64,000 nt of DNA from the human T2T-CHM13v2.0 reference genome, Homo sapiens. Below the pieces are notes generated by a model that searched no databases, was not told the origin of the DNA, and saw nothing but the letters and a program-made list of their open reading frames with translations. The DNA lies in assembly GCF_009914755.1 (NCBI RefSeq), contig NC_060933.1; one strand, 5' to 3'. The translations under genes were made by a program, and so were the position numbers. This document shows positions 1 through 64,000 of the stretch, in pieces (within the stretch, counting starts at the first letter, position 1; every line of letters begins with the position of its first letter).

Positions 1-29
1 ATGCTAACACTAATCAAAAGAAATCAGGA

Positions 30-154
30 GTCTGGGCACAATGTCTCACACCTGTAAACTCAGGACTTTGGGAGGCTAAGGCAGGAAGATAGCTTGAGCC
101 TAAGAGTTTGAGACCAGCCTAGGGAACATAGCCAGACTCTATCTCTAAAAACAG
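30..154 (+). mobile_element. FLAM (free left Alu monomer)
   Basis: Single Alu left arm (cacacctgtaa...tttgggaggctaaggcaggaagatagcttgagcc...gagaccagcct) flanked by degenerate TSD aaagaaatcagga (17-29) / aaagaaagtagga (155-167). Confidence 0.85.
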
Positions 155-596
155 AAAGAAAGTAGGAGTAGCAATGCTAGTTTCTGACAGAGCATACTTC
201 AAAAGAAGGAATGTTATGAGGAACAACGAGGGTGTTACATAATAACAAAGGGGTCAACATCCCAAGAAGATATAGCAATTGTTAATGTGTATGAACCTAA
301 CAATAGAGTGTCAAAATATGTGAGAAAAAATTAAAAGAACTGCAAGGAGATATAGATGAATTCACTATTATAGTTGAAGACTTTACAACTTCTCTTTCAG
401 ACAAAGAGGTAGACAGATCAGGTAAGAAGAAAATAAATAGGGACATAGTTGAACTAAACAGCACCATCAATCAACTGCATATAATTGACAACTATAGACT
501 ACTTCATCCAACAATAGTAGATTACACATTATTCTCAAGCAAACATGTAGTATTCATCAAGATAGGACACATTCTGGGACACAAAAGAAAAACATT

Positions 597-746
597 ATTT
601 TTTTTTTCCTTTCTAAAAAAAAATTTAGTAGAAATAAGGTCTCACTATGTTGGCCAGGATGATCTTAAACTCCTGGCCTCAAGTGATCCTCCTGCCTTGG
701 CCTCCCACAATGCTGGGATTACAGACATGAGTCACCACACCTGACC
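597..746 (-). mobile_element. FLAM_C-like Alu monomer
   Basis: Poly(T) followed by antisense left arm gtctcactatgttggccagg...ctcctggcctcaagtgatcctcctgccttggcctccc...ctgacc. Confidence 0.85.
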
Positions 747-1200
747 AACAAACTCTTGAAAATAATATACAATCTCTACCCTCAGATCACCGTGGAATTT
801 AGTTGAATTTCTAGTTAGAAATCAATAACAGAAAGATAACTAGAAAATCCCAAAATACTAGAAAGTTACACAAAACACTCCTAAATAACACATGAATCAA
901 AAAAGAAATCCCAACAGAAATTTTAAGATATTTTAACTAAATAAAATTAAAAATACAATTTATCAAAATTTGTGGGATTTAACAAAAGCAATGCTTAGAA
1001 AGAAATTTGCAGCACTGATTGCATTTATTAGAAAAGAAGAAATGTCTAAAATCAATTATCTAAGTTTCCACCTTAGGAAACTAAAAAAGAGAAGAGCAAA
1101 TTAAGTCCAAAATAAGAAGAGTAAAACAAATAATAAAAAGTTAGAGCAAATATCAATAAAATCAAAATGGAATATCAATACAAAAATCAACAAAACCATC

Positions 1201-1449
1201 TTTATTATTTATTATTATTGCTCACTGCAACCTCTGCCTCCTAGGTTCAAGCGATTCTTCTGCCTCAGCCTCCTGAGGAGCTGGGATTACAGGTGCCCAC
1301 CACCATGCCAGGCTAATTTTTGTATTTTTAGTAGAGATGGGGTTTCACCATGTTGTCCAGTCTGGTCTTGAACTCCTGACCTCAGGTGATCCACCCACCT
1401 CAACCTCCCAAAATGCTGGGATTACTGGCATGAGCCACCGCGCCCAACC
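1201..1449 (-). mobile_element. AluS (Sx-like), lacking ~50 nt next to the tail
   Basis: ctcactgcaacctctgcctcc...ctcctgacctcaggtgatccacccacctc...gagccaccgcgccc; the (tta)n tail joins directly to gctcactgc. Confidence 0.92.
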
Positions 1450-2238
1450 CGACATTGAGGAAACTTAAATGCATACTGCTAAGTGAAAGAAGCCAGTCCA
1501 AAATGGCTCCATACTGTATGCTTCTAACTATATGACATTCTAGAAAAGGCAAAACTATGGAGATATTAAAAAGATCAGTGGTTGCCAGGTGTTTGGGGAA
1601 AAGGAAGGAGTAATAAATACAGTAGTTTCTTCTTATCCCCAGGGGGTTACACTCCAAGAGTCCTAGTGGATGCCTGAAACTGAAGATAGTGCCAAACCCT
1701 ATATATTGTATACTATGTTTCTATGATAAAGTTTAATTTATAAGTTAGGCACAGTAAGAGATTAACAACAACAATAAAGTAGAAAAATTATAACAATATA
1801 CTGTAATAAAAGTTATGTGAATATAGCCTCTCTGTTCTCTATCAAAATACTTATTGTACCGTACTCACCTATTTTTGGACTGTGGTTGTCTGAGGGTAAC
1901 TGAGACCAGGGAAGGTGAAACCACAGATAAGAGGGACTACAAGGGATTTTTAGGATAGTGAAACTATTCTGTATGATACTATATTAACAGTGGATACGTG
2001 ACATTAGGTGTTTGTTAAACATATAGAACTTAACAACAAAAAGAGCAAAACTTAATGTAAACTATGGAATTTGGGTAATAATGATGTGTAAAATGTAGAT
2101 TCATCAATTGTAACAAAAGTACCCTTCTGGTAGGGGATGCTGATAATGGGGTAGCTGTGCATGTTTGGGTAGGTGGAAAATGGGAACTCTGTACTCTTCC
2201 CTCAAGTTTTGCTGTGAACCTAAAACTGCTGTAAAAAA
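1450..2238 (+). mobile_element. L1MC/L1MD-type 3' end, split by MER44A
   Basis: aaatgcatactgctaagtgaaagaagccagt...aaaggcaaaactatggag...gatcagtggttgccagg...tttgctgtgaacctaaaactgctgtaaaaaa. Confidence 0.88.
1620..1941 (-). mobile_element. MER44A (Tigger-family MITE)
   Basis: Terminal inverted repeats cagtagtttcttcttatcc / gataagagggactac; internal atgataaagtttaatttataagttaggcacagtaagagattaacaac; preceded by TA. Confidence 0.88.
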
Positions 2239-2244
2239 GCACAA

Positions 2245-2400
2245 CTCCTGGCTGGCTCTGATGCTTACTAGTTAAGTTGCCCTGAGCTAGTCAACTTACT
2301 TCAGCCTCGTAAACTGATGGTACAAATGGTATTTACTTCCCAGGCTTGCCAAGAGACTCGTGAAACATTGGGTGTGAGACCACTTTGTAAAGTGCTACAG
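2245..2400 (+). mobile_element. MIR fragment
   Basis: Degenerate MIR core ggctctgatgcttactag...tcagcctc...actttgtaaagtgct. Confidence 0.55.
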
Positions 2401-2619
2401 ACCCATTCCTTTGGCTCCCCAAAGAGGCAACCAAGCAATTTCTCATCATTTTCCACAGAGCAAGCATTGGTGGTTGCAAATGTGGAAATACGTCATCCTT
2501 TTACGATCTTAAAGAAATTAGCATGAGCTCCAAGAGAATCCCAAACAAAAGCTGATGAAACTTCACTGGATGCCAAGGAAGCAGCTGGCACCATAAACGC
2601 CGTGGGTGCTTTGCTGGCG

Positions 2620-2723
2620 AACCTCCCTCTACAGGCCGCCTAATGTCCGTGCTGGGGGACCTGGCATTGCAAACCTCCCTCTACAAGCTGCCTAATGTCC
2701 ATGCTGGGGAACCTGACATTGCA
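2620..2723. repeat. 52-bp tandem duplication, two copies, 5 mismatches
   Basis: aacctccctctacaggccgcctaatgtccgtgctgggggacctggcattgca / aacctccctctacaagctgcctaatgtccatgctggggaacctgacattgca. Confidence 0.95.
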
Positions 2724-3550
2724 CTGGGGAAACAAACACGGGAGAGGAAGAGAGGCCATCTCATCACCTGTCCCTGCTCTGAAACAAGAAAACACCTTTG
2801 GGAAACTCCTCATTCAGATTCCACCGTGCTAAGGTACATATCCTGTGCTGTACACCCTAAGGGAATGCAAGGCATGGCCCAGATCCTTCAGGATGAAGCA
2901 TCCAGTTACGTAAGCATTGTTTTAGTTTTAAAACATGCTGTTAATTACCATCCCTCTATACTTATTTATATCTCTGGATAGAAACACAATCTTTAATGCT
3001 CCCTAAAATTTAGTTGTTTTGTTTGTTTGTTTAACATTTGCCTGGCTATCTTGTAGGGCATTTGCCAGGCAATTTTTAATGAGCCTTAAAATATTTCCAT
3101 TTTGAAGAGATACCCAACAACTATCCTTGGAAAAAGGTGAGTGTCACCAAATCAAACAAGGGGGCAGTGACTCTATTTTCCCGTCACTAGGCACACTTTG
3201 TTCCATTTCTCCCCCTTTCTTTACTACCTTAAATGGGCTTTATATAGCCCATTTAGGATAGTACAAAAATCCCCCCTTATAAAAATGAGTGGTTTTGCCT
3301 CCCTGTGTAAATGGCATGCTGGGAAAGAACAGGAAGTACAACCCCAAATTGTCTTTGCTCAGTCGTTTCACATTCCCTTGGCCTCATTAACAGACACACT
3401 GCCCGTCTGTCCTGGGCAAGGAGACAGGCATTTTCTCAGGCACCTTTCCTGAATCTTGGTCCATACCTTGGCACTTGTAAGGCCAACATAGGGTGCACCC
3501 CCATCCCAGGTTCCCAGGCTAAGCAGCACTAGGTTTTAAAGGGGAAACAT

Positions 3551-3635
3551 AGGAGAGAGAGAGAGGAGAGGAGAGAGAGGAGAGGAGAGACAGAGAGGAG
3601 AGGAGACAGGGGGGAAAGAGAGAGAGAGAGAGAGA
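3551..3635. repeat. GA-rich polypurine microsatellite
   Basis: (GA)n/(GGAGA)n tract. Confidence 0.9.
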
Positions 3636-4134
3636 ACTAGCAATCACAGAGGCATGAAAGTGGGAGAGAACATGATTTAGAAAGCTTAAAGGGCATTCAA
3701 GTTCTAGATTTCTGTTTATAACAGTTCCTAGACACTTAGCTATGAAAAGAGTAGTAGAAAACACATCTATGTCCCTGATGCTTGGTCTCTAGAATGTTGC
3801 AGAGTGATCTTTTTTAAGTAGGTGCTCATTAAATATGCTCACTAATCCATTCATTCTTATGCACCAAATGGGACCATGTGGTAGATAAGAACCAAATCAT
3901 GAAAGGATTTTTATGCTAGACTAAGGTGTTTATTTTATCCTATGGAGAAAGGAAAGCTATTAAATAACTATGAATAGAGGAAGGTTTTTGTTTATTTTTT
4001 TGTTTGTTGCCTTTGCTCTTCTTGGCAGCAAAGTGAAGGATACCCAGAAGGGGTTGAGATTACAGAACTGTTTAGGCATTCATAGAAAGAGTGTTATCAC
4101 TATGACTGGGAAAAATTCCTTTGGAAGCATGGTA

Positions 4135-4501
4135 TAGGTTGAGTATCCTTTATCCAAAATGTTTAGGACCAGAAGTGTTTCAGATTTCAAATTTTTTCAG
4201 ATATTTGAATATTTGCATATACATAATAAGATATCTTGAGTATGAGACCTAAATCTAAATGTAAAATTCACTTATGTGAATCTTTTATATAAACCTTACA
4301 GACATGGCCTGAAGGTAACTTCATACCATATCTTTAATAATTTTGTGCATGAAACAAAGTTTTGACTGTGTTTTGACTATAGCTCATCACTTGAGGTTAC
4401 ATGTGGAATTTTCCATTTGTGACACTATATCGGTGCTTAAAATATTTCAGATTGTGAAGCATTTCAAATTTCAGATTTTCTAATTAGGGATGCTCAACAT
4501 G
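4135..4501 (+). mobile_element. Tigger4b (Zombi) DNA transposon MITE, complete
   Basis: TIRs taggttgagtatcctttatcc / attagggatgctcaacatg with TA on both sides (4133-4134, 4502-4503). Confidence 0.9.
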
Positions 4502-5236
4502 TATTTGTGTTCACTGATGAAAAATAAAAATCATTAAGTTGAGCCTTGAGACCAGAACAAATCATAACTGGAAAGAACAATTCGTACATTTGTTTCCTCA
4601 TGTGCTTCAATAAATATAGGTTCATCCAGCTTTCCTTCTGCCTCTTCCTAAAATATTCCAGTCTCCAAAATTACCTAAATTTTTTTCATTAAAAACTCAA
4701 AATGTGACTATTTATGGATCTGAGTCAGAAATTTACATTCTTTTTTAAAATTAATAGGCTTTGCTTTTTAGAGCAGTTTTAGATTTACAGAAAAATTAAG
4801 CAAAAAGTATACAGTTCCCACATTATCCACATTTATCCTACAGTTCCTCCTATTATTGACGACTTGCTTTTGTATGGTACATTTGTTAAAACTGATATAA
4901 TATTGATATATTATTGTTAACCCAAGTACATAGTTAACATTAAGGTTTATTCTTTGTGAGACTTACATGTAAAACCCAAAACTATAGAAACCATGGAAGA
5001 CAACCTAGGCAATACCATTCTGGATGTAGGAGCAGGAAAAGGTTTCATGATGAAAACACCAAAAGTAATTACAATAAAAGCAAAAGTTGACAAATGAGAT
5101 CTAATTAAACTAAAGAGCTTCAGCACAGCAAAGGAAACTATCAACAGAGTGAACAGACAACTGACAGAATAAGAGAAAAATTGTGCAAACTACACATCTG
5201 ACAAAGGTCTAATATCTAGTAACTATAAGGAACTTA

Positions 5237-5405
5237 TAACTTTATAATTGTAAAACACACTTTTAAATTTTTTTTTCACTTTTTATTTTAGGTTCGGGGG
5301 TTTGTGTGCAGGTTTGTTATATAAGTAAACTCATGTCACAGGGGTACATGAATTTATTATTTCATCACTCAGGTACTAAGCCTAGTACCCAATAGTTATT
5401 TTTTC
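5237..5405 (-). mobile_element. Short antisense L1PA 3'-terminal fragment nested in the L1PA
   Basis: Reverse complement reads gaaaaaataactattgggtactaggcttagtacctg...aacaaacctgcacac...cctaaaataaaaag plus A-tract; flanked by an exact 11-bp repeat taaggaactta (5226-5236, 5406-5416). Confidence 0.88.
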
Positions 5406-5907
5406 TAAGGAACTTAAATTTACAAGAAAAAAAAACAATTAAAAAGTGGGAAAAAAATATGAACAGACACTTTTCAAAAGAAGACATACATGTGGCCAAT
5501 AATCATGTGAAAAACAGCTCAACATCACTGATCGTTAGAGAAAGCCAAAGCAAAACCACAATGAAATATCATCTCGCACCAGTCAGAGTGGCTATTATTA
5601 AAAAGTCAAAAAATAACAGATGCTGGCAAAGTTGTGGAGAAAAAGGAATGCTTTTACACTGTTGGTGGGAATGTAAATTAGTTCAACCACTGTGGAAGAC
5701 AGTGTGTCGATTCCTCAAAGACCTAAAAACAGAAACAGCATTCCACCCAGCAATCCTGTTACTGGATATACACCAAAAGGAATATAAATCATTCTATTAT
5801 AAAGACACATGCAAGCATATGTTCATTGCAGCAATAGTCACAATAGTTAAGACAGGGAATCAACCTAAATGCCCATCAAAGGTAGACTGGATAAAGAAAA
5901 TGAGGTA

Positions 5908-5973
5908 TTAGGTTGGTGCCAAACATAACTGAGGTTTTTGTAATGGCAAAAATTAGGTATTGCACCAACCTAA
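5908..5973. mobile_element. MADE1 (Hsmar1-derived mariner MITE)
   Basis: ttaggttggtgc...gcaccaacctaa palindromic ends with TA duplication, inserted in L1 atgaggta|catatacacc. Confidence 0.92.
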
Positions 5974-7194
5974 TACATATACACCACGGAATACTCTGCA
6001 GCCATAAACAAAGAATGAGAGCATGTCCTTTGCAGGGACATGGGTGGAGCTGGAGGCCATTATCCTTAGCAAACTAACACATGAACAGAATACCAAATAT
6101 CACATGTTCTCACGTATAAGTGGCAGCTAAATGATGATAAAACATGGGCACATAGAGGAGAACAACACACACTGGGGCCTACCAGAGGGTAGAGGTTTGG
6201 AGGAGGGAGAGAATCAGGATAAATAACTAATGGTTACTAGACTTAATACCTAGATGATGAAATAATCTGTACAACAAACCCCCATGACACACACTTACCT
6301 ACATAAAAAACCTGCACATGTAACCCTGAAGTTAGAAGTTAAACTAAAAAATAAGTAATAATAAATTCACAACACTCTATAGGAAAAAAAGATTTATTCT
6401 TTGTGTTGTTAAATTCTATGGGTTTAACAATGCACAATGTCACGTATTCACCATTACAGTATCATACAGAACAGTTTCACTGCCCTGGAAATCTCTTGAG
6501 CTCCATTTATCTGACTATCTCTCCTCCCAAAACCCTGGCCACCACTGATCTTTTTACTATCTCATAGTTTTGCCTTTTCTAAAATGTCATGTAGTTGGAA
6601 TCATACAGTGTGCTGCCTTTTAAAATTGGCTTCTTTCACTTGGCAATCTGCATTTAAATTTCCTCCATATATTTTCTTGGCTTGATAGCATATTTCTTTT
6701 TATTACTAAATATTCAACTGTCTAAATGTATCACAGTTTGTTTTTCATTCACCTGGGAAGGACAACTTGGTTGCTTGCAAGTTTTGGCGATAACGAATAA
6801 AGCTGCTACAAAAATTCATGTACACATTTTTGTGTGGGCGTAAGTTTTCAACTCATTTGGCTAAATACCTAGGAGTGTGATGTTGGATCATATGGTTAGA
6901 CTATGTTTAGTTTTGTAAGAAACTGCCAAAGTATCTTTCAAAGCAGTTGTACCATTTTGCATTTCCATCAGCCATGAATGAGAGCTTCTGTTGCTCCACA
7001 CCCTTACCAACATTTGAAGTTGTCAGTGTTATGGATTTTGGCCATTCTAATAGGTGTGTAGTAGTAGCTCATTGTTGTTTTAATTTGCAATTCCCTGCTG
7101 ACAAAATGCTGTTGAGTATCTTCTTATATATTGACTTGCTGTATGTATATCTTCATTGATTAAGTGACTGTTCATATATTCCCCTATTTTTCAA

Positions 7195-7510
7195 TAATTT
7201 TTTAACTTTGAAATCATTTTAGATTTCCAGAAAAGTTGCAGAGAAGGAGATTTCCTGTATACGCTCCCCCTAGCTTCCTCTAGTTTTAGCATCTTACATA
7301 ATCATGGTATGTTTTTCAAGACTAAGAAATTAACATTGGTACAATAATACTGACTAAACTACAACATTTCTCAGACTTTGTCAATTTCTTCAGTAATGTT
7401 TTCGTTATTATTGTTCCAAGATCCAAACCAGGTTACCATTTTGCATTTGGTTATCCTTAGTTTCTTCTGATCTGAGATAGCTTCTCAGACTTCCCTTGTT
7501 TTTTATGCTT
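7195..7510 (-). mobile_element. L1MC4/5-type 3' end fragment
   Basis: ttttagatttccagaaaagttgca...aacattggtacaataatactgactaaactaca...ttccaagatcca. Confidence 0.75.
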
Positions 7511-7549
7511 GTATTCTTTTTGGTTCAGATCAGTTTGTATGGAGTTGGG

Positions 7550-11775
<4,226 letters not shown>

Positions 11776-12074
11776 CTTATCAGAATTATCAAATATGCCT
11801 CAATATTTTTATTTTTAACTATAATTTTGTGGCCAGTTGTGAAGATTTGCAGGATGCAATATAAAATGCACTGCCCCTCTAGGTAGGGTGAATAATATTC
11901 CTAGTTTCCCATGGTTATCAAAATTGAGTACCACGCTATTCGAATTTGCTATAACGTTTTGTTATTTTGTTCTCCCAAAAATAAGCAAATAAGCATTTGT
12001 AATCCTTTCCCAGGTTTCAGGACTTGAAAGAATTCCAGCTGACTGACCGAATGTTTAATCTTCATGAAACCAAC

Positions 12075-12260
12075 AAGATGGTGGCTTTTGGAGTCAGGCC
12101 TGGGAGAAAATTCTAGCTCTTTTGCTTGCATTGCCTGTGAGACCTAAGACAAGTCTCTGATAATCTATGTCTTCATTTTATGGGACTTTTGGGAATAATA
12201 CTGCTTTCTTCTAGTATTGTAAAGAATAATTGGGTTAGAATAAGTGCATACCCTTGCCAT
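12075..12260 (+). mobile_element. MIR
   Basis: ggcttttggagtcagg...tgtgagacctaagacaagt...gggaataatactg. Confidence 0.6.
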
Positions 12261-13144
12261 CCATGTAGAAGGTATTTGTTGATTCCCAATTTATGCCTAG
12301 TACCCTGCCAAGTGATACAACTGTAAGCAAAACATGGCTCCTACTTGGATATGACAGTATTGTAAGGAAGGTACTTTCAGTAACAATTAATATCCTTTTC
12401 TTCATTTCTGTCCTTAGAAGCAGAATTTTAAGTTAAAAGCTATATCTCATTCTGGTTAACAATGAAAATGATGACTATTTTAAAGGTGGTGAGATGTAGA
12501 TTGATACGATTTTTAGCCTCCTTTTACAGCAGTTCTTTATCTTTGTGTGTCTCCTGAGTATGGAGGGTTGAAAGAATACTTTAAAAGTTGAGTAAATAGA
12601 CCAAATTCCCGTACTTAATGAATAAAAACAAAATGTGTAGAGGACTTACACATTTCCTAACAAATTATAGACACTAAATCAGGCTTGCAAAATTCTTATC
12701 TGTAAGAACTGTTTGGAAAATAATTTACTAATATATTCCACAGCTCAGAAATTCAACTATAGGAACAAAGAATGCTGGTATCCAAAGAACAATGATTAAG
12801 GAGTGGTCACAGGATACAGGATAGACACCTTCCAAATGAAGTGTGACCTGTGGCAGAGTTCAATGGTGCAAAAGATATGGTAAGATCTTTATGACAGAGA
12901 AAATTTAAAGAACTTTCCATCACTGGGGAAAGTCATGCTTAAAAGTGAGTGCCAAATGACAATCTGTCTTGGTGAGCAGCTTTTACAAATCCCACCAGCA
13001 AAGGCAAGGAAAATAATAAAGTCAATTGGAGTATCCCAGTTTCGATTTGACAACTTCTGGTCATAAGAAGAAGTGCTTTCTTCAGAAGATTTCCAGGTTT
13101 TTTAGCTGACATTTGTCCTAACTCTTAATTATATTAATTATATA

Positions 13145-13161
13145 TAGCACCATCTAGTGAA
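13145..13161 (-). promoter_or_regulatory. Candidate CTCF motif
   Basis: Minus strand TTCACTAGATGGTGCTA resembles the CTCF core CCACYAGRKGGCRS; motif match only. Confidence 0.4.
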
Positions 13162-13481
13162 ATAACTTAGAATACTTGGGTTTTTAAAAGACAAAATTAA
13201 AGAAATGGGTAAAAACATAAATCAATGCAAGTTGTGTTTTTTAATGATGGGATGAGCAAGAATTTGCCTATGTTCTTACCTGAAATGTATTTTTAAGTGC
13301 TTAGATTATTTAAGGACGCTTTTAATTCAGTCAGTCACTTGATATAGTGATCATCTCAAGGATGGTTTGGCATTACGGGGAGAGAAATGTCGGAGTAAGG
13401 AAGGATGGAAAATACTGATTGTGGAGGTAATAAGTGGGGATAAATTAAGGGCCTATGAATTCCTGAAAAGAGGAGAATGTG

Positions 13482-13691
13482 CAATGGTGTGCTAGAGCCA
13501 GCTAGTACCACTGGAGAGAGCCAACTGCGTGTATCTTTCTTTCTCCAACTTCTTGCTCAGTGATGTCTCATTGGTAGCTTCAGGTCAGCTGGGGTGAGAT
13601 TATTTACATAATGGATATTGGCAAATGCTATGAATCACAGCTACCCACCCCCAGAGAAGCAGCTGTTAAACATTTATTAGCACATCGCCAG
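13482..13691 (+). mobile_element. MER63A (hAT-Blackjack MITE)
   Basis: caatggtgtgctagagccagct...ttggtagctt...ggcaaatgcta...tgttaaacatttattagcacatcgccag. Confidence 0.8.
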
Positions 13692-15679
13692 GACATATCA
13701 GCATCTGATCCTCCCAACTGACCACAGTCCTTATAGATAGAGGCCAGATAGAGGGACTGGTGGTGGCTAAGGACCCACAAGCAAAAGATATCTGAGTCTA
13801 AATGACATGTGGTTTGTTGTGCTAACTAGTGACTGTAAGCCCTTGACAATATGTCAGAATTGCCCAAACTTATGAAAAAAAAAAAAAACAGTTCAAGATA
13901 CTTCATATTTCAGCAAGCAATGGAAAATGTCTCCAGCACCTTTGAGAAGAAATAAATCAGGTGCTGATTATTAGCTGCAGGAGGCTAATGTGGAGGCTGA
14001 ATGCAGGAAAGAGTGTGGAGGCAGCCGAGTCAGATTGCAGACAGGGCTTGACCTTCACCAATGGGGTAGCCTTGGGCAATTTGGACACTGGGCTGTTTCT
14101 TCAACTAAAAGTCAAAATGAGACCACTGGGGTTTTCTTTCTTTAATTAATGAAATCTTTTCTTCAAATCACCTCTTACATATAATATCAATACTCTCTAG
14201 TAAAGATTAGTGTCATTTAAAAGACCAGCCCCCTTGTGAGATCCCCAAACTCCTCTGAAAACCTCAGAATCCCTTGTAAAAGTCATTGAGTTAAACTATT
14301 TCCAAGAGTACAATTTCCCTTCCAACACTGATATTCTAAGCAAAGAATTGGCTATCAGCTTCACTACCTAATTTCCCCATTTACCCAGAGGTATGAGCTT
14401 CCTCTTTCTCCAACCAATCTAAGGAATTTGGGGGGAGTGAAGACAAAAAGTTGTTTATCTCCATAAATGCCCCCAGAGACTCTACTCCAGATGGGTTTTC
14501 AACCTACTAATTTCTGAGCGTAGATAGGTGTTCAAGTTATAAGGACTTGATGCTGATGGAAATCATACCTGGACAAGATCTCTCCATCCCATTCCAAAAC
14601 TTCACTTGTTTTGAAAGTCCGGATGCATAAGTCGATTACCTATCCTAATTTAAAGTATCCTGATCCTACATGAACCTGCTTTGAAAACTATAATATTTAT
14701 CAAGAGATAATGGTCAAGAAGGGTTATATTTTCTTATGCTTTAAAACATTATTTATTATCAAGAACAGAAAAGATATCTGATCATTTCAGAGCCAAAATC
14801 CTCTCTATGGAGAGTCTGTAGCTTTTTCACTTGAAAGTAATTACGATTCTAAGTGACCCAAGATTGTTCAGATAAAGGTAGTATCTCCCCAGTCCGTAAC
14901 AATTACTAGGGGGCCACAGGTGGAACTGCATATCAGAGAATACACACTGATGGGCCAGGAGCCCATTCTAATTTCCACAGAGTTAGAAAGAAATTTAGAT
15001 TAGTAGACAACATTTAAAAATTGAGAAATAGCACATGAAAATTCAAATTTGTTGCTTTGGGTAGGGAAAACAAACAGCATGTAACAAAATTGGGCCAAAT
15101 TCCTGCCTGGCAACCATCAGCTGGGCTGAGAGCTGCCATCCTTTAGACAGGGCACAGGCCTGTTGTGGGCTATAGTCCCCATGCTGTACATCTCCCAATT
15201 TCCCACCCTCAACACCCACCAACAACACCCATTGGGTTACTTCCCTGTCCCTGCCTGAGTTTGCACTCCTTGACTTACGGCCATACCAGACTGAGCTACA
15301 AGTGACACTGGGCCTTTCTGAGAGAAGGAAACATTTTTAGACATGATACCCTTAGAAGCAATATTTGCTGGGGCCTGAGCCCTGCCCGGGCCCGGAGAGA
15401 TAAAGATGCTCCTTGCAGGTAAGAAGGCACTTAACTTACGTGCACACTGAAAACCTGATCTGCCTTGAAGACGAAATGGGAAGTTTGTGGTTGAGCACAT
15501 TTATTTCTGAACTTAATGACATGGAGAACCACAAGGCTACCCACAGTATCAATTTTTCATAAAAAAGGAGAAAGGCTATTGAGTCAAATGTTCCAAGAGT
15601 GGCTGATGCAGGGAATGGTATATTTATAGCCTGGATACACTGACAAGAATGACTTGCTCAGTGGAGAAAAGTAATAAGA

Positions 15680-16090
15680 GCTACTATTATTGAACACTTG
15701 CTTTGCATTCTTTCTGTTCTCACACTCACTCAGAAGGGTTTTATATTTACAGATAAAGACATCAAAGCTCAGAGGTGCTAGTTAACTTGAGCAAGTCACA
15801 CAGCTTATTACATGGCAGAACCAGCATCCACTGCACTGGCTGACTGCAAATCCATGTCTTGTCTGCTATGTCATGCTGGCAATTGACATTTAAAATGGCT
15901 CTTTGAGCTCTTCAATGTAATTTCTTAAAGATTATTTCCATTGAGCCCTTTTACAAGTTTATGAGACAGAGGAATCATGATCCACATTTCACAGATTAAA
16001 AGTTGAAGCACAAAAAAATTAAGTCTTAATAATTAGTAACTAAGAATGAGTACCCAGGTTTTCTAACTTCTAATCAAGAGTTCTTTCCAC
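15680..16090 (-). mobile_element. Two adjacent MIR fragments (15680-15870 and 15940-16090)
   Basis: tttacagataaagacatcaaagctcagagg...gtcacacagct; catttcacagattaaaagttgaagcaca. Confidence 0.65.
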
Positions 16091-17509
16091 TTAATAAGAT
16101 GAAACACCTACTTTGGACTGAGTGTTTGTGTCTTACTCTTCAGACACTTCATGTTAGAGAGTTGTTATGTTTTTATATTATATAGATGATTTGCATATCT
16201 TTTAATGAAAGATTTTTTAATTATTTGAAAAGAGGGCTACAAAATAAAAAAAAATAAAACTTTCAGATTATTCTACTCATTAAAATAGCCATGCCTCTTT
16301 TAAGGTAGCCAGTAAAACTTGTCTATAACTAAGGTCTACTTATAATTTCAGAGATAAATTTAGTCTTTTGTGGCAAAGCAGTTGACAAGGAAAATAGGTC
16401 TGGGTAAAATACTTTTTTGTTTTTCAAAATAGTACAACCTAGTTTAGAAGCAACATAAGTTACCAAAGTGAAGCCACAAACTGGAATTTTTTTAAAGGTG
16501 GTATGGGGAGTGGGGACAATCAGTGGTTTCAATAGATTGATTTTTAGTGTTGGAGAATACATTTTTCTATGGTTTTACAGGTCAGATATTCCTACAAATA
16601 GGGATGTAAAAAAGGCAACCATGAACACTAAAGAAATAAAATAAATTGTTATAATACTCTGGAGAAACACAGTTTCCCTATAGGCAGTTAAGCCAGGAGA
16701 ATGTCTTCTAACTTTCTTTAGAGTGTTTCCAATGAATTCACAGATTTTTCCCAAGTTGGAAGGAGCCATCTGTTCCACCCGCAGACACACATGCCACTTT
16801 CTTCTTTCATGTCAACCCTCAGACAATAGATGCCTGAAAGTCCAAATCCAATTTATTCTATAAAAAGGAACAGTTTTTATTCCCCTCATTTGATATGAAG
16901 GCAGTGCTTTGAAATCTCTTCCAGAGGGGAGGCAGAGGCTAGGGGTGGGCTGCTCCAGGCTTTGGAGGATGTAACAATCTCATGCAGGGGATCAACACTA
17001 AGGAAAACCCACAGGGGCCCTGGAAGCAGAAAGACTAGAAGATGGCAATATTAGGGTGGGGACAGGAAACAGCAATCTGATCATGAACCCTGCGCTAGGA
17101 AGATGGCAGGGAACAGGATGGAACTCCATTTTGGAAGATTCTTACAACGATGATCACTGAAAGAAGAAATTGATAGAACTTGGGCATGGCTTCACAGTGA
17201 GTTCTGGAATCTAGACCTACAATTTCTTAAACATTGTCTATCCTTCCTCTTCTTGTCCCAGAGGTTGAATCAAGGTTGAAACTACAAGGGGAACTCAAGA
17301 AGCTCCCCAACTATAGTCCAGGAATGATTGCAGGGATAGGAAACCAGGCATATCATTGGACTGCAACAGAATCATGAAGCACCAAAAGGCGCCGTCTCCC
17401 TAAGTTGGCCTGACAAGGACATCGGCTGTGTGCTCAGCTGCAGAGAGCTGAAGAGAGTTTGCTGGGGTAGTAGACATACCCCAAGAGCATGGATACAGTC
17501 CCGTTGTTA

Positions 17510-18245
17510 CAACAGATGTCTCTCACTGCACACACGCTAGAGGCTAGGAATGGTTCCAAGCCCTTCCCCTGTACTAATTCACTCCATCTTCGCCCTATGA
17601 ATATGAAGTACTACTATTATTCCCATTTTTCAGATGAGAAAACTGAGGCACAGAGAGAATGAGTAACTTGCCTTATAGCTACTCACTAGATCACAAAGCT
17701 AAAAAGTGACAAAGCCAGGGTGGGAATCCATTTTGGTAGACAGAATAATGGGCTCCCAAAGATACCTATGACTGAGTCCCCAGAATCTATGAATATGTTA
17801 TCTTTTATGGCAAGAGTAACTTTGCTGATGTGACTAAATTATGGATCCTGAGATGGGAAGAGTATCTTCGATTATTTAGGTGGATCCAATGTAATCACAA
17901 GGGTCCTTATAAGAGAAACAAGAAAGTCAGAGTCAGTAATATGAGAAGTGATGTCAGAAGCAAGAAGTTGAGTGATAGAAGCAAGGGTACCTGAGTCAAG
18001 GAATGAATGCAGATGGTCTCTAGAAGCCGAAAAGGCAAGAGAGATTGATTCTGCCATGAAGCCAATAGAAGGAATGCAGCCCTGACAACATCATGATTTG
18101 AAACTTCTCACCTCCAGAGCCGTGAGAGAATAATTGTGTGTTGTGTTGTTTTGAGCCACTAAGTTTGTGATAATTTGTTACAGGAGCCACAGGAAATTAA
18201 TAGACGCAAGCAGCCTAACCCCAGAGCCTTTATTCCTAATTATTC
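17510..18245 (-). mobile_element. MIR split by an MLT1D LTR
   Basis: cccatttttcagatgagaaaactgaggcacagaga...gggaatcca [LTR] gcagcctaaccccagagcc. Confidence 0.8.
17732..18204 (+). mobile_element. MLT1D-type MaLR solo LTR
   Basis: tggtagacagaataatgggctcccaaaga...aatgtaatcacaagggtccttataaga...gccactaagtttgtgataatttgttaca...aggaaattaataga. Confidence 0.9.
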
Positions 18246-19334
18246 AATTATATTATCTTTCCAGTGTTAGATGTTAATATTTCTAGAAAATACTCCATAA
18301 AAGGAGTTTCACATTGGTTTCAAGGTCTCTCTTGTTTAGCCCCATAGTGGCTGGTGTATGTAGGAATTTATTACTATATTACATTGCTTGTGATGTACAC
18401 AGATCTGATATTCATCTCATACACGCTAGTGAGACAGTAGCCATTGTTAAAATGTTGAACCTTTTTTTCAGTTGATAAATTGTCCCATAGATCCTTTCTG
18501 CTATTCTGGACACCTTGGTCCCTTCCTTGGGACCCCCCAGAACTTCCCATAGTCAAGCTCCTAAAGGGTTAAAGCTGTACAGGGAAAGGGTCCTCCCCAA
18601 CTCAGCCCCAACTCCAAAGCCTGAGTCCACGCTAATGGTCAGTGGCCACGCCAAAGCAGATATTTAATATTTTGAACAAAACCCTAGGATACATACATGC
18701 TGACTGATAATTCAGGATGCCCTAGAATTTTTACTTATGACTAGAGTTTAACAATATTTTTATTATCAATGAAAGGAAATAAGCCTTTTTAGCAAAATAA
18801 CTTTCTACAGAGCGCAACAGTTAAACTCTCAGAAGCCCAGATCTTGGCCTCTGAACTCCCCACTTGAATCATGATGTCCTCAACTGAAAAGCGGCCACTC
18901 CCAACAAGCCATATCAGTGAATTCCTCAAAGGTTTGACTTCATTATGTGTCTCTTTTTCAAGTGAAACTATGTGGGCATCACACCCCTTATTTTGTCTTC
19001 TTAACTAGGACAAGAGAACTTTAAAATCAGATAAGTACACTGTGTATAAAGTATTATGAAATGTCATTAACAACTTTTTCCTCTGACATCTCTGGCTTCA
19101 TTGAAAAGGAATTTCACGTCCACTCATGCCTCATATTCTTAGTCTCCCTGAATAATATAACTGGGTGAATCACTGTTTTCCTCAGAAGATGCATGCCGGG
19201 CTATAGCCTGAAACTCTGTTCAACTGATGATAATCCTAAGCTGTGAAAAGAATCCTTTCAGGAAAAACTATTAAGGGATTATGTCACTATCCCTTACTCT
19301 CTGAAATATGTTATGGTGTGCTGGTAAATAGGAT

Positions 19335-19530
19335 GGAGTACCAGGCTTTGGAGTTATACCAACTTCAGACCATCCCTTGCTTCCCTACTACCAACAGTGT
19401 GACCTTCACAAGTTAGCTGACTTCTAAAATCTGTTACTAGAAAATGAAGTAATCATTTTCTTCTTGCACTTTGGTCAAGAGAACTAAATGAAATAATGTA
19501 TTAACATGCCTACCATAACACAAGTGACCT
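19335..19530 (+). mobile_element. MIR
   Basis: aggctttggagtta...gtgtgaccttcacaagtta...aaatgaaataatgta. Confidence 0.65.
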
Positions 19531-20924
19531 ACAGCCTATCAATCCGTTAGTTCACTTCCCAGGGTGTTCATGTGAGACATAAGTGAGAGGCCTAGGTGCT
19601 AGCCCAGTACTTTCCAAATTGCTAAATGATGTTTTTAAACGATAAAGTATCAAACCCATCTCTCCTTGATAACTAAGCTTGCTTTGCTTTATAGTACCAA
19701 GCAAAAGGAGGAAAACCCATGCATAGGACAAAGGACTTGTAAAAATGTTTTTTGAACCCAAACTAAGTGCAAGCATGTTTTGCTTGTAAGAAGAGGAGAA
19801 CTATGCAATGGAGAACTCCAGGCAGAGATCAAGTCAAGTATAATTAAAATCTCCCAAAAGCTGCATACAGTGGTCATCCTGAAGGTGGAGACCACCATCC
19901 TTCTTTGCCTACTAATCAACCTTCTGCTTTTCCATCAACGATTTTTTCTATTTTCCATAAATTCTAGAAAAGGAATTCAGAGGCCCAAAGTTGCCACTTT
20001 TGCCACTTCCAAGTAAGACTTTTAGAAGGGTGATCATAGCTCTGGGATTCTGTTTCTTTCTTTCTCCAGGCACACTACAGGGATAAGATGAAAGAACAGC
20101 CGCTTTGCAAAAACATGGGGAACTGGAACAAGCCATGACCCCCAAAATAGACATGAAGATACAGAGACTGTATTTTTCTACCCAATAGCCCAAAGGAGAA
20201 ACTCTTCAATTAATAACACTTTTGATACAAAGCCAGACTGCCCAAGATGACTGCCTAAAAATACACAAAAATCTAGGAAAAACAAGCTCTCCATCCTGGA
20301 GGGAATGTCAATGGAAAATAGTTGCTAGGCTTTTCCAGTTACCAGTAATAAAAGAAAAATAGGCTCCCCATTATGAATCCAGTGCTGGAGGGCTCGTCAG
20401 CTGGTTCTGAGCCAGCTTTGGTATTTTCTGAGTGCGTTACAAATTACAGGAACAAAATGTGGACTTTTCACTCTAACCATGTTTTCTAAGGCCAGACAAT
20501 TTATTATTAGGTTTACTTCCTAATGGTCTATAGTTGGAAAAGATGTCTCCACGTATGGATAATATTTATAAGCTTTTAAAGCACACATATTCTTATTATG
20601 AACAGCAATTACACAATGTGCACAGATTTTAAATGAAAGAATTAAGAGAAATTCAAACAGAAATTAATAGGACATGAATCCCTTCATTATTAAGCATTAT
20701 AATATGCATAAATATTTGTTGATCTATGTGATTTTTAAAAAATAAGGACTGAGCAGGAAGTATTAATCTCAAAATGCAACCTACATACATATTCTGCATT
20801 TCACTTCCTCATAGAGATGTCTTCAAGGGATCTCTATGCCTCCAGTTATTATTAGGGTAACTACAACAAACATCTGTTAAGAAGGCTTCTGCCCATTTAG
20901 TTAGTTGTGTACTGCTTTTCTCTG

Positions 20925-21038
20925 CTAGCAGATTGTGAAGTCTCTTGAAAGTAGGGTCTTATCTTACTCATCTTTGTCCTAATCCTTAATACAGTGTCCA
21001 ACTTATAGGAGATTTTTTAAAATGTTTGTTGAAGGAAT
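20925..21038 (+). mobile_element. L2 3' end
   Basis: agattgtgaagtctcttgaaagtaggg...cttactcatctttgt...aaatgtttgttgaaggaat. Confidence 0.7.
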
Positions 21039-21559
21039 TCCTCTTGTGTGAGCTGCAGGTGAAGGCATTTTCCACTGTGTTTCTCATGGAGTCATATAAA
21101 TATCCATAGAGTTAATTTCCCTTAATGTTATGAGGGAAAAAAGTCTTCTGGAGTGTTCTCTTTCTATATGTAATAACAGCAATACAGCACATTGTGTTTC
21201 TCTTTTCTACTGGGATCTCAGGATGCTCAAGGACAAGTTTTAAGCTCAACTGCAGTCTTTCTCATTGCCTAGAATTTCTGATACGAAAACTTCCCACCTT
21301 ACTTTCTCTTTTTTCTGGCTCTTTATCTTTTATCCTTGTTTTATGTTAACGTTATTTTAAGCTGCCTCAAATCCTTGATAGAAGAAAATAGGAACTGAGT
21401 AAAAAATAATAAATGAATAAAGAACTAAGATAAGAAGTTAGCAAAAATTTCTTCCCAATGACTTCTTATATATGCTGCAGAAATATCCTCAAAATGCTAT
21501 TACGTTATATCCATGAATATTTCATAAGTTTCAATAGAAATAAGCAGAGCAAACACAGG

Positions 21560-22230
21560 GTGATATCGAGGAAAAGACTACTGGACTGGAAAACCAGCAG
21601 TACAGGTTAAAGTTCAGTCCCTGTCCTTCACTAAGTGTGTGACCTTGAACAAGACACCTACATTTGTGAACTTCAGTCTCATCTCATAAATGGACTTCAT
21701 TTATTCTTTCACCAGACATTTACTGAGTCCTTACTTACAACAGGGATAGTGGTAGGTGCTACAGATGTCAAGTAAATAAAACAAGCGCCATGCAATCAAG
21801 TTAGTGCACAGTCTAGTAAGAGAGACAGAAAAGCGAACAGATTACAGCAAAATGTGATCACAGCCACACATAAGGTATTGGAGCAACACAGAAGGGAGAT
21901 GTCTACATCAGCCTGGAGACTTCCACAGGATTTGAAAGGAGGCAGTGGTTGTGTTGATTTTTAAAGTTGACTGGGAATTAACTAGATGAAAAATGGGGCA
22001 GGGGAGGGGAAAGAGGGCATTCCAGGACTCAAGAAACGCACGTGTGAAACCACAGAGACAAAGAACACCATGACAAGTTGGGGGAACTAAAAATTGTTGG
22101 AAGATAATAAAATACGTGTCCTGTCTACCTCCCAGGGTGATTTTAAGGATCAGTTGAGGGGATGTATACATTGAAAGTGCTTTGTAAACTGTAAAGCAAC
22201 ATACACGTATTCAAATGTTAAAGATTATTA
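21560..22230 (+). mobile_element. MIR split by an antisense L2 3' fragment
   Basis: actaagtgtgtgaccttgaacaag...cttcagtctcatctcataaatgg [L2] tgtctacctcccagggtg...aaagtgctttgtaaactgtaaagc. Confidence 0.75.
21697..22100 (-). mobile_element. L2 3' fragment
   Basis: tcatttattctttcaccagacatttactgagtcc...acagtctagtaagagagacaga...aagagggcattccagg. Confidence 0.75.
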
Positions 22231-25200
22231 TAAGACACTTGTTTTTTCCCCCTGCAAATTAGAAACATTTGCTGAAGTAAACACTGTTGATGCATTAGCT
22301 GTCAGGATAGTGTATTATATTTGGAAAACATTTGCCAATGCCTGTTCAGTTTTTGAATTTCCAGTCACATGTGTTTTTTGTTTGAGCAAATGCATCAAGT
22401 AATAATGGATTTATTGTTAATTGTGCAACGTTGGAGCTTCAAGGTTTAAGTAATCTCCATTTCGTGTTGACTTTATTCCATGTTGACTGTAGAAGTTTGC
22501 AGTCTTTATTGATTAATGAAAAGTGATAACTGAGCACTATTACCACCTTGTATTCATCAAACTTTTATCAGAAGAAATTCAGGATTCTGCACGTAGACAA
22601 GTGTGCCAATAAAAGCATATTCCCTCCGAGAAAAAGGAGGGAAAGAGGTGTGGTTATCTCCACTTAAAACAGCTTTCCAAAGAGCTCCAATGGAGCTCAG
22701 ATTCAAATACAAACTTCCCCATTTAACACTTCAAAAATGAAATACTTCCTTCCGAGGAGCATTCTCCCCTGGTTAGAAAAACCAACAAAAAGCATTTGGG
22801 ATAGAAAAATTGGGACGGATAACTCATGTTCAAAATTCTTGACATTCATACACTATCAGTCATTGGAAGGTTTGAATCACTATGTTTAAAAAGTGCTTTC
22901 ACTTTTTCCCTCCTGCCTGTAGGAGGAAGATATGAGACAGAGAAGGATAATAGGATTTTTTTTTCATGTTGCAAACAACTTGTCTGGGCTCTAACTTTTC
23001 ATATTAAACCCTCAGAAAGAACTGTTGTGTCCTGCCCCTGCTCCTCCTTGCAAAAGAGAAACGCTTCTAGTCTTGGAAGATCTGTATTTGCCATGAATTT
23101 TATTTTGAGTCATGACTAAGCCACTTATTAGCAATATTGGTGATCAAGGTCTCCTACAGCACATGGATGAACTAAGTAATATGTACATTTATGTCCTTTT
23201 GTGTAAAGGAAAACTTATCAAAGCTGGACAGGACCTGAAAAGTTATTCTGTATGGCACTACATTTTATGGATGAGAAAATTTAAGAGAAACGTAAGCTAA
23301 TTTGTTTAAAGCCAGGCAGTGAATACATGGCACAGTTGGGATTAGGAGCCTCCAGGGTGGTTCTCCCACACCTACCTCGCTGTGGATAGAGGCTGACATC
23401 CAGGGAAAAGGCTTGGGAATTGCAGTTGCATGGGGTGAGCGGCCTCAGGCAAGCAGTCCACCTGGTGCCACTCAATCTCACCACTCACCGGGCTGTCAAG
23501 TCCCTTCTTCCAAAAACTAGTGTCCAGAGGACTGGTCCACAATGCCCCTGAAGCAGGTGGCCCCTGCTAGGTGAATTGAGTGCTGTTACAGCTTTGGCAG
23601 GGTTCCCAGGCAAGCAACAGCCCCTGCTGTGCCTTGACAAGAGAGGTGGCTGAACCTCCGGACAAAATGACTTGCTTTAGAGACAAGCAGGGAAAATATG
23701 ATTTGTTGTAGAATTCCTGTTAGTCCAGTCAGCTCCCATCCTCTTGAGAAACCGGATTTGTAGGCACATGCACTGGCCAATGAGTCAGCCCTTAAAAAGT
23801 CATTCATAATTTATGTATAAACAAGAATAGCTTTTGTTTCAGGGAATTTGGGAGGTTTTTGTAGCCTGCTTTCTTCCAGTACCATTTTTGAAGAACTGTT
23901 CCTGTCTCAAGGCTATTCCTATAGGCCTATAAATACTTTGATGTTCAGACATCTGGAACTTATATTTGGTGTTGACTAATGAGCATTATTATTTTATTAT
24001 GTATTTATATATGATCTGAAAGAAATCTGAGGTTATATGCCACATAACTCTGTATACACACTGAACAATGACAAATTCTTTTTACCCATTACACTTATGA
24101 TTTATTACTTGGGCAGAAGAGGTTCTGAGTCATGCAATTGACATATAATTGTGTTTTGGAAGATAGTAATGGGATAGAGAGAATGTAAAATTGCCCTTCA
24201 CATATATTGTTAAAATAATTTGTAAGTGGACAAAATGGACTCCAGAGATATTATTTCTCTCATTTAAAAAATATCAAAGGATAGCCAATATGGCAACAAA
24301 CCCCCGCTCTCCTTTTGAATGGGTAAAGAAGAGCCTTGGTCTTAGAAATACATGTGGGTATGTTTGAAAGGGTAATAAACAATGCATAATGGAACTGACA
24401 TCAAAGAACTCCTCTTGGAGAACCAGACCTAGTTCAAAGTCGAATGCTCGATACTCAGTTTGCCTTGGTACCAATGAGCTACAGGTAAACACTGTAAGAT
24501 CAAAGGCAAAGGTGGGTGTACGGAGGAGCGTGTGATGACATTACTTTCTCAGCAAAGCATTTCCCTCCAGGGACACTGGAGATGGTACCTTGTAACAGCC
24601 TCTGTTGTATATTCAGGAATTTATTTTAAAGGAGTGTCAGAGATATTTTAGTCTTTAAGAATTGCAGCTCAAAGACCATCGAACAAGAGGCACGCTGAAG
24701 GTGGCACGCACTGAGGGAAGAGGATACTGGGAAGGAAAGGAATAAATGGCCCCATTATGGGCCATACCAATCCTGCCTGCTTTCTTCTCCCTCCCACAAG
24801 CAACATCAGTGTGAACTGGTTTGGCCCATCAGCAGGCCCTCTGGCCCTTCATGGAAGAATGAGTCCTCTGTGCATGCAGGCAGAGCAGTTGCCAACAAAG
24901 GCCCATTGCAATGTTTGAAAGCCCGAACTTGCTGCTGAATCAAAGCATTTCCACAGGCTGAAGCTGTGAACAGGATAGGCCATCAACAGTGAGAGAAGCT
25001 CTGTGCAGCTCCCATAGAGAAACTTTAAAATTGACTTATCTGTTTGCTGACAGTCCCCAGTTTCAGTGCCACAGTGTGGGCAGTATTCATTTAAAGTCAT
25101 TCCCCAGAGGTCTGTTAAATTATACTGAACTGCATTTCAGGGTCTTTGTCTAGGAACCAGCTGACTGCATAGGAGAAGAAAAGTAAAAAAGAACCCAATT

Positions 25201-25265
25201 GATCCGACAACAGAAAAGGAAAAAGTCCTGAAAACAACAACAAAAAAAAATGAAAACATGCTTTA

Positions 25266-27253
<1,988 letters not shown>

Positions 27254-28724
27254 TATATTTTAAAAAGTCATAAAATGAAGCAATATTTTCAGTCTCTTCC
27301 CATACACACACCTTTTTGATTACTTCATTTTATTGTCCATGATAAAGAGACTAAACTTTTACTCAGGAGCCCAAACTTTAGAAATGTTAGCCTTAATTTA
27401 AATGAATGCAAAAGCCTGAGATGAAGGGATAAGACTTTTAGACTATGTTTAGATTCCATGAAAATTATCTGTCCTATATATTTTACATGTGTCACAATAC
27501 TTTCCTTTGACTGTCTTCAAATGAATATATTTCTTGTCCAAAGAATTATGTGAGGGTTAGTCGACTAGAAGTAAACAAGAACTAGATACACTGAAAGTAA
27601 ACACAGCAACAGATTCGTGAGAAGCATGAACCAACCTCATTATAAATGATGGAAAATGGATGATGTCAGGTGGTGCCACTGATTGCCTTGTACCTCCCCA
27701 AAATGTTCTCTTCCAGAAGAGTTACTCATATCCCAGTGCCTAAGCTAGTACCAGCTAAGCAAGTCAGTACAGCAAGTCATCTTCCCTATCACCCTTTCCG
27801 CTTTACTACAGTATGCCAGACCTTGGGATTATGCCATATGCTTCTAATCTGGATAGATAAATATGATAAATTTGGAGCTCTAATGAAACTATAACTAAAT
27901 TCCAACTCCCTCATTCCAGGGCACCTGCCTAGCTCCATAGTTTAACACTCCTGTTTCCATTGTTCTACATTAGCCCTGCCCTTAACATTGTGCTTTTACT
28001 TCCCATCATCCATCACTTGACCTGGCTGAATTAGAGTTGCCCAACCCTAGATCTCCCTCCTTCTGGTGAGACATTGGGACCCTACATGACTTTGCTCAGG
28101 CCATTTTCATGGGACTATATCCCAGTTCATTTTCCCCAAACTTCACAGAGCTCCTATTTTGCTGCTTCCCAGTATCATCCCTAAATAGTGGTCACTGCTT
28201 GGATTCCCAGATGCTGGATGGCCTTGGGATGACCCTCCAGTACCAACTGCTTCCAGAAATCGCCCTGGAATACTGGACCCAGAGGTGCTCTCGACGGACT
28301 GCTCTTGGCATCTCTAATGTCAGTCATGCACCTGGGTCTACCTTCAGCACTGGAGAGTATGTCTTTGCCCAGCCCTGGCTCCTTTCCCCTCTGCATATGT
28401 GGTGTTGCCAGACTTGACTCATGATGCATTAGATAAGAGCCATCCTGAGCGATGACAGTGAATTATCATCGACAAAGAAAACAAGGCTCCCTTAGAATTA
28501 TTTTCATTGCCCTCATTTCATTGTCAATAATGATGATGATCAGCCTGCCAGTCAATCATAAGCCCTGCAAAAGATGAGTCTTCACTTTAAATGAGGAAAG
28601 GAAGGCATTACACACATTTTGAGAACGTATTTTACACAAAAAAATGGGAGAGAAAAAATGTGGAACAAGCTGTCTGACACAGGGTGGTGGTAAGATGCAT
28701 TCATTTATTCATTCAAGAGATATT

Positions 28725-29097
<373 letters not shown>

Positions 29098-29409
29098 TTA
29101 CTGAGTATTTTCTATGTGCCTGTTCTAAGTACTGGGGATATGGAAATAAACAAAACCATTTAAAACCCCTGCTCTCGTGGAACTCACATTCAGAAAACAG
29201 CTCTGTGACCCTCTCATTCTATCTTTCTGAACTATGTTTTCCTTATCTGCAAAGTAAGAGCTTTGATATAAAAAGAAAGAAGTCTCTTTAAACTCAAACA
29301 CTCTGTGCTTCTCTAAAAATGCTAGTTAAATATGCACAGACCATGTATCATGCCAACATACAAAACACCTGCCTGAATGGATGTCAAGGAAAGATGGTGA
29401 TAAAACTCA

Positions 29410-29550
29410 ATTTGATGCAGTAATATTCACTGAGCACCTACTAGGTGCCAGTAAGAGTGAGAAATACAAAGATGGATGAATCACACATGTGCCATCTCTT
29501 AGCACCTCAATGCTTAGTGAGACAGGCAGGCATATAAAATTAATTATGTT
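29410..29550 (-). mobile_element. L2 3' fragment
   Basis: atattcactgagcacctactaggtgccag...atacaaagatggat. Confidence 0.65.
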
Positions 29551-30438
29551 TACAAAATTGGTTCTGATAAATTCTACTTCTCCATTATTGACAACTTATA
29601 GAGTATACAAAAATCAAAGAATATAAAAATAACCAGAAATACAATCAACCAGAGATTGTCATGCTTAATAACTTGGTGAACTTCTTTCAGATGACTCTGT
29701 GCATGTACCCATAAATTCCGTGTATATTCTTTTCTTTCAACTGGAAAATACAGACGTTTAAAATACTGCTTTTTCCCTAAGTACATGTCATGGACCTCTT
29801 CCCTTGGCAATATATGAATTTACATCATCATTTAATTGCTGTAAAATATCCCATTATTTGTCTATACCATAATGTATTTAGCCAGCTCCCTATTGATCGG
29901 CATTGTATTCTAATTTTTCTATATTAACAACAAGAATGCTTCAACAGATATTCTATTGTTCGCTTTTTAAAACTTATTTCTGCCAATACTGCTTTCAAAT
30001 ATCCATAAGTAGAATATGTTTATCAGTGTATATTTACATTTTACACCTTGAATTATTGTTTTCTGCCAAGTCAGTTTCAGTAATCATATAGGAAATTATC
30101 TCATTTACCCACACTCATTATCTTTGCTGTGTTTTGTTTCTGAACCTGTTTAATCTTTGCCAATCTGATGGGTGAAATACATACTGAGTTTTGTTTTCAT
30201 TAACTTCTCTTTGACTATCAGTGGAGTTGAAAATCTTCATATATATTCATTGGCTATTAGTATTTCTTTATTTGTAAATTGGCTACTTATGTCCTTTGCC
30301 ATTACTCTTTTATCTGTATAAACTTTTAAAAACTCATTTGTTAATAGTTATTTGTATATTAGAAATATTACCCCTTGTGCTATCACAGGTGCTACAAATA
30401 TTTTCCAGTGGAGGGTTTACCTTTTAAGATTGTTTTTA

Positions 30439-30640
30439 GGCCAAGTACGGTGGCTCACACCTGTATTCCTAGCACTTCGGGAGTGGGAGGCCAAGGCATG
30501 AGGATCACGTGAGCCCAGGAGTTTGAGGCCAGCCTGGGCAACAGAGCAAGACCTGGCCTCTATAAGAAAAAGAAAAAGAAGAAGAAGAGGAAGAGGAAGA
30601 GGAGGAAGAGGAGGAGGAGGAGGAAGAGGAAGAAGAAGCA
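30439..30640 (+). mobile_element. FLAM_C monomer with a (GAA/GGA)n tail
   Basis: ggccaagtacggtggctcacacctgta...gagcccaggagtttgaggccagcctgggcaac; degenerate TSD aagattgttttta / aaagtgttttta. Confidence 0.88.
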
Positions 30641-30721
30641 GAAAGTGTTTTTAGCTACACAAAAGACTTTCCTTAATTATTGAAAATTTCAAACAAACAT
30701 ACCTTAAAAAAGGAGACAATA

Positions 30722-31071
30722 CTACTATGCAGCCATAAAAAATGATGAGTTCATGTCCTTTGTAGGGACATGGATGAAATTGGAAATCATCATTCTCAGT
30801 AAACTATCACAAGAACAAAAAACCAAACACCGCATATTCTCACTCAGGTGGGAACTGAACAATGAGATCACATGGACACAGGAAGGGGAATATCACACTC
30901 TGGGGACTGTGGTGGGGTTGGGGGAGGGGGGAGGGATAGCACTGGGAGATATACCTAATGCTAGATGACGAGTTGGTGGGTGCAGCACACCAGCATGGCA
31001 CATGTATACATATGTAACTAACCTGCACAATGTGCACATGTACCCTAAAACTTAAAGTATAATAAAAAAAA
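30722..31071 (+). mobile_element. Young 5'-truncated L1 3' end, L1PA2-like
   Basis: gagatcacatggacac, gaatatcacactctggggactgtggtgggg, ctagatgacGAGtt (GAG, not the L1HS ACA/ACG), cacaatgtgcac, cttaaagtataataaaaaaaa. Confidence 0.93.
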
Positions 31072-33030
31072 GAATGATAAATAGGTTAGAGGATAAATGA
31101 AGATTAAATAATGTTAAACATCAACCAAGTTCTTAGAACAACGCCTTACACATCAAAAAAATAAAATAAAAAGGTATTTTTATTATTTAGATTAGACCTT
31201 AGCTGCTACCATGTTATTTATAAAAGTAGGGAGATAATAATATTTTCATGTTACAGTAAAGGAAACCTCTATGTAAAGTGTGATTTCTCTAAATCTGAGA
31301 ACATTTTCAAAGGATGTATTCAGTATTCAAAATCCCTGCCAAAAGTTTACTCTTTTGACTCCTACACGTGTTTCTTTCTTAATTTTGAGGTTTTATTAAG
31401 AAATTATTATTTGAATAAGGACATGAAATTCTTAATATTACCAGGACAAATAACAGACATTTTTATATAGGACCAAACTTCTGAATTTGAAAGTCTTTTA
31501 TGGGTCCAGTCTCCAGGAGAGGAGACCACCGTATTGCTAAACCTTAGAGTGTAATTTAAAAAGTCAGTGATAAAGACAATGGTGACAACATCCAATACCA
31601 AGAGCATGATGCATGCTGTACCCTTTACTCTCTTGAAATGCCTTAATTAAAAAGAGGGTTCATTCATGCATCCATTATTACTCATTAGAATCAAGTTTGT
31701 CTTTTAGTAAACCATGTGGTACATTATTTTCTACAACTCATAAAAAACACCTTATTCTCACTTTTTTGACATAAATCAATGCGTGATGTGAGAAAGTGAA
31801 GATTTCAATAATATTTCTACTCTTATTTAATTTTGTATTAAATAGACCATTTTTAGAGCAGTTTTAGGTTCACAGTGAAAATCTGCAGACAGTAGAGAGT
31901 TCCCGTAAACCAGCTGCTTCTCCCACCACACACAACCTCCATAACTATCAACATTTCACTCCCCAGTAGTACACTGGTTACAACTGAGAAACCTGTGTAG
32001 ACACATCATTATCACCCGAAGTTCATAGTTTATTTTAGGATTCACCCTTGGCACTGTACATTCTTTGGGTTTTGAGAAATGTATAATGACATGCATTCAC
32101 TATTGTAGTATCACACAGCACAATTCCACTACCCTAAAAATCCTTTGTACTCTGCCTATTCACCCCTTCCTCCTCTAACCTTAGCAACCACTGAAATTTT
32201 TATTGTCTCCATAGTTCTGCATTTTCCAGGATGTCATACCATTGGAATCACATAGTATGTAGCCCTTTCAGATTGACTTCTTTCACTCAGTAGTATGGGT
32301 TTAAGGTTCCTCCATGTCTTTTTGATGGCTTGATAGCTCATTTCCTTTTATCACTGTATAGTACTCCATTGTCTGAATGTGCCACCATATTTTTATCCAT
32401 TTACTTATTGAAGGGCATCTTGGGTGCTCCCAGCTTTGGGTAAGTATGAATAAAGCTGCTGTAAACATTCACGTGCAGGCTTTTATGTGGACATAATTGC
32501 TCAACTCACTTGGGTAATTAGCAAGGAATGTGATTGTTGGATCATGTAGTAAAAGTATGTTTGGTTTTGTAAGGAACTGCCAAATTCTCTGCCAAATTGA
32601 CCATAACATTTTGCATTTTCTCTAGAAATGATTGAGACTTCCAGAGTCTCCACATCCTCATTAGCATTTGGTATTGTCAGTATTTTGGATTTGGCCATTC
32701 TAATAGGTGTGTAGTGGCATCTCGTTGTATTAGAGAATTTGGAATTCCCTAATGATATATGATGTTGAACATCTTTTTGTATGCTTATTTGAAATTTGTA
32801 TATAATTTTTGACAAGATATCTATGATCTTTGGCCTATTTTTTAATAGAATTTTTCATTTTCTCATCGTTTCAAGAATTTTTGTGTACATTTAAGAAAGT
32901 AGTCCTTTATCAGCTACATCTTTTGCAAAAATTTTCTCCCAGTCTGTGGCTTATATTCTCATTCTCTTGACATTGTCTTTCACAGAACATGGCTTCTTAA
33001 TTTTAATAAAATTCAGCTTATCAAAAAAAA
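31072..33030 (+). other. L1-mediated 3' transduced segment (~1.95 kb) with its own AATAAA and poly(A)
   Basis: Lies between the L1 poly(A) and a second AATAAA (33005-33010) plus A-run (33023-33036); whole unit bounded by aaaaaaggagacaata (30706-30721) and aaaaaaggagagaata (33031-33046). Confidence 0.88.
31822..33022 (-). mobile_element. L1MC1/2-type 3' end carried within the transduced segment
   Basis: ttttagagcagttttaggttcacag...acacatcattatcacccgaagttcatagttta...ggccattctaataggtgtgtagtggcatctc; ends abruptly at the poly(A). Confidence 0.88.
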
Positions 33031-33981
33031 AAAAAAGGAGAGAATAATATAAGTAAACCCCTGCCCCCTGTGCCCATCATCCACCTTCAAAAGTTATTAA
33101 TTCAGGGACCATGTTGTTTCAGTTTCAAACCTCTTTTCTTCCAACTTTTTGTTCTTTTGAAGCAAATCCCAGACACCCTATTATTACATCTACAAATACT
33201 TCAGTAGGTATTTCTAAAAGATAGTCTTCAGAGGTTTCTGTTTTCTAATGTCATCAAATTTTTAAAATCAATTTATTTTATTTTGGATTCTGGTTTTTGG
33301 GATATATTCAAGGTCAAATTATTTTTAAAATATATTTACAATTTTTCAGGTATTGCCTTGTTTTTAATATTTAAATATTTAATCTTTTTCAAAATTACTG
33401 TGGGACAAGAAGCAAGATGGGGACATAGTATTATATCCCTATCTCCCAATACCATTTATTAAATATTTTCCCCAACTAAGGTAAAACATTTCCCCCAATT
33501 TTTATTATATAAAAAACTTCCAACTTACTTAAGATGGCTTCTGCATTGATCCACTAGTCTATCAGTGATTTCTCCATCAGTAAATACCATAATGTTTTAA
33601 TTTATGTTACTTTCTACAAAATTTTAGTAACTGGTATGATGTTTTTCCTCATTAGACCTTTTTCCTAATTTTTAAGCTATTGTAACCTTATTCATCCAAA
33701 TTAATTTTTTTAAATAATTTTGTTCCATTCTCTAAAATCTTGTTGTGCTTTTAACTGGTAATTCATTTGTATTATAGATTAATTTAGGGACAATCATTAT
33801 TTTCTAAAATTGAATTTTTCTAACCAAAAATAAGTGGCCTCTTCATTTATTCAAGTCTTTGTCAATCAGTAGTGTTCTCCAGGATTCATACAGGTCCTAT
33901 CATTTTCTTTATAAGTTAGCTAGTTTATGCTTTTTTACTGCTATCATGAATCAAACCTTTTAAAATATTTTCTAGTTGATT

Positions 33982-34695
33982 TTTATATATAAGAAGCAGG
34001 TTGAAGATACTTCTTATATATCTTATATACATAAGATATATATATCTTATATATATCTTATATCTTATATATATATGATATATATATCTTATATAGATAA
34101 GATATATATATAAGATATATATCTTATATAGATAAGATATATATATCTCATATATATAAGATATATATATCTCATATATATCTCATATATATAAGATATA
34201 TATATCTCATATATATCTTATATATAAGATATATATATCTCATATATATCTTATATATAAGATATATATATCTCATATATATCTTATATATATCATATAT
34301 ATCTTATATATCTTATATATATAAGATATATATATATCTTATATGTCTTATATATATATCTTATATATATAAGATATATAAGATATATATATATCTTATA
34401 TATATGAGATATATATCCTATATCTCATATATATGATATATATCTTATATATATCAGATATATATATAAGATATATATGATATATATCTTATATATATAT
34501 CTGATATATATAAGATATATATCAGATATATATCATATATATCTTATATATATATCTATATAAGATATATATAAGATATATATGATATATATGATATATA
34601 TCTATATATATCAGATATATATATATAGATATATATATATCTTATATATATCTATATATATAAGAAGTATCTTCAACCTACTTCTTATATATAAA
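33982..34695. repeat. AT-rich quasi-palindromic array with ~39-bp inverted terminal arms
   Basis: Left arm tttatatataagaagcaggttgaagatacttcttatata, right arm tatataagaagtatcttcaacctacttcttatatataaa (1 mismatch); interior of (TA)n with mutually complementary aag/ctt, ctc/gag, cag/ctg interruptions. Confidence 0.95.
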
Positions 34696-34762
34696 TAATA
34701 ATAGATAAATAGATTTGTCTCTGTGCCAACTGTAACTGTTTTTATTTTTTCAATCTCTTTCT

Positions 34763-35045
34763 TTTCTTTCTTTCTTTTTTTAAATTGAGGTCCACTCTAT
34801 TGCCCAGGCTGAGTGCAGTGGTGTAATCACAGCTCACTGTAACCTCCACCTCCTGAACTCAAGCTTCACCCTCCCAAGTGGCTGGGACTATAGGCACTTG
34901 CCACTATGCCTGGATTTTTTTTTTTTTATTTTTTTGTAGAGACAGGGTCTCATTATGTTGCCCAGGATGGTCTCAAACTCCTGGACTTAAGCAAAGCTCC
35001 TCTCAAAGCACTGGGATTACAGGCATGAGCCACCATCCCCAGGCC
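34763..35045 (-). mobile_element. AluJ with small internal deletions
   Basis: Antisense Alu; TSD tcaatctctttct (34750-34762) / tcaacctctttct (35046-35058). Confidence 0.9.
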
Positions 35046-35514
35046 TCAACCTCTTTCTAATTGTGATATTCTTGACCTGAGGGTTCAAGAGTACTGAGTT
35101 TTGAGTACTGTCAAGTGAACAAACAAACAAAAAATGGACCAGGGATAGGGCTATTGTAATTATCTGGACACAGAACATCAGTCAAAAGGTTTAGCTCTGC
35201 TAGGTGGAGAGGCAGAGAGCCAGACAATAGTAGGTCAATGAGTACATAAAACAACATTATTTATTATTTATGAAGAAAAAGAGAATTCAAGAAGCTTGTC
35301 ATAGTTAATTCCCTGCTTAAGAAATGCCAACAGTGGAAGGCAGCATTGGAAATGTCGAAGTAGCCCTGAACCTGGGAAAGAGTGAAGGGAAAATAGCCAC
35401 AGCTCTCCTTCCCATGGCTCATTAATAAATTAGCCATGGTGGACCATCACTCAATTCCCTTAGTGAAGCAGGACTTCATTATAACCTGCTGTGTTGATGT
35501 GACACAGCCAATTC

Positions 35515-35712
35515 CAGAGCTGGAATAGATGTTAGAACATCTCATTAAAACTCCTTATATTTTTACGGGAGGGAAATGAGGTTTAGAGAAAACAATAGAC
35601 TTGTCCATGGTCACACAGCTAGTTGGCAGTGGACTCAAGTTTTTCTGGATCTAGACTAGTCTGGGTCTCCAGGCATCAGGTGCAGAGTTCTGTTCTTTGT
35701 ACCATGCTGCTT
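35515..35712 (-). mobile_element. MIR/MIR3
   Basis: attttacgggagggaaatgaggtttagaga...gacttgtccatggtcacacagctagttggcag. Confidence 0.75.
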
Positions 35713-36859
35713 CAATGAATTTAGATTTGAGATTTCAGGGGATTTAAAAAATTTCTAGCTTAATATTCAGTCTAGTGGGCTAAAATGTTTCTGCTGTATT
35801 GCAATACATACAGCCTTGTGTTTAAAAAGACTTTACTCTGTATATTACTTATGAATATAACTGAGAGCACCTAAAGGGAAGTTGGTTTTCAGACAAAATG
35901 CAATTTCAGAGATTTGCACATGACTTCTCTTGGCAGAGATGTGAACAAGTACAGGGAGTCTGGGTATAACGTGATCAGGCAGCTCAGTTTTAACAAGAGT
36001 GACGCACAGTAGGAACACCACTGAACCCTTTATAAACTCTTTATAAATCACGAATTTTATAACATAAATGAATGCCATAACATATAGTTTATAAAGCATA
36101 GAACTCAATAAGCTTTTCGTTCTTATTTAATTTGTTTGCAATTATATGTGGCCATTAGATAAACGGAAGAAGCTTGGTGATAGACTCCTTGGAGCTGACA
36201 GGCAATCTCTAGATGTGGTTAATTAGGAATGAGATCAGAGGTCTTTCATGGTAAAATATGATAATTTTGAAAAATAAATGAAAGAAAATTGTTATTACCT
36301 ATGATTCATTGCATTACCTATGATTCAGGCACTGCATAATATCAATCAACTTAACAGGCGGCAAACCAGAGCCACTCACAGTTCTGAAAGAATGAACGTA
36401 ACTCCCTCAAGGCTACTGTGTATGCAGTACCCTGTTCACCAAAGCACTCAGTGATTTGATACAAATCTGTTGAGGTGAAAAGAACTCCTTGGAAATACTC
36501 CACTGGGAAATATGTATATGGCTTGATGGCTTTCCAGAATTTCAAAACCACTGATGGCCTATGAATCTGACCTAGAAGCATCTATGCTTTAAAAGATATA
36601 GAAAAAAAGGAATGAAACTTAATTTTCCTTCCCAAACTCAACTCCTGACTTGCTATGAAGTCTACTGTTTCTAACATAACTGCAAGCTGTTCACCTGTAC
36701 GTAAAGAATAACCTTACTTCGGGCTAAAATATATTAAGGAATCATTGGCTTTTGTTTTTATTTTTCCAAGAAAGTATAAAAGGAAGCTTAACATGGATTT
36801 TGAGTGTATGCTGACTTTCATTAAGTTATATTGCCTTTGCATGAGGTTGCAATAGAGAA

Positions 36860-37235
36860 TTGAAGAGCTGGAAAAGATCTCTAATATCATCTCTTCCAGT
36901 GGGCTCAACTACTAACCACCAGCGGAGGGAGGTGGTGTACATGGGTAAGGCCTTGAATCCCACAACCACCCACATTTCAAGCAAAGCAACTCTGCTTTAA
37001 GATTTTATTTGTTTATAATCCCAAGAACACTTATTTAAAGAAGTGGTTCTGTAAGTATAAAAAACTGAGTTTGAAATCACTGAATCAGTCCAACACTCTT
37101 CTTTCAGGAGAAAATACTGACACTAAGAGAGAGAGAGAAGCATGATTTGCCAAATAGTAAGTGAGCAACAGTATCTGGACTCAGATTGGTACCTCCCATT
37201 CCTTGTTCAGGGATTGTCCAGCAGGTCATGCTGCC
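36860..37235 (-). mobile_element. MIR3-like element apparently interrupted by a hAT-Charlie-type MITE (~36897-37083)
   Basis: agagctggaaaagatctctaatatcatct [cagtgggctcaac...gtttgaaatcactg] agtccaacactcttctttcaggagaaatactga. Confidence 0.5.
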
Positions 37236-38259
37236 TGCTGGTAAGGTGTTTAAATGCCAAGGGCCCTAAGGTTATGGCCGAGTTTCTACAGACTGTGGCA
37301 TAATGGAGTTTCTGTCCCTCCTAGACTCTTTATTATCCTCTGCCATATCCTCTCTAACACATCTAGGAGTTGAGGACCTCTTATGGCATAATAATGCCTC
37401 AGAGTTTCGCTCTGAGAAGATATCAATATTACGAGGAGATTTGTTTGTCAGTAAAGGATCTACGGTGAAAAATTTGAGGATTCACAGTTGGGCTCCCAGT
37501 GTAGAACCGGGAAAAGATCAGGTTCTCTCCATTCTTGGCTACAAAGGACAGTGGTAAGAGTGAGCCAGGACCCTGGTGGAGGAAGGAGAGGGTATGAAAG
37601 GGAAGAACAGAGGAGCATAAAGGTTAAAGGGAACTGTAGGTGCTCATTTGAAGCAAATCCATCAAATAGGAAAGCAGCCTGAGAATACAGGTAATGGAAT
37701 GTTCTGTACTATCTTTTGGCCTCCAAGTGTGTTTAACACTGAGTCTAAGAATACTACACAACTTTCCAGGTTAAAGACCTTGGTGTGAATTTCACTATGT
37801 GACTAAGAAATGTTAACAATTACCCACCCCAAATTTTCCAGTATGTAGATCGTCATTGTATAACCACATTTGCTTATCGTTTTTGTAAGTAATGATTAAT
37901 AATAATCTTTATTACTTTTATTACTTTATTACATTTTTTCATTACTATCATTTTTGTCATTCCTGTGACTTACTGAGAAAAGAAACACAAGCTGTCTTAT
38001 AAGAAGATAATAAAGAAAGAACATCATCCCTCAGTCCATACAAAAAGGAAGCCCAGGGGAAATATAGCAGACAACTCAAAATCAAATCTTTGTTTCTGTT
38101 TTCTAGTCCATTGAGAATTATCTAGTCTCTACTTTGTCTGTTACAGTTTTGAGAGGCAACTATTCTGTCCCTCAAAACATAACAGGGAATGAACCATCAT
38201 TCTCTGGATTCAACCTCAGAGACTTAGTCTTCTCAATTACTTTTACTAGTGAGATTTTA

Positions 38260-38442
<183 letters not shown>

Positions 38443-38449
38443 TATTTCA

Positions 38450-41400
38450 TTCTCAAACACAGAATATTATAATATTGTGATGGTGGCATGTAAACCACTT
38501 ATAAGCCCAGCATATAATTCAACAAACAAAAGCATTAAGAATAACTATAGCCACAAAAATTCTATTGAATATACAATATAAAAAGAGGTAAGCCCTGTAT
38601 CAGTAGCATCAAGTGAGGGAAGGAGAATAAAAGTGTAGAGTTTGCCTATGCAATCAAAGTTAAGTTATGAGCTTAAAATAGGCTGTAATAACTATAAGAG
38701 GTTCAAAGCAAAATTCATGGTAACCATAAAGGAAAAACCTACAGGAGATACAAAAAAAAATAAAGAGAGAAGAATCAGAGCATATCACCACAAAAAATCA
38801 AACCACTAAGAAAAATAGCAAGAGAAGAAAAGAGAAATAAGAGAACTACAAAATAGAAAACAGTTAACAAAATGGCAATAGAATTTAGCTATCAACAATA
38901 CTTCAAATGTAAGTGGATTAAACTCATCAATCAAAAGACAAGAGTGTCTGAATGGATAAAAAAAAAAGTTCCAACTATAAGGTGTCTATAACATACTCAC
39001 TTCAAATTTAAGGACACACAAGGCAGAAAGTGAAGGAATAGAAAAAGATATTCCATGCAAATGGTAACCTAAAAGAGTAGAGATTGGCTGTATTATATCA
39101 GATCAATAGATTTCAAGTCAAAATATTTCAAAAGAGACAAGGAATGTTACTATATTATGATAAAAGTGTCAATGTAACAATGATAAATATATATTCACCC
39201 AACTTCAAAGTACCTAAATATTTAAAGGAAACACTGACAGATATAAAGTTGAAATAGACGGCAATGCAATAATTGTAGAAGACTTTGATACCCCCATTTC
39301 AGTAACAGATCATCCAGACAAAAAATCCATAAGGAAATAATAGGCTTGGACAACACTATAGACCAAATGGACCTAAGAAACACATGTGGAACATTTCCCC
39401 AGCAACAGCAGAATATAATTTCTTCTCAAGCACCCAGGGAACATTTTCCAGACAGATCACATACTAAGTCACAAAACAAGTCTCAATAAATTTTAAAGGA
39501 TTAAAATCATCCCAAATATATTTTCAAACCAAAATAGAATGAAACTAGATATTAATAATGTAAGGAAAATGGGAAAATTCACCAATACCTGAAAATTAAC
39601 ACAGTTATGAACACCCATTGACTCAAAGAAGAAATAAAAAGAGAAATGAGAAAATATTTTGAGACAAATGACAACACAACATTGAAAAATGTATGGGATG
39701 CAGCAAATGCAGTACTAAGAGGGACATATACAGTGATAAACACCTGCTTTTTTTTTTTTTTTTAAAAAAAAAGGAAGATTTCAAGTAAGCTACCTAACTT
39801 TGTACCTGAAAGCACTAGTAAGAGAACAAACTAAAGTTAGCCAAAGGAAAGAAATGATCAAATTTAGAGCAGAAATAATGAGTAGAAAATGGAAAAACAG
39901 TAGAAAAAATCTACAAAACAGAGTAGTTTTCTTTAAAGATAAAACAATGACAACCTCTAGCTAGACTAATTTTTTTAAAAAAGAGAAGATTCAAATACAA
40001 TTAGAAATATAAAAGAAGATATTACAATTGATTCCACAGAAATAAGGGATTATTACGAGCAATTATATGCCAATAAATTAGATGGCCTAAATGAAATGGA
40101 TAAATTCATAGAAACATACAACCCATCAGGATTGAATCAAGAATTATTAATAGCTTCGACAGTCCAAAAATAATCAAGATAGAATCAGTAATTGAAAACC
40201 ACCCAACAAAGTAAAGTCTAGAACCAAATGGCTTCACATTGAATTCTATCAAACATTTAAAGAAGAATTAATAGCAATCCTTTTACAACTCCTCTGAAAA
40301 ACAGAAAAAGAGAGCACACTTCTGAACTTATGTTAAGAGGCCAGCATTACTCTGATATGAAAGCCAGACAAAGACACCACATGAAAAGAAAACTATAATC
40401 CAATATCTCTGATAATCATAGATGCAAAAGTCCTCAGGAAAATACTAGCAAATTGAATTTAATAGCACATTAAAAGGATAATACATCATAATCAATTAAT
40501 GGGATGCAAGGACGGGTCAATATGCAAATCAATCAATTGCTACATCACATTATTGAAAATGAATAAAAGAATGAAGAATAAAAATCATGATCATCTCAAT
40601 AAATGCAGAAAAAGCATTTGACAAAATTCAACATCTTTTCATGATAAAAACTCTTCACAAATTAGGTAAAGAAGGAATACACTTCAATACCATAAATATG
40701 ACAAACACACAGCTAACATCATATCCAATGATGAAGAACTGAAAACTTTTCCTCTAAGATGAGAAACAAGGAAAGTATGCCTACTCTCACCACTTCTATT
40801 CAACATATTATTGGAAGCCCTAGCCAGAGCATTTTAGACAAGAAAAAGAAATAAAAGGCATCCAAATAAGAAAGGAAGTAGTAAAATTATCTCTGAAGAT
40901 GGCACGATGACCCTAAAGTCTTCATTAAAGAAAGAGTTAGAACTAATAATTCAGTAAATTTGCAGGATACAAAATCAATATACAAAAATCAGTAGCATTT
41001 CTTTATGCTAATGAACTACCCAAAAAATTAAAACAAAAATCTCATTTATGATAGTATCAAAAAGAATAAATACTTAGGAATAAATTTAACCAAGGAGGTG
41101 AAATCTCTATACACTGAAAGCTATAAAATATTGATGAAAGAAATTAGAGAAGACAGAAAAAATGAATAGAAAGATGTCTCATGTTCATAGATTGGAATAA
41201 TTAATATTGTCAAAATATCCATACTACTCAAGGTGATCAACAGATGCAATCCCTGCAAAAATGCCAACAACATTTCTAAAAAAATGGAAATAAGAATCCT
41301 AACATTGATGTAGAACTACAAGCCTTTGAATAGCCAAAGCAATCTTGAGCAAGAATAATAAAGCAGCAGACTGCTGATTTCAAAATATGAAGCTACAGTA

Positions 41401-42982
41401 GTCAAAACAGTATGGTATTGGCATAAAAACAGAATAGAGAGCCCAGAAATAAACCCACACATTGACAGTAAACTGATCATGGTCAAGGGGGCAAGCATAC
41501 ACAATGGAAAAAGGATAGTCTCTTCAATAAATGGCTTTGGGAAAATAATATTTGTATGCTAAAGAATGTAATTGAACCCTTATCTTATACATATCCAAAA
41601 ATTAACTCCAAATGGATTAAGGGCTTAAATGTAAGACCAAAACCTCTAAAATTCTTAGAAGAAAACAAAGGAAAACTTATTGACATTGGCATTGGCAATG
41701 ATTACTTGGATATGACTAGTGACAAAAGCAAAAATACACAAATGTGATTATATCAAACTGTAAATCTTTTGCACAGCAAAGGAAACAATCAGCAAAGTGA
41801 AAAGGTAAACAACAGAAGAAGCATAAATATTGGCAAATTATATGTCTGCAAAATGCATAAGAACCCTTACCACTCAATAGCAAAGAAACAAGTGATCTGA
41901 TTTAAAAATGAACAAAAGATCTGAATAGACATTTCTCCAAAGAAGACATACAAATGGTTAACAGGTACATGATAAGGTGCTCAACATCACTCATCATCAG
42001 AGAAATGCAAATCAAAACCAAAATGAGACATGACCTAACACTTGTTAGGATGGCTATGACCAAAAAGACAAAGTGAACAAGTGTTTGCCAGGATGTGGAG
42101 AGAAGGGGATTCTTGTACACTGTTAGTGGGAATATAAATTGGTATAGCCACTATGGATACAGTATGGATGTTCCTCAAATAATTAAAATTAGATCTACCA
42201 TATGGTCCAACAATCTCCTTTCTTGGGTGTACACTCAAAAGAATTTGAAATCAGTACCTTGAAGAGCTGTCTGCACTCCCACTTTAATTGCAGCAGTAAT
42301 ACAATGTCAAAGAAATGGAAACAACCTAAATGTCCACCAAGAGACGAATGGATAAAGAAAATGTCTATTTATATATATATATATATATATACATACATAT
42401 ATATATACATATATATATATACATATATATACACACATATATACATATACATACACACACACACAAGAATATTATTTAGCCTTGAAAATGAAGATCCTAC
42501 CATTTACTGCAACATGGATGAATTTGGAAGACATTATGCTAGTTGAAGTAAGCTAGACACAGAAGAACAAATAGTACATGATCCCACTTATATCAAGAAT
42601 ATAAAATAGTCAAACTCAGAAGCAGAGAGTAGAATGGTGGTTTTCAGGGGCTGGAGGTAGGGGAAACTGGAGAGATGTTGCAAAGTATACATAGTTTCAG
42701 TTATGCAAGACAACTAAATCCTAGAGAACTACTATGCAGCGGAGTGCATCTAGTTAACAATATTGTATTATATGCTTAAAATTATGTTTTATGTTAAGTT
42801 CTTATCACACACACAAAAATAAAAAGAGGCCAGAGAGATAAAACTTTAGAGATGATGGTTATGTTAGTGTTTATGGTGATGATTTTGCAGGTGTATATGT
42901 ACTTATCTTCAAACTCATCAAGGTGTATATATTAAATATGTACAGGTTTGCGTACATCAGTCATACCTCAATTAAGAGAAAA
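38450..42982 (+). mobile_element. L1MB1-3-type element: inter-ORF region, essentially complete degenerate ORF2 (from ~38872), 3'UTR
   Basis: Endonuclease, RT (tgatcatctcaataaatgcagaaaaagcatttgacaaaattcaacatc) and C-terminal motifs in order; 3' end atcaaggtgtatatattaaatatgtacag...tacctcaattaag. Confidence 0.93.
42370..42464. repeat. (TA)n/(CA)n compound microsatellite inside the L1
   Basis: tatatatata...tacatatata...cacacacaca. Confidence 0.95.
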
Positions 42983-43489
42983 AGGTCTCAGCTGCACAGA
43001 AGTGAGTCTGATCAAGATTCTAACTCCCATCTTATCAGTTGTGGTCCCTCATACACCCATGGTGATGACCCCAGAATCCCATAGATAGATGGTGACCATT
43101 TTACAAGCACTCCACCAGGGTCAGAGGAGAACAAGAGGCTCAAGACGCTGTGAGCCTGAGGACTTAGTGGCTGTTCTTCAAATATCCTAGGGACACAGAT
43201 AATTTAAGAGGGCTCCTTATTTAGGACTCTCAAAACCTCTTACCAAATGTGAGCCATGCTGGATGTTTGAGATGGAATAAAAGGAGTGGATGTGGGACTA
43301 TGGGACACAGCCAAATTCCCAAGAAGAGAGCCAGAGTTGTGGCTGAGACCCAACCCTTGCCAGTGGAATTCAAAGGCCAGTGGTTGAGCAATGCTTTCTT
43401 GGCTTATTCAAAAAGGTGGTGAAAGCTTGGTGCCAAAGTACCACCGTCAGCACCAACATCTTTACTATGGTGCATTATTCACTTACTCC

Positions 43490-43640
43490 AGCTAGACCCT
43501 ATTCAAAGCACACACTTTATACAAAGAAACCCATGAGGCGTGTATCATTTTCTCCATTTCACAGAGGAGGAGACTGAGCCCCTGAGAGTCTGGGTGAATT
43601 GCCTAACATCACACAGCTATTAAGGGCAGCCCAGTACTCT
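43490..43640 (-). mobile_element. MIR
   Basis: aacccatgagg...ccatttcacagaggaggagactgag...ttgcctaacatcacacagcta. Confidence 0.75.
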
Positions 43641-44444
43641 CTAAGGGATGAAAACTGTGAATTGATATACACACCCAGAGCCTCCACCAGCAGCCATAAA
43701 GTTTGCAGCCGAGACAAAGTAAGTTATTTAACTGATTTTATAGCAGTTCTGCCTTGCTTCTATTATACTAACAACTGGGCATTGTCCTCTTGGTGTAGCT
43801 GTAAGGGCTGTTATATGGTAAAGCAATTAATTATCTGCCTTTTGATATTTTCTCTTTGCTCTAGGAAGCCAAAATTGTTTTCTCTTTTTTTTTCAGTTCC
43901 ACCTGTAAAGGAAATGTATGAAAAATTAGTTCTACTAGGAAATTCTATGATACCTAGACTGTAAAAAAAAATTTATCTGGAATTTGCAAAATCTAGCATA
44001 ATGTTTTACTATAGAACTAATGTGTCATCATTGGATCTAATCTGGCTGCCATTTATTTCTCTTCAGAGAAGCAGACTTGTTTCTTGTTCTCGATGAAATA
44101 TGTCTTAAATTCTGAATGCACTGTGCTGTGTTGCATTCGTCATTACATAGCTACAGGGAATGAAAATGAAAACAACCAATTTTCTTAATTAAAGAGTTCT
44201 AGTAAGACAAGCATTGCTCTATGCACCACTTTTCATTTGTCTTGGCAAATAGTAACGACAATAATAACAATACTATGAATTTAGACAGTTCCTTTCTTCC
44301 AAGAAGTTCAAAGCTCTAATGCGTCATGAGAACAGACACACAGGTAGTAGTAAACTTGGAAAGGAGAAATAAATGTTATGTGTGCCATATTAAAACACAA
44401 AAACAAAACCACAATTTATTTGATGAATATTTTTTCTTCAGATG

Positions 44445-44700
44445 GATGCAGTATGGTGTGAGAAAGAAAAAGAAAAACACACAGAACTTAAGACGCAGAT
44501 GTGTGTGAACCTCAGCCCTGCCACAAACTAGCTGGGGGTCCAGCCTTAAACAACTTTCAGCCTTGCTAAGTCTCAAGATTCTCACCTATAACAGAGAAAT
44601 AGTGAATATCTGTCTCATATGATTATCATTGTGATAAAGTAAGTTATGTAAGGCACTTTATAGGTCACAAAGTCTCATAGCACAAATGTTACATTATTGT
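44445..44700 (+). mobile_element. MIR
   Basis: gcagtatggtgtg...cagccctgccacaaactagctg...agtctcaagattctcacctataa...atgtaaggcacttta. Confidence 0.75.
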
Positions 44701-45070
44701 TTTCTTACAATGCAAGTAGAAAAAGTTTCAAGCAAGCTAACTTGCACAGCTGCACATCATCCCATCATTCTCCACAACCCATCCTCAGCTTTTATTCTCC
44801 AATTCTTGCACTGGTACCTGGAATGTTCATCAATCTTTATTGAAATGGGATGAATTAAATTCTACTAAATTTATATTCTTTACACAGATTCATAAAAACA
44901 ACAGATATGGCAATATGATGTCCCATACCTTTTAATTCTAGGAGATCAGCTTTATAACCCACATGAACAGAGGCAGCTCCAAATTAACTTAACAGTAAGG
45001 ATTTAGGAGGCTAAAAATTCTTCAAATGTCTTTAGAATTCAATAGAACACTTGCTTTTAAATTCAATTAA

Positions 45071-45617
<547 letters not shown>

Positions 45618-46764
45618 TTCCACATCTCTTATCTAATTTGATCCTCATAGTAGTTTCCCATTCTACAGATGATGAGACTGAGTCATAGACCAATTATGTC
45701 ACTTGATCATAAGCAATGAGGTTAGGACTAAAAACACAGTTCTTCATTGCCTGAAAATGATAATAACTCCAGGAATAGAAAAGTACCATGAAAGTACCCT
45801 CAGCTTTAAGCATTACACCAATAAATAAATGATTCGTTTGGCTGACTATATGAGCAAAGGAAGAGTAGCTTCACCAACACTGCCAACAAAAACTGAATAG
45901 CACAGCCAGCCTTTTGAACTTGGCCTACTCAGTACCTCAGACAAAGTCTGGGTGTAGGTTTAATAGTTATGGGTTGGTGGTGGAGGTTGATTAGGTTTTT
46001 TGGTTTGGTTTGGTTTTGATTTTGTTTTGTGGATTTGATTTTCTTTTCCCTAAAACTGAACTAACAATTATTTGACTAACTGACCAAATGAACTAGCGGT
46101 TTTGGCATCAAAAAGACATAACCTAAAAATAGAAAAGGAAACAAAGAAATAGAACAAGAAATAATGGGGTTAAGATGAAAATATAATGGACATTAAAATC
46201 AGACAGCAAAAAAGAAACAATAAGGAAATAAAGCACATAGATATTGCCCCTAAAGTAAGTATGTACTCCTAGAAAGCTGAAAAAAAGATAATTTTAAAGC
46301 ATTTAATCACTTTTATACTTTTTACTTAATTGTTTTTGTTTCTTTGGGGAGGGGAAACAATGATAAAATGGAAAATAAATTTTAAATAATCACCCAAGAT
46401 GCTGATATAAAATGTATTATTTATTTTATATTTAAACATTTCTAAATGACTTTAGGATGGATTACATATACTTTTTCCAAGTCCTTGATGAAAAGAGTAA
46501 CTGCTTTGTGATTTATCTTTGTGTAAGTACAGTCTTCCACGTAGCAGATTTGTTTAGAATAAAATTCAGGCTGGTAGCAAATCCTTCCTGGGCTTCCCTG
46601 TGGCTCCTAGCACATTTCTCTGTGCAATGTCACAGAAAGAGCCAGACTGGAATAAGCAGCTCTCTCTTCCAAAGAAGCACTTATAAAAGTATATATACAA
46701 CATGGACCGTCATGACTATCATCAGCCTTCCTACAAAAGATGCAAAACTTCCTTATAGAAAAAT

Positions 46765-46992
46765 CTACCACACATTGAGAGCTTTGTGTTAGTCAGATAC
46801 AATGCAAAGTCCTGAATATAATTTTTATTTTTATATAACCTTACAACAACCTCTGTGACTAGGTACTCATATTCTCACTTGACAGTGGAGGAAATTGAAA
46901 CTAAAAGAAGTTCAGTAAGCAGCCTGTGATCAGAGGGCACACAAGTGTTGGAATTGGGATATAAACCCAAGTGTTCCAAGTTCCAAAGCCAT
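46765..46992 (-). mobile_element. MIR
   Basis: ccttacaacaacctctgtgactaggtact...ggaggaaattgaaac. Confidence 0.7.
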
Positions 46993-47339
46993 TTTGGATG
47001 TGGTCACTGCTTTAGAAGCAAAGAGCATGGTCATGCCACTGTCATCTGCAGGCACACCACCAGGGCCAAAGTCCAACAATCCCGGATGTCAGTTTTCACA
47101 GAATTGGACTTGATCCTAGGAGAGAGCTTAGTGAGTTCCAAAGAATGGCAGATTGGCATGTACTTCAGAATAGTCATCTACTTTGTAATCACTCTCCCAG
47201 CATCATTTTAATGTCACTCCCTTCTCTATTTCTGCCTTTAGTTTTTATACTGAGAGGTTAACCCAAAATATACTATGTTATCTTGCAGGGAGACAGTGTG
47301 GGAAGGCAGTAAGAACGTGCACTCACTCTGTGGAAAGTA

Positions 47340-47605
47340 ATAAGGATAACAACAGTGACTAGCTATGAGGCACTGTCCTGGGGCGTCATTGATGCATTCT
47401 CTTCTAATCTTCAGCTATTCCATGGTGTATTTATCATCTCCTCACATAACAGATTAGGAACTTGAGCTCGGAGGAACTTCCGGAGTTTGGCTCCAGGCTC
47501 CTTCACTCACTCCCCGAATGACCTTGAGTAGCTTGGTCAAGCTACTCAACCTCCTGAAGCCTCAGTTTATCATCTATACCAAACTCATGGAACTACTGCA
47601 AATAT
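47340..47605. mobile_element. Two MIR halves in opposite orientation (minus 47340-47478, plus 47482-47605)
   Basis: acagattaggaacttgagctcggagg, then gaatgaccttgagta...aacctcctgaagcctcagtttatcatcta. Confidence 0.6.
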
Positions 47606-47693
47606 ATAGAGTAATCTTGACACACAAAGGCTGTTTGTCTTACTCTGTTCAATACATCTTTTCAACATCTAACAGAGTGCCTTAAAGTAGTAG

Positions 47694-48172
47694 TGAGGTA
47701 GGAGACCAGCAGGACTTTTTTTCCTAGTCCAGACAGGATGAAGTGGAAAAAACAGCCAGAACCAGCAGGTGGCGCTGAAAGAGATTGCTAGTTGCCCTCA
47801 TTGCTCATTAGCATAATATATTCCCACCAGTGCCATGACAGTTTACAAATGCCATGGCAATGACCCGAAAGTTACCTCCTGTTTCCATGACAATGACTTC
47901 AAAGTTACTACTCCTCTTCTAGAAAGTTCTGCATAAACGACTCCTTGATTTGCATGTAATTAAAAATTAGTATAAATCCAGCTAGCCAATAGCACGAGTG
48001 CTAACTCTGGGCACATGGCCTTGAGTTAGCCATTATCCACAAAGAGCAACTCCAATTCAATAAGACATTGCTGTCTAACACCACTGGCTTGCCGTTTGGT
48101 TCTTTCCTGGGCAAGCCAAGAACCCTCCGCAGCTAAGCCCCAGTATTGGAGCTCACTTGCCTGCCTGCATCA
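47694..48172 (+). mobile_element. MER41-family (C/D/E-like) ERV1 solo LTR
   Basis: TG...CA ends (tgaggtaggagaccagcaggact...gcctgcatca); catgacagtttacaaatgccatggcaa; TATA at 47971-47976; degenerate poly(A) signal aataag; gccaagaaccctcc. Confidence 0.88.
47762..47777 (+). promoter_or_regulatory. Near-consensus CTCF motif inside the LTR
   Basis: CCAGCAGGTGGCGCTG with the CpG retained; motif match only. Confidence 0.6.
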
Positions 48173-48519
48173 GCAAAATTTGGTTATGGTTTAATTTGGT
48201 GTTGATATAGAGATTAGTTGATAGAAAGATGGAATGGTGTTGAAAGGATGATATGAAATGAACATTTGTGGATTAAATTCTCAGGAAGCAGGAGAGCCTG
48301 TCAGGCCTGTTGAAGAAGGAGCCCTGTGAACTGTGGCACTCATCTTCTCTGCCTTCAGCCTGCTTATCTGAGATACGAATTTAACTGCAGGTCGTTGGAG
48401 ATAGGAGAGAGGAGGATGGAAGAGCTCCTCCCCCACTGACTTCCCTCCATTGGTTAAAGTGTAAAACTCCTCCATTGTATGACCCCATTATGCTTTCTCC
48501 ACTTCATGTAGTAACATGA

Positions 48520-48885
48520 CCTGCAAAACCTGATGTGTTGTCCATTCCAGACCAATAGCTTTCTATGCCTCAAACCCCCCTTGATCTTTCAAACCTCTGT
48601 TGATTCCACTCCCTCATTTAGAATGCCCTTCCATCATTTCTTCTTGCCAAACTTCCAGATCCTCCTAGAAGAACTCAAATGGCATTTCTTTTCAGGACCT
48701 TCTTGGATTTTAGCACAGTTAACTAGATCAACCCAGCACAGTCTACATGGTGTCACACTAGATATAAATGTATGCCCCATACAACACACTCGAGGAATTA
48801 ATTTCGCCTTATTCCTCTCTGTATCCACAGCAGATGCCCCAGAGTCTGGCCCGGGATACTTCTTGTACAGCTGAAAAAAAATAAA
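48520..48885 (+). mobile_element. L2 3' region
   Basis: tagaatgcccttcc...aactcaaatggcatttctttt...cttattcctctctgtatccacagca. Confidence 0.6.
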
Positions 48886-49539
48886 ATGGGGTGAGATCAG
48901 AGTTCCCTTAACCTTGACCTCCGCAGTAGACCATAAAGCAAGTGTATGTTCCCCAGGGCGTCGACGCCTTTATCCTCGGCTCCCTTTCTGTTTCTGCTTT
49001 AAGTATTAACAAACTCAACACGGCTGTGGTTTGCCTTCCACGGCAATGGAAACTAGATTGGGTTAGAATTATTTTAATAGTGAAAATAGGAAGAACACTG
49101 GTGAGTCATCCTCCTTAGTCACCATGGGGCCAAAGTTTAGGACAAACCAAGAGGGAACTCTGCCCTTAACCACATCTGAAATGGAAAATGTCCACTGGCT
49201 CTCATCCCCACCATCCTTTACCATGATTCTTGGACTGGGTTCCATAGGAAGTGTTATAGAGCTGTTTTCCATTGGCATCGAGGTGAAGCATGGGTGGAAT
49301 GTACCACAGTGACGAAAAGGCAAGCAGTGAGGGTGCAACACAAGGTCCTAGAGTCACAGCCCTATTGTCAGCCGTCTTTTCCTGGTGTTTCTGTGGCCTG
49401 TCTCTAAAGGTACCAAATGCTTAGAAGGCTGAGTTGTAACCACCAACATTATTGTGTACACATATCTGTCCCCTTTCTCCTCGCAACAAGAGCAGAGAAA
49501 CTCTAAAATTAAGACAAACGAATTGGTACACTCTCATGA

Positions 49540-50135
49540 GTTAACATGTATCTATTGAGGGCCTATTATGAGCCAGGAGTTAGGCATAGAGGATACCATG
49601 GTAAGCAAATATATCCACAGCCCCTACCATCATGGCAAATAGCATTGGCATGAGTAGAGTGAACCCTGGAACCAAATCGCCCATCTAACCTGATTATCAA
49701 CTCTGCCATCTGTAATCCACAGAACCTTGAATAAATGGATTAGCCTCTCTATGCTTCAGTTTCCTCATCTGGAAAATGGGAAGGATAATAATAAATATCT
49801 ACCTTTTAGAGTCATTATAAACACTAAATAACACATGTAAAGCTCCTGAAAAATAGTAAACTCTCAGTAAATTTTAGTCATTTGCATTTTAGTGAAGGAC
49901 ACAAACATTAACCAAAATGACATCGAAAGAAACCGACGTGATTATAAATGAGCTACAAGTGGTATGATAGTGAAGGTGAACACTAGGCATGCCTATATGA
50001 GACTGGTGATCAAAAAAGACTTCCCTGGGGAAGTATATTGAAAAGGTGGGGTAGGAGTTGTTTAAGGCAGAAGCTCTGCGGTGAAGAATACAGAACACAT
50101 TCCAGAAACTGGAAAAGCAACGGAGCATCTCCCAC
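49540..50135 (-). mobile_element. L2 fragment split by a sense MIR (49650-49888)
   Basis: tctattgagggcctattatgagccagg [ctctctatgcttcagtttcctcatctggaaaatggg] aaaagacttccctggggaag. Confidence 0.7.
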
Positions 50136-50592
50136 AAGGTTTAAGGAGCCTGCTCCAACATGACATGAACAGATGAGCTCACATTGGATGGAAAGAGCAC
50201 CCACACAGCACACTCAGAGGGAGTCCGCAAAGGATGCAGAGTTGGCCCAGGTGCAGGTCTCCATGCTCCTCTACAACACAGGGCCCAATTTTCCACCCTG
50301 GACTCTGAGTGGTTTGGAATTATCACTGGAACCCTTGCGCAAAAACTGTTCAATGCTATTTTAGTGTGTTAGAGTATCTGTATGTGTTTCACAGAGTAAG
50401 AGAAAGGCAGGCACCTGAGTAAGGAGGAAATAGTCTGATCTCACTCTCCCTGCCCATAATTGGCCACTCCTTGCCTATGGCCATCACTTTCCCTATGGGC
50501 CCCTGAGGGAGAGACTCACTCACAGACAACTCTACTCCAGTGTGTTATGGGACTTGAGGAGACCATTTTCCCCTTTGAGAACTGAGTTTTGA

Positions 50593-50910
50593 GGCCTGGC
50601 CCAGTAACTCACACCCATAATCCCAGCACTTCAGGAGGCTAAGGCAGGAGAATTGCTTGAGGCCAGGAGTTCAAGACCAGCCTGGGCAACATAGTGTGGC
50701 CCTGTATTTACTAAAAATAAAAAAAAAAAATTTGCTAGATATGATGGCACATGACCGTAGTACCAGATACTCCTGAGGCTAAGGCAGGAGGATGGTTTGA
50801 ACCCAGAAATGGTGACTGCAGTGAGCTGTGATTGCACCATTGCACCCCTGTCTGGGTGACAGAGCAAGACCCTGTCTCAAAAAAGGAAATAATAAGAAGA
50901 AGAGGAAGAA
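50593..50910 (+). mobile_element. AluJ, diverged
   Basis: ttgcttgaggccaggagttcaagaccagcctgggcaacatag...gcagtgagctgtgattgcacca...gaccctgtctcaaaaaa. Confidence 0.92.
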
Positions 50911-51124
50911 GAATTGAATCAGGTAAAGTCAAAGACCTTGTGTAAAGCCCCAGTTCCATTCACTATTCGTGACACAGCCCACTTTCCCATTTTTCTACCT
51001 CTTCTGCTTTAGATTCACATATCGGCAGATGTGGAAACACCTTCATTTTACTTAGTGGATATGAGGTGAATAACGTGCCAAGATTGGAAGAGGGAGAGGA
51101 GGAGAGAGAGTTTGGGCTCCTAAT

Positions 51125-51295
51125 CAGGATGGATCAGCTGAGGCCCTGTGCAAAATTAAAATGCGAGACCCCTTTCTTAAAAAGTTAAGAATTTCAAGAT
51201 GGCAAAAACACAGCATTCAGTCAAACACAGAGCCCTCTGAGCACAGGCTCAGTGCAACTGCAGGGTCACACACCCATGTAGCCTCCTGGCTCTGG
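51125..51295 (-). mobile_element. MER91A (hAT MITE)
   Basis: ggccctgtgcaaaattaaaatgcgagacccct...ttaagaatttcaagatggca...gtcacacacccatgtagcc. Confidence 0.8.
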
Positions 51296-52910
51296 ATCTA
51301 ATGCCCTTTCCTCTGTTACCTGCTGACTTCTCCTTTCTCCTCATTCCCATTCCCAGCCTCCATAGATTCTAAGTAACAAAGAAATAAATGCTATGTTTAA
51401 GTTTGAAAGACTGATTGGATTTATGAGAGAAAACTATGCAATCTCTGGGGAAAAAATGAAAAACAATTGAAGAACATCATCTCTTTTAATTTTTTTTTTT
51501 TTTTTTACCCTCTTCAAAGTTCTCTTTACTTCCAAGAAACGGCCATGTGAGCAGAAAAAAAAAGGCCAGGATACAAAATTCAGTAGGTTGGAGATTTGGG
51601 AATAAATCACACATTGAATTTTCTAAATAAAAGTCAGCATGTCCCTATGTACAACAGAGAATACCCCGGGCCCCAGAGAACAGCTCTGGACAGTTCCTAT
51701 TTCTGGATTCCTGAGTGGGTTACTAATAAAGACCATCCACATTCAACAAGACAAAGTGAGATGCGGTCAATACAAAGCCCTGCCATTAGGTGGGTCACAG
51801 CCCTGATGGAATCAGCCGAGCTGAAAAAGCCCAGGTTGAGAGGGGCCGGTTGACATGATGCTTGTCACAGGGCAAAGGTCTCACAGGCCTGGCAAATAAA
51901 GTTAAAGGTACCACAGCTGGCTATATCAACAAAGGTATAAAGGCCATGGCATGGAAGGTGAAATTCTGTTCTACGTGAGCATTAAGAATGCGGAGCTGTA
52001 GGTAGGATGTTCTCTGCTTTAAGTCCTTCATCATAAGTGGTAAAGGATAAGAACATGGAGAAGTGTTGTAGGTCAGGATGGAGGAAGATCTCAAAATGGC
52101 AGCACCCATGGAAGAAGCTCTTCATCTGAAGAAGAGCAATCTCAAGGAAGTCCTGGGCGGCTTTGAAAGGCTGTCAGGAGGAAGCTGGATTCAGCATATT
52201 CAGTGTAGCTCAGGAAATCAAGAGATGTGGGTGGGTGAGTGGTATACACAGGAAGACAGGACAGGGACCTGTTCCTGGAAGTGGACGCAATGGGCACCTG
52301 TCCATGCTATATCAAATGCAGAGTTCTGCTGGATGGGACCCCCGGGTCCTCTTCAAAGTCTATGAACTCCTGGGAATCAAACACAAGAAAAGAGAGGGGA
52401 TGTCTTGAGTCTTGAGGTGACCTAGTTCACAATCAAAAGCAACATATCTTAATGATTTTATAGTATCAAGGATGATAAGGGGGAGGGGAGCACAACATCA
52501 AGAAAGGGTTAACTGGAAGAACACAGGTTGGACACTTTACAAATTGAGAGAAGAGGTGCCCAGACACTGCTGCGGGCACACGATAGGTACTTGCTAGGAC
52601 CAGGGCCAGGACAGATTGTTGGCTTAACACCGAGTCATCCTCAGGTTACCTAAGGCCGGCCTGGAATGAGGGAGTGGTGGCTGTTCTCCAAAGACATTTG
52701 TGTTGACCAGTCTTGAGCACAGATAATCAGCAGCAGCAACTTTTGGCTGTGATAAGGAAGAAATTTTTAAAAAGCTGTCTGCGTGTCTGCATGTTTTTTT
52801 GTTTTGGTTTGGTTTGCTTTTTTGCAAAACCTGGGTCCTGTTGCCTTTTACAATCATGTAGTGCCTTTGTCAAGACAGTCTGATTCCTTGTTTGTTTTCT
52901 TTGGATTACT

Positions 52911-54515
52911 CCACCCTGCTGTGGGAAAATTAACTCTTTGGCATGCCCACACGTATACATCCATGTAGACATCCACCCCCAGCAACGAATCCTCAGGAGC
53001 CCCACCAAGGCTACCAGGTTAAAGGAAGAGCTTAAAGTCCAATTAAAGTCTAATGAGCTCTGCTAATTGAGATTATTCTTGCAAATTGGTTAAAATTCTA
53101 ATGAGTTGGCCTTAAACGGAACCTCCAGTGGATGTTTACTCTGGCTCTGCCCCAGCAAATTTGTAAGACAAATGCAATATCCCTGTCCTCACCAGCCTCA
53201 GTGAGAACGGGGGATAACATTACTGAATGCCAGATAGTCACAAGCATTAATCATCATCTTAGACTGCTAAAATGCTGTCAGCTACTGATACAAAAACTGA
53301 GATTGAACACAATGGGTGTTTTCTAGGAAAGATGCATCTGCCATCTGCTAGGCACTGAGCTAGGGGCTTTTGGAACTTAGAGCACACTCAGATAGACACT
53401 TGCCTGATTTGATCAGAATTCCCAAAGTAATCCTGTGTTGGGGAAAAGGGAGTCAAGAAAGAGGGATAGCAGGGGGGAGGGAGGGAGAGTTAGCCAACTA
53501 TTCTTTCTGCTCCAGAGAGCAACATCCTTACAGCAAGATTTGGAGTTCATTCATTTTAGATTCTAGCTACAATATTACAGAGGATTTACAAATAGAGATT
53601 ATAAATTAGTTACGTCAATTAAATATATGCATGTGTGTTTTAATCTAGCAGTAGTCTCCAGTGGGGGAAACGAAAGAGCCTCAATGAATCATGGCCTTCG
53701 GAGTCCCAGACAAGGAATGAGTTAAGTACTCACTGCTCCATCCCCTAAGTCTACAGGAGACACAAGACATCAAGCATCACATGATGTTTCTTTTGAAGGC
53801 TCTCTCACTCAGATTGAGAGAACAAAAGCACCAGGGAATGAAGACAGCTTTCTCCACAGAATATGTCACTCTCCTGGGGGTTCAGCCTCCAGCTCTGACG
53901 TAGCTTAGAAGCGGGTATTTGATTAATGCCGGCAGAACCAGACCTGCAGTCTCTCAGTAGGTCTGGCAGAGGTGGCCCAGTACCTTGCTTTGGGATGTGA
54001 ACCAATTGTGCTTTTCTCCTCCTCTGGGATTTTTGCTGAAATTCCAAGGAAAGTGGGAGAACCATGTTTAATATCCTGTCACATAGAATTATGACCCTCT
54101 TAGTCAGAAATCCTAAGTGCAACCAAGTGAATCCCTCCATCTAATTTAAGCAGAAACGAGATCTGTTGAAGTAGTACACAGAAACTCTGAAGAGAGCCAA
54201 GAATTCAGTCTGGAGTCTACACGGAGGAGCAACACCCAAACCTCTACCAAACTAGGTCTCAGACTCTTTCCAGAGAAGATGGAGTAGAATTTGTAGTGTA
54301 AAATATCTCAGATATGTAAGAAGAGTATATTAAAAGTTTATGAGCAGTCACAAACAGGGCAATTTTCTTTCCATTCAGTTTAACTAACAAGACACTTAGG
54401 GATAAAAGTTTCCAAGACGGAGCCACAATTTACCTATTCCAGCCTCTAAAACTATCCTATTTCCACACCACCCTGCTGTGGGAAAATTAACACTGGCATG
54501 TCCACACGTATACAT
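52911..54515 (+). repeat. Dispersed ~50-bp direct repeat (52911-52960 and 54468-54515)
   Basis: ccaccctgctgtgggaaaattaactctttggcatgcccacacgtatacat / ccaccctgctgtgggaaaattaacactggcatgtccacacgtatacat. Confidence 0.93.
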
Positions 54516-54859
54516 GCCACCTATAGAAAACAAAGCGGCTCTCAATAAAGTCATGTCTTTGACATATTCATTGTCCTTCTAGATTCTAGAAACGTATTAA
54601 CCTGGTTTTTTTTTTTTTAAAAAAAGCCCTAAACTTTATTCTTGAAGTAGAGTTTCTAAAATGAACCCTATTTTATCTTTGCTAAAATGGTTTTAACAGC
54701 AGTCTCCCCTTGAAATGAACTTTTTTTTCAGTTATCCCTTTTCTTATGATTATTTCACTGAAAATGAATTTAAGATCATTAAAGCAGATATCTAGATACA
54801 TTTTTACTGAGCTTCATATTCATCAAAAACAAAGCTCTGTACATGGATAAAGTAATTTT

Positions 54860-55290
54860 TCCTATACACAGATAATTACTATAGCAATTAAACTGAAGTA
54901 AATGTGGTGAAAGAGAAGCGTGGTTTAAATGCTGCAGGAGTGTAGGCCTGAGAGATCATCTAACTGAAGAAAGAATAGAAGGTTTCAGACAACAGGTATT
55001 ATCCATGGTGACCTTAAAAGACACATAGGATTTCAACAGGAGAAAGGGATGAAGGGAATTCCAAGTAGAGGGAGAAGTGTGAACCAGGTAAGAAGCCAAA
55101 TGGTGGATAAAGACGCACAATAGAGAAAAGGACTGGAAATAGCAATTGAAGACCTTGAATACCCAGCTAACAAATTTGACCTCATTCAGTAAACACTGGA
55201 GAGTCCTGATTTTTCATCACCGGAAGGAACTGTCAGATCTGGGCTTTAAAAGACCAGTTTAATTGCAAGTGTCCTGTGGGCTAGATAAGA
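54860..55290 (-). mobile_element. L2 internal fragment
   Basis: gaccttaaaagacacataggatttcaacagg...gaagaccttgaatacccagctaa...gtcagatctgggctttaaaagacc. Confidence 0.65.
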
Positions 55291-55339
55291 TCTGGGCTTT
55301 AAAAGACTAATTCAATTACAAGTGTCCTATGGGCTAATA
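55235..55339. repeat. 53-bp tandem duplication
   Basis: agatctgggctttaaaagaccagtttaattgcaagtgtcctgtgggctagata / agatctgggctttaaaagactaattcaattacaagtgtcctatgggctaata. Confidence 0.92.
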
Positions 55340-55784
55340 AGCAGACCAGATCTGAAACAAATTTGACCAGATCACCAGAACCAATTTTCTTTAAAATATC
55401 CCCATCCTCTGGAAAAATTGGCAAAATTAGAAAAGGATTTTCTCAGTAGAAAAAATGCTTTCAACAACCTTTGGAAAGATAAAATCATGGATAAATTACC
55501 ATATATTTGTCACAGGAAGTAGACCAGGCATTTTAGCTTGGTGTAAATTTCTGAGCCATGAAATTATTGAATATTGCTATGAAAGTCTTTTAGAAACTAC
55601 TTTATCAAACCCCTTCATATGGTATCTGGAAAAACCAGGATCCACAAGGAAGCCATTTGGGCTTGTGCAGTAGAGTAAAACTTAGTGTGTGTTAAATGCA
55701 GGGTCTACTAATGAAAGACCAGTGTTTAGCATTCTTCTGTGCTCATCTGTCCAATGATAGGGACAAATACTCTTTTTCATACAG

Positions 55785-56022
55785 GGCCATATAGTACAGT
55801 GGAGGTCTGTGTTCAAATCCCAGATTCTCCACTTAATTCTTGGGTGAGCAAGTGACCAACTGTCTGTTTCTATTTCCTTTTCTCTAAAAAAACGTTGGCG
55901 GGGGAAAATGAGTACCTGTTTTATAGGGCTGTTGTGGGGATTAAGTGAACTAATTTATATAAAGTTCTTAGAACAATGACTAGCCCAGAGTAAGTGCTCC
56001 ATCAGTGTTAGTCATTCTTATT
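55785..56022 (+). mobile_element. MIR
   Basis: gttcaaatcccagattctccactta...atagggctgttgtggggattaagtga...aaagttcttagaaca. Confidence 0.8.
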
Positions 56023-56861
56023 TATAGAAAGAATATCAGAACCAGAGCTCTTCCAGAATAGAAGCAGTTGCTTCAACCAGCAGGAAATGTTCTGTTGATG
56101 GACAAGTCCAAGCCCCAAAGCCTCACCAGGATGGTGGCCTAGCATCACATGGTCTAGGTTAGGAGGTCTACCTGCCCTACACAATGTCTCAGTCTTTGAA
56201 ATAAGAATAAAATGATGAGTGTTACAGTTTTATGGAACAAAGTAAGAATCCAATAACAATTCAGTGTTCCATTTAAACCATATCATGCAAAGTAAATCAT
56301 TTATCTCATTTTATAGATAGGAATCTGAGATATGCACACATTGAGGGTCTTTTGACTACAACTCCAGGGTCTTTCTCCTGCTGAACCCTGTGTGGCCGTG
56401 GAACAATCATAAGTGAACATAATATACAAGATGTAGGACATGGGCCCGACAAGAGAATCAACACGTCTCTAAGTGCAGACAAAATCATAAGAATTACAGG
56501 GGCTCCTAGATTGGAGAGGCCTTAACCAGGGCTTTGGAATTATGGCAGCAAAAGAATCTCTTTGGTGAAACTGCATCTTAAAAACACTATGTAGAATCGA
56601 ATCTGGATGCAATGCTAGCATTCAGAACAAAACCCAGTTATTGGATACTTAATATAAGTTAAATATTCAATTATGAAGTTTTATGCACACTAAGGAATTG
56701 CTTGCTATCTCTTTAGTAATTGATGTATTTCCATACCCGATCAGAAACTAAATCAGCTCTCCACTTTCCAGGACATAAAACTTTCCAATTTGTTTGCATT
56801 TCAAAAAATTGCTCACACACACACATTTGAATTATGACTCATGAAAAGAGAAATAACAATA

Positions 56862-57200
56862 CAGTCAGTCACACGTTGCTTAACAGCAGGGATATGTTCT
56901 GAGAAATTGTCGTTAAGTGATTTCATGGTTGTGCAAACATCATAAAGTGCACTTAACACAAATCTAGATGGTATAAGCTACTACACACCTAGGCTATATG
57001 GCATAGCCTATTATTCCTGGGATACAAACCTGTACAGCACGTCGCTGCTTACCTCAGAAGCACCATAAACATGTGAGTAATTATGATGGCTATACTGTCA
57101 CTCGATGACAGGAATTTTTCAGCTCCATCATAATCTTGTGAGACCACTGTCACATACGCAGTCTACAGTTGACCAAACATCATTATGTGGCACATGACTG
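56862..57200 (-). mobile_element. Tigger3 (Golem) internal-deletion derivative
   Basis: Ends cagtc...cgttgcttaac / cattatgtggcacatgactg with flanking TA; ctacacacctaggctatatggcatagcctatt; aggaatttttcagctccatcataatctt. Confidence 0.85.
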
Positions 57201-57224
57201 TACTTTTTATTTGTACATTTCTTT

Positions 57225-57415
57225 CTAGTTTCTATTGTGCTGTACTATCCATCATAGCAACTGAACTTATAACAATGCTGTGTGGTAGGTATTGCTATCC
57301 TTGATTTTATGGTCAAGACGTCAAAACATTGACTGGTGCAGAGTCACCCAGATAATTAGGCCAAAGCCATAGAAACAAAATCTGATGACTCCATGTCTAA
57401 TGCTTTTCGTGCCAC
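57225..57415 (-). mobile_element. MIR
   Basis: gtaggtattgctatccttgatttta...agagtcacccagataatta...tctgatgactcca. Confidence 0.55.
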
Positions 57416-58867
57416 GACAGAGCCATCATGAACAGTGAACATGAAGGATCTCCACCAAGCTTGATGTCTGGGAACTATTCAACCCTCGGTGGAAGTTTGT
57501 TGGGTTCCCATGTTTATCTGAGTTATTTTACCAGGTTCCTGTAGGACTCACTCATCTCACTGGACTCTGCTGCCCTAACCCAAGGGGACTAGGCAGGTTT
57601 TCCCAATGCCAGATCGTTGGGCTGGGAGAAGCATTATAAACGAAATGAGTGAGCCACTACATCCCAGGGGAAATGCCGCTTGGATCTTTGAGAAGAGGCC
57701 AAGGGGGTGCCTGACAAGACCCAAAGGGAACCGTTATTATGGGCAATTCACAGGGTCCATGTTCTGGCCCTTCCCCTCACAGGCTCATAAATTCCTCCTG
57801 TCAGAGCTACAGATTTGACTGGGCCCAGAGCACTGACTCACACTAGTAATGCGCACAGAGACATTCATCAAATTAGCTGCCAAATCTGCTCGTTCGCAAT
57901 GAGGAAACTCATTGTCAAGGGGATGGGTGCTCGTGTCAGCCTGACCAGCTGTGGGCAGCCTACAGGGAGAGTCAAGTAACCAGAGGCTCTTTCGTGGGCC
58001 TCACCCTGATTAGTGGCAGAGAATTAACTGGATGATCAAAATGTTTAGTGGTCAGAGGCGGGATAACAGATGACACTTCTGTCTCATTGCAGGACAGACT
58101 TATCAGAGAGAGAGAGAAACTGAGGCCAGTCTGACCAGATGTGTCATCATAAGGCTGCTGAGATGACACTGGCACCCTCTGTGACCCTCCTTTAGCTGAG
58201 TTTGTTCCGTACCAACTCCGTTCTGACAGACACATTCTGAACTACATTTCTGAATGTCAAGTTTGGCTGTAGCCAGGACTAATTCTGGCCTGTGAGTCAT
58301 TCTGATTCTTTAAAGAGATTTTGCCCCACTCAAAACTAATACTTTCTATGTTGATTTCTGAGCCTAATTCCCAGAGTGCAATCTGATGTCCCTTATTTTC
58401 AAGTTTGTGGTGAGAGTACACTCATCACTGTCAGCCCTGTGTCAGAACAGTCTGACTCACCCATTTCACTTTTGCAAAGTAAAAAAAAACAAACTTTAAA
58501 AATTCTTATTACAAAACCAACATAAGCCCTGTATTTAAAAACTAGTAAACATATGTACACACATCCACACACAGATTTAATCTCCTTTAATCCCAATGAC
58601 TCAGTACATTCTGTCAATTCTCTTTATGTACACATTTTAATAAAATAATAATATTTTGAAAATTGCTTTTTCACTTTACATATTATGAACATCTTTGTTA
58701 ACAAATAGAATTCTAAAACATCATTTGGATGACTATCTGCTATTCCATTCTATGAATAAAATTAAAATTATTTAAGCAAGCGTCAGTGGTTGGATATTTA
58801 GGTTGTTTCCAACTTTTTGCTCTTACGGCACACTGCACTGCAGATCCTTATGGATGAATATTTTTAA

Positions 58868-59115
58868 TAAACATTTTATTTTAGAAGTATTTTAGGTTTG
58901 CAGAAAAGTTGCAGCCAGTATAGAGTTCCCATAATATAGAGTTCCCCTAATGTTAACATCTTATATTACCATGGTACATTTGTCATAACTGAAAAACCAA
59001 CATTGGTATGTTAACATTAACTATACTCCAGACTTTATTCAGATTTCATTAGCTTTTCTACCAATGTCCCTGTTCCGTTCCAGGATCCAAATAAACATAT
59101 CACATTGCATTTAGT
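58868..59115 (-). mobile_element. L1MC4-type 3' end fragment
   Basis: tttaggtttgcagaaaagttgca...atggtacatttgtcataact...gttccaggatcca...cacattgcatttag. Confidence 0.8.
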
Positions 59116-59142
59116 GTAGCTGAATTTTTACGCACACATATA

Positions 59143-59514
59143 CAAGAATTCCTTGACTTAGGCAATGGGGTTATGTCCTCATAAACCCATCATAAGTTGA
59201 AAATATCCTAAGTTGATAATGCATTTAATCCAACTAACCTACTGAACATCATAACTTAGCCTGGCCTATTTTAAACATGCTCAGAACACTTACATTAGCC
59301 TACAGCTGGGCAAAATTATCTAACACAAAACTTATTTTATTAGAAAGTGTCGAATAGCTTATGTAACTTCTTGAATACTATACTGAAAGTGAAAAACAGG
59401 ATGATGGTGTAGGTACTGAAAGTATGGTTACTACTATACCATGCATATTGCTTCTGCACCATAGTCAAGTCCAAGGCTCTTAAGCAGAACCATCATTAAG
59501 TTGGGGACCATCTG
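59143..59514 (+). mobile_element. MER47A (Tigger-family MITE)
   Basis: ccttgacttaggcaatggggttatgtcc...ctcagaacacttacattagcctacag...aagttggggaccatctg with TA on both sides. Confidence 0.9.
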
Positions 59515-60194
59515 TATTACTTCCATTTATTCCTGGACATGAAAGAATAAACTCCTGGAAGTGCTGGACCAAAAGACACAGAAGTTTTGAAATTTTTTGA
59601 TACACGTAACTGAATTGCCCACCAGAAGTGTTATACCAACGCACATTCCTCCCATTAATGCATTAGAATGTCCATATACATGCTGACAATGCTGTTTCTT
59701 GTAACCACTTTGAACCCTATTATGATGGTGTCACAGCAAAGTCAAATTATAGAAAGAATAAGCTGATTAATGTTGAGGGCCCTATCTCTGTTTATCTGGC
59801 TGGGTGCAGGGAGGTTTTAGCATATGTGCAGATTGGTGAGCTATATGTCCTTCAAGCAATCCTCTAATGTCTTATGTGATGACTAGCTAAGCCTTGAATA
59901 GATATCAAGAAGTAGTGAGCCTAACGGTCAATGCATGGCCAGAGAAGTGTACCTGGGAGCTCTTTCATGTTGCCAAGATTACAGTCGTCTTCAGTACAGC
60001 TCCATAGACACGTGTGCTGGAAGGAATCAATGTGCTGTACTACATCAGCTTTCAAGTTTTTTTTTTTTTCTACCATGACTCCCTGCTCAAAAGCACATTT
60101 TAAGTCCCTAGAAAAAATTATTTACTATGAGCAATGCTGTCTGAAATTTTCCATTCTATTCGATTTCAATGCGTAATCTTACAAGCACTGAACT

Positions 60195-60508
60195 TGTGCT
60201 GTCTGCTATAGACCCGCAGCCACATGGCTAGCGAACACTGAAATGTGGCTAGTCTGAATTGAGGTTTGCCAAAAGTGGAAAATACACACCAGATTTCTCG
60301 AATTTAATTCAACAAAGTGAATGTGCAACATCTCATTAACAATTTTATATTAATTACATGCTGCAGTGATAATATTTTGTGTATATTAGATTAAATAAAA
60401 TATATTATTAAAATTAACTTCAACTGTTTTTATTAATGTGGCTACCAAAAAATTCTAAATTACATATGTATGTGACTCACATTACATTTCTGCCAGATGA
60501 TAGTGCAC
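60195..60508 (-). mobile_element. MER33 (hAT-Charlie)
   Basis: gaaatgtggctagtctgaattgag...aaataaaatatattattaaaattaa...ttaatgtggctac. Confidence 0.85.
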
Positions 60509-62645
60509 TAAACTAACTTTATGATACGTCCCAAGCCGCAGTTTAAGAAACACTGCTCTAGTGGGCTCTGGGTTCCCTACCAGGAGTCATGGCCAAAGGC
60601 CAGTTGCTATTTGGTCATTTGTCCCCACATCTCTCCTGCCACCCACCTTTCTGGGAGCCACACACCTGAGATTAGGCCAGGATTCTACTTGAAAAAATGG
60701 CTTAATCTGCTTTAATATCCAGAAGAATGGAAGGCCTGTGTTCAAAGTTCTACTCCATAGATCGTAGCTAAAATAGTTTGGAATTCACTACACATTTCTG
60801 AAAAATTCAGACTTGTCATCAATATATTTTGAAGGCTAAAATAGCTCCTTCGAAACAAATTGATACCTAAAAAATGAATGTTTCAGTGACAGAGACTTCC
60901 TCAAGTGGCCACTGTTAAGCTGTTTTGTTCTTATTGTTTACAACTCCATACTATTTTGCATTTTATAGTCCGAGATATTACACAAATAATTGGTAGATGC
61001 AGAAATAGCTCACTAACTGACTACTGGGAAAATATATAATCTTTTGGATATGTTGACTTTAAGACCTAAAGCAGAATCTTGTTTATTTCTAATTTTTAAC
61101 TACATATATTTAATGTCTAGTAAATTTGCATACTTTCATAAATTCTATTTTAATAACACTCTAACATATAGTTGAAAGTACAGTGGAGAATACACCTTAT
61201 ACAAAAATTGTAGCTTCAGTAACATGTGTTATGACATTGTTTTTATAACATCTTTATAAACTAGAAAGGGCCAAATGTTAAATATTGCACAGAGACATTG
61301 AAATGGCATGTATATTATTTATTCAATTATTCTCTCTGAGATACAGGTTCATTCTAGTTTAAAGTCCACTTCTTTGTCTGAAATAAGAAGAAACTAATGA
61401 TGCAGAATATACTTGGATCTTATCATCATAAGCCCCTCTGCTCTCCAATAAACACTGCCAAATGTTTTCAAGTGACTAATGGATGAGCATAAACATATCA
61501 ACCTTAATAATAAGCTTACTTCCCATGCTATCTTCTAGATATTTTATGCTATTGACTAATTGTTGCCTTTTTTATTATTAAAGCTTTGCTTAATTAGCTA
61601 GGTAATACAGGCTCATGTAACTAAAACAATCTAGAGATGTGGAGTGTAATGACCAAGCATCACACATGCAAAAATACAGTAATGACCACTTTGCAGCAGA
61701 TACAGTCAAATCTCTCCTGAATTACAAGGTCTTGGAGGGATTGAGCACCATTTGCTTTTTAAAATAAAAAATAAAACTAAATTATTTTCCTTTATACACA
61801 TAATGTAACTAACTCTCTTGTTCATTTTTACTAAATTTTATTATTTGTCATTCCTACATGTATACATTCCCCTAGACAGTAAACTCCAAAGAAGCTTTTC
61901 TGTCTCTCCTCCTCAGCCCAGCACCCGATATTCAGTCAGTATTGCCTGGATACAGTCTCTGAGTCTCTGAAAGGAACACCTGTGCTTTGTATCTTCCCCT
62001 TCCTGGCTTCTGCTTCCATTACAGGTGTCCTTGGGGGCTGGCTAGGACCACACAGGGCTCTACGGCATCCCTAATATCATGCAATCAGGGTGTGACCCTA
62101 ACATCTGCCTCAATTTTCAGTCAGCAAATGAAGTGATTTCTACGCAATGGGCCCTGTTCTGTGAATGAAGGAGAAATCGGGTGAATCAGGGCTTGTTCTC
62201 TGCCTTCAAGGGACTCACAGGTACTTCAGGAAAATGAGGAAGGTGGTGAGCACAGACCCTGTGCTCTGAGGTGAGAAGTAACAGTGCCAGGAGACAGATA
62301 GATGGTAGGTGTGGGCGCAGAGCTGGAAGAACTGGGCCTAGAAAGAGTGGAAGAATACTCATGGAAAAGGCAGTAAACAGAACCCAGGAATGAGGAAGGA
62401 GGCAGGAGATATAGATGGGCTTCAGAAGACACTAGGCTGAGTTCTCCTGCCTTTAACCTCAACCTTCAGGCCTATGAGGACAAATGGACCATAAACAAGA
62501 CCAATCCCCATATAAAGGTAGCCTGGAAGACAGATGGATGAAAGGGGTGTGACTTCCCTGTAGGAGAAGTGTGGCCCAGGTTTGGCTCAAGTTTAGCAGG
62601 CCTTCCTTGGCCCTTGTGGGGGAGAAAGGGAGTAGAAGAAGTACC

Positions 62646-62732
62646 GTGAGGAGTTAATGAAGGTGGGGGCATATGGAGGCATACTGTGAGCACTGTGAGG
62701 AGTTAATGAAGGTGGGGGCATATGGAGGCATA
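62646..62732. repeat. Perfect 38-bp direct duplication with an 11-bp spacer
   Basis: gtgaggagttaatgaaggtgggggcatatggaggcata at 62646-62683 and 62695-62732. Confidence 0.95.
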
Positions 62733-64000
62733 TTCATGGAAGAGAAGCCATCCCATGGGTTCAGATCGTGACAGAGGGGCTTCCTTGTGTACTCAGAAAT
62801 GGGCAAAAGGGAGACCTGTGGAGAAACCCTGATGCTGGAGAACTATCAATCTGCAAAATAATACAGGTGGGAGTGAGGATTATGGTGGTGGTTGGGGGAG
62901 GGGTCTTGGAGCAGAGAGTGTATAGTGCATTGAAGCTGCAGAAAGACACCAAGACCCCTTCTCCCTACCCACAGGCACAGAGTCAAACCATGCTTCAAGG
63001 CTCTTGTGCACTGAAGAGGGAGCTGTGAGGCCTCAGGCCACTGCAGGAAGGGATGAGATGGGGGCTCGCAGCCAGGCCTCTGCTCTCTTTGTGGTCCCTG
63101 AAGTCAGGTGGCCACAGTAGGTGACCCTGACCTCATTGATGAGTCAGCCAACCCTTTCAGGTCACCACATACCTGTGAATGACCCTTCCTGTCTGTCTGG
63201 GCTGTGATTTGCCTTCACTGAAGAGAGATAGAGAGAAACCGAAGAGGACAGCAAAGGCAGGTCTTTATGCTTCAGAATTTTTGTGTTGCCTACACTGGAA
63301 TAGTTGCTCAAGTACAACAAGAAGAAAAGCCAGCAGCAAAATCCAAAGGCCCTTCAAGAAACAGGGCTTGGGAAGATTCTTGGAATTTTGAGTGTCCTGA
63401 GCCAAAATGCACAGGAAGAACCTATGTGTCCACAGGTAGGAGAAAAAAAGAAAGTAAAAGCTCATATGTTTTTGGCTTCCGTGTGCTATCATTAATCATT
63501 TTCTCAGGAACAGAGGATGGTTTCCTTGCCATAAGAGGAAAAGAGAAACAGATCCCTTTGACCAATGTGCTACCCAGATGTTCTCCAGGCCCCAATATTT
63601 TTCCCCCATTTGATCTGACAAAGTGAAATAGATGACAATTGAGGGGAAGTTATTCCTGAAGACTACATCACCCATCCCTTCTCAGCTACAGCAACAATCA
63701 CCTTCTGCTGGGGGAATCGGATTACCTGTTCTGAGAGATTTCAAGATGACTGCCAAGCTATCTTCTGCTGTAAGCCATGGAAAAATTTGGTGGACTAACT
63801 CTTTCCTGGATCAGCCATGAGTTAAATTACCTGGCTTATACCAGGTAATAAGAAGGAGGGAGATACATGGGTAGCCTGTTGCTACAGGCATGGCCCTGAT
63901 CTGAAATTCCTGGACACATTCCAACCTCACCTGGCTTCCCATTGCACCATATGTTCTTGAGAAGTTAACTGCCACAAGAAAGAGTTAAGGCACATACTCA

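What the first reader, a model, noticed from the sequence alone, without database searches (positions are those of the whole stretch)
30706..33046. Young L1PA2-type element appears to have imported ~1.95 kb of foreign DNA (long 3' transduction)
Seen: the 350-bp L1 3' end (30722-31071) has no target-site duplication after its own poly(A). Its left flank tt|aaaaaaggagacaata reappears as aaaaaaggagagaata about 2 kb downstream (33031-33046, 15/16 identical), right after a second AATAAA (33005-33010), 12 nt and an A-run. Removing the interval rejoins one old L1MC5/ME-type fragment. Established: L1 endonuclease nicks TT/AAAA, and read-through of the weak L1 poly(A) signal mobilises 3' flanks. Inference: about 85% of this insertion is cargo (~750 bp largely non-repetitive plus an antisense L1MC piece) copied from a donor locus in hominoid time. 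A repeat masker would show three unrelated annotations and miss the event. The cargo also acts as a barcode for the source element.
Basis: partly seen in the sequence, partly recalled or inferred. Interest (0 to 1): 0.85.

Follow-up and report, generated by a model that had tools for sequence, protein, structure and literature searches.

The report
L1 insertion carrying chr3 DNA
A truncated L1 retrotransposon on human chromosome 9 brought about 1.95 kb of chromosome 3 sequence with it in one insertion, an ordinary example of a well-known process, except that the parent L1 is no longer present at the chromosome 3 source.

Summary
A 16-nt direct repeat, identical at 15 of 16 positions, brackets window 30722-33030. 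It is found nowhere else in the window at one mismatch or fewer. The bracketed insert reads, in order:
- one filler C;
- the last 349 nt of a young L1 with an A8 run;
- 1,953 nt of non-L1PA cargo;
- AATAAA at 33005-33010;
- a 6-8 nt A tail.

The target site reads TT/AAAAAA. Six older paralogues of the flanking repeat run through a single copy of the 16-mer.

The cargo has one close relative in the genome, chr3:30330178-30332138 on the minus strand. It differs by 40 substitutions in 1,953 columns and two 3-nt indels. On chr3 the old antisense L1 continues past the cleavage point without poly(A).

One prediction failed: no L1 lies next to the chr3 source. The homology does begin exactly at a TT/AAGA site there, as expected for the unoccupied allele of a donor L1.

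Best reading (0.85): a 5'-truncated L1 3' transduction about 9-10 Myr old whose donor L1 was never fixed or was later lost. No sibling copies were found. The L1PA2 label is unverified. This is a known kind of event, so interest is low.

The parts
30706..30721 (+). 5' copy of the 16-nt target-site duplication. It is preceded by TT, giving a TT/AAAAAA L1 endonuclease-type site.
   Evidence: It is one of only two <=1-mismatch occurrences in the window. It is part of the old flanking repeat.
30722..30722 (+). Single filler base (C) at the 5' junction. It matches neither the target site nor L1.
   Evidence: In one search the L1 homology starts at query position 2. In one search all 11 relatives lack this base and read ...GGAA or ...GAAA upstream of the match.
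30723..31071 (+). 5'-truncated young L1: the end of ORF2 and the 3' UTR. It carries GAG at 30970-30972, its own AATAAA at 31061-31066 and an A8 run at 31064-31071. The last two As could equally come from the chr3 template.
   Evidence: 97-98% identity to 39 other genomic L1 copies; it differs from at least 9 of its 11 nearest copies only by a 2-nt deletion at 30845 and one substitution at 30855. One search gives the meaning of GAG.
31072..31849 (+). Transduced cargo, part 1: sequence present at only two places in the genome (here and chr3).
   Evidence: two places only; 15 substitutions in 778 nt against chr3.
31850..33024 (-). Transduced cargo, part 2: an old, decayed L1 (ORF2 C-terminal region and 3' part) lying antisense to the young L1. 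It was copied from chr3 as part of the same transcript.
   Evidence: minus-strand peptides are collinear with ORF2 of a young L1 at 29-53% amino-acid identity; chr3 98%, next best genomic copy 76%; 25 substitutions in 1,175 nt.
33005..33010 (+). AATAAA poly(A) signal that ended the read-through transcript. Cleavage fell 12-14 nt downstream, after ...TTATCA(A).
   Evidence: the same hexamer on chr3 is followed by the most GU/U-rich downstream stretch (GT fraction 0.70) of the 8 hexamers up to that point.
33025..33030 (+). Non-templated poly(A) tail, 6 nt. It is 8 nt if 33023-33024, which also match chr3, are counted.
33031..33046 (+). 3' copy of the target-site duplication, with one mismatch (G where the 5' copy has C).

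Best explanation
Window 30722-33030 is one L1-mediated insertion: a 5'-truncated L1 with a long (1.95 kb) 3' transduction.

Proposed sequence of events (inferred):
1. An L1 of the L1PA2-or-older grade once sat on chromosome 3, on the minus strand, immediately upstream of position 30332138.
2. Transcription ran through that L1's own weak AATAAA/A-run and through seven further AATAAA/ATTAAA hexamers.
3. The transcript was cleaved and polyadenylated 12-14 nt after an AATAAA that lies inside an old antisense L1 on chr3.
4. The L1 machinery nicked chr9 at TT/AAAAAA and primed reverse transcription on the new poly(A).
5. It copied the 1,953-nt chr3 flank and then only the last 349 nt of the L1 before stopping.
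6. Second-strand processing left a 16-nt target-site duplication.

The copies differ by K2P 0.021, which dates the event to about 9-10 Myr ago at 1.0-1.2e-9 substitutions per site per year.

The donor L1 is absent from the chr3 site in this genome. Most likely it was a polymorphic allele that was never fixed. Less likely it was removed precisely later.

Shown directly: the anatomy, the single target-site duplication, the chr3 origin of the cargo and the direction of copying.
Inferred: that a donor L1 existed at chr3, that it was full length and drove the transcript, and the age in years.
For: 1. Single event. A 16-nt duplication (15 of 16 identical) brackets L1 plus cargo. The 16-mer has no other <=1-mismatch occurrence in the window, so none follows the L1's own A8 run (P about 9e-8 at a fixed place).
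2. Target site. The target reads TT/AAAAAA. Both copies of the duplication are part of one old repeat that is continuous in six paralogues.
3. Origin of the cargo. Window 31070-33024 matches chr3:30332138-30330178 at 97.65% over 1,961 columns. A global alignment gives 40 substitutions in 1,953 columns, evenly spread across bins (9, 6, 11, 6, 8), plus two 3-nt indels. No other genomic place matched the first 94 nt or nt 19-769 of the cargo.
4. Direction chr3 to chr9. On chr3 the antisense old L1 runs on past the cleavage point with no A run, and the upstream sequence continues without an L1. The chr9 copy ends in AATAAA, 12-14 nt, then A tail.
5. A credible poly(A) site on chr3: AATAAA followed by the most GU/U-rich downstream region of the hexamers met so far.
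6. Donor footprint. Homology to chr3 starts exactly after TT, in ...GAGATT/AAGAATG... TTAA occurs at 0.9% of positions and TTAAGA at 0.08% of positions on that strand of the 16-kb chr3 stretch.
7. Order of parts. L1 on the 5' side, unique DNA on the 3' side and a terminal poly(A) is the arrangement described for 3' transduction (PMC9311842, passages). That paper also reports a non-reference progenitor L1 with 21 offspring, so donors missing from a reference assembly are known.
8. The young L1 piece and the age are compatible. It is 97-98% identical to many genomic copies, and GAG means L1PA2 or older.
Against: 1. No donor L1. The feature that would clinch the case, an L1 directly upstream of the chr3 source, was looked for and is absent in this assembly.
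2. No siblings. No copy carries the same cargo (in one search only 40 of 6,200 candidates were scored).
3. No outgroup test. The orthologous empty site in other primates could not be examined, so single-event insertion rests on the duplication and on paralogues, not on orthologues.
4. Short A runs. The internal A run (8 nt) and the terminal tail (6-8 nt) are short. This fits decay over about 10 Myr but gives little independent support.
5. Low private load in the L1 piece. It differs from its 11 nearest relatives by only one substitution and one 2-nt deletion in 349 nt. That is fewer than the roughly 3-4 changes expected at about 1% per lineage. However, those relatives were picked for similarity to the query, so the count is a lower bound.
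Confidence: 0.85

Rival explanations
1. Chimeric retrocopy without a chr3 donor L1. The L1 reverse transcriptase started on a polyadenylated chr3 transcript at the chr9 nick. At an AA in that RNA it switched template to the poly(A) end of an L1 mRNA (or copied a pre-ligated L1/chr3 RNA). It then stopped after 349 nt of L1.
For: There is no L1 at the chr3 source in this genome. The junction has AA in the chr3 sequence next to the L1 A run, a microhomology that could guide a template jump. A single target-site duplication and a terminal poly(A) are expected under this model too. L1 chimeras with other RNAs, made by template switching or RNA ligation, are documented (PMC13174262, passages).
Against: The documented chimeras described in the passages read have the foreign RNA at the 5' end of the L1 part, usually a small RNA, an Alu or a first exon (PMC13174262, passages). 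Here the order is reversed. The boundary on chr3 is preceded by TT, giving TT/AAGA. This model does not predict that, and it is rare by chance (TTAA 0.9%, TTAAGA 0.08% of positions). No evidence for a transcript start at that position was available. 3' transduction is reported as common, in about 25% of insertions according to the abstract of PMC13009371 (search listing only).
Confidence: 0.07
2. Two separate insertions. A processed retrocopy of a chr3 transcript landed first at chr9 and made the 16-nt duplication. Later a 349-nt L1 fragment inserted exactly at its 5' edge. The reverse order is also conceivable.
For: Nested insertions are common in this region. An Alu-like unit with a GAA-rich tail sits just upstream at about 30430-30643.
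Against: The L1 piece has no target-site duplication of its own. It would have had to land within a base or two of the junction of a 2-kb retrocopy. The chr3 boundary at TT/AAGA and the merging of the L1 A run with the chr3 AA would be coincidences.
Confidence: 0.02
3. DNA-level duplication from chr3 to chr9 (segmental or repair-mediated) that happens to lie next to an L1 fragment, with the 16-mer match arising by chance.
For: Short near-repeats are frequent in this AT-rich stretch: 16 families in 2.8 kb.
Against: The copy ends precisely 12-14 nt after AATAAA with added As that chr3 lacks. The 16-mer pair is unique in the window and sits exactly at both ends. The flanks are one continuous old repeat. 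The target is TT/AAAAAA.
Confidence: 0.01

Closest known systems
L1 3' transduction: read-through of the weak L1 poly(A) signal, so that the downstream flank is retrotransposed together with the L1 (as described in PMC9311842; the original reports by Moran, Goodier and Pickeral are recalled, not read here)
   Same: The L1 3' end with its own A run is followed by non-L1 DNA in the same orientation. There is a second AATAAA and a second poly(A). One target-site duplication encloses everything, and the target is TT/AAAA. The cargo maps to a single other locus, which continues without poly(A).
   Different: The donor L1 is not present at the source locus in this assembly. At 1.95 kb the cargo is 85% of the insert. 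No sibling insertions were found.
Orphan or near-orphan transductions, and offspring of non-reference (polymorphic) progenitor L1s
   Same: The insert is mostly transduced DNA with very little L1, and the progenitor is not in the reference genome. PMC9311842 reports a non-reference chr6 progenitor with 21 offspring.
   Different: Those cases are recent polymorphisms or somatic events. This one is about 2% diverged from its source, so it is an old, presumably fixed, germline event whose donor allele has vanished.
L1 chimeric insertions (U6/L1, 5S/L1, Alu/L1, mRNA/L1) made by template switching or RNA ligation (PMC13174262)
   Same: A bipartite insert made in one TPRT event, flanked by one target-site duplication at an L1 endonuclease motif.
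   Different: In the known chimeras described in the passages read, the foreign RNA lies at the 5' end of the L1. Here the L1 lies 5' and the foreign sequence carries the terminal poly(A).
Processed retrocopy of a host transcript
   Same: A polyadenylated copy of a distant locus, inserted by L1 machinery with a target-site duplication.
   Different: The 5' part is an L1 3' end that is not present at the source locus. The cargo shows no spliced structure; it is collinear with chr3 genomic DNA over 1,953 nt.

Membership tests
L1 3' transduction (offspring insertion) | L1 3' end followed, in the same orientation, by non-L1 sequence | tested here: met
   L1 homology spans 30723-31071. It is followed by 1,953 nt with no young-L1 similarity.
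L1 3' transduction (offspring insertion) | Downstream poly(A) signal and non-templated poly(A) at the end of the extra sequence | tested here: met
   AATAAA at 33005-33010, and an A run from 33023. chr3 lacks the A run.
L1 3' transduction (offspring insertion) | One target-site duplication enclosing L1 plus extra sequence, and none around the L1 alone | tested here: met
   A 15-of-16 duplication at 30706-30721 and 33031-33046, with no other <=1-mismatch copy of the 16-mer in the window.
L1 3' transduction (offspring insertion) | Insertion at an L1 endonuclease-type site (TT/AAAA) | tested here: met
   The left flank reads ccTT/AAAAAAGG.
L1 3' transduction (offspring insertion) | The extra sequence maps to another locus that continues past the cleavage point without poly(A) | tested here: met
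   chr3:30330178-30332138, 97.65% identity. The chr3 sequence reads on into the old antisense L1.
L1 3' transduction (offspring insertion) | The source sequence lies immediately 3' of a (full-length) L1 of matching type. This is corroborating; progenitors can be non-reference. | tested here: not met
   No L1 at chr3:30332139 onward. The nearest L1 is 6.58 kb upstream and 88% identical to the chr9 piece. The boundary is a TT/AAGA site, consistent with an unoccupied donor allele.
L1 3' transduction (offspring insertion) | Orthologous pre-insertion (empty) site in an outgroup species | not testable with these tools
   Only the window's own genome is held. As a proxy, six paralogues of the flanking old repeat are continuous through one copy of the 16-mer.
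L1PA2 subfamily | Subfamily-diagnostic bases in the 3' UTR | tested here: inconclusive
   GAG at 30970-30972 excludes L1Hs Ta (ACA) and pre-Ta (ACG) and indicates 'L1PA2 or older' (PMC7026601). No repeat library or named consensus was available to separate L1PA2 from L1PA3 or L1PA4.
L1 chimeric insertion (template switch or RNA ligation) | Foreign RNA joined to the 5' end of the L1 part, with the L1 carrying the terminal poly(A) | tested here: not met
   The order here is L1 then foreign sequence then poly(A). The known order is taken from PMC13174262.

The most novel reading that the evidence does not exclude
The insert is not a read-through product at all. Instead it is a reverse-order L1 chimera. 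TPRT began on a polyadenylated chr3 transcript and then jumped onto the poly(A) end of an L1 mRNA. That would be a class of L1/cellular-RNA recombinant (L1 at the 5' side, cellular RNA at the 3' side) that the chimera catalogue consulted here does not describe in the passages read. The lack of any L1 at the chr3 source keeps this reading open.
Probability: 0.07. Interest if true: 0.5.

Novelty: new member of a known kind. Interest (0 to 1): 0.2.

Why it matters
The case shows that three unrelated-looking repeat annotations are one retrotransposition event that moved about 2 kb of chromosome 3 to chromosome 9. The insert also preserves the only trace in this genome of an L1 allele at chr3:30332138 that was active roughly 9-10 Myr ago and then disappeared. 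Such 'ghost donor' cases illustrate that active L1s are often transient alleles, and they give datable markers for ape phylogeny. None of this changes current understanding of L1 biology. No gene or annotated functional element is involved; the hub's table lists no gene within 100 kb after the lncRNA exon that ends at 23903.

Tried and rejected
- Sibling insertions that share the cargo barcode: none found with cargo nt 19-769, the first 94 nt or the last 623 nt. In one search chr3 scored 98% and the next best copy 76%, and only 40 of 6,200 candidates were scored.
- The upstream chr3 L1 (30338721-30340564) as donor: rejected. It is 6.58 kb away and only 88% identical to the chr9 L1 piece, whereas the cargo is about 98% identical to chr3.
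- A target-site duplication around the L1 alone: none. The 16-mer has no third copy in the window, and nothing after the A8 run resembles the left flank.
- A second copy of the chr3 junction motif near the chr3 site, as a scar of an imprecise deletion: none in the 16 kb examined.
- Pfam scan of five translated pieces (one from the young L1 end, four from the antisense cargo): no family below E 0.01. The L1 nature and orientation of the cargo's 3' part were shown instead by tblastn against a young L1 copy.
- Naming the L1 subfamily: the primer paper PMC12432230 has no 3'-end diagnostics. Khan 2006 and Szak 2003 are not held.
- Counting private differences against the 11 nearest copies gives only a biased lower bound, so it does not date the L1.
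- No search was made for this specific locus in print, and the supplementary tables of transduction catalogues were not examined. Whether this event is already listed somewhere is unknown.
Full report
**What is in the sequence.** The window is human chr9:120590001-120654000 (T2T-CHM13). Reading 30300-33500 shows the following, in order:
- an old repeat ending in ...ccTT;
- the 16-mer AAAAAAGGAGACAATA (30706-30721);
- one C (30722);
- a young L1 3' end (30723-31071) with its own AATAAA (31061-31066) and an 8-nt A run;
- 1,953 nt of other sequence (31072-33024);
- AATAAA at 33005-33010;
- an A run from 33023;
- the 16-mer again as AAAAAAGGAGAGAATA (33031-33046);
- the old repeat resuming.

The repeat finder reports the 16-mer pair (extended to 17 of 19) among 16 short repeat families in 2.8 kb. 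Short near-repeats are therefore common here. This pair stands apart, however:
- It gives the only two occurrences within one mismatch on either strand of the whole 64-kb window.
- A match of that quality at a fixed place has a composition-based probability of 9e-8.
- The A run before the second copy is the first run of 10 or more As downstream of the L1.

The 16-mer has no third copy in the window, so none follows the L1's own A run, and by eye nothing after that A run resembles the left flank.

**The flanks are one old repeat.** I searched the genome with the right flank (40 of 101 candidates scored) and took 19 paralogous loci. I then located both flanks in them. In six loci (L020, L022, L031, L033, L034, L037) the left flank aligns directly upstream of the right flank. 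In those six, both copies of the 16-mer map to the same place.

An in-silico empty site (left flank, one 16-mer, right flank) aligns collinearly with all six through the junction. The other 13 loci matched only the more distal part of the right flank, or too weakly on the left to judge. This serves as a paralogue proxy for the pre-insertion site.

**Where the cargo came from.** The window's own genome can be searched.
- Cargo nt 31090-31840 has exactly two places: itself, and chr3:30331365-30332118 on the minus strand at 98%.
- After fetching 16 kb of chr3, BLAST aligns window 31070-33024 to chr3:30332138-30330178 at 97.65% over 1,961 columns.
- A global alignment gives 40 substitutions in 1,953 ungapped columns: 25 transitions and 15 transversions, 7 of them in a CpG context. 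There are also two 3-nt indels. The differences are spread evenly, and K2P is 0.0208.

The cargo's 3' 1.2 kb is an old L1 lying antisense. Minus-strand peptides from 32301-32854 match, in collinear order, the ORF2 C-terminal region of a young L1 copy at 29-53% amino-acid identity. At the DNA level the best genomic relative after chr3 is only 76% identical.

**Direction of copying.**
- 3' boundary: chr3 reads AATAAAATTCAGCTTATCAATTGCTTCG... and continues into the old L1. chr9 reads AATAAAATTCAGCTTATCA followed by As and then the 16-mer.
- 5' boundary: chr3 reads ...AAAAATGAGATT/AAGAATGATAAATAGG..., while chr9 has the L1 end plus A8 followed by GAATGATAAATAGG.

So chr3 is the template and chr9 is the polyadenylated copy.

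On chr3 the hexamer that was used is followed by a GU/U-rich stretch with a GT fraction of 0.70. That is the highest value among the eight AATAAA/ATTAAA hexamers from the junction up to that point, seven of which were passed. This is weak but consistent support for a real cleavage site.

**The failed prediction.** It does not. There is no L1 at chr3:30332139 onward. The nearest L1 in the same orientation is at 30338721-30340564, 6.58 kb upstream. It is 93.7% identical to a young L1 over 1,851 nt but only 88% identical to the chr9 L1 piece over the last 350 nt. Since the cargo is about 98% identical, that L1 is not the donor.

The homology does begin exactly after TT, at TT/AAGA. TTAA occurs at 0.9% and TTAAGA at 0.08% of positions on that strand of the 16-kb stretch. 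A site of this form is what the unoccupied allele of an endonuclease-mediated L1 insertion would look like. The L1 endonuclease preference for TT/AAAA and its variants is stated in PMC7026601 and PMC13174262 (passages). My recollection that TT/AAGA is a frequent variant is not from a call.

**Mechanism.** The most likely account is a classical 3' transduction (definition in PMC9311842, passages):
1. A donor L1 on chr3 was transcribed through its weak signal.
2. The transcript ended at the AATAAA inside the old antisense L1.
3. The RNA was reverse-transcribed at a TT/AAAAAA nick on chr9.
4. Synthesis stopped 349 nt into the L1.
5. One filler base and a 16-nt duplication were left.

The donor allele is missing today, most simply because it never reached fixation. 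PMC9311842 reports a non-reference progenitor with 21 offspring, which shows that donors absent from a reference assembly exist. I could not read the older catalogues of fixed transductions: Szak 2003 is not held. How often old transductions lack a donor is therefore my inference.

Whether the donor was full length, and whether its own promoter drove the transcript, cannot be known from a 349-nt remnant.

**Age and subfamily.**
- K2P of 0.0208 gives 8.7-10.4 Myr at 1.0-1.2e-9 per site per year, or 20.8 Myr at 0.5e-9.
- Against recalled genome-wide divergences (human-gorilla about 1.6-1.75%, human-orangutan above 3%), 2.05% places the event around the stem of the African apes. My own Poisson range from the 40 substitutions is about 1.4-2.7%.
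- The L1 piece is 97-98% identical to the 39 other scored genomic copies (40 of 2,118 candidates scored).
- It differs from at least 9 of its 11 nearest copies only by a 2-nt deletion and one substitution. This is a biased lower bound, because those copies were chosen for similarity.
- It has GAG at 30970-30972, which PMC7026601 calls indicative of L1PA2 or older, as against ACA (Ta) and ACG (pre-Ta).
- Ages quoted from Khan's analysis in PMC4083085 bracket L1PA6 to L1PA3 between 26.8 and 7.6 Myr. PMC5860796 gives L1PA6 as about 27 Myr.
- The event therefore fits the L1PA3/L1PA2 period. The specific label L1PA2 is neither confirmed nor refuted.

**Rivals.**
- *Template-switch or RNA-ligation chimera (about 0.07).* It would explain the missing donor, and the AA at the junction could serve as microhomology. 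Against it, the chimeras described in the passages of PMC13174262 that I read carry the foreign RNA on the 5' side of the L1, and the TT before the boundary would be coincidence.
- *Two successive insertions (about 0.02).* This would need an L1 without its own duplication landing exactly on the edge of a retrocopy.
- *DNA-level duplication with a chance repeat (about 0.01).* This is contradicted by the added poly(A), the unique 16-mer pair and the continuous old repeat.

**Novelty and verdict.** This is a cleanly documented, old, probably fixed L1 3' transduction. It has a long cargo (85% of the 2,309-nt insert), no surviving donor and no siblings in this genome. The process is textbook knowledge, so the case is a new member of a known kind at most. 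I did not search for this locus pair in print, nor read catalogue supplements, so it may already be listed. Interest is low (0.2). The most novel reading left open is the reverse-order chimera.

Noticed in passing
window 30430-30643: An Alu-like unit of about 130 nt is followed by a GAA/GAG-rich simple repeat (30564-30643; period 6, 13 copies). It sits immediately upstream of the old repeat that received the L1 insertion, so it truncates or interrupts that old repeat on its left side.
   Followed up: no
L003/L004: chr3:30338721-30340564 (minus strand): An older L1 lies 6.58 kb upstream of the cargo source, in the same orientation. It is 93.7% identical to a young L1 over 1,851 nt, and its last 350 nt are 88% identical to the window's L1. 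It is not the donor, but it shows that the chr3 region has taken L1 insertions in this orientation before.
   Followed up: partly
L010 (chr7:90524872-90525222 and flanks): One of the nearest L1 relatives is itself a short 5'-truncated copy. An obvious duplication (…AAGAATGAAGCAGGGAG…) appears directly before the L1 and directly after its A-rich tail. It is a handy ordinary comparator: there the duplication follows the L1's own tail, which is not the case in the window.
   Followed up: no
window 31157-31175 and chr3:30332043-30332053: Two overlapping AATAAA hexamers lie only 90-95 nt into the cargo and are followed by a T-rich stretch. The read-through transcript passed them. Offspring ending here would carry a transduction of about 100 nt, but no such sibling was found with the first 94 nt.
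   Followed up: yes
window 31389 and 32723: The only two indels between the chr9 copy and chr3 are each 3 nt, present in chr3 and absent from chr9. Which copy changed cannot be told without an outgroup.
   Followed up: no
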